Assembly (NCBI GenBank): GCA_049514855.1
Contig: JBEKUR010000003.1
Location: forward strand, 12,768-76,767
Direction: 5' to 3'
Length of the DNA stretch: 64,000 nucleotides
DNA from: Terriglobia bacterium
GTDB lineage: Bacteria > Acidobacteriota > Terriglobia > UBA7540
Below are positions 1 to 64,000 of this stretch, piece after piece. Position 1 is the stretch's first letter, and each line of letters begins with the position of its first letter. Made by a program: the position numbers and the translations under genes. The notes below the pieces were generated by a model, which saw only the letters and a program-made list of their open reading frames with translations, was not told the origin of the DNA and did not search any database.

Positions 1-237
1 GAAAACAAAGGATCTTCCAATATACGATCACATTATCGCATATGGGAACACGAAGCGGGTAGCGGGCCACGATCAGTGCAGATCTGACCGTAGGGTCTTC
101 TCCTGCCCCAGCCTGGAGCGGATCGTTCTCACCCCGACACACGTATTCGCGGATGGCGTAGCCCTGCGATCTGGCAGTTTGCCCTTCCAGTTGTGGATTG
201 CGGGTTACTCCGGTACAATCAGGTGGAGGCGAAAGGC

Positions 238-468
238 ATGGCGACGGAGACGATCACAATTCAGGTAGACGGCGAAGCGGCAAGAGCCTACAAGGCCGCG
301 CCGGCTGCCGATCAGAGGAAGATGGGGGCGCTCCTCAGCCTTTGGTTGAAGGACGTGGCCATGGCGGAACCCGCAGCTTTAAAACAAATGATGACCGATC
401 TCAGCAAAAAGGCCCGCGACCGTGGCCTCACGCCGGAGATACTGGAAAACCTCTTGAAAGAAGCGTAG
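238..468 (+). CDS. putative type II antitoxin paired with downstream PIN toxin
   Basis: ATG at 238 follows a GGTGGAGG SD-like run, so listed ORF 193..468 probably starts too early. Small helical 76-aa product. Its stop lies 1 nt before the TTG start of the PIN gene. Confidence 0.55.
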   Translation: MATETITIQVDGEAARAYKAAPAADQRKMGALLSLWLKDVAMAEPAALKQMMTDLSKKARDRGLTPEILENLLKEA

Positions 469-469
469 C

Positions 470-874
470 TTGCGCTTCGTCTTTGACACCAACGTCCTAA
501 TCAGCGCAGCCCTTTCTGACGAATCGACGTCGCGGCGCGCCTTCGACCATGCCTTGGACCGCGGCACAATCCTACTCTCTTTACCTGTCGTGGCAGAACT
601 TAGTCAGGTGCTCACCCGGGACAAATTCCGTCCCTACGTCACCGAGGATGAAGCGAGGCAATTTCTCGCCGTGCTTGCCGGGGCATCCAAATGGGTCGAG
701 ATTGATGTTCGAATCAGCGACTGCCGCGACCCCAGCGATAACAAGTTCCTTGAGCTCGCGGTGAGTGGCCGGGCAACCCACATTATCACCGGAGACGGCG
801 ATCTCCTGGCGCTCAACCCTTTTAGGGGAAAGCCGGTGTTAACTCCTGGTGAATTTCTTCGGCAAGTTCGATGA
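470..874 (+). CDS. PIN-domain toxin (PIN_3-like)
   Basis: N-terminal 'FVFDTNVLISA', 'DNKFLELA' and C-terminal 'IITGDGDLL' match the acidic PIN motifs. TTG start at 470. Confidence 0.8.
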   Translation: MRFVFDTNVLISAALSDESTSRRAFDHALDRGTILLSLPVVAELSQVLTRDKFRPYVTEDEARQFLAVLAGASKWVEIDVRISDCRDPSDNKFLELAVSGRATHIITGDGDLLALNPFRGKPVLTPGEFLRQVR

Positions 875-888
875 GACATGCGGCGGCT

Positions 889-962
889 TGTTCATGAGGG
901 CTTTTTCTACCGCTTCCGGGTTTCTATCCATCACCCTGCAAGTAGGCGCGCACCGCGCTTTC
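889..962. repeat. 74-nt repeat, copy 1 (second copy at 2673..2745)
   Basis: 'tgttcatgagggctttttc.accgcttccgggtttctatccatcacc...ggcgcgcaccgcgctttc' is shared by both copies, with a 1-nt indel. Confidence 0.8.
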
Positions 963-992
963 CGGACATCTGCGCGCTTGCGGCGTGAAGAT

Positions 993-1421
993 TCACACCG
1001 CGTCCCAGGGGTTGAGAAGAACGACGCCGAGACCGGCAAAGTCCTTCACGTTCCGCGTCACGAGGGTAAGGCCGTGTTCAAGGGCCGTGGCGGCGATCAT
1101 GCCATCCGCGGCGCCAAGAGAACGCCCCGCGAGCAACCGCTGGCCCTCTAAGACACCCCATCGCTCGGCAATGGCCTGCGTCACGGGAAGAATGCGCCCG
1201 GCAAACCACGATGGGATGAGCGCATCGATGAATTGTTCTATTTGCGTGCGCTTGTCGCTCAGAGGAAGAAGCGTAGCGCCCTTGCGAAGCTCCCCCATCG
1301 TCACGACGCTGAGAAACTGGGAATCCTTAACCTGACTTTTGAGCCATGCGGCGACGTTAGCGTCCGGACGGGGGCGCAGTGTTTCCGACGGAATGTTGGT
1401 GTCGAGAAGATAGCCTCTCAT
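993..1421 (-). CDS. vapC: VapC-family PIN toxin
   Basis: 'YLLDTNIPSE...' N-terminus, 'DGMIAATALEHGLTLVTRNVKDF' C-terminal PIN motif, and a 4-nt overlap with the upstream antitoxin. Confidence 0.85.
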   Translation of the reverse strand: MRGYLLDTNIPSETLRPRPDANVAAWLKSQVKDSQFLSVVTMGELRKGATLLPLSDKRTQIEQFIDALIPSWFAGRILPVTQAIAERWGVLEGQRLLAGRSLGAADGMIAATALEHGLTLVTRNVKDFAGLGVVLLNPWDAV

Positions 1422-1669
1422 GACAAGTCCACCGGGCGGCCGGTGGAGGGGTTGCGGCTGAACAGGCGATCGATCTCATCGTCCCCAAGCAATCCCCGAA
1501 TAGGTTCGCAAAGATCGACCAGATTCGCGGCTTGCCCCGCGCCGGATGGAAGACGTGCGGCTTCTTCGAGAAGACCGGCGGCATAGGCTTCGAGCGCCCG
1601 ACCTTGCGTGGCAGCCTGGCGCGCGAGTTCAGCCTTAACCTCGGGTGCGATGTCAATGGTGATCGTCAT
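1418..1669 (-). CDS. VapB/FitA-like antitoxin
   Basis: 83-aa ORF overlapping the vapC start by 4 nt. Ribbon-helix-like N-terminus 'MTITIDIAPEVKAELARQA'. Confidence 0.7.
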   Translation of the reverse strand: MTITIDIAPEVKAELARQAATQGRALEAYAAGLLEEAARLPSGAGQAANLVDLCEPIRGLLGDDEIDRLFSRNPSTGRPVDLS

Positions 1670-1893
1670 GGGGCTCCTCTCAGGCCATCCTCGCGCCGCT
1701 TGGCGTGCTGATTTCCGGTCCCAAACCTCTTGCCTCTATTATAACCCGCTTGGGCTTTCGCCGCGATACACGATTAAACTGGCAATAGGCTCAGTTTAGG
1801 TTAACGCGGCTGGCGCTCCGATGCGTCGGCGCGCCAAACAAACACGGGCAACATCTCTGTCACCGCGTCCGTGGCCTGCTCTGGCTTCTTAAC

Positions 1894-2020
1894 GGTGGCA
1901 CAGGCACTCCTGCCTTTACTCTATGCATGAATGCATCAGCCTTGGACACCCCGATGCATCGGGGTGCCCGCTGCACGGGAGGCATCAGCCTTGGGCACAG
2001 GCAAGAGTGCCTGTGCCACC
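1894..2020. repeat. nested palindrome cluster (REP-like)
   Basis: Perfect 16-nt inverted repeat 'ggtggcacaggcactc' (1894-1909) / 'gagtgcctgtgccacc' (2005-2020). It encloses a perfect 20-nt palindrome 'caccccgatgcatcggggtg' (1947-1966) and the hairpin 'ggcacaggcaagagtgcctgtgcc' (1994-2017). Confidence 0.75.
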
Positions 2021-2081
2021 AGCAAACTGATTCACGATGGTTGCCCCTTGCTATTCTTTTCGGCGCGGGCATAATAGAGGC

Positions 2082-2339
2082 ATGCGCAAACAGAAGAAAC
2101 TGCTTTCCTATCAAATCAGCTTGATTCCCGAAAAGTCTGGGGGCTACACGGTCCTTGTCGCGACGCTTCCGGGTTGCGTTTCTTACGGAAGCACCATTGA
2201 AGAGGCCACGCAGAATGCCCGAGAGGCGATCGAACTTCATCTCGAAAACCTTGCCGCCCATAAGGAACCCATCCCCGAAGATAACGAGACCGTGCCCGTA
2301 TTCACAACTCTCGTTCAGGTGACACCGACGTATGTCTAA
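2082..2339 (+). CDS. hicB: HicB-family antitoxin
   Basis: 'YQISLIPEKSGGYTVLVATLPGCVSYGSTIEEATQNAREAIELHLE' is the HicB/UPF0150 fold signature. I take the start as ATG 2082; the listed ORF begins at 2037. Confidence 0.8.
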   Translation: MRKQKKLLSYQISLIPEKSGGYTVLVATLPGCVSYGSTIEEATQNAREAIELHLENLAAHKEPIPEDNETVPVFTTLVQVTPTYV

Positions 2340-2562
2340 GGAACTTCCCGCTTTGCGCGCACGGGAAGTTGTGCGCGCCTTGGAAAAAGCGGGTTTTTCC
2401 CGCTGGCGACAGAAGGGCAGTCACCTCACGATGTTCCGAGAAGCAGACCGGCGTGCGTTGACGATCCCCATCCATTTTTCCAAGACTGTTCCGAAAGGTA
2501 CACTTCGAGCCATCATCAAACAGGCTGGCCTATCGCCAGAGGAATTCCTGCGCAACCTGTAG
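2332..2562 (+). CDS. hicA: HicA-family mRNA interferase toxin
   Basis: 'REVVRALEKAGFSRWRQKGSHLTM...IPIH..KTVPKGTLRAIIKQAGLS' is typical HicA/YcfA. It overlaps hicB by 8 nt. Confidence 0.85.
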   Translation: MSKELPALRAREVVRALEKAGFSRWRQKGSHLTMFREADRRALTIPIHFSKTVPKGTLRAIIKQAGLSPEEFLRNL

Positions 2563-2672
2563 CATGCGCCCAATTACAACGTAGCTGTTAGCGGTCGCGG
2601 GTAGCGGCGGCGGTCAGCGCAGTCCTGGCCGTGGGGTTTTCTCATGCCTGATACCCTTCGCATCTCACGACC

Positions 2673-2745
2673 TGTTCATGAGGGCTTTTTCCACCGCTTC
2701 CGGGTTTCTATCCATCACCGTCAAACAGGCGCGCACCGCGCTTTC
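2673..2745. repeat. 74-nt repeat, copy 2
   Basis: Near-identical to 889..962. Lies directly 3' of a minus-strand toxin gene, as copy 1 does. Confidence 0.8.
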
Positions 2746-2770
2746 TGACCGCCTGCGCCAGCCGCCCGTC

Positions 2771-3061
2771 TTAGCGATACTCGCGGGTTTGGAGCAACGC
2801 TTTGACTTCATCGTGATTCCCCAGGAAAGAGACGAACAAGTCCGATGGCCGGTCCTGAAAGATGAAGCGTAACGAAACATTGCCGCGACACTCGAAAATC
2901 TTGTCGCCCAATTTGCGAATCCCCAGGCCACTGTGCACATGAGGGCGGCCAAAGGTCTCAGGCAACTCGCACAGCGCTAACAGGCACTCGGCTCTTTCGT
3001 TCTTCGGCAGATTCCGTAAGCGTCGTAACACAGCGGGGTCAATCGACAGAAGCTTACTCAA
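2771..3061 (-). CDS. RelE/ParE-superfamily toxin
   Basis: 96 aa. 'GIRKLGDKIFECRGNVSLRFIFQ...FVSFLGNHDEV' resembles RelE/HigB-like toxins. It overlaps the upstream antitoxin by 8 nt. Confidence 0.7.
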   Translation of the reverse strand: MSKLLSIDPAVLRRLRNLPKNERAECLLALCELPETFGRPHVHSGLGIRKLGDKIFECRGNVSLRFIFQDRPSDLFVSFLGNHDEVKALLQTREYR

Positions 3062-3332
3062 GCAGGTTCCTCAGTTGCTCGGTGGAGACGGTCACCAATT
3101 TCCCCGACCGCTTGAGCCGGCGATAGCGTTTATCGGTGGCCGCCGCAAACGCCGCAATCTGCTCTGGCGTCGCCGCGTATTCGCGTTGCGCGTAATCGGT
3201 GGATTCCACCTCGACCCTGCGCAGAGCAATGATTTCGGCCCCACGGATAATCCCGATGTCCTGTCCGCGGGCGGCAGAGTCAAGCCAGCGGCTCAGGTTC
3301 TTTTTCGCATCCGTTATAGTAAGAGTCTTCAT
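3054..3332 (-). CDS. Phd/YefM-like antitoxin
   Basis: 'MKTLTITDAKKNLSRWLDSAARGQDIGI' is a typical Phd/YefM N-terminus. Operon partner of 2771..3061. Confidence 0.7.
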   Translation of the reverse strand: MKTLTITDAKKNLSRWLDSAARGQDIGIIRGAEIIALRRVEVESTDYAQREYAATPEQIAAFAAATDKRYRRLKRSGKLVTVSTEQLRNLLE

Positions 3333-3444
3333 AGAGTCTTTATACAGTCTCTAAAGCGCTTTGTCAATCCCCTCCCGGCCCGGGCTGGTCGACTTTCCGA
3401 TTCGGGCGCCTGAGCGTGGGCCTGGTCCTGGCCAGGGAGCAAGC

Positions 3445-3520
3445 GTAGCGCGGACCTGCTTCCCAAGGTCTGCGGTTCTTGGGCGACAAAGATCGAAAAG
3501 CCGCAGACCCTGAAAACCGG
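3445..3520 (+). repeat. 76-nt direct repeat A ('gtagcgcggacctgcttcc...' family)
   Basis: About 87% identical, by hand alignment, to 6215..6289 in the same orientation. Contains GGACC/GGTCT hairpin arms. Confidence 0.8.
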
Positions 3521-3593
3521 CCCGTCCTGCGTCGCGACACCCCGTGCCGGTCGTTCCTAATTGCAGTATAATTATCGCCCAAGGTGGCCCGCT

Positions 3594-3962
3594 GTGAGCT
3601 TACAGGACGCTCGGGAAGTAGTACGCGAGATTAAAGCCAAAGTCGAAATGCAGACGCTTGAGGTAACGCGAGACGAACTGTGGGAACTGGTGCGACTTCA
3701 GCGAAACCCGCGATGGGATTGGCCGGCCGTTTTCAGCACTAATTCCAAACGTGAAATATGGGCTTTCAAGACATGTGGCTTGACCGGAGGGCGAGAGAGA
3801 GAAGAATTGCGTAGCGTTTCGAAAATACTAGACGCGGTGGCAGACAAATACCTCTCCATAAAGAGCGGAGGGGGGCGATTCTTTGTGGATGAGAAAGGCC
3901 CCTTTTACAAGGATCGACAAGCGCGTCAAACCAAGTTCGTGTGTTTTCGGATTTCCAAATGA
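3594..3962 (+). CDS. hypothetical protein
   Basis: ORF 3561..3962. The GTG at 3594 is preceded by AAGGTGG. Low-GC cassette; no motif recognised. Confidence 0.5.
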   Translation: MSLQDAREVVREIKAKVEMQTLEVTRDELWELVRLQRNPRWDWPAVFSTNSKREIWAFKTCGLTGGREREELRSVSKILDAVADKYLSIKSGGGRFFVDEKGPFYKDRQARQTKFVCFRISK

Positions 3963-4002
3963 TCGGAACTGCAAACGTTCACGGAAGCGGAGGGCAAAGC
4001 CA

Positions 4003-4101
4003 ATGGGAACTTGGCACATAGTTAACGCAATTCTATTAGCTCTTCTGATTGGTGCGCTTATTGGTGGGAAGGGGAGGAGTCGGAGAAGGCCCGGACCGTG
4101 A
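4003..4101 (+). CDS. possible 32-aa single-TM peptide
   Basis: ATG at 4003 lies 8 nt after GGAGGG. The product 'MGTWHIVNAILLALLIGALIGGKGRSRRRPGP' is a hydrophobic helix plus a basic tail. Below the ORF-track cutoff. Confidence 0.3.
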   Translation: MGTWHIVNAILLALLIGALIGGKGRSRRRPGP

Positions 4102-4143
4102 TTGCGTCGAACTCGGCATAGAGAATAATTGGAGGTGGTGGCC

Positions 4144-4302
4144 ATGGAGAACGTGAAGGACTTGGAAGAGGTCTGCTGGAGACTGGAACGTTGCCCCTCC
4201 GGAGGGATAATCAAAAGCGGCGAGCCATCCGTGACACTTCATGGCAAGAAGTACAACGTCGAGTGTGCAGAGGCCGAAGAGAGGGAAAGCACCTCTTCTT
4301 AA
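4144..4302 (+). CDS. possible 52-aa Cys-containing small protein
   Basis: ATG at 4144 lies 6 nt after GGAGGTG. Product 'MENVKDLEEVCWRLERCPSGG...VECAEAEE...'. Not in the ORF track. Confidence 0.3.
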   Translation: MENVKDLEEVCWRLERCPSGGIIKSGEPSVTLHGKKYNVECAEAEERESTSS

Positions 4303-4351
4303 TCAAGGAGATTGCAGTGGTGCAGAGGGAGCGGGGGTTGGACTGGCATGT

Positions 4352-4620
4352 TCAGCCGTTCGATCTCTTCCGAGACCCGCGGGTGGCGCAAACGCGCTGC
4401 GGCGGACCTTGCGCGTGCCCCCTGGCGTAGCACAGGATGCAGCCGATGATCCTGAAGCCCAGCTCAGCTCGGAGATCATCGAGCGTCCGCGTCAACGTGG
4501 GCTCGAACTGACCGGGGCGAAACATGCGGGCGCGCCGATAGACGTTCGCGGTCACATAGTGCAGATGATTCTCGCCGCAGTAGCGCTTGTGGCAGGGCAC
4601 TTGCGCGGTTTAGCGGGTTG
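4352..4620 (-). pseudogene. N-terminal half of a RAYT/IS200-like (Y1) transposase, decayed
   Basis: 'KRYCGENHLHYVTANVYRRARMF...LRAELGFRIIGCILCYARGHAQG' aligns with the 'HLHFITFSCYRR...GYVVMPEHVHLL' pattern. The HUH motif is degraded (RGH) and the ORF truncates soon after. Confidence 0.6.
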
Positions 4621-4703
4621 GCGTGGAGGCGCGTACATGAAACCCAAGGTTTGCGCCATCCGCGAGGAAACGCTGAAGGCCGGGGCTATGTTATGATCAT
4701 TTG

Positions 4704-4937
4704 ATGCCATCATGGGATGAAGTTAAGGCCTCGAAAGACGAAGTGGACGCGGCGCATGCCGCTCTTGGGTCGTACCTCGAAAGACCAGCTTCCCAACCGC
4801 AAGACATCGGACTTCACAAGCGCCTTGCAGATGAACTCCGTCTGTCTATAGACAGATACCATCAAAAATTGATGGAATTCCTCAGGGGACCGACTTCAAG
4901 TCAAACAGGCGCGTCACCCCGAATCACGGCCTGTTGA
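4704..4937 (+). CDS. hypothetical small helical protein
   Basis: 77-aa ORF in the low-GC cassette. No motif recognised. Confidence 0.4.
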   Translation: MPSWDEVKASKDEVDAAHAALGSYLERPASQPQDIGLHKRLADELRLSIDRYHQKLMEFLRGPTSSQTGASPRITAC

Positions 4938-5035
4938 CCGCCAGTGACAGATCGGCTCCGAGCGACCTTCCTATTGACTTCCAAAAACCGCAGTTCTAAT
5001 CTTGGTTCAACAAGCGGGGCCAGAGGTTTTTAGCC

Positions 5036-5611
5036 ATGCCAAGGTTAGTTGAAACAAAGGTTGGTCACTACATTGTGCGCCATTACTACAAACAATACTC
5101 GACTTGGCAAATCGAAGGGGATGGGGTGCAGTTCCTCAAAAGGCGCGGAGTTTCTCTTGGCGACATGTTCACTACTGGTCTCTTCATGCAATTGGAGCAG
5201 CTAGGGATGGTCTACGTCGGGAAGCGGCCTCCTATCCGGGTAGACCAGCGACTTAAAGAAACCCTCTCTCCGTATGACCGTGCGCTGCATGAACGGGCGC
5301 ATGCCTTCTATCAAGCCCTCTATGTCTCCAATCTTGATGACGCGTACAAGTTCCTTTTACCCCAGCTCCGAGTCGGGTTCACACTGGCTCAATTTGAGGA
5401 GAAACTTAGGCGGCCGGAGCGGTGGCTTGCCTCTTGGACGATTAAGGATTGCTGGTCCGTGCCAGCACAAATCAAGGACTTGCCCGAGGCAACGCGAATT
5501 GGTCTCGTCTTCATGGATCTTGGGGGTGCCCGCAATAAACTCCATGAGTGGAAGGACAAGTGGTACCAGGTACAGGACGTGTGGTACTGGGCGGGGCCGG
5601 TGGGAACTTGA
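5036..5611 (+). CDS. hypothetical protein
   Basis: 191-aa ORF with low GC (a sampled line gave about 42%). Protein-like composition; no motif recognised. Confidence 0.6.
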   Translation: MPRLVETKVGHYIVRHYYKQYSTWQIEGDGVQFLKRRGVSLGDMFTTGLFMQLEQLGMVYVGKRPPIRVDQRLKETLSPYDRALHERAHAFYQALYVSNLDDAYKFLLPQLRVGFTLAQFEEKLRRPERWLASWTIKDCWSVPAQIKDLPEATRIGLVFMDLGGARNKLHEWKDKWYQVQDVWYWAGPVGT

Positions 5612-5679
5612 GAATGCTGCCACGTAGTTGTCAATGCCCAACGAGTCGTCGCGGCTCACATTTAGGAGAACGGATCACG

Positions 5680-6186
5680 ATGGAGCAACTCACAGAAATC
5701 CTTCACCAAGCCACCGCTGCCATCAGCAACGGTTACTTTCTGTTGCCGATCCACGGGGCCCATCCTGTATACCGGGAGCGGGTGTACTGCTACGAACTCT
5801 ACCATCAAATGAGACTGCGGTGGCCGGACGGTTCCCCTTACCGCCTAAACGGGGAAGTGGATAAGAGCGCCCACCCTTGCTTTCAACAGATGGATGCCGG
5901 CAGACCCAAGCCGGACCTGCTCGTGCATCAACCTGGTTCCGGTGAGTACAATCACGCCGTCATCGAAGTCAAGAGCGTCGCTGGCGAGGACATCCAGAAA
6001 GACCTCGAAACCCTTTCTCTGTTCCGAAACGACTTCGGGTATCAGAGAGCCATCTATCTCATCTACGGGCCGGACGGCAGGGTTGCCAGGGTAAGGCCCT
6101 CGCCGACCGTGTTCCGCATTTGGCGCCTATCGAGGTGTGGCTGCATTTGGCGCCGAGCGCCCCGGCGACCCATTTACTCACTCTGA
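5680..6186 (+). CDS. PD-(D/E)xK nuclease-like hypothetical protein
   Basis: ATG at 5680 follows AGGAGA (5664-5669). 'KPDLLVHQPGSGEYNHAVIEVK' fits the PD...(D/E)xK motif. The last ~35 codons look non-native (see findings). Confidence 0.55.
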   Translation: MEQLTEILHQATAAISNGYFLLPIHGAHPVYRERVYCYELYHQMRLRWPDGSPYRLNGEVDKSAHPCFQQMDAGRPKPDLLVHQPGSGEYNHAVIEVKSVAGEDIQKDLETLSLFRNDFGYQRAIYLIYGPDGRVARVRPSPTVFRIWRLSRCGCIWRRAPRRPIYSL

Positions 6187-6214
6187 TGCCGCCCTGCCCG
6201 CAACGCCGAAGTGA

Positions 6215-6289
6215 GTAGCGCGGACCTGCTTCCTAAGGTCAGCGGTTCTTAGCTGACAAGACCGAAAAGCCGCAGACCCTGAAAAACGG
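6215..6289 (+). repeat. 76-nt direct repeat B
   Basis: Matches 3445..3520. Contains the 9-bp stem 'cgcagaccc'/'gggtctgcg'. Confidence 0.8.
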
Positions 6290-6345
6290 GTCTGCGCTAC
6301 CTCGCTCCATTCTGGCTCCTGACTTCTGACTCCTGACTCCTGCTT

Positions 6346-6483
6346 TCACGCAGCCTCGCGTTCCACCCGGCAGAGGAGAGCGGTGTGGGGCCAACCGCCG
6401 ATTTCCGGGCTACAGAACTCGGCTGCGTCGGGGCGGAGCATATTGGCGTTGGAATCGAAGACGCCCAACAATTCCGGTTCTGC
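6346..6483 (-). pseudogene. C-terminal relic of a molybdopterin oxidoreductase paralog
   Basis: 'AAEPELLGVFDSNANMLRPDAAEFCSPEIGGWPHTALLCRVEREAA' parallels the last 46 aa of the intact gene at 7266..9449. DNA identity over ~140 nt is about 80% by eye. Confidence 0.8.
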
Positions 6484-6737
6484 CGCCAGACGCGCATCTC
6501 CTGCGCTTTGCGCCGCTTCACCCGCAGCCCGGCGGCGATCATCCACTGCCGCAGCGTCTCCTTGCTCACCTTCACCGCGTGGTCCTTGGCCAAGTACTCG
6601 CAGGCCAGCGCGGCGTCAAAGTCGCGGTACTTCGCCTTCACCAACTTCAGCACCTTGCTGCGCAGACTCTGCCGCAAGCGCCGGTTTGACTCCCTACCCC
6701 GCAGCCGATGCGACGAAGGTCGATTCCATGGCGGCAC
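6480..6737 (-). mobile_element. ISNCY-family transposase N-terminal fragment
   Basis: 'LRSKVLKLVKAKYRDFDAALACEYLAKDHAVKVSKETLRQWMIAAGLRVKRRK' matches the HTH N-terminus of ISNCY/IS1202-group transposases. The catalytic core is absent. Confidence 0.65.
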
Positions 6738-7265
6738 TGCGGTGCGAGTGAGTGTCGGTTGACGATTGTCGATTGGCCTGGAAACGAAATTCGAGCATCG
6801 AAATCCGAAGCTCGCAAGGGGGCGGTCGAGTTTCCATTTTCCAGTTTCGAGTTTCGGTCTTTGGGCGCTTTTGCTCTTGACGCGAGCCTAGGGCTATGAT
6901 AGCCTATCTTCGTTGACCTATGGAGAGGGCCGGCACAGAGCGCGGGAAGGGGATTGGGAAGCGGCCCGCAAGGGGCGGGAAAGGGCAGGAAAATGCAAAA
7001 AAGATACTAAATAGAGGGAACGAACCTAAGGAGTTGTTGAAAACACAGGGCTTAGCTTGTTTTTGAGCTAAAAACGAACCCAAAACGAACCCAGTCTTAG
7101 TGCAAAAAGAGCGGATCAAAGCGAAAAAACAGGTCTCAGGTGGCAGGTTTCAGGTGACAGGGGCTCAACCAGGATTCGGGCTTCAGGAAACGAACGAGCA
7201 GGTCACAGGGGCTGGGGGCTCAAGGGCAGTGGCGAGTGGCGCCAGCCCGTTGGATCATCCCCCGG

Positions 7266-9449
7266 CTACGCAGCCTCCGGTTCCACCCGGCACAGCAAAG
7301 CCGTGTGCGGCCAACTGCCAATCTCTGGGCTACAGAACTTTGCTCCGTCGGGGCAGAGCATATTGGCGTTGGATTCGAACACGCCGAACAATTCCGGCTC
7401 GGCCGCCGAGCGCTCGGGAAACCACCAGCCGTGCTGTACATCGACCATGCGCGGATCGAGAGCGGCGGTGAGGTGGGTGCGGAGGCGGATACGTCCCTGG
7501 GGCGTGACCACCCAGGCCCAGTCTTCCTCGGCCAGTCCCAGCGCTGCTGCTGTATCCGGGTGCAATGCCAGGAGCGGATCGGGCATCTCGGCCCGTGCCG
7601 CCGCCAAGTGCCGCTGCTCGGAGTGATACATGGGCATGAACCGGCTGCCGGTGATGAGCACCAACGGGTACTCGAGCGCCAAGTCGGAATCGCCTGCGGG
7701 GCTCTCGGCGGGCTCGCGGTAGACGGGAACCGGCGCACAGCCGAGGGCCTCGAAGGTGCTCGAGCGGAGCTCCACCTTCCCCGACGGTGTGCCGAACCCG
7801 AACCGTTCGTATCGCTGGTACTCTCGTTTTCCAAACAGCCCGTTCCGCGCCAGCAGTTCTTCAAAGGTAAGGCCGGCGGGAGCCAGCCGGTAGTTCCAGA
7901 CGTCCTCGACGGTATGCCAAGGCCAGTGCTCGGCCTGCCCCAGGCGGACTGCCAAACCCCGCCAGAACTGGTAATCGTCGCGCCGCTCGAATAGAGGGCC
8001 AATCCCCTTGGGGCAGGCCAGGCAGAAGCTCGGGGTCAGCCATAGCTCCGTCCGCTCGACGGTTGAGGCGGCGGGAAATACGTAATCGGCCAGCGCCGCC
8101 GACGGCGTGAGGTAGTAATCCATGACCACGTACAGTTGGAGAGCCTTCAATGCCTTGTAGGTCCGCTGCACATTGGGAAGAGTCACCAGTGGATTGCTGG
8201 CCAGGGAGATCATGGCCGTGACGGGATAGGGCCGGCCCGTGAGGATGGCCTCGAAAACAGCGCGTTTGTGGGCCATGCAAGTCATGTCAGCCAGCGGTGG
8301 AGACATATAGCCAGAGGGCAGGCGGCGGTTGGCAGCCACATTGCGTTCCCACCCGGGGAAGCCGAAAAAGGGATATTCATCCGCCCCAAGCTGTTTCGCG
8401 CGCTGCTGGGGCGGCAGCGCTTCGTTGAACTCGAGCACGTCCCCGCCGACGATCTTTCCCACGGGGTCGACCCGGCCCAGCAGCTCTCCTCCGGGCACGT
8501 CCAAGTTGCCGGAGAGGGCTCGGAGCAGACAACGCGCCCGCGCCGCCTGAGTGGCGTTGACCCCCTGCTTGTCCAGACCGAAGCCCCAGGTGATCACGGC
8601 GGGCTTGGTGGTGGCGTAGCAGCGCGCCGACTCGCAGATTCGCTCAGGCGAAAGCCAGGTGATTGCCGAGACCTTGTCCGGCGTGTACGGAGCGACGGCT
8701 ACTCTCAGGTCCTCGAAGCCCACCGTCCAGCGTTCCGCAAAGTCCCGGTCGTACAAGCCCTCCTCGATCATCAGCCGCAGCCACCCCAGCATCAGCGCCA
8801 CATCCGTGCCGGGCCGGATCGGCAGCCACAAGTCCGCCAGCTCCGCCTCGCGGGTGCGACGCGGGTCCACCACGATGAGCTTCGCGCCATTCTTCTTCGC
8901 GGCCACGATCTCAGGAAAGCCGAGGATCGGGTCGCTTTGCGAAGGGGCGTTCCCCCACACCACCAAGCACTTCGTCCGCCCAATGTCGCCGCGGACGAAG
9001 CCTCCGTAGGTAGCGTATTCGACGGCATGGCTGGGGCACATGCAGATATTGTTCGCCCCGCACAAGTTCGGCGAGCCGAACAGGTTGAAGAAGCGCCTGC
9101 CATCCCAGTGATAGGTCCGATGGGTGCCGTGGGTGAAGGCGAGTGTTTCCGGGCCGTACTGATTCCGGAGCGACCCCAGCCGCTCGGCCACCTCATCGAG
9201 CGCCTGGTCCCAGGAGAGGCGCTGCCACTGATTTGCGCCGCGTTCCCCAACACGCTTCAGCGGATAATTGAGGCGAGCGGGGTGATAGAGGTGATCGACA
9301 AGCAGCTTGCCACGGGCACAAAGCCGCCCGCGGGAGATGGGATGGTCCGGGTCTCCTTCGACCTCAATGGCGCGACCCTCTTCGACGCGCAGGCGCACCC
9401 CGCAGCGCGGGTGGCAGAGACCGCAATACGTCCGGCGAGTTTCCGTCAT
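7266..9449 (-). CDS. molybdopterin-dependent oxidoreductase (DMSO-reductase family), cytoplasmic type
   Basis: 727 aa. N-terminal 4Fe-4S cysteine motif 'CGLCHPRCG...C'. Molybdopterin-binding regions throughout. No twin-arginine signal. Confidence 0.9.
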   Translation of the reverse strand: MTETRRTYCGLCHPRCGVRLRVEEGRAIEVEGDPDHPISRGRLCARGKLLVDHLYHPARLNYPLKRVGERGANQWQRLSWDQALDEVAERLGSLRNQYGPETLAFTHGTHRTYHWDGRRFFNLFGSPNLCGANNICMCPSHAVEYATYGGFVRGDIGRTKCLVVWGNAPSQSDPILGFPEIVAAKKNGAKLIVVDPRRTREAELADLWLPIRPGTDVALMLGWLRLMIEEGLYDRDFAERWTVGFEDLRVAVAPYTPDKVSAITWLSPERICESARCYATTKPAVITWGFGLDKQGVNATQAARARCLLRALSGNLDVPGGELLGRVDPVGKIVGGDVLEFNEALPPQQRAKQLGADEYPFFGFPGWERNVAANRRLPSGYMSPPLADMTCMAHKRAVFEAILTGRPYPVTAMISLASNPLVTLPNVQRTYKALKALQLYVVMDYYLTPSAALADYVFPAASTVERTELWLTPSFCLACPKGIGPLFERRDDYQFWRGLAVRLGQAEHWPWHTVEDVWNYRLAPAGLTFEELLARNGLFGKREYQRYERFGFGTPSGKVELRSSTFEALGCAPVPVYREPAESPAGDSDLALEYPLVLITGSRFMPMYHSEQRHLAAARAEMPDPLLALHPDTAAALGLAEEDWAWVVTPQGRIRLRTHLTAALDPRMVDVQHGWWFPERSAAEPELFGVFESNANMLCPDGAKFCSPEIGSWPHTALLCRVEPEAA

Positions 9450-10046
9450 GGAAGGATGCCTCCCCCGTTTCCGGAGTCTTCTGTCCAGAAACTAGTAGCA
9501 GTTTACTGCCAAATCTGATTTTCGAGAAACGGTAGCGAGCGATTAGCGCGGACCTCCGGTTTTGATGTCCGCGGGTCTTATTCAGTGATCACTTTCCCGT
9601 GCTCTTTTCGAGCGCCGCGTTGCGTCTCCGTCCTGTACCACCTGTTCGGCGCTCCGCGACGAGCATGGTTGAGACTTCAGGGCCGCGGACCTCAAAGACG
9701 GAGGTCCGGGCTACCTGCTCCATGGGGCCGGCGACAAGAAGGAGTGGAAAGCGGCGGGCGGGGGCACCGACTGGGCGAAATATAGGCTACACATTTGGGC
9801 TATTAACAAGCGCGCAAGTCGCCGAGTGTAGCAAAATACTACGCTCATGCGTCTACCCATATATCCCCAGTAGCCTTCTAACCCGTTTGAAAACATTGGG
9901 ATAATCTGCCGAGAGGCAGAATGCTTCAAGAAAAACGGGACAAAGGGGAGAAATGGAAATCTCGCACCCTGAGGATGGGTGTCTTCGATCAAGTGGATTC
10001 CCGCTTTCGCGCGAATCACGCGATCCTGAGGTCTGCACCGGGCAGC

Positions 10047-13000
10047 CTACCAGATCAGCTTGAGTCCGAATTGAATCTGCCGTGACGTTGTAGATGTGCT
10101 GGTGATGACACCGGCAGTGGGGGAGGGGACCCCAACGGCGGACGTGAATACGATCAGGTTCGGCGTATTGAAGTTAGCGCGGTTCAGGGCGTTGAAAAAC
10201 TCCGCCCGAAACTGGAGACCTAGTTTCTCCGTAATCTTCGTGTCTTTGAGCAACGAGAGATCAAGCGTAGCGAGCCCCGGGCCAACAAAGGCGTCTCGTC
10301 CAAGATTCCCGTAAGTCCCGTTAGGTGGGACGAGAAAGGCGTTGGGATTGAAATACTGGTTTGGACTTCCCAGAATCACAGGCCCGGAGAACGCCGGGTC
10401 GAGGGACGGGCGCACCGGGTTGCGCGTATCCCCATTGTTGGAGGGATTGAAGCTGAGTTGTGGCGTGAAGGGAAAGCCGTCCTGCAAGGTCACAATGCTA
10501 TTCAAAGTCCAGCCGCTAGCGAGTGCATTACGCCCACCGCCGAAGCCATTCACGAAGGCCTTCCCCCGTCCGAACGGCAGCTCATAGCTTCCGTTAATGA
10601 CGGTAACGTTTCTGACGTCGAACGTGGCAAGTCCCCAATCTGCGTGGAGGTTGAAGGGATTCATAACCAACCCCGGGGCATTGGCGGCCGCGCTGGCATT
10701 CAGAGAGTCTCCGTCGTCGAGGGCCTTCGACCAAGTGTAAACTCCCCTCAAGGCCAAGCCCCCACTGAAGCGGTGAGTAAAATCCAAAAGCAGGGCATTG
10801 TAGGAGCTGACCCCCTCAGAAAACCAGCTCCAAGTGTTCGCCAGCGCGGGATTAGCCTTCGGTGCCCCATTCGGGATGTAGTACGTCCCAGCGGGGAGGG
10901 AAGCCGGGCAGGGGGCCGCAGGGCAAATTGTGGGGAATGGCTCGTTGGCGTCCAGGCTGACGACTTCGTGGTACCCGTGAGACCCCACATAACCGACGCT
11001 GAACGACGTGTTGGGAGTCAATTCCTGTTCAATCCTGAGGGAATAGGACACGAGGGTAGGCGTCTTCAAATCAGGTTGAACCCCTCCTGGCACCACCTTC
11101 GCACTTGACGGCAGTGGGGCGCCGGGGTTGAAGGGGAGTTGAGAGACGGGGAGGCTCGCAATGCTGTCGGTTGGATTGAAGGGCGCATCCTGATCGAGGC
11201 GGTATCCAAGCGCGTCTTGAAGATCGTTGTACATCCCGAAGCCGGCGCGGACGACGGTCTTGGTGCGGAAGGGACTCCACGCTAAACCGATTCGCGGTTG
11301 GGGCAGGAACTTCGCGTTGTTGGAAGTGAAGACTGAGTTTGCGACTCGCGGTTGAGTAACAATGACCCCGTTGTTGAAAACGAAGTTGGCGCCCCGTCCA
11401 TGAGCTTCGTTCCATCCGTTGGTGAACTCGTCGCGGAAGCCCAGGGATAGCGTCAACTTGGGACTCAGCCGTATGTCGTCCTCGAGGTACCAGGCGCCGA
11501 GGAACGCGCGCCAGCCCAGACGGGTCGGTGTGGGATCAAACAGGAAAGTGCCCACCGTGCCCTCGAGGAAGGTCGTCAGACTTGTAAATGTAGCCTGTCC
11601 ATACTGGCTGAGCGCCAGATTCTCATTGGACTCGAGCCGTTGGAACCACGCTCCCACACTGACCCGATGACGCCCTTTCGTGAAGGTCACGCGATCCTCA
11701 TAAGTGAAGAGATTCCGCGCGATGTCCAGGTTGCTTCCATTGTTGCTTCCAGCAAGGCTTAATTGTGCGGCCGGATTCGATGCCGCGCTTCCTCCGATCA
11801 CCACCGCGCCAACAGGACGGCCAACCAAAAAGCTCGGAACACTCGCTGCGGGGGTATTGGGGGCGGGTTCTCCTGTATAGAAGTAGCTGGCGCGAGAGAA
11901 ACCGAAGCGCGCGGTGTTGATCACCGTAGGGGAGAAAACGTGGGTTTCTTCGAGGCTGATAACCTGTTCCCGCAGGCTCTCTAGGTCCGTGCTGAAAGGA
12001 TTGATGGTGGGTGAGCTATCCGCGCTGTCGTCGACCGTGTAGACCACGCCGAGAGAGTCTTTCTCAGAGAAGATGTGGTCGAGCCGCGTGGTCCCAAAGT
12101 CCTCTCGGATGGTTTGCAAAGGGTTGCTGAACGATTCGGCGATGCCTCCGAAGTCCGGCGCGTTCGGGCTTTGCACGGGCCACAACGAAAGCAGTGGCGC
12201 AACTCCGGGCGCCACTCCCACGTTGACCAACGTGCCATTCGGACCCGGCAATAGACCGTGGCGCGCGTTGTTGTCCGGAACGAGCGTCACATCGGTTAAC
12301 CCCAGGTGCTGCTGGTATCCCTCGTAATTGCCAAACAGGAAGGTCTTATCCTTTTGGATCGGTCCCCCCAAAGACCCTCCAAACTGGTTGCGCGCGAAAT
12401 GCGGGATGGAGGCCTGATCGAAGAAATTGCGCGCATCAAAGGCGCTGTTGCGGAGGAATTCAAATACCGTCCCGTGCCAATCGTTTGTCCCGGACTGGGT
12501 GACGATGGTGACTTGGCCGCCGGGCCGTTTGCCGTACTGCGGGCCGTACGTGTCGCGCAGCAGGTTGAATTCCCGAACCGCGTCCACCCCCAGCAACTGC
12601 TGGCTGGTACCGCCGGGCTGCATATCGTTCTCGGCCGCACCCGTGAATTCGACCCCGTTCAACAAGAAGAGGTTTTGCTGAGGCCGGTTCCCCGAGACCG
12701 AGAACATGTTGCCGACGGCAGAGTTGGAAATTCCGACCCCGCCTGTCTTCTCCCACGTGAAGTTGACGACCCCGGGATTCAGGGTAAGAAGCTCATCGTA
12801 GCTTCGGCCGTTCAGCGGCAGGCCCTTTACTTGCCGCTCTCCCACCAAACCCGCGCTTGCCGTAGGCGTGGCGCTGACCAACGGAGCTTCTCCCGTCACC
12901 GTCACTTGCTGCCTGATTTCGCCCAATTGCAGGACCAAGTCGACCATGGCCTCCTGTCCGACGTCGAGGGTGATGCCCGTGCGGAGCTCAGCTCTGAACC

Positions 13001-13286
13001 CGTCCTTTTGTGCCCTTATCTCATACCGCCCGACTGGAAGTGAGAGCACGCTGTAACGCCCCATGCCGTCGCTCACTGCGGCACGAATCGATCCGGTCTC
13101 CAGGTTCCTCACAGCCACGTTCACCCCCGGTAATACGGCTCCCGATGAGTCGGCAGCCGTTCCCGAAATCGCGCCCGACACTTGTGCTCGAGCTGCCGAG
13201 GTGACCATAAGAGTCAACACCATTGCTGAGCAGAAAATGCCAAACCAATTGGCATGTTCCATTAACGCTTTTTGCCGGCGATTCAT
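10047..13286 (-). CDS. TonB-dependent receptor with CarboxypepD_reg-like N-terminal domain
   Basis: 1079 aa. Signal peptide, then 'GTAADSSGAVLPGVNVAVRNLETG...GRYSVLSLPVGRYEI'. Long beta-barrel ending in 'QIQFGLKLIW'. Confidence 0.9.
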   Translation of the reverse strand: MNRRQKALMEHANWFGIFCSAMVLTLMVTSAARAQVSGAISGTAADSSGAVLPGVNVAVRNLETGSIRAAVSDGMGRYSVLSLPVGRYEIRAQKDGFRAELRTGITLDVGQEAMVDLVLQLGEIRQQVTVTGEAPLVSATPTASAGLVGERQVKGLPLNGRSYDELLTLNPGVVNFTWEKTGGVGISNSAVGNMFSVSGNRPQQNLFLLNGVEFTGAAENDMQPGGTSQQLLGVDAVREFNLLRDTYGPQYGKRPGGQVTIVTQSGTNDWHGTVFEFLRNSAFDARNFFDQASIPHFARNQFGGSLGGPIQKDKTFLFGNYEGYQQHLGLTDVTLVPDNNARHGLLPGPNGTLVNVGVAPGVAPLLSLWPVQSPNAPDFGGIAESFSNPLQTIREDFGTTRLDHIFSEKDSLGVVYTVDDSADSSPTINPFSTDLESLREQVISLEETHVFSPTVINTARFGFSRASYFYTGEPAPNTPAASVPSFLVGRPVGAVVIGGSAASNPAAQLSLAGSNNGSNLDIARNLFTYEDRVTFTKGRHRVSVGAWFQRLESNENLALSQYGQATFTSLTTFLEGTVGTFLFDPTPTRLGWRAFLGAWYLEDDIRLSPKLTLSLGFRDEFTNGWNEAHGRGANFVFNNGVIVTQPRVANSVFTSNNAKFLPQPRIGLAWSPFRTKTVVRAGFGMYNDLQDALGYRLDQDAPFNPTDSIASLPVSQLPFNPGAPLPSSAKVVPGGVQPDLKTPTLVSYSLRIEQELTPNTSFSVGYVGSHGYHEVVSLDANEPFPTICPAAPCPASLPAGTYYIPNGAPKANPALANTWSWFSEGVSSYNALLLDFTHRFSGGLALRGVYTWSKALDDGDSLNASAAANAPGLVMNPFNLHADWGLATFDVRNVTVINGSYELPFGRGKAFVNGFGGGRNALASGWTLNSIVTLQDGFPFTPQLSFNPSNNGDTRNPVRPSLDPAFSGPVILGSPNQYFNPNAFLVPPNGTYGNLGRDAFVGPGLATLDLSLLKDTKITEKLGLQFRAEFFNALNRANFNTPNLIVFTSAVGVPSPTAGVITSTSTTSRQIQFGLKLIW

Positions 13287-13990
13287 GAAGTTATCCCCCT
13301 CCGATGGAAACTGGACAAAGCTGGCCGTTGTGTTCTTTCAGCCCCTGAGGGAATTGGCCTTATAGCTCTAGTGTCCTGAGCCACAAGTAAGCTGACAAAG
13401 TCTTCCCGTTTCGGATAGCCGTTCTGTAGCCCCGACAGGGGCGAAAGATCGTAGCCCAGGGCGCCAGCCCTGGGGGAAGGAGCCCTCACGCCGTCCCGCA
13501 GAGCGGGACACCCCTTTCCCGCCCGCGCGGGAGAGGGGACGGGGGAGAGGGAAGGTTCGCATACCCATCCCGCGGGACCGTGGGCTATCCTTTTTCGCCC
13601 GCTTCGTGGGCTGACTTCATCAACGAACTTCTGACTCAGGACACTAGCAGCACGCGCAGCGAAATATTGTATAGGCATGTGTCCATTTAAAGTCAATAAG
13701 TGCGAGCGTTTCTATACGATAATATACGAATAGTCGTAGCGAATAAAACAGAGACGTGCTGTCTTGTCCAAAAAATTCAATTCTTTTTGTTACCTCTCCC
13801 TGTAAACTGCATTTATGCGGATGAGGCCAGGGAGATGCCACACGACGAAGGGAACCGGAATGCTTGGTTCGAAATGCGCAAAGGAATCGGTAGTTGTCAC
13901 GAACCCCTCGTAAGGGCCCCAAGGAGGATTACCATGCCATGGTTTTGCCTCCTCGGGCCGCACAAAGCAAACCGAAAACTGAGGTGAACC

Positions 13991-14437
13991 ATGATCGAAG
14001 GAAAACTGCGATTAGCAACCGTGGAGGGCGAAGGAAGGCAGTTTGTTGCTGAGTCGGGTACTGGTCATGCCCTCGTTATGGACGACGCCAACGGGCGCAC
14101 GGGACCCAAGCCCATTGAGCTGGCCTTGCTGGCCCTCGGTGGCTGTACCGGTTTTGACGTAATCAGCATTCTTCGCAAGAAACGCCAGACGGTAACCGGG
14201 TATGAAATCGAACTCCATGCTGAGCAGAACCCGGAGCCGCCTTCTTACTTCACCCGCGTTGAAATCAAGCACCGGCTTCGGGGGCGCATCGCTCCCGAGG
14301 CCGTCCAAAGAGCCATTCAGCTTTCCGAGACGAAGTACTGCGCCGTGGGGGCGATGATCTCGAAGACGGCGAAGATCGAAACTACCTTTGAGATCCTGCC
14401 GGACGTTACACAGGAAACCTCCCGCGAGGTAGCGTAA
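13991..14437 (+). CDS. OsmC-family peroxiredoxin-like protein
   Basis: 'GPKPIELALLALGGCTGFDV' and 'LSETKYCAVGAM' carry the two conserved OsmC cysteines. Confidence 0.9.
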   Translation: MIEGKLRLATVEGEGRQFVAESGTGHALVMDDANGRTGPKPIELALLALGGCTGFDVISILRKKRQTVTGYEIELHAEQNPEPPSYFTRVEIKHRLRGRIAPEAVQRAIQLSETKYCAVGAMISKTAKIETTFEILPDVTQETSREVA

Positions 14438-14739
14438 TGAAGAGACTCATCTCACTGGGGGCAATGCTTCTCCTGGCAGCAGGCGCTCAAACTCAGCCTG
14501 CCGCAAGAGAGTCAACTCAGTCGCTTACCCTTCAGGAAGCTGTGCGGATTGCGTTTCAGAAGAACCCTACCATCCAGGCGGCTGACGCCTATGCGCAGGC
14601 GGCGCAGCAGGGAATCACTGCTGCCAAGGCTTTTCGTTATCCGCGGCTGGATTTCTCCGAGGGATTCACGCCTGGCAACAATCCCGTTTACGTGTTCGGA
14701 ACGCTGCTCCCTAATCACAGCGAGGAGCGTATAATTTGA
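14437..14739 (+). pseudogene. truncated TolC-family outer-membrane protein (N-terminal ~95 aa only)
   Basis: Signal peptide plus 'LTLQEAVRIAFQKNPTIQAA...RYPRLDFSEGFTPGNNPVYVFGTLL' is a TolC N-terminus. The ORF ends after 100 aa; full-length proteins are about 430-480 aa. Confidence 0.7.
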
Positions 14740-14909
14740 CTGTGGAAAGCATCTTGATTTTCGTTCTCTTTCTGGTGGTCTGGTTCCTGGTCCTGCCACG
14801 CATTCCCGGAATCTCTCGCTTTACCTGAGCGCGGCGTTTTGCCTCCCCGGCGGGGAATTCCAAGCACGAAAGCTTTGACATCAAACCTAAGGAGTGATCT
14901 CGCTTTTCC

Positions 14910-15104
14910 ATGCCTATCTTTGAATACGCCTGTTCCAACTGCGGACACGTCTTCGAGAAAATCGTGTTGACGCGCAACCAGGAGCCGCCTGAGTGCCCCA
15001 AATGCGGATGGAAGCGGGTCGAGCAGAAGTTCTCGGTATTTGCCACTGCCGGCGCCACAAGCAAGTCAGCCGGCGGCGTGTGTGCGCCTTCCGGTGGCGG
15101 TTGA
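14910..15104 (+). CDS. FmdB-family zinc-ribbon protein
   Basis: 'MPIFEYACSNCGHVFE...PECPKCG' shows the characteristic double CxxC. Confidence 0.75.
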   Translation: MPIFEYACSNCGHVFEKIVLTRNQEPPECPKCGWKRVEQKFSVFATAGATSKSAGGVCAPSGGG

Positions 15105-15245
15105 CAGCTCTGATCGGGGAGCAGGCTGCTTCCTTCTGAAAGCAACTCAAGAGGCTGAACCCCAATGCCGCGAGCGTGGGATTCCTCTAAACAAATCTTG
15201 ATTTAGGTTCGGTCTTACTATAAAGTAAGATGGGAGGTGGAGTCC

Positions 15246-15488
15246 ATGCTGAAGGCTCGTGTATCCTCGAGGGGACAACTGGCCCTCCCCAAAGAGGTCC
15301 GAGATCAATTGGGGCTGGGCGAGGGCGCCCGCCTGACCGTGAGAGTTGAAGGCGATGAGGTGATCTTGCGGAAAGCGGTGACTGGGAACTGGAGGGAGTG
15401 GGAAGGACGCTTCAAAGGTTCCGATCTTCTGGGGGATCTGGCTCGAAACCGGCGAAAGGAATTGACGCGTGACCGCAAGCGTTCTTGA
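15246..15488 (+). CDS. AbrB/MazE/SpoVT-type antitoxin (VapB-like)
   Basis: 'ARVSSRGQLALPKEVRDQLGLGEGARLTV' is a swapped-hairpin motif. ATG at 15246 lies 8 nt after GGGAGG. Overlaps the PIN gene. Confidence 0.75.
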   Translation: MLKARVSSRGQLALPKEVRDQLGLGEGARLTVRVEGDEVILRKAVTGNWREWEGRFKGSDLLGDLARNRRKELTRDRKRS

Positions 15489-15894
15489 CTCCTGGGCGAT
15501 GATCGGCTGGCTCCAGGGCGAAGAGCCGGCGCGCGCCAGAGTACGCGAACTTCTGGAGCAGGCTTCGCGCGGCGAGACCAAGGTCAGCATCTCGCTGCTC
15601 AACGTCGGCGAAGTCTTCTACCTGATCGCGAAGCGCCACGGGGCCGCGCCCGCCGAGCGGTTCCTTGCCGACCTCGCGATGATGCCGATTCAGGCCCTCC
15701 TCCCCGACCGAAGATTGATCCTGGGCGCGGCTCGCTTGAAGAGCCGCTACCCTATCTCTTACGCGGACGCGTTTGCCGTGGAAACGGCCCGGGAGCAAAA
15801 CGCCATCCTGGTGACTGGCGACCCCGAACTGTGGCAACTCTCCAAACAAGAGCCCATCGAACTCCTTTGGGTGGGCAAGAGGCAAGCCCACTGA
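15469..15894 (+). CDS. vapC: VapC-family PIN toxin
   Basis: 'VLDSWAMIGWL...', 'SYADAFAVETAREQNAILVTGDPE'. GTG start overlaps the antitoxin by 20 nt. Confidence 0.8.
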   Translation: MTASVLDSWAMIGWLQGEEPARARVRELLEQASRGETKVSISLLNVGEVFYLIAKRHGAAPAERFLADLAMMPIQALLPDRRLILGAARLKSRYPISYADAFAVETAREQNAILVTGDPELWQLSKQEPIELLWVGKRQAH

Positions 15895-16129
15895 CGCCGG
15901 CCGCGGCTGGCGCCGACATTGCATTTTACGTCGGCGACCCGTGGCCCGCCCCAAGAGCCGCTGCGCTATCCAGGGGGCAGTCCCGCGTACGCGGGATCAA
16001 TCGACGCCCCGACTCGTCGGGGCGCCACCTGCGGAACAAAAAGGGGAATAAGACCGTAAGGAGCGGGGTAACTCGACTGGGAGCTCAGGGGGCGTTGCGG
16101 AAAGGGGGACCGTCTGGTAGATTGGTGTC

Positions 16130-16345
16130 ATGACCAAGCTGTTGGAGAGGGCCGTCGAAAAAGTTTCTAGCCTGTCTCAAGATGAGCAGGACGCTATTGC
16201 CTCCCAGATTCTCGCCGAGCTTGAAGACGAGGCAGCCTGGGGGGCGCGCCTCGTCAGGCAGGGGGGCAAGCCGCGCCGCCTTGCTGATGAGGCGCTCGCG
16301 GAACATCACCGCGGAGAGACTCGCCCACTCGACGATCTCGTTTGA
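16130..16345 (+). CDS. antitoxin-like small protein without adjacent toxin
   Basis: 71 aa. 'MTKLLERAVEKVSSLSQDEQDAIASQILAELEDEAAW' resembles addiction-module antidote N-termini. A decayed paralog lies at 17716..17880. Confidence 0.5.
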   Translation: MTKLLERAVEKVSSLSQDEQDAIASQILAELEDEAAWGARLVRQGGKPRRLADEALAEHHRGETRPLDDLV

Positions 16346-16405
16346 TCGAATCCCGCACCACACGGCGGTTCCGCGAAAACGAATAGCTGGGCGTCGTCCG
16401 CTATC

Positions 16406-16690
16406 CTAACGACCCAGTTCATGCTTCACGTCCTGCCACAGCTTGAACCGACCCGCTTTGATCTGCTCCATCCCATGGCGGACTTTCTTTGCTTCGGCAG
16501 GGGTGAGCACATCATCGGGATCTACCAAACGCTTGGGTTTAACAAGGACGCCGTTGGCCTGCCTACTAAACGCGACGAAATCACCCTCCCGGAGTTTTAG
16601 ACCCTCAAGGATATCGCGCGGGATGACCACTTGGCGACGCTGTCCCACTCGCCCGATCCGTTCTCGAGTTGCGGCTGTCTTCGGTGTCAT
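16406..16690 (-). CDS. AbrB/SpoVT-domain DNA-binding protein (antitoxin-like)
   Basis: 'RVGQRRQVVIPRDILEGLKLREGDFVAF' is a swapped-hairpin motif. Lies 41 nt downstream of the GNAT toxin gene. Confidence 0.7.
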   Translation of the reverse strand: MTPKTAATRERIGRVGQRRQVVIPRDILEGLKLREGDFVAFSRQANGVLVKPKRLVDPDDVLTPAEAKKVRHGMEQIKAGRFKLWQDVKHELGR

Positions 16691-16731
16691 GTCCTCAGAC
16701 TATCTGATTGTCAGAAAATGTCAAGTATGAC

Positions 16732-17253
16732 TCAGGAGAACAGCTTTTCAATAGTCGCCATCGGGAGGAACAGCCGTTTGGGTGTCTTGGGAAGCTCGAT
16801 GAAGCCATACTTCTTATAGAATGCTGCCGCGCTGTCATCTTTTGCATCCACAATAACCACAGCAGAGGCGACTTGTTTGCTGCCACTCAAGCAACGGTTA
16901 AGCGCATCCATCAATAGCAACTCGCCAAGCCTCTGGCCTCGAAATTCGTTGCTAACTGCCAGACGTCCGATGAGGGTTGCGGGCACGAAGGGGTACTTGG
17001 GAAGCTTTGCTGCGAGCCCGTCCGGAATCGCGTCCAGTTCGACAGAGTACTGAGACAGGGTGTAATAGCCAGCGCCGGTCTTGCCATCCGGCGTGAGCAC
17101 GAATGCAACGGCGACGCGCTTTCTTACATCCTGCCCGGCTTGTTTCCGCAGGTAGTTGTCGAGCCCTTCTACACCACATGAAAAGGCCGCCCGGTCGTGC
17201 GCCGGCCCGAGCGGCTCGAAATGGAGTCTTGTCGTCTCTTCTTTCCCCGGCAA
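16732..17253 (-). CDS. GNAT-family acetyltransferase toxin (TacT/KacT-like)
   Basis: 'FSCGVEGLDNYLRKQAGQDVRKRVAVAFVL' and 'IGRLAVSNEFRGQRLGELLLMDAL...AFYKKYGF'. TTG start directly abuts the DUF1778 gene stop. Confidence 0.85.
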   Translation of the reverse strand: MPGKEETTRLHFEPLGPAHDRAAFSCGVEGLDNYLRKQAGQDVRKRVAVAFVLTPDGKTGAGYYTLSQYSVELDAIPDGLAAKLPKYPFVPATLIGRLAVSNEFRGQRLGELLLMDALNRCLSGSKQVASAVVIVDAKDDSAAAFYKKYGFIELPKTPKRLFLPMATIEKLFS

Positions 17254-17559
17254 TTACAGCCCCAAGCGCTCTTTGTATCGCCGCGCCGCGGCACGCGCCG
17301 GCGCGTTCGGAGCGGGAGGATTTAGCAGAGCATTGACAAACGCTTCACGCGCTTCATCGCGCAAACTCAGCGTCTGGAAGTCCTTGATTGTCTCCGTCGC
17401 TGCGTGTTGGGCGCTCGCCAGAACAAAGTCAGTGACGGAGGTTCCACGGATCTGCGCGGCACGTTCGATAAGGCGCTTCTGGTTCCGGGTAAGCCTTGCC
17501 TCGAGGCGCTCCTGCTTCCGGGATTGCCTCCGAACTTGAAATATCTGATTGTGCCCCAT
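17254..17559 (-). CDS. DUF1778-family antitoxin (TacA-like)
   Basis: 'RLEARLTRNQKRLIERAAQIRGTSVTDFVLASA' is the DUF1778 RHH signature. ATG at 17559 follows GGAGGTG; the listed ORF is extended to 17634. Confidence 0.85.
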   Translation of the reverse strand: MGHNQIFQVRRQSRKQERLEARLTRNQKRLIERAAQIRGTSVTDFVLASAQHAATETIKDFQTLSLRDEAREAFVNALLNPPAPNAPARAAARRYKERLGL

Positions 17560-17620
17560 AAAGCCCACCTCCCCCGACGCATCTAATGTACGGCAATTCG
17601 CCGCACGTGTCAACATTTTT

Positions 17621-17711
17621 GGGTAGTGGGTCAATTTGATGCTGTAGCGGCGAGTTTACCTCGCCAAATGGCGGCGTAAAGCCGCCTCTACATCGAATTG
17701 ACCCACTACCC
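17621..17711. mobile_element. 91-nt MITE/REP-like structured element
   Basis: Perfect 16-nt terminal inverted repeat 'gggtagtgggtcaatt'/'aattgacccactaccc'. It encloses two hairpins, 'ggcgagtttacctcgcc' and 'ggcggcgtaaagccgcc'. The 25-nt core is identical to 25273..25297. Confidence 0.6.
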
Positions 17712-17715
17712 ATTT

Positions 17716-17880
17716 TTGGCCCAAGATGAGCAGGACGCCATAGCCTCCCAGATTTCCGCCGAGCTTGTAGACGAAGCAGCCAAGCGAGCTTTTCCCACCT
17801 CAGTAGCGGCACTCAAGGACGACGGCTGGACCTTGCGGGAGGCGGCGGAGGAAGCTCTCAGGAGGATACGGTCTGAGTAG
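17716..17880 (+). pseudogene. 5'-truncated paralog of the 16130..16345 antitoxin-like gene
   Basis: About 63 nt are roughly 89% identical to 16175-16237 ('QDEQDAIASQI.AEL.DEAA'). The N-terminal 15 codons are replaced by the 17621..17711 element. Confidence 0.55.
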
Positions 17881-17918
17881 CCGCTGGCGTTGCGCATGTT
17901 TCGCGGTACAATAAGCCT

Positions 17919-18188
17919 GTGCCAGAGATCAGCCGATTTTTCGGGATCGTCATTCGGATGTTTGCTGAGGCGGGCTCTCCACATCATGTTGCCCATTTCC
18001 ATGCCTACTATCAGGGCGGGATGGGAATCTTCAGCATTGATCCGGTCGAATTGATCGGGGGTTCGCTGCCGACGCGGCAAAGGCGCTTGGTGGAAGCATG
18101 GGCGGAGTTGCGTCAGGCTGAGCTCAAGGCCGATTGGCAACGATTGCAGGAAGGGCGGAAGCCCACGCCCGTCGAACCGTTGAAATAG
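17919..18188 (+). CDS. DUF4160-domain protein
   Basis: GTG start. 'MPEISRFFGIVIRMF....PHHVAHFHAYYQG' is the DUF4160 signature. Confidence 0.8.
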   Translation: MPEISRFFGIVIRMFAEAGSPHHVAHFHAYYQGGMGIFSIDPVELIGGSLPTRQRRLVEAWAELRQAELKADWQRLQEGRKPTPVEPLK

Positions 18189-18196
18189 GTGGTTCC

Positions 18197-18493
18197 ATGA
18201 CTCATCCGATTTATCGGGTCCGCTGTTTTGAGATCGTCTCGGCGTACACGCTTCGCATTCAGTTTGACGACGATGCTGTGCAGATCATCGACTTTCAACC
18301 GATTCTCGCCGGGGAGATGTACGGTCCACTGCGAAACCTGGAAGTGTTCAACCAGGTTCAGATCGATAGCGAAGCCGGAACGCTGGTCTGGCCTAACGGA
18401 GCGGACTTCGACCCGGCTACACTGCATGACTGGCCAGCACATGAGCGGGCTTTTCGAGAACTCGCCAGCCGCTGGGAACCGGTCGAGGCCTAA
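18197..18493 (+). CDS. DUF2442-domain protein
   Basis: The ATG at 18197 gives 'MTHPIYRVRCFEIVSAYTLRIQFDDDAVQIIDF...LVWPNGADFDPATL'. Usual downstream partner of DUF4160. Confidence 0.8.
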   Translation: MTHPIYRVRCFEIVSAYTLRIQFDDDAVQIIDFQPILAGEMYGPLRNLEVFNQVQIDSEAGTLVWPNGADFDPATLHDWPAHERAFRELASRWEPVEA

Positions 18494-18558
18494 CCATTGC
18501 TGCCAGGGGCGCAGACCCGGCGGGCCTGCGAGTTCGTGAAGCGCGGCGCCACGAGTGG

Positions 18559-19734
18559 TTATTTTGCGGAGGCGAGCCGTGGCGTGACCTGAGTGTCAGG
18601 GCGCAACTCGTCCGTGCCTCGGAGAGCGACCATGTCCCCTTCCCGAAGGTCTCCAAAAACCTCGATCAAACCGCCGCTGGTCGCACCGGTCTTGACGTCC
18701 ACCCACTCGGCCTTGCCATCGCGCAGCCGCACGATGAATACGCGCTCGAGCGTCGTGGTCACGGCGGTCGACGGCACAAAGAGCGTTGGGTTGGGACGCT
18801 CGACCGGCCAGAGCACTTCAGAAAACGTACCGGGGTCGAGGCGACCTGAAGGGTTACTCACCTCGAGTTCCACAGGCATGGTGCGGGTCTTCACATCCAC
18901 CGAGTGAGATATGCGTGCCACTGTGCCGGCGAAGGTTTGGCCGGGGAACGCGGGGACTGTAAAGCTCACCTTGGCTCCTTCGGGAATCCCCGCCGCGTAA
19001 TTTTCGGGCACTGGAACAACCAATCTCAGCCGCGAAAGCGTCTCGACCCGCACCATCGGGACAGAGGCGCCCGGCCCACCCGCAGGACCCACGAGTGCGC
19101 CGGGATGCACGTTCCGTTCCGTCACCACCCCATCAAAGGGTGCTGCGACCTGAAGATATCGTTCGATCTCAGTAACGGATTGAAGTGCCTGCTTCGCTGC
19201 GTTCACATTGTCCTGCGAAGCCTTCACTTGGGCGGCGTCAGCCTGCGCTGCTTTTTCGGCAACGATGAGATCATTGCCGGCCACCACCCCGGGTGTCGCC
19301 GCGGCTGCTTTGAGCTTCTGATAAGTGCTTTCATCGGCAGCCAGCTTGGCTTGCGCTGCTAAGAGTTGCGACTCGGAGCCTTGGAGTTGGGCTTGAGCTT
19401 GCGCGCGCTGCGCCGCCAATTCGGGCGCTTCCAGGCGGGCGATCAATTCCCCAGCCTTCACATGGGAGCCGCGGTCCACTCCGATCCATTTCACGAATCC
19501 AGTGACCTTCGGATAGATGGCCACGACTTCATAAGGCTGTAGCTCGCCGGGAAGGTGGACTGTGATCTTGAGCTTTTGCGAGACAACGCGCACAGCGTCA
19601 ACCGCCGGGATCGGCGCGGTGCCATTGCCCGCCGAGGCTGTTGACCCCGGCGCGCCACCGCCCGAATTGCAGGACACACAGACCCATCCCACCATCATCA
19701 AGAGCGTTATGTGGATCAACCGGAGGCTTTTCAT
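18559..19734 (-). CDS. efflux RND periplasmic adaptor (MFP/HlyD family)
   Basis: Start '[22 protein letters not shown]' is a lipoprotein-type signal. Coiled-coil '[24 protein letters not shown]', then a beta-barrel domain. ATGA overlap with the RND gene stop. Confidence 0.9.
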
Positions 19735-22700
19735 CGCGTTCCCCCTTGCGGATTCTGTGAATCGGCGGCATGAGGCTCGGCATAGGCACTGCGAGGGTCG
19801 TCGGGATCGAGCGACGGCGAATGGACTTTCGCCCGCTCCTGGACAAGCGAAAATACGGCGGGCAGAATTAACAGCGTCGCGATCGTGGAGGCAAGCAATC
19901 CTCCAATCACCGCCCTTCCAAGAGGAGCGGTTTCTTCCGCGCCTGTGCCAATGGCCAGCGCCATGGGAAGCATGCCCGCGATCATGGCCATGCTGGTCAT
20001 CAGAATCGGACGCATGCGCGTTTGGGCGCTGCGGCGGCCTGCGCGCCCCGCATCGGCTCCCTCGATTCGGTATTGTTCGGCAAAGACTACTAACAGGATC
20101 GAATTCGCCACCGCCACGCCAATGGCCATGATCGCCCCCATGAACGACTCGATATTCAATGATGTCCCGGTCAGTAACAGAGCGAGGACTACTCCGGCAA
20201 CTACTGCCGGGACTGTGGAAAGCACCACGAAAGAAAGCCGCATGGACTGGAAGTTTGCCGACAGCAACAGGAAAATCACCACGACGGCAAGGCCTAGGCC
20301 GACGCCGAGGCTTGCGAGCGTTTGATTCATGGGCGCTATCTGCCCCCGCACGCTGACGGTCACCCCGCGCGGAGGAGGCCCCGCCCTTGCGAGAGAGGCA
20401 TTCACGTCGCCAGCGGCTCGCCCCAGGTCTTCTCCGACAACGTTTGCCGTCAGAGTAAGCAATCTCTGCCCGTTGTAGCGGTCGTACTCTCCCACGACCG
20501 TCCCATAATTCACCTGCGCCAGATCGCCGAGCAAAGGATGCTGGGCAGCTCCAGGCGTGAGGGGAACGTTTTGGAGATCCCCGATGGAAGTCATCTCGGC
20601 TTGTGGGACTTGGACCTGGACCTGATAAGCCACTCCCGATCGCGGGTCGGCCCAATAAACCGGCGTGACGAACCGGCTTGAAGAGGTGGCGTCGACAAGC
20701 GCATCCCCCACTTGCTGGACGGTCACGCCGAGCTGCCCGGCCATTTCCCGATTGATGTTTACATTAAGGCTCGGATAATCCAAAGGCTGCTGAAGTTGGA
20801 GGTCGCGGAGGAACGCAATCCGACTGAGCTCGGCCTGGACCTTCCCAACATACTCGCGATTGGCGGCGAAATCCGGACCGCTCACCGCAACTTCGACCGG
20901 GGTGGGAGCGCCGAAATTCATGATCTGGCTGACGATATCACCTGCTTCGAAGGAGAAGCGGGTGTCGGGGAACATCGCCGGCAGACTCTTTCTGAGCGCG
21001 GCTTGTAGCTCATCCACGCTTACTGGCGAGCCCGGCTTCAGCGCCACTCGCAGCAGGCCGTCCTGTGGTCCGCTCGCCCACAAAGAAATCGTATTGACGG
21101 GGTAGGCGGTTGGAATGGTTCCCACATAGCCGAGTGTGATATCGACGTTCTTCTCACCCGCCAAACGCCTGACCTCTGCCTCGATCCCTAACGCCGTTCG
21201 CTCGGTCACGGACACGCGGCTGCCCGTGGGCGCGTGGAAGCGGAGTTGCATCTGGCCTGCCGAGGCCCGGGGAAAGATCTCGCGCCCGAGTCGCGGACCC
21301 ACAAAGAAGATGATGGCGATCGCAACAGCGAGATAGAGCCCAACAACCGCCCAGCGGAAGGGCGCAAGTCTCTCAAGGATTCTTCCCCAGCCGTCCCGCA
21401 CCCTGGCGAAAGTCAATTTTCCCGCCTCATCCTCGTGCTCAGAATGTTGGGGGAGGATCCACACCGACATGACGGGTATCAGCGAGCTGGAAAGGAAGTA
21501 GGACGCCGCCATGGCAAAGCCTACCGCCAGCGAAAGCGGAACAAAGAGCGACCGTGGCACGCCGGTCATGAAGAATGAAGGCACAAAAACCGCCAGAATG
21601 CAGACCATCGACAAGAAGCGTGGGATAACCGTTCGGCGTGTGGCGTCGAGCACCGCCCGCGCTTTGGATTTGGCTTGGGGAAGGCTGGCGTGGATATTCT
21701 CAATCTCCACCGTGGCCTCATCCACCAGGATTCCGACCGCCAACGCCAGACCGCCAAGCGTCATGATATTGATGGTCTGCCCGGCGCCCCACAAAGCGAC
21801 TACAGCAGTCAGCAAGGCGATGGGGATTGAGGTTACGACAATAACCGCGCTGCGCCAATCCCGCAGGAACAACAAGACGACCAATCCCGTCAATAGGGCG
21901 CCCAGCAGGCCCTCCCGGATGACGGAATTCAGCGCGTTGCGCACGTAGGAGGATTGATCAAACTCCAAACTAATGTGAATGTCGGGCGGCACCAAGGATT
22001 GGAAGCGGGAAAGATTGTTCCTCACCTCTTGAATCACAGCCAGCGTCGAAGCGTCGGCGCGCTTGGTGACTGAGATATAAACGGCGCGCCGCCCGTTCAC
22101 CAGGGCGTACCCGGCCAGAATATCCTGTGCATCCGCCACGATTCCGACATCCCGGAGAAAAACGGTGGGCCCGGCGCCCGTCCGTATAGGGAGATCGAGC
22201 AGGTCTTTGATATTGGTCACTGTGGCGTTCGACGGCGTAATACGCCAGAGATTCCCTGTGCCCACATTCCCCGAGGGGACAATCACATTTCCCGAACTGA
22301 TCGCCTGCACCACTTCCCGCGGCGACATCTGATGCTCGCGCAAGCGCTCCGGGTCTACGCTAATCACAATCGTGCGCTGGTTGCCTCCAAAGGGCGGCGG
22401 CGCCGAGACACCGGGAAGCGTGGCAAACATCGGCCGAACGCGGTTGAGCGCGAGGTCTTGGATCTCGCCCAGCGTCCGCATCGGGCTCGAGAAAACCAGG
22501 TAGCCCACCGGCACGCTGCCGGCGTCGAATCGCATAATGAACGGCGGTACCGTGCCGGGAGGCATGAACGCCCGCGCGCGGTTGACATAGGAGACCGTCT
22601 CTGAGAGCGCCTGGCTCATGTCGGTCCCCGGATGAAAGGTGAGTTTCAGCAGCGCGTTGTTTTGAGCGGATTTCGACTCCACGCTCTCGATCCCGTTGAT

Positions 22701-22919
22701 GTAGAGAAAGTGGTACTCATAGTAGTAGGTGATATACCCTTCCATCTGAGCGGGGCTCATGCCGCCATAGGGCTGCGCCACATAAATCACCGGCAGGTCG
22801 AGCTTCGGAAAGATATCGACCTTCATGCGGCTGATGGCCAGGATAGCGCAAAGGGCAATGCCGATGACGGCAACAATAATGGTAATCGGCCGTCGTAACG
22901 CGGCGCGGATCAGCCACAT
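19731..22919 (-). CDS. efflux RND transporter permease (AcrB/CzcA superfamily)
   Basis: 1062 aa with 12-TM topology. '[23 protein letters not shown]...' is a typical N-terminus. Confidence 0.95.
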
Positions 22920-22921
22920 GA

Positions 22922-24361
22922 CTAATGTCCTCCTGGCGCCGTGCCGTGCAAGAACTGCAAGAAAGGACGCAAGTCACCCTGCGCATAGGCAACATTGAAG
23001 AGCCCACGCCACAAATTCAACCGGGCAATCGCGTCTTCCATTTCCGCCTGGGCCAGCAGATTTTCAGCCTCCGCTACTTCGACGAGGGTTGCCAAGCCGG
23101 CCTCATAACGCGCCCGCGATTGAATTTCCGTTTGACGAGCCGCGCTCAATTCAGTGGGAGTCTCTTGGGCCACCAGTTGGGCTGTCTTCAGTTGATCCCG
23201 AGCGGCTCGAATCTGACCCGTCAAATCCTGAATGGTCTGCTGATAATGGGCCTGCTGCGAGCGTTCGTTGGCTTCCGCAATTTGCTTCTTGGCGCTCAGC
23301 GCCTTGAAATCAAATACGTCTGGAAAGAGGATCGTCAGCCCTGCCACCCAGTTTCCGCGCGCCGGCGCCAACCCGTTCCAATTGCCAATAATGGTCCCGT
23401 TGTTGGGGACCTCGCTGCCGCGGCCGAACCCTTCTGCCTGAAGGAAGAAACGAGGGTAATCACTCCGTTTCAAGACTTTTTCTTGCGCCTGAACTTCCCG
23501 GACGGCAGCCATCTGGTCACGGGCCAGAGGGTGGCCGGAAGGCGAGGCATCCGGCAACGAAGCGGCCGGTGGGGGACCGAGCAGCGGGCCGGCGTCCACT
23601 GTGATTTCATCGCCCGCCGCTCCCATCATTGCCGCGAGGGTGTCCAGGGTCACTTGTTCCGCCTGTTGAGCTTGATAAAGCTGAGTTCTGGCCCGGGAGA
23701 GTTCCGCGTCGGCACGCGAACCGTCCGCACCCGGTCGAAGTTGGTTATCGACCAGGACGCGGACCGACTTGTCAAACACCTGCCAGCGGTCCACGTTGGC
23801 CTGCGCAGCGAGCAGGGCTTGCTGGTTGGCCAGTGCCATGAGAAAGTAATCTCCCACCGCTGTCGCGACCTGGAGTTGCGTCAAAGCCAGGTCGGCCTGC
23901 GCTTTATCTTCCCCGGTTCTTGCCTGCCCCACCATTGCGGGCCGCCGCCCAAAGTCCAAAGGCTCCCAGGAAAAGAGCGCCCCTGCCTGAGCGCCCCAAA
24001 AGCTTTGTCCTCCGGCAGGCCCAATTGGCCCTTCGACTGTGGGTGTGATGGGCGTGGGCAGCCAGATCCCGGGCACTTGGTTTTGGGTGGCACGGCTGGC
24101 TTGATAAACTGAATTCAGTTGCGGCAAGTAGCTGGTGCGTGCCAGTGACACTCCACTTCTGGCCGCTGCTATTTGTTCCATCGAGGCACGGACAGCAGGA
24201 TAGTGCTGAACAGCGTAGCCCAGCGCGTCTTCGAGTGTCAGAACTCTTGGCGGAGGATCGTTCGTTTGCGCGGCCGTGAGGCATGGGAGGAGAACAACAG
24301 CTAACCCAATGGCGGAACCAGCTCGAAGGTACTTCCAAAGGTTTCTCGTCACGATTTTCAA
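22922..24361 (-). CDS. TolC-family outer-membrane efflux protein
   Basis: 479 aa. Signal peptide, then '[19 protein letters not shown]'. Duplicated alpha-helical/beta-barrel repeats. Confidence 0.9.
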
Positions 24362-24385
24362 TCCTCCGTTTTTCGTCGGCGATGA

Positions 24386-24820
24386 TTAATGCCGTGAATG
24401 AGGAAGCCGCCTGTCCGCTGAGAGGGGTCCTGCACCCGCAATCAGAAGGAAAACCAAGCCCATCAGCATCGAGTAATCCGTCCGGGCTTCCGCCTCCATA
24501 GGCCAGAAGCCGTTTTTGAGGAGAATTGGGATCTTCGTCGTGGCGATCGCGACACAGATGTCGATGATTAACGGAATGGACGCGAGCCGGGCGAGCAGCC
24601 CCACGAGAATCAAAAAACCGCACACAATCTCGACAGCACCGACGAATGGCGCCAGAGTGCTGGGCGCCGGGACGCCGATATGTGTGAAGCGGCCAACGCC
24701 CCATTGTTCGGGGAACAAGAACTTCTTAATTCCTTCCAAAAAGAAGACTCCTCCTACCAGGAGACGAATAAGCAAGTTCGCAGCCGAACCGTCGGCGGCC
24801 AGCATCCTCTTCACGGTCAT
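24386..24820 (-). CDS. DoxX-family membrane protein
   Basis: 'LLIRLLVGGVFFLEGIKKF...PFVGAVEIVCGFLILVGLLARLASIPL' is the DoxX signature. Confidence 0.85.
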   Translation of the reverse strand: MTVKRMLAADGSAANLLIRLLVGGVFFLEGIKKFLFPEQWGVGRFTHIGVPAPSTLAPFVGAVEIVCGFLILVGLLARLASIPLIIDICVAIATTKIPILLKNGFWPMEAEARTDYSMLMGLVFLLIAGAGPLSADRRLPHSRH

Positions 24821-24838
24821 AGGTCCCTCCTGTTATCC

Positions 24839-25168
24839 TCAGTCGTCCTCCAGAAGCTCACCGACTAGCTCCTTCACCTTTTCTCTCGCCAGGGCAAGAG
24901 CTTTGCGTCCCGCCGAAGTGGCTCTGTAGACGCGGCGGATCGATCTACCTGACCTTACTTCCCGCGAACGAAGGTAGCCCCTCATTTCAAGACCATGGAG
25001 CAGCGGGTAAAGAGTACCGGCGCTCAACCTGTACCCATGCCTGCGAAGCTCCTCGATCATGCCGAGGCCGAAGATAGGTCCCTCGCAGGCGTGATAAAGG
25101 ATGTGAATGCGAACTAATCCGGAGTAAATGTCCTGACTATTCGCTGGGTTGACTTGAGCAGATTTCAT
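24839..25168 (-). CDS. PadR-family transcriptional regulator
   Basis: 'IHILYHACEGPIFGLGMIEELRRHGYRLSAGTLYPLLHGLEMRGYL' is the PadR winged-helix signature. Confidence 0.9.
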   Translation of the reverse strand: MKSAQVNPANSQDIYSGLVRIHILYHACEGPIFGLGMIEELRRHGYRLSAGTLYPLLHGLEMRGYLRSREVRSGRSIRRVYRATSAGRKALALAREKVKELVGELLEDD

Positions 25169-25252
25169 CGTTCACGTTATCCAATTCGGATATCGAAACC
25201 CGAGTGGCTATATTATCGCGGGTTTTTCTCGGTGTCAATAGCTGGAGCAATG

Positions 25253-25337
25253 CGGTAGTGGGCCAGTTCGGGACTGTAGCGGCGAGTTTACCTCGCCATG
25301 TGGAGGGGTGAAGCCGCCTCCAGACCAAACTGACCGA
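25253..25337. repeat. second copy of the 17621..17711 element family
   Basis: 'ctgtagcggcgagtttacctcgcca' (25273-25297) is identical to 17642-17666. The flanks are only partly inverted-repeat. Confidence 0.55.
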
Positions 25338-25883
25338 GAAATGTCCATGCGTGGAGGGATTGAGGGCAGTGGGAGCACGCCGGCCACGTGCCGAGGTTCG
25401 CGTTGTCCAGTTGGCACTCCTCGGGGTGGTCGACCGTTCATCGCTTACTTTATCAGTTCCACCAGATTTATGGACATCATGTCAGATGGGCCAGCGACGT
25501 CAAGACAGAATTAACGTCTGGGGATGGCGAGATAGTACTCGTACAGTATACTGGCTTTGCGAGCAAGCCGAAGATTTGGCGGTGACCTACTTATGAAAGG
25601 GCGCCCTCCCGCAGCATATCGCCGGATCCACTCGGACGTCCCTCCCCTGCCAGAGTAATCCTGTCACAGGAAAACCGGGCTTTTGCACTTTCCAGAGTCT
25701 ACCGGTGGCCGTGCGGTAAAAGCTAATTGGTAAACAAATAACAGGTTGTGTGCATGTTCACAGAAATGTCACAATGGCGTAACGCGCAATGAACACGGCT
25801 CACCAACCATAGAGTCTGTACGCTAAGCAAGCCGAGCTGATGATCCCAATGAAGCACTAACACTTGAATCGGAGGAGTGAAGA

Positions 25884-27647
25884 ATGCAGCTCATAAGAAT
25901 TCGTAGCATGCTTATCGCAAGTGCCATAGTCCTAATTGCGCTCGCCACACCTGTCTTTTCGCAGACGGCGGCGGACAACTCGTCGAAAGCGTCGAAAGCC
26001 CCCGCCGATGTCTCGTTGCTCAAACAGCAGGTTGCAGAACAACAGAAAGAGATCGAGCAGTTACGTGCAATAGTGGACCAGATGAAACAAAAGCTGGACC
26101 AGTCCTCTAACCCGGCGCAAACCGCAACCACGCAAGCGCCGAACCTCGGGCAGGTGGCCTCGACCAGCCCAATGGTTCCCAAGGCCGCGGAGAAATCCAC
26201 CGCGGGTAGCGACGGGAATCTGATTGCTTCCACCTTGATCCCCTCCGCCGCGGTACGTTCGGCAACGCCGGCGCCCGCTCCGAAGGAGGGGGACCAAGCC
26301 TCACCCCTTCAGTTCCACATCGGCAGCGCGTCCATTACCCCTGTTGGGTTCATGGATTTTACCAGCGTCTGGACCAACCATGACGCCGGCGGCGCTATCG
26401 GGACGAGCTTCGGCAGCATCCCTTACGGCAATGTATGGCAGAACAATCTGAGCCATATCGGTCTCAGCATGCAGAACTCCCGCATCGGCTTTCGCGTGGA
26501 TGCGGACGTGAAAGGCGCTCACGTGATCGGCTATATGGAGGCGGACTTCCTAGGGAACAATGCCTCGAACTACGCTGTGAGCAGCAACAGCAACACGATG
26601 CGGTCGCGGTTATACTGGGTCGATCTTCAAAAAGGAAAGTGGGAAGTCCTGGGTGGCCAAACCTGGAGCTTAATCACTCCGGGCCGCAGTGGCATTTCAC
26701 CTTTGCCGGCTAATCTCTTTTACACCCAAGACACCGACGTGAACTATCAGCTCGGCTTGTTTTGGGGGCGCATCCCGGAACTTCGGTTTGTGTACCATCC
26801 CTCCAAGAAGGTCGCCTTTGCCGTTGCTCTTGACGACCCGGAGCAGTACGTCGGAGGTTCGGGAGGCGGCGGCGCCCCCACCTTCCCGTCGGCTCTCACC
26901 TCCACCTATCCTGGCGCAGAACTTGACAACGGCAGCACGGGCGCGAGCGCCCCGAACCTTGCCCCCGATGTGATTGCAAAGTTGGCTCTCGATCCTTACA
27001 AGCAGGTTCACTTCGAGATCGGCGGAATCGAGCGCAACTTCAAAGTCTGGTATCCCGGCGTCGCTGCCGTCGCTGCCACCTCTACTACCCCTGCCGTCGC
27101 TGCCATCCCTGCCAGCACTTTCTCGGCAGCGGGTGGTGGCGGTTTCCTGAATCTGCACGTGGAACTCTTCAAGGGCTTCCGCGTGGTGACGAACAATTTC
27201 TTGAGCGACGGCGGTGGACGCTACATCTACGGCCAGGCTCCGGACCTGATCGCGCACGCCGACGGCAGCATCTCCCTCATCCACGCCACTTCCACGGTTT
27301 CAGGCTTCGAGTACACACATAAGAAGACAATGATCTATGCCTACTACGGCGGCCTTTACATCGGCCGGAATGTCGCCATCGACACCAACGGCAAGCCGGT
27401 AGGCTACGGGTACACCGGTTCGGCGGCCGGTCAGAATCGGGCCATTCAAGAAGCGACTTTCGGCTTCAACCAGACTATCTGGAAGGATGCGAAGTATGGC
27501 GCGCTGAACTTCATGGGCCAGTATTCGTACCTCACGCGTAGTCCCTGGTACGTGGCATCCGGACAGCCCCCGAATGCGAATATAAACATATTGTTCTTCA
27601 ACTTGCGCTACACGCTGCCGGGCTCTGCTCCTACGATTGGTCATTAA
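25884..27647 (+). CDS. putative outer-membrane beta-barrel porin with N-terminal coiled coil
   Basis: Signal peptide, heptad region 'LLKQQVAEQQKEIEQLRAIVDQMKQKLDQ', then a long alternating Gly/aromatic beta-strand-like sequence. GGAGGA SD. Confidence 0.6.
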   Translation: MQLIRIRSMLIASAIVLIALATPVFSQTAADNSSKASKAPADVSLLKQQVAEQQKEIEQLRAIVDQMKQKLDQSSNPAQTATTQAPNLGQVASTSPMVPKAAEKSTAGSDGNLIASTLIPSAAVRSATPAPAPKEGDQASPLQFHIGSASITPVGFMDFTSVWTNHDAGGAIGTSFGSIPYGNVWQNNLSHIGLSMQNSRIGFRVDADVKGAHVIGYMEADFLGNNASNYAVSSNSNTMRSRLYWVDLQKGKWEVLGGQTWSLITPGRSGISPLPANLFYTQDTDVNYQLGLFWGRIPELRFVYHPSKKVAFAVALDDPEQYVGGSGGGGAPTFPSALTSTYPGAELDNGSTGASAPNLAPDVIAKLALDPYKQVHFEIGGIERNFKVWYPGVAAVAATSTTPAVAAIPASTFSAAGGGGFLNLHVELFKGFRVVTNNFLSDGGGRYIYGQAPDLIAHADGSISLIHATSTVSGFEYTHKKTMIYAYYGGLYIGRNVAIDTNGKPVGYGYTGSAAGQNRAIQEATFGFNQTIWKDAKYGALNFMGQYSYLTRSPWYVASGQPPNANINILFFNLRYTLPGSAPTIGH

Positions 27648-28184
27648 AGGAGCATCAGGCTTCTTTGGTGGCGAAACGACGCCGGGTGGCGCCAAGCTTC
27701 AACGAGCTGCTCCTCGCACTCTTGGAAAACAGCCCGGCTTGGCTCAGTACGTGCGACCGCGCTCAAATCTCTTCGCATTTACGAGGCCTGGGATTTACCC
27801 CATGACACCAGAGCGCGGAATCCCCCGGGTCGTGGCCACGGGCAATTCCAAGGACGCGCAGCCGAGCATGCTTTACACGAACCTTCGTTAGGTGCTGCCG
27901 CGACACGCTGGAACTTCCGGGGGGACGGACCAACAGCCCGCCCCCCCTGGGAACTCTCCTCAGGCCTCCTGTTTGCCTCACTTTGCTTCCAACCCAAGTG
28001 CGAGCCCTCGACAAACTGTTAGGTGAAGGGGGCCTCTCTGCCCGCTGCTGTTAATCCTTGCTTCAGGTCGAAGTGTCGATAGTGCTCGTGGATTTCTGAT
28101 GTACTGCGCCCGACTTAGTCGGTGGGCCCAATGCCCGCGCCGGGTACTGGGGTCATCTGCAAGGTATGGGCGTTGCGAGCCGCG

Positions 28185-28271
28185 GTCATTCCCGCGAAAG
28201 TGGGAATCTACTCGGCAAACCTTCGGGGATGCGCTGTCGACGGGCTGGATTCCCGCTTTCGCGGGAATGAC
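28185..28271. repeat. REP doublet (REPIN-like): two inverted 'gtcattcccgcgaaag.gggaatc' hairpins
   Basis: 28185-28208 and 28247-28271 are reverse complements with 1 mismatch. Each is itself a hairpin (attcccgc/gcgggaat). A third related copy lies at 9995-10019. Confidence 0.7.
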
Positions 28272-28329
28272 TGCGCTCCAAATGACACCAGTACCCGTTC
28301 GGTCTTACCCCGCGACACCCCGTTTCTCA

Positions 28330-28592
28330 CGTCACGGATGGCCCCCCGTTTCCCGGTCACCATCTCGCGTGTAATGGAATCGATCAAGGTGGGCTCTACT
28401 CTTGGCATCAATGCGGGCAGAGGAGAGCGGGGCCTTCTCTGGCAGCCGCGATTTTTCGACCGCGATCTGCGAGGCGTTAAGGAATATTAGGAGAAAGTGG
28501 AATACATTCACCTCAACCCAGTGAGGGCCGACCTCGTCAAACGCGCCGAGGAGTGACAGTGGTCGAGTGTGCATGTTACACGGGAGGCCTGA
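28330..28592 (+). pseudogene. C-terminal half of a RAYT/IS200-like transposase with in-frame stops
   Basis: 'ISRVMESIKVGSTL...LLWQPRFFDRDLRGVKEY*EKVEYIHLNPVRADLVKRAEE*QWSS'. Stops are a TAG at 28488 and a TGA at 28554; the TGA sits where the conserved Trp (TGG) is expected. Confidence 0.7.
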
Positions 28593-28711
28593 GCGCAACC
28601 TTTTGGCCGAACCGCACTCTGGCCAACGATGGTGTACTGCTGCCGACGGATGAACGGGGACGAGTTTGAAACAAGAGCCGCAGAGTCTCCACCTGCTTGT
28701 GTTGAACTCTC

Positions 28712-31700
28712 CTATTTCCCCTCGAGTTTCTCTTTGAGTTCTTTCAATAGCGCCCTGCTCCTATCGTCGAGCGGGTTTGTTTGGACGGCAGCCTGGGCCA
28801 TCTCAAAGGCTTGCGCGATCTCGTTTTGCTGATAAAGAAGACGGGCAAGCCTGTAATACGCCATGAAGTTGTTCGGGTCTGCCTCGATCGCTTTGTTGTA
28901 GTACTCTTCAGCTTCTGCCAAGTACCCTTGTTTCTCACGCAACCGCCCGAACTCAGCTAGGCTCGGGGAATGGTCGGGCTTGACTTCCAGAGCCTCGTCA
29001 AGCAATTGTTCGGCCTCAGCCAATTTGTCGGCCCGTATTTTTGCTGCTGCGTAGCCCTGCAACATTCGAGGAGTCCTTGGACGCAGCGTTATAGCCTTGC
29101 CAAAGTGGAGCTCCGCATCATTCCATCTCTTTCTGCGCGCATATATCAGCGCCAAGTGAAAGTGCGCGTCTGCATCCCTATCGTCAATCTCTACAAGAAC
29201 TCTATAGTCCTTTAGCGCTGCTTCTAGGTCTCCCTTGCGGTAGTGTTGTACAGCAACAGGTTTAAGCTCCTCTTTGTAAAATGAAACTTGTTGGAACCGC
29301 TGTCTGTCCCCTGCCGCAAGGTAATGATGAACGGCTTCACCCAAGAATTCGGGCACTATTCTCCTGTTCGTCTTCCGTTCCTTATCGAGCAACCCGTTGT
29401 AAAACCTGCCGGCTACTCGGTGGAATTCCGTGGCTTGGGCAATCGGGAGGTTATAGTAATAGAACTCTCGCACCAACGGGTGCAGCAGGTAACCGTCCTC
29501 AGAACTCTCAATCAAATACTGACTGACAAGCGAATTGAGCAAATCGTTGGCTTCTTCACCTCTCCAACTTCGGAATAGTTCCCTTGGCCCTGGGAGGCGC
29601 AGAATTGAGGCGAATGACATTAGTTCAAACTCGACGGGCGAGAGGGACAGCTTTTCCAGAATGAACGGCACGATTGTTTCCCGCAATTGTTTGAACAACA
29701 ACGAAATGTCACTGGAAATGTCTTGCGAGGGATGGTCTGCCCAAAGCCGGGCCGCAACTTTGGTGGCCAACGGATGCCCGCCCAAGACGGACAAAAACTT
29801 GTCAGAAGGAGCCGGAGGCTGCGCGCCAAGGCTTTCGTGTTGGAATTGAAACCAGTAAATCAGTAGTCTCTCGGTGTCAAGCCGCTCAAGCCCCTTTACA
29901 CCATAAGGAGGAAAACAACGAGCTTCGAACTCCAGGCCCAACCTCGGCGCGACATTTGAAATAAAGAGATACTTGCTCCTCGACCTATCAGCTCCTTCGA
30001 CAAGGCGATGCAGGAAACGCCTCACTGCGGGATCCTCGAATTCGCCAATCGGATTGAGTAGGTACTGAAAATCGTCCAGAACGATGACTGCAGCCGGCCC
30101 CGTGGAAAGGTACGACAAAATCTGCCGCTCGAACTCGGCCTGTCTGTCTGGGTCAGACAAGTCGGATCCTTCCGGGAGCTGGAGGTTACATGCGTATGCC
30201 AATTCAGCTGAGAGCCGAGAATACGAGGTACCTTCTGTGAGTTGAATTCGGAGCCTGCGCCAATGAGGAGGGATTACCTGGCGAAAGGCCTCCTGCATAA
30301 GCGACGACTTTCCAATTCCTCGCATCCCACTCAGAATGAAAGCTGCGTTCTGATCCTGGCCGATAAAGGTACGGATTCGGTCTAACGCATGTTGCCTGTC
30401 CAAGAAAGGCAGTTTCGCTGCCCCTGTGACTATTTCGAGGTCGCCCTGCTTTGGAGTTATCCGTTCGGTTTTTTCCCGCGGCGGAACGAGTTGCATGATC
30501 TCGTTGCGCTTCACTATTAGGTGACCGTAGACCTCTAGCAGCTCCTTGGTTCTTGTAACGAACTTTCCTGAGACTTGTAGTTCATTAACCACGTCAATTG
30601 CTCGATTGCAGAGTTCGAGCCGGACCCTGCCTGTCGACGGAGTATCGGCAACCACGATTGGCCTAATCCAATCGGAACCCTCTTGTGTCGAAACAACCCC
30701 GGACGGGACTATGTGACCTGTGAAATGCTGAAGCTTGCTTTGGAGCAGTTTGGGAAACACATTTGGTGTGAGATTCGTAAAGGGAGCGACTATGCCGCAC
30801 AATTCGTGTAAGGTAGACTTTTTAGAAGTGCTTGGTTGTGTGACGTCTGCATACTGCGCCGCTTCGGCCGAGTCCAATGCATACAAGGTCGGATAAACCC
30901 GCAAATCAGATACCGCGGTGTGCTCTTTGGTGGATTTCCTCACTTCGAATTGCCTCTCCAAGTCCGCCTCCAAGATGAGAAGCGCCTCGGAGGACTGAGG
31001 AATTGCGGAGCTTCCATCCACCTCTGTGTACCAGAGGCTAGTGTGTTCAGTCCTCGCAAAGGCTCTTGACCCACCGAATTCTGCGACGTTTGCCAGAAGG
31101 GTGCACTTCCCTTGCCCTAGAGCTAATCGGCCAAAGTCGTAGAAGGGCTCACAGGATGGTGTAAATGCTGGAATTGCGATCACTTGAGGGTAGGGATGTT
31201 TTTCCTTGACGCTCCTGTTATCGAATGCTTCGATGCAAATAAGGATCTGCACCTGGACAATTCCAGCCTTGGCATTCATCTCAAAACTGTGGAAAGCTGG
31301 AGTCCCAGGGATCAGACACGCTTCCCACTTGGATCTGACATACTTCACGAATGTTTTTGGGCCCTGGCCTGGCAACAACACCACACAAATAGCCTGACGG
31401 ACCTTTTCATCGAGTTCCCCGGGTGGGGTCGGCTGCAAAGAGACCAACCCTAGCTCCTGATAGGCCTTTCGGGCACTTGGATTAAGCGTAACGACGTGGC
31501 TCCCGGCAACCGTTACCAGTTTCAGCTCCTCGCACAGTTTCTGGCACATCGGTAATGATTCGGGCGGAACGGAGTATTCAGGGAAAACGAGAAGCTCGGC
31601 ACCGAGCGCTGCCGCGAAGCGCATGAAGGCTTCCAGCTTCCGATTCAGGTGGGTTATGTACTGCTCTGAGATTTGCTGCCGGAGGTTATTCACTTCTTCA

Positions 31701-31843
31701 ATTCCGGCGATCCTGAACAACCCAACCTTCTGGTCCTTCTCGGGAAAAGCTGGCTCCTGAATGCAAGCAACAAGCTCATCCGAGTAGGCAGGATTGGCTG
31801 AGATTTGAGCAACCGCGAGTCGGCATGAAAAGGGCTTAGCCAT
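28712..31843 (-). CDS. CN-hydrolase (nitrilase superfamily) - STAND/NB-ARC-like P-loop NTPase - TPR fusion protein
   Basis: 1043 aa. 'LLVFPEY' (E89), 'VRSKWE' (K172) and 'LICIEAF' (C203) have nitrilase-like spacing. Walker A 'GMRGIGKSS' (506-514), Walker B 'VIVLDD' (586-591), 'GGHPLA' (688-693). TPR-like repeats span ~835-1030. Sampled lines gave 42-52% GC. Confidence 0.85.
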   Translation of the reverse strand: MAKPFSCRLAVAQISANPAYSDELVACIQEPAFPEKDQKVGLFRIAGIEEVNNLRQQISEQYITHLNRKLEAFMRFAAALGAELLVFPEYSVPPESLPMCQKLCEELKLVTVAGSHVVTLNPSARKAYQELGLVSLQPTPPGELDEKVRQAICVVLLPGQGPKTFVKYVRSKWEACLIPGTPAFHSFEMNAKAGIVQVQILICIEAFDNRSVKEKHPYPQVIAIPAFTPSCEPFYDFGRLALGQGKCTLLANVAEFGGSRAFARTEHTSLWYTEVDGSSAIPQSSEALLILEADLERQFEVRKSTKEHTAVSDLRVYPTLYALDSAEAAQYADVTQPSTSKKSTLHELCGIVAPFTNLTPNVFPKLLQSKLQHFTGHIVPSGVVSTQEGSDWIRPIVVADTPSTGRVRLELCNRAIDVVNELQVSGKFVTRTKELLEVYGHLIVKRNEIMQLVPPREKTERITPKQGDLEIVTGAAKLPFLDRQHALDRIRTFIGQDQNAAFILSGMRGIGKSSLMQEAFRQVIPPHWRRLRIQLTEGTSYSRLSAELAYACNLQLPEGSDLSDPDRQAEFERQILSYLSTGPAAVIVLDDFQYLLNPIGEFEDPAVRRFLHRLVEGADRSRSKYLFISNVAPRLGLEFEARCFPPYGVKGLERLDTERLLIYWFQFQHESLGAQPPAPSDKFLSVLGGHPLATKVAARLWADHPSQDISSDISLLFKQLRETIVPFILEKLSLSPVEFELMSFASILRLPGPRELFRSWRGEEANDLLNSLVSQYLIESSEDGYLLHPLVREFYYYNLPIAQATEFHRVAGRFYNGLLDKERKTNRRIVPEFLGEAVHHYLAAGDRQRFQQVSFYKEELKPVAVQHYRKGDLEAALKDYRVLVEIDDRDADAHFHLALIYARRKRWNDAELHFGKAITLRPRTPRMLQGYAAAKIRADKLAEAEQLLDEALEVKPDHSPSLAEFGRLREKQGYLAEAEEYYNKAIEADPNNFMAYYRLARLLYQQNEIAQAFEMAQAAVQTNPLDDRSRALLKELKEKLEGK

Positions 31844-32065
31844 ATATGAAACCTCTTATAGTGCAGGCGACCCTCTCGTTCCTTGGTCCCCGCCACACAA
31901 CGGATTCTACTTTGAGCTTAGACGAAAAGCGAAAGCTTATTTACCGTCCACGCAGAGAGGAATGCGGGCGCCTGCAAGTCGGGTTTGTTTGATCGGCAGA
32001 GGGGGAGCGGTTGCCCGCCGTCCCGTCCCACACCGCCGCACGTAAGGACCACGTATACGCGGGAG

Positions 32066-32214
32066 CGTGTCAACCACTTTGAGACACCTAACAGCATCAA
32101 TCAGTGCAGCTCTCCTTCACTCGCCCGCGAGGTTGCGGGCCGGTTGATCGAGACCGCTGCAGGTTGCTACTGCGCTCTGGGATGCCGGGACGTGTCAATG
32201 ATTTTGAGACACCT
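32066..32214. repeat. two direct copies of a putative IS terminal sequence
   Basis: 'cgtgtcaaccactttgagacacct' (32066-32089) and 'cgtgtcaatgattttgagacacct' (32191-32214). Read from the minus strand they end in ...CA, as DDE IS termini do. Confidence 0.35.
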
Positions 32215-32359
32215 CCCGAACGAATTTAGTGTCGTTCCCGGGCGGTCGTGGGGCTGGATGGAGAAAATCAGCTTCCAGGATGCCGCAGGATCGACGATCT
32301 CACATTGACCCATCACCCTGCACCCTCGGAATCAGAGTGTTTTCTGCGAGGGCGCGAGC

Positions 32360-32700
32360 TTTAGATCTACTCGAATGGGTCTTCGGTTTGTTGATTCAGG
32401 CCGCTTCCGGCACGACCGGTGGCCGTGGCGTTCTCTGGACAAAAAGCTCCGGGTGAGCCTCGAAGGCTGCCGACAAGGTTAGCTTGCGTACCTGCGTGAC
32501 GGCTTCGACTTCCCCGCCATGGACCATGGCCGCTGTCATCAGCCCGACGCCGCCGTGATGGTGCGCGGTGTTGTACCAGGAAAAGAACGCCTGGCACAAG
32601 CCCCGACCATCTTGAACCCGAATTCGGAAACTGAGAGGCTCCGTTCCGTCCCAATCCGTTGGGCTGAGGTCGCTTCGACTAAACCTGCCCAGGAACGGAA
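32360..32700 (-). pseudogene. decayed IS3-family (rve integrase) transposase C-terminal fragment
   Basis: 'CQAFFSWYNTAHHHGGVGLMTAAMVHGGEVEAV...HPELFVQRTPRPPVVPEAA*INKP'. The stop is a TGA where the conserved Trp of 'AAWIN' is expected. The upstream part is frameshifted and decayed. Confidence 0.7.
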
Positions 32701-33150
32701 CAGTGCGGCTGACAATTGCTTCACCCTGGGCTTCGAGCTTCTCCCAAGCAACCCCTCACCCGCCCTCCTTCGTCGGGCACCCTCTCCCCGCGGAGAGGGC
32801 TGGCGTCGAAAGCACATCGGATACCGGCCCTCTCCGTTGGGGAGAGGGTGGCGATCCCGCAGTAGCGGGAGAGCCGGGTGAGGGGTCTTTTCCCTTCCAG
32901 TGAGCCTGCGAGTCCCGTCCAACTTGCGAATTCGGGTTGAATCGAGCCGAAGCCCTCCGGGAGCTGGGGCCGGCACTTCAGCCTCTTGAACTGACTTTCC
33001 GAGAACAGGTTGTGCGTGGATTCCTCCCGTCCCGCAAGGCGGGAGGACGGGAGGACGGGAATGACCCCTGGGGCAGGCGCGCGTGCCTCCCTTGCAGGGC
33101 TGAAACGGACTCTGTGTCTCTTGACATGCGGCACACGATAGGCTAGGATG

Positions 33151-33903
33151 GTGAGTGGGGAAGAACAGGATTCAGGAGTCAGGAGTGAGAATCAACACCA
33201 TCTGCTTTCCGCCTTCTGCCTTCTGCTTTCTGCCTTCTGCTTTCCGCCGACTGCCCTCTGCCTTTGAAGGGCCGCAGGTCCGGAGAGCGGGACCTGCGCT
33301 ACACCCGCTTACTGCCGACTGCACTTGAGGGAGGCGGGATGGAGAGCGTTCTTCGCAGGCATGCCAGCCCTGGACAAGATGTCACCTCCGACAGTGAAAG
33401 AAAAAACTAGTAACTTTAAAAAGTGAACGAACTAAGCGGGGATGTCCATGAAAACAAAGGACCGGGCTTCAGCAGCCCGGGGAGAAGCTGGAATGTTGCA
33501 GAAAAAAAAGGTAGTTACGCGTCGAAAGCGGGAATGTTGGTGAAAAGAAAGGAGATAGGTTGTAGGTGGGGAAGAACAGGTTCCAGGTGTCAGGTGTCAG
33601 GTGTCTGGTAGGCGGTAGGTGGGGAAGAGCAGGTTGCAGGTGCCAGGCGTCAGGTGTCTGGCAGGTGGTAGGTGGGGAAGAGCAGGTTCCAGGTGTCAGG
33701 TGTCAGGTGTCTGGTAGGCGGTAGGTCGTAGGTGGTAGGTGGGGAAGAGCAGGATTCAGGAGTCAGAAGTCAGGAGTGAGCATGACGAGCATCTGCTTCC
33801 CGCCTTCTGCTTGCTGCTTTCTGCGCTCCGCTTTCTGCCTTCTGCTTACTGCCGACTGCCTACTGCTGTGGTAGGCGGTAGGTCGTAGGTGGGGAAGAGC
33901 AGC
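33151..33903. repeat. ~750-bp nested repeat field
   Basis: 'gt(a/g)(g/a)gtggggaaga(a/g)cag' anchors at 33151, 33562, 33615, 33668, 33735 and 33885 (53-nt period x3). CAGGAGT/CAGGTGT and CTGCYTT heptamer arrays. A ~115-135-nt module occurs twice (33151-33264 and 33735-33868). Confidence 0.85.
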
Positions 33904-33938
33904 GGACAGGTTGGAGAGGAGCGGCGGCTCGTCGCTAC

Positions 33939-34028
33939 GTTCTCCCCACGCGCGTGGGGATGGTCCGCCATCTGCGTAATCTGCGTAATCTGCGGATTAG
34001 TTCTCCCCGCTTACGTGGGGGTGACGCT
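33939..34028 (+). CRISPR. orphan mini-array: two type I-E-like 29-nt repeats and one 32-nt spacer
   Basis: R1 'GTTCTCCCCACGCGCGTGGGGATGGTCCG' (33939-33967). Spacer 33968-33999. R2 'GTTCTCCCCGCTTACGTGGGGGTGACGCT' (34000-34028) has a degenerate 3' end. No cas genes in the window. Confidence 0.55.
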
Positions 34029-34135
34029 CTGCCGTTCCCGTCCCGGGGCGGCGAGGGGGCTTTCGGATCCAGGATTTAACAGTTATTTCCTGACAAGCCC
34101 TAAGAGCGAAGCTGCTGTTCGTGCTGGCTTGTAGC

Positions 34136-34750
34136 TTATGCCTTAACGAATTTCAAAGCTGCAGAGTTCAAGCAATAACGGAGATGGGTTGGAGGTGGGC
34201 CGTCGTCAAACACGTGCCCCAGGTGAGCATCGCACTTCTTGCACTGGACATCGCTTCGGACCATACCGAGCGTCAAATCACCCTCGGTGCGAATGTTTTC
34301 CGGGGCAATCGGGGCCCAGAAGCTCGGCCATCCCGTTCCCGATTCGTATTTCGTATCCGAACTGAAAAGCGCGTTGTCACAGCAAACGCACCGGTATATT
34401 CCCTTTTCGTGGTTGTTCCAATACTTGCCGGCAAAAGCGCGCTCCGTTCCCTTCTTTCGAGTGACCTCGAATTGCTCGGGAGTAAGCATCTGCTTCCATT
34501 CTTCGTCTGTCTTCACCACCTTTTCGACCATAACAGTTCCTTCTCTCTTGCCGGAGTCGTTGAATTCCACCAGGGTTACCAAGCGGGGTTTGCTTTTACT
34601 CCGGGAGATTCCCGCCCCTGGAGGGGCCGCGCTTGCGACCCTTCTCAGAGCCAATGCGCTTCCCATCGCAAAAGCAGTAGTGAGGAATCCCCTGCGGCTC
34701 AAGCTTTTGTCTCTTAGAACATGCCGAATGTGCTTGGTTTCAGGTTGCAC
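34136..34750 (-). CDS. msrB: peptide-methionine (R)-S-oxide reductase MsrB with Tat-type signal
   Basis: '[23 protein letters not shown]' and '[18 protein letters not shown]' are SelR/MsrB motifs. N-terminal '[11 protein letters not shown]'. Confidence 0.9.
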
Positions 34751-34884
34751 GCTCCACCCCTCATTTGTGCCTTTGTTTGCCCTTTGCCTGACACTACAAG
34801 AGATGGAGACAAAGGGTATTTGGTTACAGGAAGTTTTCCTATTCGGCGGGCAAGGGATATAGGCGTGGGAAAGGGGCCATCTTT

Positions 34885-36054
34885 TCAGGCGTTTTCGATT
34901 GGCGGCGATGGCGGCGAGCTCGCGCCGTTGACAGGGTACACCAGGCTTCGGTCCGGCTCCCAGGAAAGGTAAACTTTAGCCCCCGGAGAAGTCCGCTCGA
35001 GGGGAAGAGCATTGGCCGCCATGGCCCCTCGGACCACGAGGCGTTCGCCGCTCGCAATCTGCACCGTCCAGCGGCGACTGCCGCCTTCGAAGATGGCCTC
35101 AACAACTTCGCCTGGCACGATATTAACGGCCTCGCTGCTGGGTCGCGGGCGGCCCAGCGTCAGTCGCATGGCCTCAGAACGCACACCCAGCATGCCGGCA
35201 AGGCCTGGGACCAATTCCATCGAATTCCTCGACCAGAGGATCAATCCGCTCGCGGTTTCGAAGCGAGTACCCTGAGTGGAATGGCTGAGGCAACGCCCTT
35301 TGAAGAAATTCTCGACGCCCATGAATTCCGCTACAAAGGGCGTCAGAGGCGCTCCGTAGGTCTCCTCCGCCGGCCCCACCTGCTCGAGGCGCCCGCGGTT
35401 GATGACGGCAATCCGGTCCGACATCACAAGCGCCTCTTGCTGGTCGTGGGTGACGAAAATAAAGGTGATCCCCAGGCGCTCGCGCAGGCGCTTCAGTTCC
35501 ACTTGCATCTGCTGGCGGAGCTTCTGGTCTAGCGCGCCCAACGGCTCGTCCAGCAGGAGCACCGCAGGCTCGAGAACGAGAGCCCGCGCCAGTGCCACGC
35601 GTTGCCGCTCACCCCCGCTCAATTGATGCGGATAGCGATCCTCTTTTCCGGGGAGCTCGACCATCTCAAGGATGGCACGAACTCGCTTGCGGATTTCCGC
35701 AGAGGGCAACTTCTTCTGCTCGAGGCCGAAGGCCACATTGCGGAAGACATTCAAGTGAGGGAAGAGGGCGTAGTGTTGGAAGACGGTGTTCACATTGCGG
35801 CGGTAAGGTGGCAGAGGAGAGGCGTCCCGCCCGTTGATTAGGATTTGCCCGCCTTGCGGCTGCTCGAATCCCGCCACCAGTCGCAGTATAGTCGTCTTCC
35901 CGCTTCCGCTGGGACCAAGCAGCGTGAGGAATTCCCCCCGCCTTACCTCCAGCGAAAAATCCTCAAGCGCCGTATGTTCCCCGTAGCGCTTGCTGACGCT
36001 CCGAAGTTCGACAATGCACTGCGGCAACTCTTCCAATTCTCGGGTTAACTCCAA
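34885..36054 (-). CDS. ABC transporter ATP-binding protein (PotA/FbpC-like importer ATPase)
   Basis: Walker A 'GPSGSGKTT', signature '[15 protein letters not shown]', Walker B 'LLLDEP', plus a C-terminal TOBE-like domain. No permease or binding-protein gene is adjacent. Confidence 0.9.
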
Positions 36055-36438
36055 TGCCTCGTGGGTTGGTCAACTCATCCTACTCGCCACTTGAAAAAAT
36101 GACAAGAGTGATTTTTATGATTTGTGATTTGCGATTGCCGGTTCCACTCTGCGCGTCTCTGTGCCTTAGTCCCGCTTCACGGTATGAGCTGTTTCGACTT
36201 TTTCACACCTCCCCAGCCCTCGGTCCTGACGCCCTGACACCTGAAATCACTGCACGCGGCGGTGTCATTCCGATCCCGCAGTGGCGGGAGAGGAATCTCG
36301 CTCTGCGCCCTGTGTTCTTCCCCCTGCACCTTGACACTGTGCGCCGCCTTGTTACTCTGGTAAGCTGAAGGGTCCGAATTCCATGAAGACCTGCGTCGCA
36401 GCTCGCGGAGAGCTGAGAGCTGAAAGCTGAAAGCTTCT

Positions 36439-37233
36439 ATGTCCAAGAAGCATAAAGAAACAGTCCAAAAGCAATTCACCAAGACGGCGGACGCCTTCGC
36501 CAAGTTCGCGGTGCGTGATACGCCCGAGGTGCTGGCCGAAAAAGTGGAATTTGCCAAGCCCCAACCTCACGAACTTGTTCTCGACGTCGCTTGCGGGCCG
36601 GGAGCGTTTATTTTGGCGATTGCGCCACGAGTGAGTTTCGCCAGCGGCATCGACTTGACACCCGAAATGCTCCGCCAAGCGCGCGAATTCCAGGCGGAAA
36701 AACAAATCGCCAACGCCGCTTTTGCCTGCGCCGATGCCGAACACATTCCCTTCCCTGACGCTTCCTTCGATTTGGTTAGCTGCCAACTCGCTTTCCACCA
36801 TATAACCAAGGCGGAACCGGTGCTCGAGGAAATGATGCGTGTAACGAAACCCCAGGGCCGGCTCCTGATCCTCGATCCCCTTGCCCCGGAAAGCGACTCG
36901 AAATTTGAGCTCTTCAATCAGATTGAAAGACTGCGCGACCCTTCCCACACCTTTTCTCTTCGCCTTACCACCTTCCTCAGCATGTTCGAGGAGCATGGGC
37001 TGGAGGTTTTGCGGCAGTCAGTCCGGCGACGGCAGCGATCCTTCAATCAGTGGATGCGGCGCGCCGGACTGGAACCCGGGCAAAAGCGCTATATCGAGAC
37101 TCGAAAACGAATGGAAGAATCCATGCCTGGGGACAAAGCCGGCTTCTCCGCGCGAGTCGATGGAGATGACATTCAGATTATCCACAACGAGGGGGTGTTT
37201 TTGGCGAGGCGGCTATCGGAAAATGGCAGGTAG
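36439..37233 (+). CDS. class I SAM-dependent methyltransferase
   Basis: 'VLDVACGPGAF' motif I and 'FDLVSCQLAFHHI' (Methyltransf_11-like). Confidence 0.85.
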   Translation: MSKKHKETVQKQFTKTADAFAKFAVRDTPEVLAEKVEFAKPQPHELVLDVACGPGAFILAIAPRVSFASGIDLTPEMLRQAREFQAEKQIANAAFACADAEHIPFPDASFDLVSCQLAFHHITKAEPVLEEMMRVTKPQGRLLILDPLAPESDSKFELFNQIERLRDPSHTFSLRLTTFLSMFEEHGLEVLRQSVRRRQRSFNQWMRRAGLEPGQKRYIETRKRMEESMPGDKAGFSARVDGDDIQIIHNEGVFLARRLSENGR

Positions 37234-37349
37234 AAGGATCTCGGCAGTTCGCAAGAAGAATCCACTACCCAGCGCTGCAAGGAAACTGCGGGGATGCTTC
37301 GTCCGCCAAAGGCCGACGTCCTCAGCATGACATGGGATTTGTTGAGGGC

Positions 37350-37384
37350 CCAAAAGCCGGGATTGTCTTCACGGCAACAATCCC
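37350..37384 (-). terminator. possible intrinsic terminator of the kinase gene
   Basis: 8-bp stem 'gggattgt'/'acaatccc' (37359-37384), followed on the minus strand by GGCUUUUG. Confidence 0.4.
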
Positions 37385-37396
37385 CGTCGCCGCACC

Positions 37397-39409
37397 TTAC
37401 CCACCCATGTTGACCCTGACAGTCGCCCGCGCCCCACTGCTTACCGTGAAGGTGCCTTCATAAGGCTCCCACCCCTGACGCCTGACCGTGTATTTGTGGC
37501 TTCCGGCGGCCACGGTAACTCGCACCGGGCTGGGACCTATCAACTTCCCATCAATCAACACTTCTAAGCCGGGCGGCGTGGTGATGACAAGGACTTCTCC
37601 GCTCGCCTCCGAAAGCTGGGCGTTGACCGTGGCGGTTTTCCCCCCTTCGATGGTTACGGACTGCTGGTAATCACCGTACCCCTCTTTTGAAACGACCACT
37701 TGGTGAGTGCCGGCGGGGCGGTTGATCGTGGACGAGTAAGGGGTGACCCAATCAGGTTCGCTGCTGCCATCTAGCGAAATCTTGGCCCCAGCGACATTCG
37801 CCGTGACCAGCAAATGGCCCATCTCGGGGGTCGCGCCAAGCCCTCCGCCACGGGCAGAGGGAAGGGGGGTCGCGCCAGGCCCTCCGCCACTGGCAGAGGG
37901 AAGGGGGGTCGCGCCGGGCCCTCCGCCACCGGGAGAGCGAACGGGAATCAGCCCAGATGTTCTGCTCTCTTTCGTGGAAGGCATCCCCTTGCCCGCAGCA
38001 GGTTTTTCCGCTAGGGTTTTGCTCGGCGGTTCGGGCGCTTGCGCAGGAAGGCTGGCGTTGACACTGTTAGTCTTCCCGCCCTCGATGGTGACCGCCTGCT
38101 GGTAATTATCGTAGCCCTCTTTCGAAACCACTACTTGGTGGGAACCGGCCGAAAGATCGGGAATAGTGCATGGTGTGACCCAATCAGGCCCGCTCTGACC
38201 ATCGACCGAAATCCGCGCCCCAGGAACGTTCGACTCGACGTGCAATTGCCCGACCGGGGGGCTGGCTACTTGTGGCTTCCCTTTATGGAGATAGAAGTAC
38301 CCTGCTCCCCCGAGGATTCCCAGGATTACAACGCCCAGCAGCGTCATGAGGGTCCAAACCACCGGCGAAGCATGCGGTATTTGGTAGGCCGGCGCCGACG
38401 CTATGACCTGTACTGGCGCTTGCCCGGGGGAAGGTTGTTGAATAGGCGCTATCCGAGCCGGTTCTGCCGGGGCGATGGGCGGCGTTGGACTCTCGACAGG
38501 TGTCGCCGCCGCACGCTCCAAGTCGGTGCTTTGCAGGGCCCGAGCCTTGAGGATCATGGTGGCGGAGGGCGCCGCCGGTCCCCCCAGGTACTTGAAATTC
38601 TTCAGATCATCCGCCAACTCCCGGCAAGTCTGGTAGCGCTCCTCGGGACTCTTAGCCAGGGCTTTGCAAATCACGTAGCTTAGACCCGGATGAATCGTGG
38701 CATCCAGTTCACGAGGCGGAATGGGGTTTTCGTTAATGATCTTATAAATGATGGTGGTAATGTTCTCTCCGCCGAAGGGCATTTCGCCGGTCACCAGGTC
38801 GTAAAGAATGATGCCCAAGGAAAAGATATCGGAACGGCCGTCAATCTGGCGTCCCTTGACCTGCTCGGGCGACATGTAATTGGGCGTGCCCAGGACTTGC
38901 CCGGCTTGGGTCATCCCCATAGACACCATCTTGGCTATGCCGAAGTCGGTCACTTTAACTAATCCATTACCAAGAACCATGATGTTGGCAGGCTTGATAT
39001 CACGGTGAACGATGCCGTTCTGGTGGGCGTGGTCCAGCGCATTGCACACCTGGCCGTACATGGGGATGATGGTTTCGATGGGAAGGATATTCTGGCCCTC
39101 GACCAGCTTCTCCAGCGATTTCCCCTCCAGGTATTCCATGATCAAGTAGAGGATGCCACTGTCTTCACCGTAATCGAAGACACTAACGATGTTGGGGTGG
39201 CTCAGCACGCCGGCCGCTCGGGCCTCGCGCTGAAACCGAGCTCTGAACTCCTGGAATTCTTGCGAAGTAAGACCTTCGGTAAGCATGGTCTTGATCGCAA
39301 CCTTGCGCCCGATGACCGGGTCAAAACCCTCATAAACTACACCCATAGAGCCGCGTCCCAACTCTCGTACAACCTGGTATCGGCCTGCCTTGGTCAGTGC
39401 GTCGGCCAT
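37397..39409 (-). CDS. Ser/Thr protein kinase with TM segment and three C-terminal PEGA-like domains
   Basis: 'LGRGSMGVVY', 'AIK', 'HRDIKPANIMV', 'DFGIAK', 'GTPNYMSPEQ'. Repeated '...VSKEGYDNYQQAVTIEGGKT' modules. Confidence 0.9.
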   Translation of the reverse strand: MADALTKAGRYQVVRELGRGSMGVVYEGFDPVIGRKVAIKTMLTEGLTSQEFQEFRARFQREARAAGVLSHPNIVSVFDYGEDSGILYLIMEYLEGKSLEKLVEGQNILPIETIIPMYGQVCNALDHAHQNGIVHRDIKPANIMVLGNGLVKVTDFGIAKMVSMGMTQAGQVLGTPNYMSPEQVKGRQIDGRSDIFSLGIILYDLVTGEMPFGGENITTIIYKIINENPIPPRELDATIHPGLSYVICKALAKSPEERYQTCRELADDLKNFKYLGGPAAPSATMILKARALQSTDLERAAATPVESPTPPIAPAEPARIAPIQQPSPGQAPVQVIASAPAYQIPHASPVVWTLMTLLGVVILGILGGAGYFYLHKGKPQVASPPVGQLHVESNVPGARISVDGQSGPDWVTPCTIPDLSAGSHQVVVSKEGYDNYQQAVTIEGGKTNSVNASLPAQAPEPPSKTLAEKPAAGKGMPSTKESRTSGLIPVRSPGGGGPGATPLPSASGGGPGATPLPSARGGGLGATPEMGHLLVTANVAGAKISLDGSSEPDWVTPYSSTINRPAGTHQVVVSKEGYGDYQQSVTIEGGKTATVNAQLSEASGEVLVITTPPGLEVLIDGKLIGPSPVRVTVAAGSHKYTVRRQGWEPYEGTFTVSSGARATVRVNMGG

Positions 39410-39570
39410 GTGACTCTCACCTTCTTCCGCTTGGCGCTTCTGCGCGAAGTCGTTCAGCAGACACTAGTTCCTTGCCGTGTTCAGACTCGCAGCCCGAGGG
39501 AACACCTCACCTCTGAAGCTCCCCAGATGCAGCCAAGCCTAACGCAACAGGATATGGGTGTCAAGGCGTC

Positions 39571-39600
39571 GTCTAGAGTCGTCTAGAGTCGTCTAGAGTC
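39571..39600. repeat. 3 x 10-bp perfect tandem repeat 'gtctagagtc'
   Basis: Seen directly. Lies 160-190 nt upstream of the kinase start codon. Confidence 0.8.
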
Positions 39601-39805
39601 TGTGTTAATTGTTGAGCGTGTAGCGCAAAGTCTCGTGGTTCAGAGACTCTGCGGCTTGTTCGCTGGTGCGTTTGAGATTGTAATCTGCGCCGATGTTAGC
39701 TGGACGTCGAGCCCGCAGCCCGGCGTCGCTTTGTGGCCGCGCGTCGACGGCTCAGAGAACGAGCCGCAGAGATTGAAAAGCACAAACTCTGCGCGACGCG
39801 CCGGA

Positions 39806-41116
39806 TCAGAGGACGCCGCCCGGCGCGAACGCCCCTATCAGAGCAACTTCCTCACTGATGCCGAGCATTTTGCACAGCAGCACGAAGAGTAGAGCACGCA
39901 GCTTCCTGTTCGCCTCGAAGTATTCCTTCACACCCTGAAGCTCTTTCCTCTCTGGGCGCCCATCGTAGTGCACCAAGTAGTTTCTGGTGTCTTCAACAGT
40001 TCGAACGAAATCCTCGGGTTTTCCACCGATATGGTCCCTCGTTTGCTCAGACAGTCCATCGAAGAGATTTTGAAGCCGCTGCTTGAATTCGTATTTGCCC
40101 CCGCGTTGTCGTCGATCAAAGATCTCAAGCGCTTGAGCCAGACCCAGGAATTCGGCCTGCAGGTTCATCCTGTTATCATAGTGGCTGGACACCGCGAAAT
40201 CGTACACAGGCTGGAATCTGTCGGCGTTGTCTAGCCAGGTCTTCACAACTGTAGCGGCCTGTGACTTGATAAGCGGGAAAGGCAAGCGTGTGGCAAAGCA
40301 TCTTTCCCTCTTACCGCCTTGGCACCTGGGCGAGCGGTAAATCTTGATGTCTCGCTCGTCCCGCCATGTCCTCAGCGTGCTCGGGTAGACAGGCCCGCCC
40401 GCCAGAAAGGCCAAGAGTTGCCTGCACAGTTGCAAGACCTGAAGGTACCACGCATAATCGCGCGGCACTGCGGGATCGACTACAAAATAAGCTCTGTGGA
40501 GTAAGCTCAATGACCTTGTTGCCTTGGCCTCCCATTGCACGCTGGACCACAAGGAAATTACAGCGTCGAGCGAGGCCACGTCTGCCTCAAAGACCTTCCG
40601 TGAGCGGTAGGGCAAGCGGAGCTCTAGTGGGTCTGTCGGTTCCAGAGGCACCGGTAGGAAATTGAAACCCGCGCTGAGCGGGTCGATGCCAAGCCATTCT
40701 TCGAGATGCGTGAACCCGACGTACATCGATTGGAACGTCAATGCGCGCTCGTCCGGGAAATGCTCGCCGACAAACAGGTTGCTTAATTGAACATTCGACC
40801 AGACCTGCACGTTCTCCGCATTGCCAGAGGCCATAGGAGACTCTACCGTCCCGAACAGGGTGCATTCTTCCCCCTCATCGCTGGTTCCTAGAATCAATGG
40901 TCTCCGGACGGGCGGCAACGGCCAGAGGATTTCCACGGAGTCCTCCTTGATGGGTCCTTGAAATGCCCCCATCAGTTCCAAGCGAATAGACTCCTCGGGG
41001 TTGTAATGGAGAATGCCGGGAAGTCTATTCCCAGGCTCGCCAGGAAGCCACCAGTATCCCCGTAGCTTAAACTCGTCCAGAAGCGAATGCTCGTCTGACA
41101 TGCGACCACTCCGCAT
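39806..41116 (-). CDS. ApeA-like HEPN-domain protein (putative RNase / abortive-infection effector)
   Basis: N-terminus 'LRGYWWLPGEPGNRLPGILHYNPEESIRLELMGAF' resembles ApeA_NTD1. C-terminal 'EDTRNYLVH' (39969-39986) is an Rx4H HEPN motif. Start at ATG 41116 or 41101. Confidence 0.65.
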   Translation of the reverse strand: MRSGRMSDEHSLLDEFKLRGYWWLPGEPGNRLPGILHYNPEESIRLELMGAFQGPIKEDSVEILWPLPPVRRPLILGTSDEGEECTLFGTVESPMASGNAENVQVWSNVQLSNLFVGEHFPDERALTFQSMYVGFTHLEEWLGIDPLSAGFNFLPVPLEPTDPLELRLPYRSRKVFEADVASLDAVISLWSSVQWEAKATRSLSLLHRAYFVVDPAVPRDYAWYLQVLQLCRQLLAFLAGGPVYPSTLRTWRDERDIKIYRSPRCQGGKRERCFATRLPFPLIKSQAATVVKTWLDNADRFQPVYDFAVSSHYDNRMNLQAEFLGLAQALEIFDRRQRGGKYEFKQRLQNLFDGLSEQTRDHIGGKPEDFVRTVEDTRNYLVHYDGRPERKELQGVKEYFEANRKLRALLFVLLCKMLGISEEVALIGAFAPGGVL

Positions 41117-41398
41117 TTTGGGTTTGACACAGGGATGTGGGCCCCGTGAGATCGTCCTCCATTCGGAACAGAGGGAATGACCATTATACCTCTTGGGCGA
41201 TTCCGCATCGCGTAGTGGCCGATCATCGCCCTGGCGAGGCCACACTTCTGACTTGGCGGCAATCCGTCTGTGATACGGTAGACTTCGAGCACAAGGCGAT
41301 GCGCCACCCCGCCAAGCTCACAAGAACCGCAGGACCGGACAGCGGGTCCTGCGCTACACCACCACGCTTCTCGACTTGGGCACTGAACCTCTACCCAC

Positions 41399-42745
41399 CT
41401 ACTGCTTAAAGGGCCATTCATGCTTCATCCGCGCCCGAATAAAGTACGCCGCGCTGCCGACCGCAAAAACCGCAAAAGCGAAAATCAGTGACTTCCTCGC
41501 CGCAGTTCCCAACACGTAGACCCAACCAAAAAGCGAGATGATTCCAGGCAAGGGATAGAACCACATGCGGAAGGGTCGCGGGAGTTGTGGAGCTTTAAAT
41601 CGGAGCAAGAAAAAACCCACGGTCTGGGGTAAGTACTGGATCAGCACACGTGTGGCGACCAGGCTTCCGATGATCTCACTCAGATGGCCGAGGCTGAAAA
41701 TGGAGGCCACAATTCCCAGCGTGATGAGCGAGACATAAGGGAATTGGCCTTTGGGATGAAGCCGCGCGAAGACGCGGAAGAAGTTCCCGTCCATCGCCGC
41801 CGCGTAGGGGATGCGGGAATATCCCAGGAGCAGCGAGAAAACCGAAGAAAAGGCAATCCAGAGCAGCAGGCCCGTCATCACTTTGCCTGCGGCTGCGCCC
41901 TGGAGTGTTTCGATATAGACAGAGGCAATGAAGGGGCTGTGAATGGCATCCCGCCAGGGGATCACACTGAGGAAGGAGGCGGTCATAAGCACGTACAGGG
42001 TTCCCACCGCCAGGATGGAAAACATGATGGCACGTGGAATCACGCGGCCCGGATTGCGGATTTCTTCGGCAAGGTAACAAACGTTGTAATAGCCGAAGTA
42101 ATCGTAGAGCGCATAAAGCGTGGCATGGCCGAGCCCCACCCAGAAGATCCAGTTCAGGTGAAACGCGCCAGGGGGGAAATCCAGCAGGCGCCTAGCACTC
42201 AAGTGAGGCAGCCCGGAAAAGATGATCCAAAAGCATCCCAGAATCACGCCACCCACCAGGACCACCGAAACCTTTCCGAGGGCGCCGATGCGCCGGTAAA
42301 GCAGCGCGACCAGCAACAGCGGAAAAACCGCGGCGACCATGCGCACGCCCCCTGGCGACAGGCCGGGCAAGAGGTAGTGAAGATAGTTGGCAAAGCCGAT
42401 GCTGCCGCTGGCCACCGAGAGTGGCGCCGAAAACATGATTTGCCAGACCATCAGGAACGAGAACCAGCGTCCCGCGCCGCGCGCTCCGTAGGCTTCGCGA
42501 AGATAGTTGTAACTCCCACCCGCCTTGGGCATCGCCGCGCCCAGTTCCGCCCAAACCAAGCCATCGCAGAACGCCAGCAGCGCTCCCACCAACCAGCCCA
42601 GCATCGCCTGTGGCCCGCCCATCGTGGCCAGGAAGAGGGGAATGGTGATGTAAGGGCCAATCCCCACCATGTCCGTGATGGCCAGAGACGTGGCCTGGAT
42701 CAGCCCCAGTTCTTGACGCAAACCCGGTTTGCTGGACAACTCCAT
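41399..42745 (-). CDS. APC-family amino-acid permease
   Basis: 'ATSLAITDMVGIGPYITIP', 'WAELGAAMPKAGGSYNYLREAYG'. About 12 TM segments. ATG at 42745 is preceded by AAGGTGA. Confidence 0.9.
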   Translation of the reverse strand: MELSSKPGLRQELGLIQATSLAITDMVGIGPYITIPLFLATMGGPQAMLGWLVGALLAFCDGLVWAELGAAMPKAGGSYNYLREAYGARGAGRWFSFLMVWQIMFSAPLSVASGSIGFANYLHYLLPGLSPGGVRMVAAVFPLLLVALLYRRIGALGKVSVVLVGGVILGCFWIIFSGLPHLSARRLLDFPPGAFHLNWIFWVGLGHATLYALYDYFGYYNVCYLAEEIRNPGRVIPRAIMFSILAVGTLYVLMTASFLSVIPWRDAIHSPFIASVYIETLQGAAAGKVMTGLLLWIAFSSVFSLLLGYSRIPYAAAMDGNFFRVFARLHPKGQFPYVSLITLGIVASIFSLGHLSEIIGSLVATRVLIQYLPQTVGFFLLRFKAPQLPRPFRMWFYPLPGIISLFGWVYVLGTAARKSLIFAFAVFAVGSAAYFIRARMKHEWPFKQ

Positions 42746-42764
42746 GCGGCTCACCTTGAACAAA

Positions 42765-42861
42765 GTTGTCAGTTGTCAGTGGTCAGTTGTCAGTTGTTGC
42801 GAACCTGCGATCGCTTAGTGCCGGGGACCTGGCACCTGAAACCTGACACCTGGCACCTGTT
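42765..42861. repeat. two heptamer arrays: (GTTGTCA)5 and (ACCTGNN)5
   Basis: 42765-42799 and 42827-42861, read directly. Both can be written as (CTGNNNN)n on one strand. Confidence 0.85.
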
Positions 42862-42869
42862 CTTCGCGT

Positions 42870-43097
42870 CTACTTCTTGAGGAGCAGGCGAAGGAGGTCA
42901 GCCTTGGCCTTCGGGCCGGGCGAGACGGGCCGGGCAGAGAGGCTAAGCAGATAGACCGTGCGAGCGGCTTCCTTAACTCTCTCCAGGCAATGCTCGCAAC
43001 CCTGGGTGAGGTGCTCACGCAGTCCCAGCGAGCCCTCATCCGAGAGCGCTCCGAGCAGGAACAATTCGTAAACGTCCTCTAGATGTCGGCAGTCCAA
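42870..43097 (-). CDS. short putative anti-sigma factor (zf-HC2-like, no TM segment)
   Basis: 75 aa. 'C..LEDVYELFLLGAL......LREHLTQGCEHC'. Overlaps the sigma gene stop by 19 nt. Confidence 0.55.
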   Translation of the reverse strand: MDCRHLEDVYELFLLGALSDEGSLGLREHLTQGCEHCLERVKEAARTVYLLSLSARPVSPGPKAKADLLRLLLKK

Positions 43098-43819
43098 GTT
43101 CCCAACACCGCGTGTTGGCGGTGCCTCAGGAAGGTAAAGGCGGCGCGCAACCCCGCGTTCACCTTCCCCAGGGGCTCGCCGAGCTGCTCAGCGATTTCTG
43201 ATTCGGTATAACCACCGAAAACCGCAAGCTCCAGCGCGTGGCGCTGCGGCTTGGGCATTTGGTTGAAAGCTCTTTGAAGCAGGGCCATCCGAGCATCAAC
43301 CAAGGCTATGTCCTCCGCACGCGGCATCCAGACCTGAGGAGACGCGGCGAGGAATAGCAACGTCTCCGAGTCACACTTGGTTGAAAGGCGCTCCCGTGGT
43401 TTGTCCGCTTTGCGTGCTGAGACGGCTGACTTGCCCGCAGCCTTCTCCTCTCTCGTACGACCGTGCCCGTGGGGACTTTGGGTAGGTCGAGCCCCAACTG
43501 TCCGCTGGGCACGAAGACGCTTCAAGGCGATGTGCCGCGACGTGAGCACAAGCCAAGCAGCCAGACTCCCCTTGGTTTGGGCAATACCGGGCGCTTCCTT
43601 CCACAGTCGCACAAAAACCTCTTGCAACGCGCTCTCGGCATCGGGCCTCGCGGACAAAATGCGTATAAGTAGCCCCAGCAGCTTGGGGGCGAGTTCCTCG
43701 TACAAGCTCTCCAGCGCTTCAACCTCACGCTCTGCCACGCGGCCCAAAAGCTCCTCCGCCTTCAATTCCTTGTTCGCGCCCGATGACTTGGAGGACCTTG
43801 TATTTGCTTCAGTAGGCAT
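43079..43819 (-). CDS. ECF-type RNA polymerase sigma factor with long region 2-4 linker
   Basis: Region 2 'ALQEVFVRLWKEAP...LAAWLVLTSRHIALKRLR'. Region 4 'MPKPQRHALELAVFGGYTESEIAEQLGEPLGKVNAGL'. Confidence 0.85.
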   Translation of the reverse strand: MPTEANTRSSKSSGANKELKAEELLGRVAEREVEALESLYEELAPKLLGLLIRILSARPDAESALQEVFVRLWKEAPGIAQTKGSLAAWLVLTSRHIALKRLRAQRTVGARPTQSPHGHGRTREEKAAGKSAVSARKADKPRERLSTKCDSETLLFLAASPQVWMPRAEDIALVDARMALLQRAFNQMPKPQRHALELAVFGGYTESEIAEQLGEPLGKVNAGLRAAFTFLRHRQHAVLGTWTADI

Positions 43820-44119
43820 GACATTTCAATCGAATCAAATCAGTAATCCGTTTCCTGGAAAATTATCGCATTCAGTTTTCCCTGCCCCAAGGGCCAAGCG
43901 GGCTTTCTATCCATTTGTCTCAAAATGTTCGAACCGTGTTGCCGCTTGCGTCGCAACAATTCTTTAATGATAACCATAAAGAGAATCGATTGGACTACTC
44001 AAGGCCTCCAGCCTTAAATAGTAAGTGAGTCCCGCCAGAGCATCGGATCTTCGTCGAGAAGACCTTGCCCCCAGGGCTTCGCGGCTTGACCATGGCGGGA
44101 CCAAGTTCCTCTTCTTCAC

Positions 44120-44153
44120 TTCGGGCCCCTGTGAAGGGGCCCGAATCTTTTTT
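44120..44153 (+). terminator. strong plus-strand intrinsic terminator without an upstream plus-strand CDS
   Basis: 11-bp GC-rich stem 'ttcgggcccct'/'aggggcccgaa', GTGA loop, then 'tcTTTTTTg'. Confidence 0.6.
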
Positions 44154-44278
44154 GCCTGACTTTTGATGGTCTTTCCTGCGCGGTTCCCAAGGGCCCAGGT
44201 TTACCTGAGATTAGATTCTTACCAAGGAGTCAAAGAGTTAAAGAGTTTAACTTTTCAACTCTTCGACTTTAGGTTATC

Positions 44279-45628
44279 TCATCCTGAAATCCTCTTCTTT
44301 CCGGCGTCCCAACTGGCTATTGTGTTGTTGAAGTACGAGTGATTGGCCATGTGGCAGGCAATGGCCGTATTGTTTCCGAAGGTCGCATCCTCGACTGAAG
44401 GCCTTCGCGTTCTCACCGACTCGAAGAAGTTCCAAAGGTGCTCGCGGTCGTCGTTGTAGTCCGGCGGCGCATAATAGCGCGCGGATTCTACCGTCGCCGA
44501 GGTGGCAGGTTTCGGCTCATGTTCCTTCTGCCACTGCTGTGCGAAACCGATTTTCATGTTCTTGGGCCAACCTGGGGTGCAGGGTGCGTAATCCACGCCT
44601 TGCTGGGGTGTCATGGTCAACTCGTCGTTGCGGATTTCGAGCATTCCCAGCGTGCCCATGAATCGCGTCGCCTCTTCCGTCTCCGTGTTCAACGTCACTC
44701 TGAAAGTGGCGCGGAACTGAGGGTATTCATATACGGTAGTCATCGAGTCGGGGACATCCCGCCCGTCCTTCCACCGGAAAAGGCCGCCCATCGAGAAGGC
44801 GCGCTTGGGCGGCGCCGTGATTCCAGCGACGTAGTGGACCCCGGTCAACAGATGCACGTAAAGGTCGCCAGGAATCCCTTCTCCGTAATCCTGCCAGCAA
44901 CGCCAGCGCGTAAAGTGCATGGGATTGAAAGGCTTCTTGGGGGCCGTACCCAGCCAGGTGTCCCAGTCGAGAGTCTCAGGAGACAAATCCGGCGGCACCG
45001 TGTATTCCCAAGCGCCGCAGGGGTCGTTGCGGCCCATCGAGGCTTCGACAAGGCAGACATCACCGATCACACCCCGTTCGTAGAGTTCTTTGGCTTTGGC
45101 GTACACGATGGAGCTGCGCCGCTGGCTGCCAATTTGGACGATTCGGTTGTTCTTCTGTTCCGCCGCAATCATCTCAAAGCCGTCAGCCACAGTATGGGTC
45201 ATGGGTTTCTCGCAGTAGACGTCCTTTCCGGCATTACAACAGTCCACGACGATCTGCTTGTGCCAGTGGTCCGGCACCGCGGCAACGATGCAGTCTATCT
45301 CCTTGTTGTCGAGGAGTTCCTTGTAGTGGCGCGTGGTGGGAATCTCCTTGTCGACGATTTCTTTGGCCAACTCGCGCCGTCCGTCGTACAAATCGCAAGC
45401 GGCCACGCATTCAACTCCTGGGAGCTGGATAGAGGTGCGAAGCAGCCCGGAGCCTTGCATGCCCACGCCGATGATGCCCATCCGCACCGTGTCACCGGCC
45501 GGAACCGCCCGGGGAGAGGCATAGGACGGCCGCGGGTCCAAAAGAAATGACCGGCCAGCCAGCGTTGCGCCCGCCACACACGCTGTCGTCTGCATGAATT
45601 TACGCCTGGAAATCCGTTGCTCACTCAT
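44279..45628 (-). CDS. Gfo/Idh/MocA-family oxidoreductase with Tat signal
   Basis: 'SRRKFMQTTACVAGATLAG', Rossmann 'RMGIIGVGMQG', 'AVPDHWH', 'KDVYCEKPM'. Confidence 0.9.
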   Translation of the reverse strand: MSEQRISRRKFMQTTACVAGATLAGRSFLLDPRPSYASPRAVPAGDTVRMGIIGVGMQGSGLLRTSIQLPGVECVAACDLYDGRRELAKEIVDKEIPTTRHYKELLDNKEIDCIVAAVPDHWHKQIVVDCCNAGKDVYCEKPMTHTVADGFEMIAAEQKNNRIVQIGSQRRSSIVYAKAKELYERGVIGDVCLVEASMGRNDPCGAWEYTVPPDLSPETLDWDTWLGTAPKKPFNPMHFTRWRCWQDYGEGIPGDLYVHLLTGVHYVAGITAPPKRAFSMGGLFRWKDGRDVPDSMTTVYEYPQFRATFRVTLNTETEEATRFMGTLGMLEIRNDELTMTPQQGVDYAPCTPGWPKNMKIGFAQQWQKEHEPKPATSATVESARYYAPPDYNDDREHLWNFFESVRTRRPSVEDATFGNNTAIACHMANHSYFNNTIASWDAGKKRISG

Positions 45629-45902
45629 GGGGTATTGCCTCCTGGATATTTGAATCAATACTATTCGCGCAGGCGCTTATCCTAATCGGCGCACAAAGTA
45701 AGATCAAGGGAGAATTTCCGGACCGGTGCGGATCAGTGCGTGTGTAATAGCCTTTGCAGGCGAGAGGCGCTGCGCCGCCGGTCATCCCACGATTCTCGCG
45801 GCGCAAGCGCCTAGTGGTCATCAAATGGCTGCGCCCGCACAGAGTTGCCACACCCAGGCGCATAAACGAGCAATCCGGTTTAATCGGGTCGAAGGGTCAC
45901 TG

Positions 45903-47270
45903 CTAGGAGGTAATCCTCTTCGCCCTCGAATCCCAGACGGCCGCCGTCTTGTTGAAATAGGAGTAATTCGCCATGTGGCAGCCGAGAGCGGTGTTGTTTC
46001 CAAACACCTCACTTTCGACGACCGGCTGGCGTGTCCTCACGGCGTGGAAGAAGTTCGCCTCGTGATCCGCCATGTCGTTGTATTGTGGCGGCGGAGTATA
46101 GACCTCATCCTCCTCTTCGATCTTGAATTCTCCCGGCGCCGGCTCGGGATGTTCCTTGCGCCATTTATCCAGGTACTCATTACGCAGTTTCGCCGGCCAT
46201 CCATAGATCGAATAGTCCTCGGGCTGAGCTGAGGGCGCTTGCGGCTTAAAAGTGACTGTGGAATGATTGATGAGCATGGTGCCTTTCTTCCCGTAGAAGC
46301 CGAAAAACTCACCCTGGTAATCATTGTTATGGTTGCAGCGCAGCACCACCTGGAAGTGCGGATAATCGTACATGGTCCAGAGAAGGTCCGGGAACTCGCG
46401 GCCATCTTTGTAGTAGTAGAGTCCGCCGGTGGAAAGCGCGCGCTGGGGAGGCGTGTTGGTGCCGGTCACAACGTTGATACCGGAGAGCAGGTGAACGAAC
46501 AGGTCGCCTGCCAAGCCGGCCCCGTAATCCCTGTAGCAGCGCCAGCGGAAGAAGCGCGTGGGATCGAAGGGGCGCTGGGGTGCGCCGTCGAGCCAAGTGT
46601 TCCACGCGATGGTCTGCTCGCTGGCGTCCGGCGGAATCGGATATACCCAGGCGCCGCTGTCGGTGTTCCTATCCCACGCCGCCTCGATGGTATCCACTTC
46701 CCCCAGCTTGCCGGAATCCCAGATCTCCTTCGCCTTGGCGTAGAGAATCGAGCTGACGCGCTGGCTGCCGACCTGAAGGATGCGGTTGTGCTTCTGGACA
46801 GCCTCGATCATGGCCAGCCCGTCCTCCACACTGTGCGACATCGGTTTTTCGCAGTAAACGTCTTTCCCCGCCTCGACCGCATCGATCACCGCCTTGCGAT
46901 GCCAGTGGTCCGGAGTGGCCACGATTACGGCGTCAATATCCTTGCGATCCAGAATTCTCCGGTAATCACGTGTGGTTTCGATGTCCTTTCCTCCCAGAGC
47001 TTCTTTGGCGGCGATATGCCGGCTGTCGTATAAGTCCGCCGCGGCCACACATTCCGCGCCCGGTACCGATAAGCTCGATTGCAGGAGAGTACAGCCCTCG
47101 ATACCCGTCCCGATGATGCCGAACCGGACGGTGTCCGAAGGCGCCACGGGACCAAGCGACGCCCACAAGCGTTGGGGTTCCAACAGTGTGACCTTGGCGA
47201 CAATGCCCGCGGCAGCCGCGCCCCCACCCCACCGCATGAATTCACGCCGAGTAAACGAGTATTTCTTCAT
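45903..47270 (-). CDS. Gfo/Idh/MocA-family oxidoreductase with Tat signal (paralog)
   Basis: 'TRREFMRWGGGAAAAG', 'RFGIIGTGIEG', 'ATPDHWH', 'KDVYCEKPM'. Confidence 0.9.
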   Translation of the reverse strand: MKKYSFTRREFMRWGGGAAAAGIVAKVTLLEPQRLWASLGPVAPSDTVRFGIIGTGIEGCTLLQSSLSVPGAECVAAADLYDSRHIAAKEALGGKDIETTRDYRRILDRKDIDAVIVATPDHWHRKAVIDAVEAGKDVYCEKPMSHSVEDGLAMIEAVQKHNRILQVGSQRVSSILYAKAKEIWDSGKLGEVDTIEAAWDRNTDSGAWVYPIPPDASEQTIAWNTWLDGAPQRPFDPTRFFRWRCYRDYGAGLAGDLFVHLLSGINVVTGTNTPPQRALSTGGLYYYKDGREFPDLLWTMYDYPHFQVVLRCNHNNDYQGEFFGFYGKKGTMLINHSTVTFKPQAPSAQPEDYSIYGWPAKLRNEYLDKWRKEHPEPAPGEFKIEEEDEVYTPPPQYNDMADHEANFFHAVRTRQPVVESEVFGNNTALGCHMANYSYFNKTAAVWDSRAKRITS

Positions 47271-47385
47271 GATAGACAAGACCTCCTTTGAAAACTGCAA
47301 ATCCTACAAAATCTTCTGGCGCACAGTCTGCCAGAAACCAGCGGCAAGTGAAAGTGTTTTGTTGAGTGGCGAGGGAACGGGAAAA

Positions 47386-47455
47386 CAGAATCCAGAAGTC
47401 AGGAGTCAGTGGTCAGTGGTCAGTAGTCAGTAGTCAGTAGTCAGTAGTCAGAAGA
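47386..47455. repeat. 10-unit heptamer array (CAGNNGT)n
   Basis: 'cagaatc cagaagt caggagt cagtggt cagtggt cagtagt x4 cagaaga', read directly. Confidence 0.9.
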
Positions 47456-47755
47456 AAAGGCCTAGGCCCCAGCAAGCGTAGCCCCCCGACCTGCCGGGGC
47501 GGCCTTTGCTCGGCATTCTTGAACGTAGCGCGGACCCACAAGACAGATCGCGCCGCCTGCTTATCGGACATAGTCGAATAATTATTCGAGTATGTTCGAA
47601 CTCGCGGGTGACTACACGGTTTGCCGGCAGCGGCTCCGAGAACGGCTCCGGCAAGCGCAGACCTGTTCTATAGCTCTGCGGCTTTTACCCGGCATCCTGG
47701 AACGAACCGCGGACCTGCATGAAAGGTGCGCGCTAGCTGCTGGCCCATGCCTCTC

Positions 47756-48022
47756 TCAAAGCCGTTCCCCGTCCAAACATTTCTGAATAACTTCTTCGAG
47801 CAAGGGCAAAGGGATGAGGAATCGAGATCCAATCCGTATAGCCCCTACTCTGCCGGAATTAATCCACCGGTAGAACGTGGTGCGCGAGATGGAGCCGCCA
47901 GTGCGCCGGCAGAGGAGGCGCCAGGCGTTGGTGGGAGTGAGCATGGGCAAGAGAGCAGAGGCCTGTTTGGAATTCTGCCCCCTGAGGGCTGGAATTGGAG
48001 TTCGAACAGTGTAGGGCTCCAT
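47756..48022 (-). CDS. excisionase/AlpA-type helix-turn-helix protein
   Basis: 'LTPTNAWRLL....ISRTTFYRWINSGRVGAIRIGSRFLIPLPLLEEVI' resembles HTH_17/excisionase domains. I take ATG 48022 as the start. Confidence 0.6.
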   Translation of the reverse strand: MEPYTVRTPIPALRGQNSKQASALLPMLTPTNAWRLLCRRTGGSISRTTFYRWINSGRVGAIRIGSRFLIPLPLLEEVIQKCLDGERL

Positions 48023-48115
48023 GGCGAAACAATTCCTCCAACAAAGTTCACCGTCGACAGACGACATTCAAGTGTGAAGGCTCACCCTGCGTTTCTCTAA
48101 GCTGGTGCACGGATC

Positions 48116-48544
48116 TCATCTGGCTGCGTCCCCCAGCATAAACTGCACGCGTTCCTCCGCTTGCCGATGGCGATCCCTGAAGCGCTCATCGTCGGGCTCG
48201 GAGTCCGGCAGGCCGAATTTGGCTTGGTCCAGAAGCAAAAACGAGGGTTGCTGGGACTCGAAACAACCGGGCTCGAGGGACTGGCGGCGGTGATACGCGC
48301 ACTCCCCGTGACCGCCCGGCTGGGCCGGAAAAACACAGGCCTTCTGGCAGCAACGGGGCAGGAAGAGTTCCCCGCGCAGCACTCCTGGTTGGGCGCGCAG
48401 TGAAGCATGAGGTTCGAGCGGCGGTCGACCTCCGGCCGCAGCACGATGAAGTCTGCCCGATCCTCGTTGTGGTGGCGCCGGCGGTACGCCGCGAAGGTCA
48501 GGCCGAAACACCTTTGCAGCTTCGTGATGGCTTTCAAACAGCAT
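48116..48544 (-). pseudogene. Cys-rich hypothetical gene with apparent frameshift
   Basis: AAGGAG lies 7 nt before the ATG at 48544. High-GC3, protein-like reading switches frame near 48355-48375: 'KAITKLQRCFGLTFAAYRRRHHNEDRADFIVLRPEVDRRS...' changes to '...CCQKACVFPAQPGGHGECAYHRRQSLEPGCFES...'. Confidence 0.4.
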
Positions 48545-49220
48545 AGAAATGCTCCTTGATAAGAGGTCTGGGATGTGGCCGCAAACTTGCCGATAATTTC
48601 GTGAGGCGAAGAGAGTCTTGGGGGTCTGGCGGGCGGAGTTTTTTTCGAAACAATCCCTCCCACAAAAAAGCGAAATGTGTTAACATAGCTTTGTATACGG
48701 CACGGGAGGTAGGCTAAGTTTTGCGTAGCCGAGTAAGGTACCGAGCGGCGTAGGCCACTTTGCTTCAAGTCCGCGCTCCAACTTTCCGATAAAAGGGAGG
48801 AGACGCAATCTGAGGGCACGAGGCTAGTGGGCCGCAGGAACGCCGCGCAAGAAGCTGGGTCGAGGGCGAAGGCAAGTGGCGCGGCGCGCCCAGGGTGGGC
48901 GGGTGTGAGGTTTCTATTACGAATGAGTAGCATGGCAAAGAGTAAACATGGTGACGAGGCCCCGGCCCGCGCCCCAATGAATTTGAGGGAAACACCAGGG
49001 AAGTGCGCGGGAGCGGGCCGGTCTGGTTCAATGCCCAGGCCCGCCTGGGAAGCCGCCGCCTGGCGCTTGGGGGCCGTTCCCCCAGGGCCCCAAGGGCGGA
49101 GACTGTGCCTTCACGTGTAGCCCACGGAGAAGAATCGGCTACTCTCGCAAGGCCAGCGTAGTGTAGCCTATCACAATCGCAGATGTCAAGCTTTTTTTTG
49201 CAAAGGGGAGGAGTGGTGTT

Positions 49221-49721
49221 ATGGAAGAAATGAATGCCGCGAAAGTAGTAAAAAAGGTTCGACAGCGGTTAGAGGTCAGCCAGGAGGGTCTGGCGCGGCT
49301 GCTGAATGCCACCAAGGGGGCGGTGCAACACTGGGAGCGGGGCCGTAACCGGCCGGACTTGGCGCGCCTGCTGGCGCTCCGACAACTCTGCCCGGCGGGT
49401 GCGGAACGGAAGGAACTGGAAACGCTCATCAAGGAAACGCAAGCCCACGTGGCGCCCTTGCCGATCGGGCAGCCGGGACCGGGCGGGAAGATTACTCTAC
49501 CCCAGCCGGGCCAAAGCCTGATCCTGTTGCGCAGGGACAACAATAAGCTGCGGAAACAGGTAGCCAAACTGGAATCAACCTTGAATCGCCGGAACGAAAA
49601 GTTGCGCATCCTCGAGGATTTGGCGACGGAGCTGCAGCGGGATATGGCTAAACTCCGCGCGGGTCAATCGGTTGATGCGCCTGAGCCTGTGAGTAGCTCA
49701 GTTCCGCGTACGAGTGAATGA
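49221..49721 (+). CDS. XRE-family HTH regulator with C-terminal coiled coil
   Basis: 'VRQRLEVSQEGLARLLNATKGAVQHWERGRNRP' HTH. 'LRKQVAKLESTLNRRNEKLRILEDLATELQRDMAKL' heptads. GGAGGA SD. Confidence 0.75.
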   Translation: MEEMNAAKVVKKVRQRLEVSQEGLARLLNATKGAVQHWERGRNRPDLARLLALRQLCPAGAERKELETLIKETQAHVAPLPIGQPGPGGKITLPQPGQSLILLRRDNNKLRKQVAKLESTLNRRNEKLRILEDLATELQRDMAKLRAGQSVDAPEPVSSSVPRTSE

Positions 49722-50219
49722 CCGGATTGTTGCGGTCAATCTCCACATCGGCGGCTTGGCGTGCGATCTGATGGACGGTTCGGGTCGTGCCATGAGCGTC
49801 ACCCGATAGGTCTGTAATCCCGCCCGGGCGGGGACGTGCAAGCCGGCCTAATACTTCCTGAGGCGCATCACTTGGACGGATACCACGACGGGGAGCCCTC
49901 CTGACTCCCCCTGGTGCCCCAGCATGCGCAGGAAGGTTACTGCCTGGCCCAACAGTTTCCGTGCGTCAGGCTGTGAACGAAATCCCAGCAGCAGTGCGAA
50001 TGCTTCCCTCAGCAGTGCCCTGTCTGACCTTGTTCCATCGCTCATCCTTGATAAGACCCCCTTCAATTAGGATTGCGGCATGGTCGGCACTGTCGCTTCG
50101 CCTTTGCCTATGGGCTCGAGGAGGCCTTAGCATAAGGCGTCGTTAGCGGCCTCGTCAATAGGATATAATACTTAGTATTCACTAGAAGATACTGTAGACT
50201 TAATGTACGAGGGCCCTGG

Positions 50220-50876
50220 CTAGCAGGCGATAATCCCATTGCGGATGGCGTAGTGGATCAACTGGCCGAGAGAATGCAAGTTTAGTTTGCGCATGATGTT
50301 GGCGCGATGGGTTTGCACCGTCTTGACGCTGAGGTTTAGGAGGGTGGCAACCTCCTTGTTGCTCTTCCCCTCTGCCAGCAGTTGGATGACCTCGCGCTCG
50401 CGCGCAGACAGGTGGGATCCACCGAAATCGACCGTGTCGCTGCTCCAGGCGTGTCCCATCTGACGACTGAGCAGGATTCCTGCGACCTTGGATGTGAAGA
50501 ACGGTTTACCTTGGGTTAGAGCTTCTATGGCGCTTACCAACTCGCGCCCGGCGTCCGATTTAAGCATACACCCGTGGGCGCCTGCCCTGAGCACTTCGGC
50601 CAAGAGCTCCTCCGACTCGTGCACCGTGAGGACCAGCACCTGCGTCTCAGGAGCTGCTTTGCGGATCTGGCGCGTGGCTTCCAGGCCATTCAGCTCCGGC
50701 ATGGTGATGTCCATAATGACAACGTTGGGCCTGAGCCTCTCTGCCTTCTCTACTGCTTCGCGCCCCGTTGCCGCCTCTCCGCACACCTCCCACCCTGCCT
50801 GTGCTTCCACGAGGGACCGCAGGCCCCGACGAACCACGTCATGATCATCCACCAAAAGGAAGCGTAATTTGCCCAT
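50220..50876 (-). CDS. NarL/FixJ-family response regulator (REC + LuxR HTH)
   Basis: 'FLLVDDHDVV', 'VVIMDITMPELNG', 'LSAREREVIQLLAEGKSNKEVATLLNLSVKTVQTHRANIMRKL'. Confidence 0.9.
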   Translation of the reverse strand: MGKLRFLLVDDHDVVRRGLRSLVEAQAGWEVCGEAATGREAVEKAERLRPNVVIMDITMPELNGLEATRQIRKAAPETQVLVLTVHESEELLAEVLRAGAHGCMLKSDAGRELVSAIEALTQGKPFFTSKVAGILLSRQMGHAWSSDTVDFGGSHLSAREREVIQLLAEGKSNKEVATLLNLSVKTVQTHRANIMRKLNLHSLGQLIHYAIRNGIIAC

Positions 50877-53463
50877 TGCTCACCTGCCCGAGGGGAAGAA
50901 TTGCCGTCAAGGTGGTTCCTCGCCTGCCGGACTGGATATGCAGCCGGCCCCCGAGTTGCCTCATCCTCTCCTGCATCCCAGGGATACCCACGCCCATGTC
51001 TGCGCTTTCCGGGCCAGCGATGCCCAGCGCAGCCGAGGGGAACCCGTGTCCTTCATCCGCAACCGTCAGGACGATCTCGTTGGGCCGGCGCTCGAGGCAG
51101 ACGCGGGCTGTCTTGCTTCCGGAGTGGCGGTGGATGTTCGTCAAAGCCTCCTGGACAATCCGGTAGAGCGTCAACTCGACCTCGCTGGGCAGTCGGCCGA
51201 ACTCGGGCGACACGTCTACATGGACTTCTATCCCACTCCTCTGGCCAAAGCCTGCCGTGTACCATCGTAGGGCGGGGTCCAGTCCGGCTTCATCGACCAG
51301 AGGCGGGTGCAACAAGTAGGAAATGGTCCGGATCTCCCGCGAACATTGCTCGGCCAGCTCAAGGCTCTCGGAAAGGCAGGCGCTTGCTCTGGGACTCAGG
51401 TGCGCGGCCGAGTCTATCACCATGTTCAGGTTGATCGCCAGGCCCGCGAGGCCTTGCGCGGTGGTCTCGTGCAGTTCGCGCGCAAGACGTCGTCGCTCTT
51501 CGTCCTGCGAGCGAAGCAAACGGCCCGTCAGTTGGCGCATGGCCTCCTCCGCGCGTCTCCGGGTGGTTATGTCCTCAACGATTCCGTCATAGTACAGCAC
51601 CCGCCCGTCGTCTGCCCGCACAGCTCTCGCGCTCTCTCGTACAAGAATCACCCACCCGTCGCGTGTGACCCAGGCAACTTCTAGACCGATCACTTGGCCC
51701 TCACGCTCAATTCGCTTACGAAATACGCTTCTCGGGTAGCCGGGTTCAAAGCCGTCACACTCAAGATTCCGAGCGGCCAGTTCTTCAAACGAATCGAACC
51801 CTAACATTCTGACGAGCGCGGGATTCGCCATGAGAATATGACCGTCCGGTGTAGTTCGATAAATCCCGAAGGTCGCGTTCTCGACAAGACTCCTGAAACG
51901 CTCTTCGCTTTCCCGCAGCGCCTCCTCCGCCCGCTTGCGCGCAGTGATGTCGTCGAAGGTTGTATAAACCTGGTAAGGCTTCGTCTCACCCGGCCTAAAC
52001 TGGGGTACTGCATGGATGTTGATCCAAACGTATTCGTTTGCACCAGGGTGGAACACACCCATTACTACGTGTGATACCTCTTTTCCCGCCTTTAACGCAA
52101 TCATAGCCGGATGCGTATCACCGGGAAAATCCGAACCGTCCTCGTGGATGGCTTGCCATCTGGGGTCCATGGAAGTTCTCCCCAGCATTTCGGCAAGCGT
52201 CAACCCCAGGAGCCGCTCGGCAGCGGGGTTGGCAGAGATGATGTGACCCTCGGCGTTCTGGTACACTACCCCCTGCGCCATGGTTTCGAACAACCTTCGA
52301 TGCCTTTCTTCGCTGGCCCGCAGCGCCTCCTCCGCCCTTTTATATTTATCAATATTCTGAAATGTCCCAGCAAGTTTTACTATTTTACCGCCGCTGTAAA
52401 CAGCCCTTCCAAGCGACCGCACCCAGATCTTATCTTTGCTGCCTGAAGGAATGAAAAGGGATTCAAGATCGTAAGGTTCGCCCGTTTCCGCAGCTTTCTT
52501 CAATACTTCCTCTAAAGCTGGCCTGGATTCGGGCGCATAGAAATTCATGGCTTCTTCCAGCTTCGGCTTATATCCCGGCCCGACTCCGTGGGTCCGGCCG
52601 ACCTCTTCCGTCCACGAGACCTCCTTGGTCGAGAGGTCAAGCTCCCACACTCCGACTTTGGCCATTTCTCCGACATCCCTTAAGAGTTGAGCGCTTTTCT
52701 TCAGCCCCTCCTCTGCCCGCCGGCGCTCGGTGATGTCGTGGCCGTAGGCATTCACATAACCCGCCGTCTGGATGGGGGCAAAAACGAACGAATAAACTCG
52801 CTGGTCGCAGGCTATCTCGACCTCTTTGCGCGCGCCCGACGCCACCGAGTCGGCGACGAGCCTGGCCCAGTCAGCGGGCATGCGCTGGCCTACTTCGCAA
52901 CCACAAAGCTGCAACAGCGGCCGTGCGCTCGGATTCGCGTAGATCAGGGTCCCGTCTCGCTGGAACCGCAGCAAAGGATTCGGATTTTCCGCCGGGAACC
53001 GCGACAGGCTCTCGATTTGCTCCTCCGTCCGCTTGCGCTCGGTGATGTCGCGGGAATTGATCACAATTCCCGCTCCAGATGGAGTATCAAGAACTTTGGC
53101 GATGCCTTCAAGAATACGCCACGATCCGTCTTTGTGACGTAAACGTTCCTCTGTGATTTGACAGGTCTCGGGAGTACCACTTCGAACTCCCGCTTTCATC
53201 GCCGCATAAGACTCGAGCGACTTTGACAGATCGTCCGGGTGAAGCAATTCGGCGATGTGCGTGCCGATTAATTCGTGCGGCTTGTATCCCAGCACCCGCT
53301 CAACGGAGGGGCTTTGGTAGCGGATGATTCCCTCAGCGTCCAAGATCGTGATGACATCTGAAGCGTTCTCGATGAGCGCTCGGAAGAGTTCATCCATGCG
53401 TCGTTGCGCCTGCTCCGTATCTGTGCGCTTGGTGGTGTCAACGCCGGATCTATGTTTGCTCAT
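50845..53463 (-). CDS. multi-PAS sensor histidine kinase (HisKA_3 + HATPase_c)
   Basis: 872 aa. About 5-6 PAS modules separated by repeated 'ITERKRAEEAL'-type linkers. H-box 'RRLARELHETTAQ'. C-terminal ATPase 'GMQERMRQLGG'. Confidence 0.9.
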   Translation of the reverse strand: MSKHRSGVDTTKRTDTEQAQRRMDELFRALIENASDVITILDAEGIIRYQSPSVERVLGYKPHELIGTHIAELLHPDDLSKSLESYAAMKAGVRSGTPETCQITEERLRHKDGSWRILEGIAKVLDTPSGAGIVINSRDITERKRTEEQIESLSRFPAENPNPLLRFQRDGTLIYANPSARPLLQLCGCEVGQRMPADWARLVADSVASGARKEVEIACDQRVYSFVFAPIQTAGYVNAYGHDITERRRAEEGLKKSAQLLRDVGEMAKVGVWELDLSTKEVSWTEEVGRTHGVGPGYKPKLEEAMNFYAPESRPALEEVLKKAAETGEPYDLESLFIPSGSKDKIWVRSLGRAVYSGGKIVKLAGTFQNIDKYKRAEEALRASEERHRRLFETMAQGVVYQNAEGHIISANPAAERLLGLTLAEMLGRTSMDPRWQAIHEDGSDFPGDTHPAMIALKAGKEVSHVVMGVFHPGANEYVWINIHAVPQFRPGETKPYQVYTTFDDITARKRAEEALRESEERFRSLVENATFGIYRTTPDGHILMANPALVRMLGFDSFEELAARNLECDGFEPGYPRSVFRKRIEREGQVIGLEVAWVTRDGWVILVRESARAVRADDGRVLYYDGIVEDITTRRRAEEAMRQLTGRLLRSQDEERRRLARELHETTAQGLAGLAINLNMVIDSAAHLSPRASACLSESLELAEQCSREIRTISYLLHPPLVDEAGLDPALRWYTAGFGQRSGIEVHVDVSPEFGRLPSEVELTLYRIVQEALTNIHRHSGSKTARVCLERRPNEIVLTVADEGHGFPSAALGIAGPESADMGVGIPGMQERMRQLGGRLHIQSGRRGTTLTAILPLGQVSNGQITLPFGG

Positions 53464-53768
53464 TTTGCCTTTCCTTCCAGACCGAGAGCACGCAGTACAA
53501 TTGCCCTGTCGCTCAGGTCGCCCACAATGTGCCGTAGCGGCGGCGACAATCTGACGAGCGTGGGCGTGACAAGAATTCCCTCAACCAAAGCGCGCAACGG
53601 CTCTTGGAGAATATCTACCACTTCTATCTCGTGATGGTCTGGCAAATACTCCTGGCAGATGGACCGGAGGTTGGCCATGGCTTGGGCTGAGCTTGGCGCC
53701 TCGTTCGCGATATAAAGGCGAAACAGAATTGTCTTGCCTTTCCTAGGATTGGTTTCCGCATCAGCCAT
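53460..53768 (-). CDS. kaiB: KaiB-family protein
   Basis: 'ILFRLYIANEAPSSAQAMANLRSI...EVVDILQEP..A....ILVTPTLVRLSPPLRHIVGDLSDRAIVL' parallels cyanobacterial KaiB ('LKLYVAGNTPNS...ATPTL...IIGDLSDREKVL'). ATGA overlap with the kinase start. Confidence 0.85.
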   Translation of the reverse strand: MADAETNPRKGKTILFRLYIANEAPSSAQAMANLRSICQEYLPDHHEIEVVDILQEPLRALVEGILVTPTLVRLSPPLRHIVGDLSDRAIVLRALGLEGKAK

Positions 53769-54051
53769 GTTTCGAGGGGTTATTTCCAGCCTCCTTGTCC
53801 ACGCCGCGCAATGCGCCTAGGCCCTTTTGCTGTGACTCCCACCGTTCTTCTTGCGCCTCTTGCTCGACTTGCAGCAAATGGAGTTGGGCGCGCTTTGACT
53901 CCAATTCGTGCTTGAGGACTTCCAGGCGACTAACTATCTCTGCCTCGGACGCTTCGATTACACGCCGTTTGTGTTCAGCCTCGGCGCGGCGGAGTTCCCT
54001 CTCCGCCGCTGCCGCGCGCTCCTTCTCCCAGCGCTGCGTCCCCATCAGCAC
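53761..54051 (-). CDS. small coiled-coil protein
   Basis: 96 aa, rich in E/R/A/K heptads. Overlaps the kaiB start by 8 nt. Confidence 0.5.
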   Translation of the reverse strand: MLMGTQRWEKERAAAAERELRRAEAEHKRRVIEASEAEIVSRLEVLKHELESKRAQLHLLQVEQEAQEERWESQQKGLGALRGVDKEAGNNPSKHG

Positions 54052-55072
54052 TTCGCCCCCCCGCGGTGTAAACCTCCGCGAGTGTCACGCCCTGGTCGAT
54101 GTTTCCCAGGCGTGCCACCTGACCCGGTGCTCCCCACCCGACGCTTGGGGAGTACACGTGACGCGGCAGTTTAATTGCCACATATAATTCCCGGCACTTC
54201 TCTAAGTGGTTAACTTATGTGCGCTTTCCCAGCAAGGCGGTGAACCAGACCCACTCGCTTGCGCGAGGAGATGAGGGGGAAGAGTTGCGGACGCGAGCCC
54301 TGGAGATTTAACCTGCTTTCGTTTTTCCCTACTAGCGCTCTAAGAATCGGTCGGAATCAAAGTCTCTTTGACGATGAATCCGTAACCTACAAACGTAAGT
54401 AGGTCCCTAAGTTGTTGATTTTGCGTGCGGCGAAATCTAACTCCGACAGATTCCCAAGCCCGTGCAATCCCATCCTTGAGACGTACTCGATGCCTGCTTG
54501 GCAGCCCAGCGGGTACTGCCCTTCCTCGTTTGAGGATGATTGCGGTGGGTATTCCATAAGGTAATAGAAGATACAGCAATAGTTTTATGGGAGCTATAAA
54601 TACCGCACCTTTTGCTGATTGTTTACTCCGTTTAGTTAGGGTCGAGGAGTGCTTGGGTAACCGTTTAGTTATTTGACTGAGATGGAGTCGAGGAGTTCTG
54701 GCGTAACCTTTTTCACAAGTGAGTCATAATTTAGAAAAGAGACGAGATCTGTCACGTCATTTTGACAATTTATGTCAAATTCGACCTTAAGTTGACCGGC
54801 AAGAAAGAGTGATTACTGGATGCTTGCCATGCCTTAGCTGAGCGGAAACATTCCGAGAACTTCGCGTGCGAACGCCAGAGATTTTTGAGATCTTGCTCGA
54901 CACACCTATAGTATGCTCGGCGGGAATGCCCTGCAGCGGAACTGATTCGTGTCTGGACATTCGGCAGGCAATGCATTAGGGGCGGGGCGGCGTAAAGGCT
55001 CCGGCTTGCTCGGGTCTTCGCACCGCTTCACGCGGCTGATTTGATTTTCAGCAACGAAGGGGAAGGAGAGCG

Positions 55073-55933
55073 ATGGGCACTGATTCCGTTTTGGATGAAC
55101 TGCGAGGCCAGGTTGCGATTGTAACGGGTGCGGGACGGGGCCTGGGACGCGCCACAGCGTTGGCGTTGGCGCGGGCGAGGGCGCGCGTGGGGGTAGTAGC
55201 GAGGTCCGAAGAGCAACTCGCCGAAACGGTACGCGGCGTCACAGAGGCAGGCGGGGAAGCATTGGCCGTTGTGGTGGACGTGTGCGACGCCGCGGCCGTC
55301 GAGCGCATGGCACGCAAAGTGGAGCGCACCCTGGGGCCGGTGGACCTGCTGGTGAACAACGCCGGGACCATGGGGCCTTTGGGGCCGATCTGGGAAGCCG
55401 ACCCGGGCGATTGGTGGCATTCGATCGAGGTGAACTTGCGCGGGCCTTACCTCTGCTCACATGCCCTGCTGCCCGGAATGATCGAGCGCCGCCACGGCCG
55501 GATCATCAATGTCTCCACCAGCGCCGCTGCCGTGGCGGTTGCGCACATGGGCGCGTACGTCATCGCCAAAACGGCGCTCGTCCGCTTTACAGAGAACCTC
55601 GCGGCAGAACTCCTCGACTCCGGCGTCAGCGTGTTCACCATCAGCCCCGGCACCGTGCGCACCGCCATGGCCGAACAGGTGCTTGAATCCCAGGCCGGAA
55701 AAAAGTGGCTGCCGTGGTTTCGGAAATTGTTCGACCGGGGGCGGGACGTGCCGGCTGAGAAGGCCGCGCAACTGGTGGTGCAACTGGCCTCGGGGCGGGC
55801 GGACGCGCTCTCCGGGCGCTTCATCGACGTCTCTGACGACCTCGCGAAGCTCCTGGAGCGGTTGGGTGATGTCAAGAGCGACAACCTTTATACGCTTCGC
55901 GTCCGCAAGCTGGATTCGGAAAATCGAAAATAG
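55073..55933 (+). CDS. SDR-family oxidoreductase
   Basis: 'VAIVTGAGRGLGRA', 'NNAG', 'YVIAKTAL' (YxxxK). Confidence 0.9.
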   Translation: MGTDSVLDELRGQVAIVTGAGRGLGRATALALARARARVGVVARSEEQLAETVRGVTEAGGEALAVVVDVCDAAAVERMARKVERTLGPVDLLVNNAGTMGPLGPIWEADPGDWWHSIEVNLRGPYLCSHALLPGMIERRHGRIINVSTSAAAVAVAHMGAYVIAKTALVRFTENLAAELLDSGVSVFTISPGTVRTAMAEQVLESQAGKKWLPWFRKLFDRGRDVPAEKAAQLVVQLASGRADALSGRFIDVSDDLAKLLERLGDVKSDNLYTLRVRKLDSENRK

Positions 55934-55968
55934 AAAGAGGCGGTCATTCCCGTCCTGCTTCTCAGCTG

Positions 55969-56091
55969 TGGGGATGGGCGATGGCCAAGAAACCGCAAGC
56001 CCCGCCAGGGGCGACATCACTTAGCCCATAGCGTCAGCTATGGGGATGGGCGATGGCCAAGAAACCGTAAGCCCCGCCAGGGGCGACATCA
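55969..56091 (+). repeat. 51-nt direct repeat x2 (period 72 nt)
   Basis: 'tggggatgggcgatggccaagaaaccg(c/t)aagccccgccaggggcgacatca' at 55969-56019 and 56041-56091. An inverted partial copy 'tgatgtcgcc' lies at 56123-56132. Confidence 0.85.
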
Positions 56092-56164
56092 ACCGGATTC
56101 AATTGGACAAGGATAATCTCTAATGATGTCGCCCGCTCAAGCGGGCTGAAACGCGGCTGAGTCG

Positions 56165-56761
56165 CTATTTCCGGAGTGAATCCGGACCTTCAACGGCTTG
56201 CCGGTAAGTTCCGAACTGTTGCGCCAACGGCTTGAGCGTGGGGTAATACTGGACATACGTGTTTTCCACCGCCCCACCGCCATGATGACATTGCCAACAC
56301 ATCGCTCTGGGGTTGGCCTTGGCTGTTTTCGTAGAGGAATCGAAACTGAAGTAGGCCCACTTTTCCGGGAATCGAGCTGTGTCTTTCACTTCAACAGAGA
56401 TGCCTATCAAGTCTTTCTCATAATGGTCTAGTATCTCGGCGGAACTCTTGCTCCACGACATCCTTTTTTCCAGCACGAAAACGGTCTTGTCGGGCCAACT
56501 CCCAGTTGCCCGGAACTGATGATACGCCGGCCGCGAGACGAAGACGTCGCCAAACGTTTCCCCCTCGCCACTCGAGGCCTTGGAGTTCACGCGTAGGCGG
56601 GAGGCTAGGAATACCCACTCTCGATAACTTTCCGGACGCACGAGCTCATCCCCGCTGGTGTACTGCGGCAAATCCGAGCGCGAGTCTGGACTGGATACCT
56701 GCAGCGACGCCGCGCACACCGAAATAAAAACGAAAGTCCCCAACAACGTGGCGGTCTTCAA
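56165..56761 (-). CDS. cytochrome P460-family protein
   Basis: Signal peptide, 'GISVEVKD', 'WAYFSF', C-terminal heme motif 'CWQCHH'. TTG start after GGAGGC. Confidence 0.7.
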   Translation of the reverse strand: MKTATLLGTFVFISVCAASLQVSSPDSRSDLPQYTSGDELVRPESYREWVFLASRLRVNSKASSGEGETFGDVFVSRPAYHQFRATGSWPDKTVFVLEKRMSWSKSSAEILDHYEKDLIGISVEVKDTARFPEKWAYFSFDSSTKTAKANPRAMCWQCHHGGGAVENTYVQYYPTLKPLAQQFGTYRQAVEGPDSLRK

Positions 56762-56834
56762 ATCTGCCTCCCTTCCCTGGCCCGGGAAACATCGCCCCTG
56801 GGCGCCTGCGAATGCACGTCCGTTGCCCGCCTAA

Positions 56835-56964
56835 CAGGATACTGAAAAACCCTTATGAACGTTGTCATTCCGAGCGAAGCGAGGAATCTCGCTCTGGAAG
56901 CATCGGACTTGCGAGATTCCTCGCTTCGCTCGGAATGACAGGCTAGGGGTTTTTCAGCATCCTG
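56835..56964. repeat. ~130-bp near-perfect palindrome (REPIN/MITE-like)
   Basis: Inner arms 'gtcattccgagcgaagcgaggaatctcgc' (56864-56892) / 'gcgagattcctcgcttcgctcggaatgac' (56911-56939). Outer arms 'caggatactgaaaaaccc' / 'ggggtttttcagcatcctg'. Confidence 0.85.
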
Positions 56965-56982
56965 CTAAAGAGCGAAGCGTCG

Positions 56983-59478
56983 CTACTGGCTGACGGTACA
57001 AAGGATACTATGAAATTCGTCGAGGGTCACCTTTTCTGGCCGCAGTGGGAGAGAGACCTCTCCGTGGATTTCTCGCGGACCTTGGATTGCCAGAAAACCT
57101 AAACGGCGAGGCTGGCCATTGACGTGCACATAGACCGGGACACGCATTGCGAACTGATCGGAGACGTCACTTTGCTTCACAGAGTACTCCAAGGTTGTCT
57201 TACCTCCGCCTCCGTCCTTGAGGTTGTAATGGAAATCGTAATGGGGGACTTCCCTGCCGTACACCCAATCGTTGAAAAACCACTCCATCGGTTCCCCGAA
57301 GTGTTTTTCCACGATCTTGCGAAAATCCTCCGTGGAGGCATTCTTGGACGCGTAGGTCGCTGCGAAATCCCTCATCATCTCAATGAAACGCTGGTCAGGG
57401 TCCCGGAGTCGGGGGTCTTCCAAGAGAAGTCGCAGCATTTCCAGTACGTAGGCGCCCTTGTAATAGACCAGGACAAGGTAGAGGTTCCCTTCCAGATAAG
57501 CCGGGAGTTGCAGGCTGAGCCACAGCGGACCAACATCCACCGGCCGATGTCCGGCAGAATCCTTATCGAGCAGCCACTTGCGTTTCAAATCCCAGAAGCT
57601 TCGCACTCTCCCAGGTTCAAACTTGCGCACGTAGAGCCCCGCGGAGAACTCCGCAAAGCCTTCGGACAGCCACTCGTCGTGGTACGTCTTCCAACCCACC
57701 ATATGTCCCCACCACTGGTGGGCCATCTCGTGCATGGCGACAACGTTGTAGAACTCGCGTGCCTCCGCAGTGTCTTGCAGCCGCAACTGGTTACGGGTGG
57801 TGGCGTCCAGCAGCGAGTCGTAAGGGAGGAAAATCAAGGTCGGCCAGCTCTGCCCGTAACCCCGGATGGGCTGTTCGGTTACGGAGATATTCTTGGACGG
57901 CAAAACGCCGTAATAGTACTCGAAGAGCTTCAAGGCCTGAAAGCTAACGCCCGCCGCATACTCGGCGTTGGCGGCGGTGTTGAAACCCCCCGTGGTGATG
58001 CCGAGCTGCCCCGCGGTGTTGTGGGGTTGCCCTGGACCGTGCGCAAGGTCCGCCATATCGAGCGCCGACTGTAGTCCGCTCAATTCGTCGGGAATCTCCC
58101 TGCCGCTGTAGGCGGTGACGGTGAGATGCGGGTCGGAGTGGCTCTTCTCCACAAAGTCTCCATAGTTGAATCCTACGACACTGTAAGCAACTTCCGTCTC
58201 CCAGTCGGTTTCAAGCGCGTCACGTTGCTTCTCGGACCTGACCAGCCGCCCCGTCGCAATGAGCTTGTATTTCTTGGGAGATCGCAAATGCAGGGTAAAC
58301 AGCGTGCGGTCGTCGAAAGCTCCAAAACTCGGGAACCAGGACTCGCGGGAAGTAACATAGTAAAGCCCTGGGCCTCTCTGAAAAATAATGCGACTATCGT
58401 GGGTCGAGTCCTCGGCGTAGTCGATTCTCAGGATATAGGCCTTGCCCGCGGCCGCCGGCTCAGCGAGAAGTACCCAGGGGTCGTTGTCCAGGTTGCGGTC
58501 CTCTTGAATGAAGGCCAGTTTCTTCCCACTGCCGTCCGTGACCGAGCTGATTCGCAGAACACCCCGGAGCTTCAACGGCAGCAGGCGCGGCGAGCCGCCC
58601 GGGACTTCGTATTCCAGGGTTGCCGTAGCCGAAAGGCGGTTGCTGTTGCTTATCTCGGCAGCGATCTTCTCACTGCGGCAATGGGCGAGGAGCTTCCGGT
58701 GTTCGGGCCGTGTCGTCGTCCGATATTCCTCGCCCAAATGGAAACCGGCCCACCACTCGGAATAGTTGTTCAGATTGTAGTGAATTAACTGCACCTCTTC
58801 GTCGTTGCTGGCGTCAGGAAGAAACAGTGGATCGCGGTTCCAACTGATGTGGTAGAGCAGGGAGCCTGCGTGCTCAGCCTTGAAATCCGCGAGGAAGAAA
58901 CCGCGACTGGAGGGATCCGAGAGGTCTGCCAGGAGGCGCGCCGCCAGGTTGCGCATGAGGGGATTACCCTCGTGTTCGTTTTCCCACCAATCGTTGAATC
59001 TCTCGGAGTACTTGCGCTGAGCGGCCGCGAGAGCTTTGGTGGCGGCTGCGGCATCCCCCCCGCCCCGGACGTGCACCAGTTGCTGGAGTTGGCTCCAGGA
59101 GTCGTCAGTAAAGAAGAAGACCGCCTGCTTGAATTCATCCACCAACTCCGGCATCTTGGTGTGCCGGGCCAGTTGGTGCTGCTCGATCTCTGTCGGGGGC
59201 TTGAGTTCGATGCGGCCGCGGCCTTCGAAAACGGCCGCGACCACGTGCCCCGCCACCGGCTGCGCGAAGCTCAAGCGGCCGTCTATGAAGGTGAAGGTTG
59301 CAGCGTCGCGCTTCCAGTCAACGTTTTCCGCCACTGCACCTTGGTCGCTCCCCTGCAATGAACGCAGTTGCTGATAGAGGCGCAGCAACTCCTCTGGGGG
59401 CGCAGTTGAGAGGTCTGCGGCCGAGAGGCCCACGGCGAGTTGTAAACAGAAGAAAAGCGCAGGGATCCTGAGTTTCAT
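56983..59478 (-). CDS. M1-family zinc aminopeptidase
   Basis: 'VAMHEMAHQWWGHMVGWKTYHDEWLSEGFAEF' is HExxH-x18-E. Signal peptide starts at the ATG at 59478; the listed ORF begins at 59523. Confidence 0.9.
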   Translation of the reverse strand: MKLRIPALFFCLQLAVGLSAADLSTAPPEELLRLYQQLRSLQGSDQGAVAENVDWKRDAATFTFIDGRLSFAQPVAGHVVAAVFEGRGRIELKPPTEIEQHQLARHTKMPELVDEFKQAVFFFTDDSWSQLQQLVHVRGGGDAAAATKALAAAQRKYSERFNDWWENEHEGNPLMRNLAARLLADLSDPSSRGFFLADFKAEHAGSLLYHISWNRDPLFLPDASNDEEVQLIHYNLNNYSEWWAGFHLGEEYRTTTRPEHRKLLAHCRSEKIAAEISNSNRLSATATLEYEVPGGSPRLLPLKLRGVLRISSVTDGSGKKLAFIQEDRNLDNDPWVLLAEPAAAGKAYILRIDYAEDSTHDSRIIFQRGPGLYYVTSRESWFPSFGAFDDRTLFTLHLRSPKKYKLIATGRLVRSEKQRDALETDWETEVAYSVVGFNYGDFVEKSHSDPHLTVTAYSGREIPDELSGLQSALDMADLAHGPGQPHNTAGQLGITTGGFNTAANAEYAAGVSFQALKLFEYYYGVLPSKNISVTEQPIRGYGQSWPTLIFLPYDSLLDATTRNQLRLQDTAEAREFYNVVAMHEMAHQWWGHMVGWKTYHDEWLSEGFAEFSAGLYVRKFEPGRVRSFWDLKRKWLLDKDSAGHRPVDVGPLWLSLQLPAYLEGNLYLVLVYYKGAYVLEMLRLLLEDPRLRDPDQRFIEMMRDFAATYASKNASTEDFRKIVEKHFGEPMEWFFNDWVYGREVPHYDFHYNLKDGGGGKTTLEYSVKQSDVSDQFAMRVPVYVHVNGQPRRLGFLAIQGPREIHGEVSLPLRPEKVTLDEFHSILCTVSQ

Positions 59479-59632
59479 GACAAGCCTCCGGGGGTGAGTT
59501 ATCCGGGAGTCGCTGGCAAGCACCCCCAGGCGACTGGTGCTTCAAAGATTACCTGTCTGAGGCCAACATTGCAACCCGCTTATTCATCCAATTCCAATAT
59601 CGTGTTTCATCGACTTCTTAGGAGGTGCACCG

Positions 59633-59950
59633 ATGACCCTGGGTGAAACGTTGATTTCGGTATGGCAACAGGCGCTGGGCGACGGGCGGGAAGATGTCGA
59701 ACTGGAGGGCGAGACTTACCCTGTGACAGTCTCGAAGGCCAAAGGACTTCGCATGGTGGAGTTCAACGTTGGCCCGTACCGCATCGTGGGCATCGAACAG
59801 AACCCCAAGACAGGCTCACGTTGGGCAGAGCTGGCGCGCGAAAGCAACCGGATCGTGCAATTCAGGTGCAAAGGGCGATACGTGGCTAACGTGTGCGAAG
59901 GGAAACTGCTGCGCTACCCAGCTTGGAAGGCCCTTGAACTTCCGGAGTGA
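59633..59950 (+). CDS. hypothetical protein
   Basis: 105-aa ORF with an AGGAGG SD. No motif recognised. Confidence 0.5.
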   Translation: MTLGETLISVWQQALGDGREDVELEGETYPVTVSKAKGLRMVEFNVGPYRIVGIEQNPKTGSRWAELARESNRIVQFRCKGRYVANVCEGKLLRYPAWKALELPE

Positions 59951-60049
59951 GATACGCGAGTCAAAGGTGGTCGAAAGCTGATTGCTGAAAGCTGACCCGC
60001 CGCGGCGGGATGGCTGGTAGCTGAGGGCTGACGACTGTCAACGGCCGGC

Positions 60050-61204
60050 TCACGCGGCCGGGTTCACAGTTATGGTCACAGGACTCTTGAGGGTGAAGTC
60101 GAGCTTGGTCTCCGATGGAATCTTCACCTGCTGGCCGCGAGTCCCGGCCTCCACCGCAGTTCCTGAGCCGGCGCCGATCACGGATCCGATTGCGGCGCCT
60201 TTCCCACGCCCTGCAATCGCGCCGATGAGACCGCCGAGCACGGCGCCTCCGCCGACGGTCTCAGCCGTGCGCGTAGTGCGCGAGGCCCCGGCTTGCTCGT
60301 AGTAGCCGGTCTGAAGTTGATAGGTCTGGCCGCCGGCGGTCACGCTGACCAGCTCAACCTTCAGCTCGGAGCGACCGCTCATGTGCCCGGCGCTGCTGGC
60401 CTGCACCAATCGAACGCGCGCGTCGGAACTGCGCGGTATGATGGCGCGGTCGCCAATCACCACGGGCGCTTCCAGGGTGGCCGCGAACTCATCGCCCGCG
60501 TGGTTCTGAGTGGAGTCGATGCTGTCAATCATGCGAACGGAGAGAATGGTGCCCGAGGGAATCGTGATCTGCTCGGGTGGCTTGACCACTGGTGCGGGGG
60601 GAGCAGCCGCGGGCAGAGCGGGTGGTGCGGGCGGAGCGGGCGGAGCAGCCGGAGCAGCCACAGGTGGCGCAGCCTGCGCGGACATTGCGGGCGGGTTCTC
60701 TGCTGGGGCCTCTGGAGCGGAAGCCTCGTCGGCTGTAGCCTCCTCGCTGCTGGAGCTGGCCGCATGATGGCGGCGCGCTGAGGCTCGAGCGCGCTCGGAT
60801 CGGGCCGAGGTTGGAGTGGGCAACTGCGGCGGTGTTGCCTCGGCAGTTGGCGCGGGCTCCAGGGTTGCCGGCGCAGCGGCAGCGGGCGCCGAAGAGACCA
60901 CGAGTTGGTTGACAACCGACTTTACGCCGTCGGCTTGGCCGGCCATGCGCTCCACGGCCGCTTTCTCGAGCTCAGTGCCGACCGTCCCGGTGAGTGTCAC
61001 GGTGCCTTTGTCCGAAGTCACGTGGATGTCGCGCGTTTTCAGTACGGGGTCGTCAAAGAGCCTGGCCTGGATCTGTGTGGTGATGGCTTTGTCGTCGGTA
61101 GACTGGCCGAGCTTCAGTGCCTCGCACCCGGCAAAGAGAAGTGCGCTGGCGATCAAGATGAAACCAATCCCGAATTTCAGCCTCGGCATGTTCACCTTCT
61201 GCAT
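60050..61204 (-). CDS. BON-domain lipoprotein with Pro/Ala-rich linker and C-terminal Gly-zipper
   Basis: ATG at 61204 follows GGAGGG. 'LLFAGCE' lipobox. 'ITTQIQARLFDDPVLKTRDIHVTSDKGTVTLTGTV' is BON. 'GGGAVLGGLIGAIAGRGKGAAIGSVIGAGSG'. Confidence 0.75.
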   Translation of the reverse strand: MQKVNMPRLKFGIGFILIASALLFAGCEALKLGQSTDDKAITTQIQARLFDDPVLKTRDIHVTSDKGTVTLTGTVGTELEKAAVERMAGQADGVKSVVNQLVVSSAPAAAAPATLEPAPTAEATPPQLPTPTSARSERARASARRHHAASSSSEEATADEASAPEAPAENPPAMSAQAAPPVAAPAAPPAPPAPPALPAAAPPAPVVKPPEQITIPSGTILSVRMIDSIDSTQNHAGDEFAATLEAPVVIGDRAIIPRSSDARVRLVQASSAGHMSGRSELKVELVSVTAGGQTYQLQTGYYEQAGASRTTRTAETVGGGAVLGGLIGAIAGRGKGAAIGSVIGAGSGTAVEAGTRGQQVKIPSETKLDFTLKSPVTITVNPAA

Positions 61205-61536
61205 GTTTACCCTCCAGCGACCCCACTGTCGCCGCATTATTGTTTTTGGATTCATCTTCGCCCGCTTAGGATGCACGCGAGTCTCCACGGCCACTTCCGT
61301 TTGGCCGATATCCCCGAAGCTGTTGGCCTTGCTCAGGTCGAGTGTGAATGCGAAATCCAAGTCTGGATGGTCTGAGCATGTTAGAATTACACGCGTACGC
61401 CGCCCAGTACCGTTTGGCAGGGGTGGAGCTTGATCGTCGCGCCGAAGCGTTGCCAGGCTAAACGCCGCGGGCGGCGCGACGAGCCGTAAACTGGCTTGTC
61501 CCAAGCCGCGAAGATTCACGGAGCGCAGGACCAGAG

Positions 61537-62310
61537 GTGGAAAGCATCTCGTTGAGCGTCGTCATTCCCGTTTATAACGAAGCGGAGAATATCCGGCCGC
61601 TCGTTGAGTCGCTCGAGTCTGCTTTGCGCGCCGCTCCGGGGCAAATCGAGATGCTGTTTGTGGACGACGGAAGCACCGATCAGACGCTGGCGCTGTTGAA
61701 AGAAGCGCAAGAGAAGGACGCGCGCATCCGCATCGCCCACTTCCGCCGCAACCTCGGTCAAACCGCTGCCCTGGCGGCGGGGTTTCGCCTGGCGCGAGGA
61801 AAGGCGGTGGTGACGATTGACGGCGATCTCCAGAACGACCCCGCGGAAATGCTGCGCTTGGTGGAGATGCTGGGCGAATGGGATGTCGTCTGCGGGGTGC
61901 GTGTTCATCGCCAAGATACCCTTTGGAAACGGATCTCGTCGCACATTGGAAACGGCTTTCGAAACTGGGTTACCACCGAAAACATCGCCGATACGGGATG
62001 CACGCTGAAGGCCTACCGGCGTGAATGTCTGGAGCGGTTGGAGCTTTATCAAGGCATGCACCGATTTCTGCCCACGCTGCTCAAAATCCGCGGGTTCCGC
62101 GTAACGCAGGTGCCAGTGAGTCATCATGCGCGCCTGGGCGGAAAAACCAAGTACGGGACGTGGGGCAGGCTTAAGAAGGGTCTGGCCGATGTCTGGGTGG
62201 TGCGCTGGATGAAAAAGAACTGGATCGACTATCGAGATATCCTCGAGGTTGTGGAGGCGCCCGCGACCTCGAGCAACACGGAGAAGGCAGCGGAACGGGC
62301 CTCCGCCTGA
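61537..62310 (+). CDS. GT2-family polyprenyl-phosphate glycosyltransferase (ArnC/DPM1-like)
   Basis: 'LSVVIPVYNEAENI', 'FVDDGSTDQT', 'VVTIDGDLQNDP'. GTG start. Confidence 0.9.
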   Translation: MESISLSVVIPVYNEAENIRPLVESLESALRAAPGQIEMLFVDDGSTDQTLALLKEAQEKDARIRIAHFRRNLGQTAALAAGFRLARGKAVVTIDGDLQNDPAEMLRLVEMLGEWDVVCGVRVHRQDTLWKRISSHIGNGFRNWVTTENIADTGCTLKAYRRECLERLELYQGMHRFLPTLLKIRGFRVTQVPVSHHARLGGKTKYGTWGRLKKGLADVWVVRWMKKNWIDYRDILEVVEAPATSSNTEKAAERASA

Positions 62311-62496
62311 GTGCGGAGATGTTCCTACGGGACGTCTCGCCCCCATACCAAGCGGGAGGCCTCATCTTCATCTTTCGTTAGGCGTCACCAGAACCGTCAC
62401 CATCGGAGTCAATTCGAACTCTTGGCCACGCATTCGATTCATCTACCCGTGTCAACTGAGTCCATCGCTGGCGATCTCCAGGTCGCTCGAGCAAAA

Positions 62497-64000
62497 ATGC
62501 TGCGCCGGGCGGGAATTGTCTCAGGATTGAAGCTCGTCCTGCCTTTGCTCTTGCTTTTTGTTGTGGCGGGCTGCCTTTTCTTCGCGGGCCTTGGAAGCTT
62601 GCCGTTGCTGGAGCCTGACGAGGGCCGGAATGCCGAGGTGGCGCGGGAGATGCTCGCCTCGGGCGATTGGATCACTCCCCACTACGATGGCTTGCCCTAT
62701 CTGGATAAACCGGCGGTCTTCTTCTGGTTGGTCGCCTCTTCATTTAAGGTTGCGGGTCTTCACGAGTGGTCTGCCCGCGCGCCCTCCGCTTTGATGGGAT
62801 TGTGCCTGTTGCTGCTTTCCTGGTTCCTTACACGCAGGATGTTCGGCAATTCTACGGCCGTGCGTGCCGGCGTGATCATTGCCACCGCCCCGCTGGCGAT
62901 GGTGTTTTCCCGATTAGTCATCTTCGACATGACGCTCGCTTTCCTCATCACACTGGCGATGGCGAGTTTCTGGTTCGCGGAGGCGGCGGAATTCCGCCGT
63001 CCAGGGCTGGACATACTTATGTTTCTGGCCATGGGACTGGCGACGATCACCAAAGGCCCTGTCGGTTTCCTGCTCCCGCTCCTCTCCCTCACGGCTTACC
63101 AGGCGCTGCGTGGCAAGCTCCGGGAATTGAAACGCCTGCGTTGGGGATTAGGATGCGCAGTATTTCTTGCCGCCGTGTTGCCCTGGTTCATTTCCGTCTC
63201 GATTCGATACCCGGACTTCCCGCGCTATGCGCTTCTCAAGGAGAGCCTCGCCAGGTTTGCTGGCGGCCTCGTGCATCGGGAGGGCGGTCTGCTCTATTAC
63301 TTCCCTGTGTACCTGGCAGGGTTCTTCCCATGGAGCATCTTTCTGCTTTGGGCGGGATGGAGTCGGCATAAGCGATGGAAAGAAATTCGGCTTGGGTCGT
63401 TCCGTCCGTATCTGTTTCTCCTTACGTGGTCGGTGGTGACTTTCGCTTTTTTTTCGCTTTCGCGGTCGCAGCTTCCTGGTTATTTCCTTCCCGCTATTGT
63501 TCCCCTGGGCATCTTGATGGCGAGGGCTTGGGACGATGTGGGGTCACTCGGCTCGATACGATCACCTGATTGGCTGACCGCGGGATTCGCCTCGCTCCTC
63601 GGTATGGGTCTTATCGTTGCGGCTTCCTCTCAGTTGGCGATATTGAGCTCCGCGCACTCGCATCTGGCGAAGAAGGTCCATCCGGCAGTTTTCGCCCTGC
63701 TGAAGCCTTCCATCCTCTATACTGGATTGATTCTAGCAGCTCTGGCGATCGTGGGAAGGAACATTGCGGCGCGCGCGCGGGTAAGATCACTTTCATTAGC
63801 CGCCTTTGTGCTTCTCGCTCTGACGACTCCCATGCTTCTGGTGCGCTGGATCGCCCCGCTGAAAGCTTATGCGGAGAGCAATTCCAGCCGCCGTCTAGCG
63901 GACACCATTCTCTCGAGCCCGGAAAGAGAACTGCCGATTTACGGGTATTATTATTTCCGCACCAGCCTGCCGTTCTATCTTCGGAGGCCTGTGGGACTGG
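62497..64000 (+). CDS. GT39/GT83-family (ArnT/PMT-like) membrane glycosyltransferase, 3' partial
   Basis: The frame-1 ORF has no stop before the window end, so it is absent from the ORF track. 'LLEPDEGRNAEVAREMLASGDWITPHYDGLPYLDKPAVFFW' is the ArnT/PMT_2 signature. Multi-TM. An alternative GTG start lies at 62449. Confidence 0.85.
   Translation, partial: MLRRAGIVSGLKLVLPLLLLFVVAGCLFFAGLGSLPLLEPDEGRNAEVAREMLASGDWITPHYDGLPYLDKPAVFFWLVASSFKVAGLHEWSARAPSALMGLCLLLLSWFLTRRMFGNSTAVRAGVIIATAPLAMVFSRLVIFDMTLAFLITLAMASFWFAEAAEFRRPGLDILMFLAMGLATITKGPVGFLLPLLSLTAYQALRGKLRELKRLRWGLGCAVFLAAVLPWFISVSIRYPDFPRYALLKESLARFAGGLVHREGGLLYYFPVYLAGFFPWSIFLLWAGWSRHKRWKEIRLGSFRPYLFLLTWSVVTFAFFSLSRSQLPGYFLPAIVPLGILMARAWDDVGSLGSIRSPDWLTAGFASLLGMGLIVAASSQLAILSSAHSHLAKKVHPAVFALLKPSILYTGLILAALAIVGRNIAARARVRSLSLAAFVLLALTTPMLLVRWIAPLKAYAESNSSRRLADTILSSPERELPIYGYYYFRTSLPFYLRRPVGL

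What the first reader, a model, noticed from the sequence alone, without database searches (positions are those of the whole stretch)
28712..31843. Candidate novel immune sensor-effector: CN-hydrolase fused to a STAND/NB-ARC-like NTPase and TPR array
This is a single 1043-aa ORF with no operon partner. The N-terminal ~290 aa carry the nitrilase-superfamily pattern: Glu in 'LLVFPEY' (E89), Lys in 'VRSKWE' (K172) and Cys in 'LICIEAF' (C203). Spacings are 83 and 31 aa, and the K-to-C distance is typical of the E-K-C triad. The central region has Walker A 'GMRGIGKSS', Walker B 'VIVLDD', and a 'GGHPLA' motif like the GLPL/GxP motif of NB-ARC STAND ATPases. The C-terminus (aa ~835-1030) is a run of TPR-like repeats. 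Effector-NTPase-repeat sensor is the layout of antiviral STAND (Avs/NLR-like) proteins. I know of no characterised member that uses a carbon-nitrogen hydrolase as effector. Sampled lines give 42-52% G+C against about 60% or more nearby. The gene is flanked by a dead RAYT plus REP doublet on one side. On the other side lie IS3 debris, a repeat field and an orphan CRISPR. Hypothesis: ligand binding by the TPR domain drives NTP-dependent oligomerisation, which activates an amidase that depletes or modifies an essential amide-containing metabolite.
Basis: partly seen in the sequence, partly recalled or inferred. Interest (0 to 1): 0.85.

Follow-up and report, generated by a model that had tools for sequence, protein, structure and literature searches.

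The report
Nitrilase-armed NLR-like STAND protein
This gene encodes a bacterial protein built like an innate-immune receptor (sensor repeats, ATP-driven switch, killing enzyme), and its enzyme is a nitrilase-type hydrolase so far known in anti-phage defence only from reverse-transcriptase systems, so it looks like an undescribed but widespread variant of a known immune design.

Summary
The 1043-aa ORF at 28712-31843 (-) is real and intact. Its three-part layout is confirmed: an N-terminal nitrilase-superfamily domain (aa 1-335), a STAND NTPase module (aa ~478-830) and about six TPRs (aa ~831-1043).

Pfam CN_hydrolase does not hit the N-domain. The fold does: all 50 listed Foldseek matches are nitrilase-superfamily enzymes. 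A family profile also matches the nitrilase domain of the defence protein DRT1 (PDB 9yfd, E=4.5e-11). PADLOC's DRT/UG5/UG29/CARF-nitrilase models hit up to 34 of 36 relatives.

The conserved tetrad is E89-K167-E174-C203, not K172.

The N-domain family is large, with 713 clusters at 50% identity. It is patchy across phyla and is annotated publicly only as "hypothetical" or "TPR protein". The domain is shuffled onto different STAND clades and onto TPR or WD40 sensors. The gene has no conserved neighbour and is the lowest-GC stretch of the window.

Best reading: a single-gene NLR/Avs-like sensor in which oligomerisation assembles an active nitrilase. I rate it a new variant of a known kind. Function and substrate are untested.

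The parts
28712..31843 (-). Complete CDS, 1043 aa plus stop: nitrilase - helical linker - STAND NTPase - TPR
   Evidence: ORF list and translation. Termini agree with homologs. Full-length AF2 model has mean pLDDT 85.2.
31852..31857 (-). Shine-Dalgarno-like AAGAGG, 8 nt upstream of the ATG
   Evidence: Read directly from the sequence. Function is inferred.
30839..31843 (-). N-terminal nitrilase-superfamily (CN-hydrolase) effector domain, aa 1-335, of the DRT1/UG5/CARF 'defence nitrilase' type
   Evidence: All 50 listed Foldseek matches are nitrilase-superfamily proteins; the best is amidase 6ypa, E=1e-7, TM 0.60 normalised to the target. Family profile against PDB hits DRT1 9yfd_A at E=4.5e-11. 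PADLOC DRT-nitrilase models hit up to 34/36 relatives. Pfam PF00795 is not hit by this protein and is hit only weakly by 11/36 relatives.
31235..31579 (-). Span holding the catalytic tetrad codons: E89 (31577-31579), K167 (31343-31345), E174 (31322-31324), C203 (31235-31237). It also holds the family-invariant H116 (31496-31498).
   Evidence: E89, H116 and K167 are invariant in 108/108 relatives, C203 in 107/108, and E174 is E/D in 108/108. K172 is conserved in only 67/108. E-K-E/D-C is intact in 81/82 proteins of 900-1150 aa. K, E and C align to DRT1 K1077, E1084 and C1116.
30476..30835 (-). Conserved all-helical linker domain, aa 337-456, with no known family
   Evidence: No Pfam hit. Helices 337-450 are modelled with pLDDT ~82-94. 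An HMM of this region is found in 85 of 166 retrieved relatives, mostly the ~1000-aa class, and is absent from the checked giants of >=1,800 aa, though present in two longer proteins of 1,133 and 1,468 aa.
30413..30475 (-). Predicted disordered tether, aa 457-477, between the effector module and the NTPase
   Evidence: pLDDT <50 for residues 457-477 in the full-length model.
29354..30412 (-). STAND NTPase module (NBD, helical and winged-helix parts), aa ~478-830. Motifs: FLDR (R483), Walker A GMRGIGKSS (506-514, K512), Walker B VIVLDD (586-591), GxP GGHPLA (688-693), LHP (H788).
   Evidence: Pfam AAA_16 E=2e-8, nSTAND6 26.1-27.7 bits, weak NB-ARC. Profile A5 against PDB hits 6mfv_A (PH0952 STAND with TPR sensor) at E=9.8e-18, and plant NLRs Sr35, Roq1 and NRC1 at 1e-7 to 1e-4. 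R483, G506, G509, G511, K512 and G689 are invariant in 31 full-length relatives; D590 and P691 are conserved in >=90% of them. Foldseek top hit is 6mfv_A, followed by NRC2 and Apaf-1.
28715..29353 (-). C-terminal TPR sensor array, aa ~831-1043, about six repeats
   Evidence: Pfam TPR_2 E=1.2e-17, TPR_19, TPR_1 and others over residues 864-1040. Regular helix pairs run from 831 to 1042 with pLDDT mostly >90.

Best explanation
The gene encodes a stand-alone, horizontally acquired NLR/Avs-like conflict protein of an acidobacterium.

Proposed mechanism (every step inferred):
1. At rest it is a monomer. The NTPase is nucleotide-locked, and the nitrilase domain is inactive because nitrilase-superfamily enzymes need homo-oligomeric contacts to complete the active site.
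2. The short C-terminal TPR array binds a trigger, most likely a phage-derived protein, peptide or infection-associated ligand.
3. Binding releases autoinhibition, and the STAND module exchanges nucleotide and oligomerises.
4. Oligomerisation brings the flexibly tethered N-terminal nitrilase domains into dimers or tetramers.
5. The assembled enzyme uses the E89-K167-E174-C203 tetrad to cleave a non-peptide C-N bond in an essential molecule. That molecule is unidentified, as it is for DRT1.
6. The result is growth arrest or abortive infection.

Shown here: the three domain identities; conservation of the catalytic tetrad and the NTPase motifs; specific kinship of the effector with DRT1/UG5/UG29/CARF nitrilases; modular shuffling of this effector onto different STAND clades and sensors; and the accessory, single-gene nature of the locus.

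Inferred: immune role, trigger, oligomerisation-dependent activation, substrate and outcome.
For: Effector identity:
- All 50 listed Foldseek matches to the N-domain model are nitrilase-superfamily enzymes.
- The N-domain profile hits the DRT1 nitrilase at E=4.5e-11, with K, E and C aligned to K1077, E1084 and the catalytic C1116.
- PADLOC DRT and CARF nitrilase models hit 34, 31, 23, 12 and 9 of 36 relatives.
- The tetrad is invariant across the family, which argues for an active enzyme.

Precedent for a nitrilase as defence effector:
- DRT1 needs its nitrilase and acts by abortive infection. Monomeric DRT1 is inactive and non-toxic, and assembly is required for nitrilase activity (PMC13275509).
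- In UG5/DRT11, the nitrilase mutant C876A abolishes defence (bioRxiv 10.64898/2025.12.16.694600).

Switch and sensor:
- STAND motifs are conserved, and the profile matches PH0952 and plant NLRs.
- TPRs are present.

Modularity typical of immune NLR-like proteins:
- The same N-domain is fused to nSTAND6+TPR (L009), to nSTAND3+TPR (L019), and to a WD40 array preceded by a P-loop (Walker A) segment and pentapeptide-like repeats seen only by eye (L033, Sorangium). It also occurs in an 1871-aa giant-TPR protein that carries a P-loop (GSGKSS) not classified by Pfam (L027).

Accessory behaviour:
- The N-domain defines 713 clusters at 50% identity. About half of the best-scoring proteins share the full layout.
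- The family is patchy across Acidobacteriota, Myxococcota, Bacillota, Nitrospirota, Planctomycetota and one archaeal MAG.
- There is no conserved neighbour and no synteny, even among the 58-61% identical acidobacterial copies.
- The gene is the lowest-GC segment of the window.
- Neighbourhoods contain type I RM, integrases, IS elements, CHAT-TPR, an MqsA antitoxin and DUF4062.
- In the window itself, an ApeA-like HEPN gene lies 8 kb away.
- Several copies are disrupted by stops, frameshifts or an IS insertion.
Against: - There is no experimental evidence for defence, toxicity, oligomerisation or enzymatic activity.
- The window protein hits no Avs or other validated PADLOC model. It gets only weak P-loop hits, such as PDC-S27 at E=1.5e-4.
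- Pfam CN_hydrolase does not recognise the N-domain.
- Association with defence genes was seen only qualitatively and was not tested against a background. Most neighbours are ordinary genes.
- The TPR array (~210 aa) is much shorter than the sensors of characterised Avs proteins, so the trigger may not be a large phage protein.
- The closest solved STAND (PH0952) has no known immune role.
- The family is rich in Myxococcota, where STAND proteins may serve developmental or kin-conflict functions.
- I could not inspect model coordinates, so juxtaposition of the tetrad in 3D was not verified.
- No relatives were found in plasmid or phage collections by tblastn.
Confidence: 0.6

Rival explanations
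1. A non-immune signalling STAND. The TPR array senses an endogenous metabolite or protein. NTP-dependent assembly then switches on a housekeeping or stress-related amidase (for example detoxification or nitrogen salvage) rather than killing the cell.
For: The closest solved STAND, PH0952 (6mfv), is a signal-transduction ATPase with no known immune role. The TPR sensor is short. Most neighbours are ordinary metabolic or transport genes.
Against: The effector is specifically related to defence nitrilases (DRT1, UG5, UG29, CARF) and only marginally to metabolic nitrilases, which score E>0.1 in the same search. There is no conserved metabolic operon partner in 22 loci. The distribution is patchy, the GC is atypical and copies are often disrupted. 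The effector is shuffled among STAND clades and sensors.
Confidence: 0.15
2. A programmed-cell-death or kin-conflict module not aimed at phages. It would be an NLR-like death switch used in social or multicellular bacteria, or against other mobile elements, with the nitrilase as executioner.
For: Many relatives are giant Sorangium/Polyangiaceae proteins, at least one with a WD40 array resembling Apaf-1-type architectures. CHAT-TPR caspase-like genes lie nearby in two loci. STAND conflict systems of multicellular bacteria are described in eLife 2020;9:e52696 (that paper does not mention nitrilase).
Against: The ~1000-aa TPR class also occurs in unicellular Bacillota such as Halanaerobium, Desulfocucumis and Lachnospiraceae, and in Acidobacteriota. 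The effector's only experimentally characterised relatives are anti-phage.
Confidence: 0.15
3. The nitrilase-like domain is catalytically dead and serves only as an oligomerisation or scaffold domain, or the gene is a decaying remnant.
For: Pfam does not recognise the domain. Seven of 39 giant relatives have lost the Cys, replaced by S, G, Y or T. Several close homologs are disrupted.
Against: In the window protein and in 81/82 relatives of 900-1150 aa the E-K-E/D-C tetrad is intact. The window ORF is uninterrupted, with all NTPase motifs.
Confidence: 0.05

Closest known systems
Nitrilase effector domain of class 3 UG/Abi reverse transcriptases: DRT1/UG1 (PDB 9yfd), UG5/DRT11 and UG29
   Same: Same nitrilase clade. 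The profile hits DRT1 at E=4.5e-11 with the K-E-C catalytic residues aligned, and PADLOC DRT nitrilase models hit up to 34/36 relatives. In DRT1 the nitrilase is the effector, needs assembly to be active, and its substrate is unknown.
   Different: This protein has no reverse transcriptase, no protein-primed DNA synthesis and no alpha-repeat domain. The nitrilase is N-terminal rather than C-terminal, and a STAND NTPase plus TPR sensor would control it. The DRT1 C-terminal lid that completes or occludes the pocket has no obvious counterpart, because a helical linker follows the domain here.
Antiviral STAND (Avs) / bacterial NLR-like proteins (Avs1-5, Avs7, bNACHT)
   Same: Tripartite layout of N-terminal effector, STAND NTPase and C-terminal repeat sensor in a single-gene system. 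The effector is exchanged between clades, and the gene is accessory.
   Different: No PADLOC Avs model is hit. The effector chemistry (nitrilase) is not among those named in the main texts I could search. The sensor is only ~210 aa. No phage trigger is known.
PH0952 of Pyrococcus horikoshii (PDB 6mfv), a STAND NTPase with TPR sensor
   Same: It is the best sequence-profile match (E=9.8e-18) and the best structural match (E=4.2e-14) for the NTPase-TPR part. The match covers the GxP and winged-helix regions.
   Different: PH0952 (653 aa) aligns only to the NTPase-TPR part of this protein and has nothing matching the nitrilase domain. Its biological role is unknown.
CARF_m7-nitrilase fusions (type III CRISPR ancillary candidates; PADLOC PDLC01989)
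   Same: A related nitrilase domain (9/36 relatives hit, best E=1e-10) is coupled to a ligand-sensing domain in a defence context.
   Different: The sensor there is a cyclic-oligoadenylate-binding CARF domain rather than a STAND-TPR module. To my knowledge these fusions are also uncharacterised experimentally.
Metabolic nitrilase-superfamily enzymes (amidases, Nit2, N-carbamoylputrescine amidohydrolase, NAD synthetase glutaminase domain)
   Same: Same fold and same E-K-E-C chemistry.
   Different: Sequence similarity is marginal: Pfam has no hit and PDB profile E-values are >0.1. The family has extra invariant residues (Q13, H116, N252, G257) and a 38-residue helix (aa 42-79) just upstream of the catalytic Glu.

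Membership tests
Nitrilase superfamily (CN_hydrolase) | Alpha-beta-beta-alpha sandwich fold | tested here: met
   The AF2 model of aa 1-335 has pTM 0.78. Foldseek against PDB gives 72 hits at E<=0.001, and all 50 listed are nitrilase-superfamily proteins, best E=1e-7 and TM up to 0.62 normalised to the target. The full-length model gives the domain pLDDT mostly >90.
Nitrilase superfamily (CN_hydrolase) | Conserved catalytic Glu-Lys-Cys triad (plus second Glu) | tested here: met
E89 and K167 are invariant in 108/108, C203 in 107/108, and E174 is E/D in 108/108. The residues align to DRT1 K1077, E1084 and C1116.
Nitrilase superfamily (CN_hydrolase) | Match to Pfam PF00795 at its gathering score | tested here: not met
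   There are 0 Pfam families at E<=10 for aa 1-337. Only 11/36 relatives give weak hits, best E=0.0028.
Nitrilase superfamily (CN_hydrolase) | Triad residues juxtaposed in 3D, and hydrolase activity | not testable with these tools
   Model coordinates are not exposed. There is no biochemistry. Secondary-structure positions are as expected, with Cys at a strand-to-helix elbow (strand 194-200, helix 203-207), but this is only an inference.
Class 3 UG/Abi defence reverse transcriptases (DRT1/UG1, UG5, UG29) | Nitrilase domain of the DRT type | tested here: met
   9yfd_A is hit at E=4.5e-11. RT_UG5-nitrilase hits 34/36, RTasNitrilase 31/36, RT_UG29 23/36 and Drt1a 12/36 relatives.
Class 3 UG/Abi defence reverse transcriptases (DRT1/UG1, UG5, UG29) | Reverse-transcriptase domain fused to or encoded next to the nitrilase | tested here: not met
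   No RT family appears in Pfam for the protein or among the family counts for 109 neighbours. It is therefore not a DRT.
STAND NTPases (NB-ARC/AP-ATPase-like; Pfam nSTAND6) | P-loop with Walker A and B, the upstream hhGRE-type Arg, the GxP motif, and a winged-helix domain with conserved His | tested here: met
   K512 sits in GMRGIGKSS, D590 in VIVLDD, R483 in FLDR and G689/P691 in GGHPLA. R483, K512 and G689 are invariant and D590 and P691 are conserved in >=90% of 31 relatives. 'LHPLVREF' aligns to the 'VHDMVREF' segment of PH0952.
STAND NTPases (NB-ARC/AP-ATPase-like; Pfam nSTAND6) | Significant profile or structure match to established STANDs | tested here: met
   6mfv_A scores E=9.8e-18; Sr35, Roq1 and NRC1 score 1e-7 to 1e-4. 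Foldseek gives 6mfv_A at 4.2e-14, then NRC2 and Apaf-1.
STAND NTPases (NB-ARC/AP-ATPase-like; Pfam nSTAND6) | Pfam nSTAND6 or NB-ARC at gathering score | tested here: inconclusive
   nSTAND6 scores 26.1 bits for the whole protein and 27.7 bits for the isolated module, against a cutoff of 27.7. NB-ARC scores 20.4-21.5 against 23.5. Relative L009 passes nSTAND6 at 28.5 bits, and L019 passes nSTAND3.
Antiviral STAND (Avs) defence systems | Effector-NTPase-repeat sensor architecture in a single gene | tested here: met
   No conserved partner gene was found.
Antiviral STAND (Avs) defence systems | Match to a curated Avs or defence-system model | tested here: not met
   PADLOC gives only weak P-loop-level hits, such as PDC-S27 at 1.5e-4 and PDC-M16A at 1.5e-4. 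No Avs model is hit.
Antiviral STAND (Avs) defence systems | Enrichment in defence islands | tested here: inconclusive
   Type I RM components, integrases, IS elements, CHAT-TPR, MqsA and DUF4062 occur near several copies, and ApeA lies 8 kb away in the window. No background comparison was possible.
Antiviral STAND (Avs) defence systems | Experimentally shown phage protection and recognition of a phage protein | not testable with these tools
   This needs wet-lab work.

The most novel reading that the evidence does not exclude
This is the founding example of an undescribed, widespread family of NLR-like immune receptors. The N-domain family has at least ~700 clusters at 50% identity across at least six phyla, and about half of the best-scoring members share the nitrilase-STAND-repeat layout. 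The executioner would be a nitrilase-superfamily enzyme switched on by induced oligomerisation, that is, a new effector chemistry for STAND immunity. Because the same nitrilase clade arms DRT1/UG5 and CARF fusions, where the substrate is unknown, these single-gene STAND versions would give a simple handle for finding what 'defence nitrilases' hydrolyse.
Probability: 0.4. Interest if true: 0.75.

Novelty: new variant of a known kind. Interest (0 to 1): 0.6.

Why it matters
STAND/NLR-like receptors and nitrilase effectors are each known in anti-phage defence, but I found no description of the two combined in the literature I could search.

Public records call these proteins only 'hypothetical' or 'tetratricopeptide repeat protein'. 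Neither Pfam nor PADLOC flags the window protein's effector. The N-domain family is nonetheless large and phylogenetically broad.

What defence nitrilases cleave is an open question stated explicitly in the 2026 DRT1 structure paper. A single-polypeptide system, where activation should reduce to trigger-induced or forced oligomerisation, would be easier to dissect than the filament-forming, DNA-adducted DRT1.

The finding also adds an effector chemistry to the catalogue used to recognise immune STANDs. That would improve annotation of soil Acidobacteriota and Myxococcota genomes.

Tried and rejected
Searches that found nothing:
- Pfam on the isolated N-domain and on the linker gave nothing at E<=10.
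- phmmer of the N-domain against PDB gave only noise.
- The 17-sequence profile against PDB gave only a non-significant formamidase hit at the FPEY motif, E=0.8. The hit to DRT1 needed the broader 36-sequence profile.
- phmmer of the NTPase module alone against PDB gave nothing. A profile was needed there too.
- tblastn of the N-domain against plasmid and phage collections gave no match.
- The promoter and terminator scan found no more than chance.

Literature:
- No paper combining nitrilase with STAND, Avs, NLR or NACHT describes this fusion.
- The eLife 2020 conflict-system survey has no mention of nitrilase.
- The main text of the 2026 Nature STAND survey has no 'hydrolase' or 'amidase' (a library-wide search counted 0 occurrences of 'nitrilase' in it). 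Its supplementary tables are not held.
- Gao et al. 2022 (Science) is not held.
- Prior listing in a supplementary table therefore cannot be excluded.

Ideas considered and rejected:
- A two-gene split system. The split copies L003, L060 and L062 are better explained as frameshifted or disrupted versions of the fused gene. The frameshift was read directly only in L003; for L060 and L062 the interpretation rests on gene calls alone.
- K172 as the catalytic Lys.
- Membership in DRT, because there is no RT.

Not verified:
- The 'IS3 debris' claim; ORFs at 32367-33134 have no Pfam hit.
- The 'orphan CRISPR' is only two imperfect repeats.

Full report
**1. The observation**

The window holds one uninterrupted ORF at 28712..31843 on the minus strand, 1043 aa with an ATG start. 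An AAGAGG site lies 8 nt upstream. The first residues (MAKPF.CR...AQIS) and the C-terminal end match those of homologs, so start and stop are right.

Pfam finds multiple TPR families over residues 864-1040 (TPR_2 E=1.2e-17). It finds a P-loop module at 483-616: AAA_16 at 2e-8, AAA_22 at 1.6e-7, nSTAND6 at 26.1 bits against a cutoff of 27.7, and NB-ARC at 3.4e-4.

Pfam finds nothing in the first 337 residues even at E<=10.

**2. What the N-terminal domain is**

A word-indexed search found only 20 relatives, 40-63% identical, all metagenomic.

An AlphaFold model of aa 1-335 built on them (pTM 0.78) was compared with the PDB by Foldseek. It gave 72 hits at E<=0.001, and all 50 listed are nitrilase-superfamily enzymes. 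These include the amidase 6ypa (E=1e-7), Nit2, N-carbamoylputrescine amidohydrolase, the NAD-synthetase glutaminase domain, nitrilases and vanin.

An exhaustive HMM search with the domain profile found 713 clusters at 50% identity with E<=1e-3, and 430 with E<=1e-10.

In 108 full-length copies of the domain, the invariant residues are Q13, E89, H116, K167, N252 and G257. The catalytic set is thus E89-K167-E174-C203, the E-K-E-C tetrad of the superfamily. The spacings are 78, 7 and 29 residues.

A profile of 36 diverse members hits one PDB sequence significantly: 9yfd_A, 'Defense-associated reverse transcriptase 1', residues 1077-1218, E=4.5e-11. In that alignment K167, E174 and C203 fall on K1077, E1084 and C1116. 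C1116 is the catalytic cysteine named in the DRT1 structure paper (PMC13275509). Metabolic nitrilases in the same search score E>0.1.

Scanning the 36 members against PADLOC gives hits to RT_UG5-nitrilase in 34, RTasNitrilase in 31, RT_UG29 in 23, Drt1a in 12 and CARF_m7--CARF_nitrilase in 9. Pfam CN_hydrolase is hit only weakly, by 11 members, best E=0.0028.

Conclusion: the domain is a divergent nitrilase-superfamily enzyme of the clade that serves as effector in class 3 UG/Abi defence reverse transcriptases and in CARF fusions.

**3. The rest of the protein**

A profile of the central module hits PH0952 (6mfv_A), a STAND NTPase with a TPR sensor, at E=9.8e-18 over 325 positions. That span includes the GxP and winged-helix regions. 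Plant NLRs follow: Sr35 at 1.9e-7, Roq1 at 3.4e-6 and NRC1 at 1.5e-4.

In 31 full-length relatives, R483 (FLDR), G506/G509/G511/K512 (Walker A) and G689 (GxP) are invariant, and D590 (Walker B) and P691 are conserved in at least 90%.

The full-length AlphaFold model (mean pLDDT 85.2) shows five parts:
- the nitrilase domain;
- a conserved helical domain (337-450) of unknown family;
- a disordered tether (457-477);
- the NTPase module;
- about six TPR hairpins (831-1042).

Its best Foldseek match is again 6mfv_A (E=4.2e-14), followed by TPR proteins, NRC-type plant NLRs and Apaf-1.

**4. Family, distribution and context**

Among the best-scoring relatives, about half are 980-1150 aa with a Walker A at residues ~450-540. 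That is the same architecture as the window protein.

In one genome per species, 56 loci were found:
- five acidobacterial MAGs at 58-61% identity;
- Holophagales, Bryobacteraceae, Nitrospirae, Planctomycetes and a Halobacteria MAG;
- Halanaerobium kushneri, Desulfocucumis palustris, Lachnospiraceae and Oscillibacter;
- many Sorangium/Polyangiaceae chromosomes.

The same N-domain heads different chassis:
- nSTAND6+TPR (L009);
- nSTAND3+TPR (L019);
- a long WD40 array, preceded by a P-loop (Walker A) segment and pentapeptide-like repeats seen only by eye in the sequence (L033, 2327 aa);
- an 1871-aa protein with a giant TPR array and a P-loop (GSGKSS) that Pfam does not classify (L027).

The tetrad is intact in 81/82 proteins of 900-1150 aa. 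Seven of 39 giants have lost the Cys.

No neighbour is conserved. Among 109 genes flanking 22 loci, the commonest Pfam family (Radical_SAM) occurs five times. Clustering finds no shared neighbour, even among the close acidobacterial copies.

Neighbourhoods do include the following:
- type I restriction-modification genes, integrases and SWI2/SNF2;
- IS3, an integrase and Peptidase_M78 (L003);
- CHAT-TPR genes (L001 and L060);
- an MqsA antitoxin (L062);
- a DDE transposase inserted within the gene, and DUF4062 (L063).

Several close copies carry an in-frame stop, frameshifts or splits. Some of these may be sequencing errors.

In the window, the gene is the lowest-GC 3.1-kb stretch: 52.3% against 58.6%, with GC3 of 58% against 65-80%. 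It sits between a decayed RAYT/REP remnant and a repeat-rich non-coding stretch. An ApeA-like HEPN gene lies 8 kb away.

Public records name relatives only 'hypothetical protein' or 'tetratricopeptide repeat protein'.

**5. How it most likely works**

The architecture is that of NLR/Avs-type receptors.

The DRT1 study shows three relevant things. This nitrilase type acts as a defence effector. Nitrilases require homo-oligomeric assembly for activity. Monomeric DRT1 is neither protective nor toxic. The UG5/DRT11 preprint shows that the nitrilase Cys is essential for defence.

The most economical model is therefore this. The TPR array binds a trigger. The STAND module undergoes NTP-dependent oligomerisation. 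The tethered nitrilase domains assemble, and the active enzyme hydrolyses an essential C-N-bonded molecule, giving growth arrest.

Only the anatomy and the homologies are shown. Every dynamic step is inferred. I put this at about 0.6.

The rivals are a non-immune signalling amidase (0.15), a cell-death or kin-conflict module not aimed at phages (0.15), and an inactive or scaffold domain or decaying gene (0.05).

**6. Comparison with the known, and novelty**

It is not a DRT, because it has no RT. It is not a member of any curated Avs model.

It works like an Avs/NLR, with an effector borrowed from the DRT/CARF repertoire. I found no paper describing a nitrilase-STAND fusion. The DRT1 paper states that nitrilases are not common in anti-phage systems.

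I therefore rate it a new variant of a known kind, with interest 0.6. It is not a new principle. It is a sizeable unannotated family that could make the open question of the defence-nitrilase substrate more tractable.

Noticed in passing
window 13428-13474 (-) and 55998-56044 (-): Two copies of the Acido-Lenti-1 sRNA motif (Rfam RF01687, 46.2 and 41.8 bits against a gathering score of 37). Together with the closest homologs being in Terriglobia/Acidobacteriota MAGs, this suggests the window comes from an acidobacterium. That genome is not in the GTDB-representative or protein collections, where the best protein match is 56-61% identical.
   Followed up: partly
window 39806-41245 (-): ApeA-like defence gene. 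Pfam gives ApeA_NTD1 at 4.5e-31 and HEPN_Apea at 3.7e-14; PADLOC gives PDC-S58 and Cas13-ApeA. It lies 8 kb from the STAND gene.
   Followed up: partly
window 37397-39409 (-): Ser/Thr kinase with three PEGA domains and a CarboxypepD_reg domain. It hits PADLOC PD-T4-6 models very strongly (E=9e-104 over nearly the whole 510-position profile). This could be a kinase-type defence gene or just generic kinase homology. Kinases also lie near the homologs in L001 and L005.
   Followed up: no
window 33140-33910: Non-coding repeat field. It has 53-nt tandem units (3-4 copies, 88-97% identical) built from CAGGTGT-like heptamers, flanked by CT-rich heptamer runs (TCTGCCT) that are roughly their reverse complement. 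GC skew reaches +0.35 here.
   Followed up: no
window 33939-33962 and 34000-34023: Two palindromic 24-nt repeats (GTTCTCCCCACGCGCGTGGGGATG and a copy at 79% identity) with a 61-nt period, reminiscent of type I-E CRISPR repeats. There is no third copy and no cas gene in the window, so at most this is a remnant.
   Followed up: partly
window ~28190-28270 and ~28440-28570: REP-like inverted repeats (ttcccgcgaaagtgggaatc / gattcccgctttcgcgggaatg). Next to them is a decayed RAYT/IS200-like C-terminus (WQPRFFDRDL..*..YIHLNPVRADLV..*..WSS) with two in-frame stops, immediately downstream of the STAND gene.
   Followed up: partly
window 25884-27647 (+): A 587-aa ORF with normal GC3 (71%) but no Pfam or PADLOC hit. 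Function unknown.
   Followed up: no
L001/L002 9329-12460; L003 10001-13158; L060 10001-13415; L062 10001-13140; L063 5524-10536: Many close homologs are disrupted. One has an in-frame stop five codons before the catalytic Cys, and the same stop appears in contigs from two samples. Others have frameshifts or splits into 2-3 gene calls, and one has a DDE transposase inserted between the NTPase and TPR parts. This could be recurrent pseudogenisation of a costly gene, or partly long-read assembly errors.
   Followed up: partly
L019, L027, L032, L033, L058 (Sorangium/Polyangiaceae and other giants): In 7 of 39 relatives longer than 1150 aa, the catalytic Cys is replaced by S, G, Y or T while E, K and E are kept. 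These may be inactive or decoy versions of the effector domain.
   Followed up: partly
proteins P0062, P0064, P0073, P0099, P0107, P0112, P0117 (590-646 aa): A class of ~600-aa relatives carries the nitrilase domain but has no Walker A motif, and six of the seven lack the helical linker domain of the window protein (P0117 has a weak partial match).
   Followed up: no
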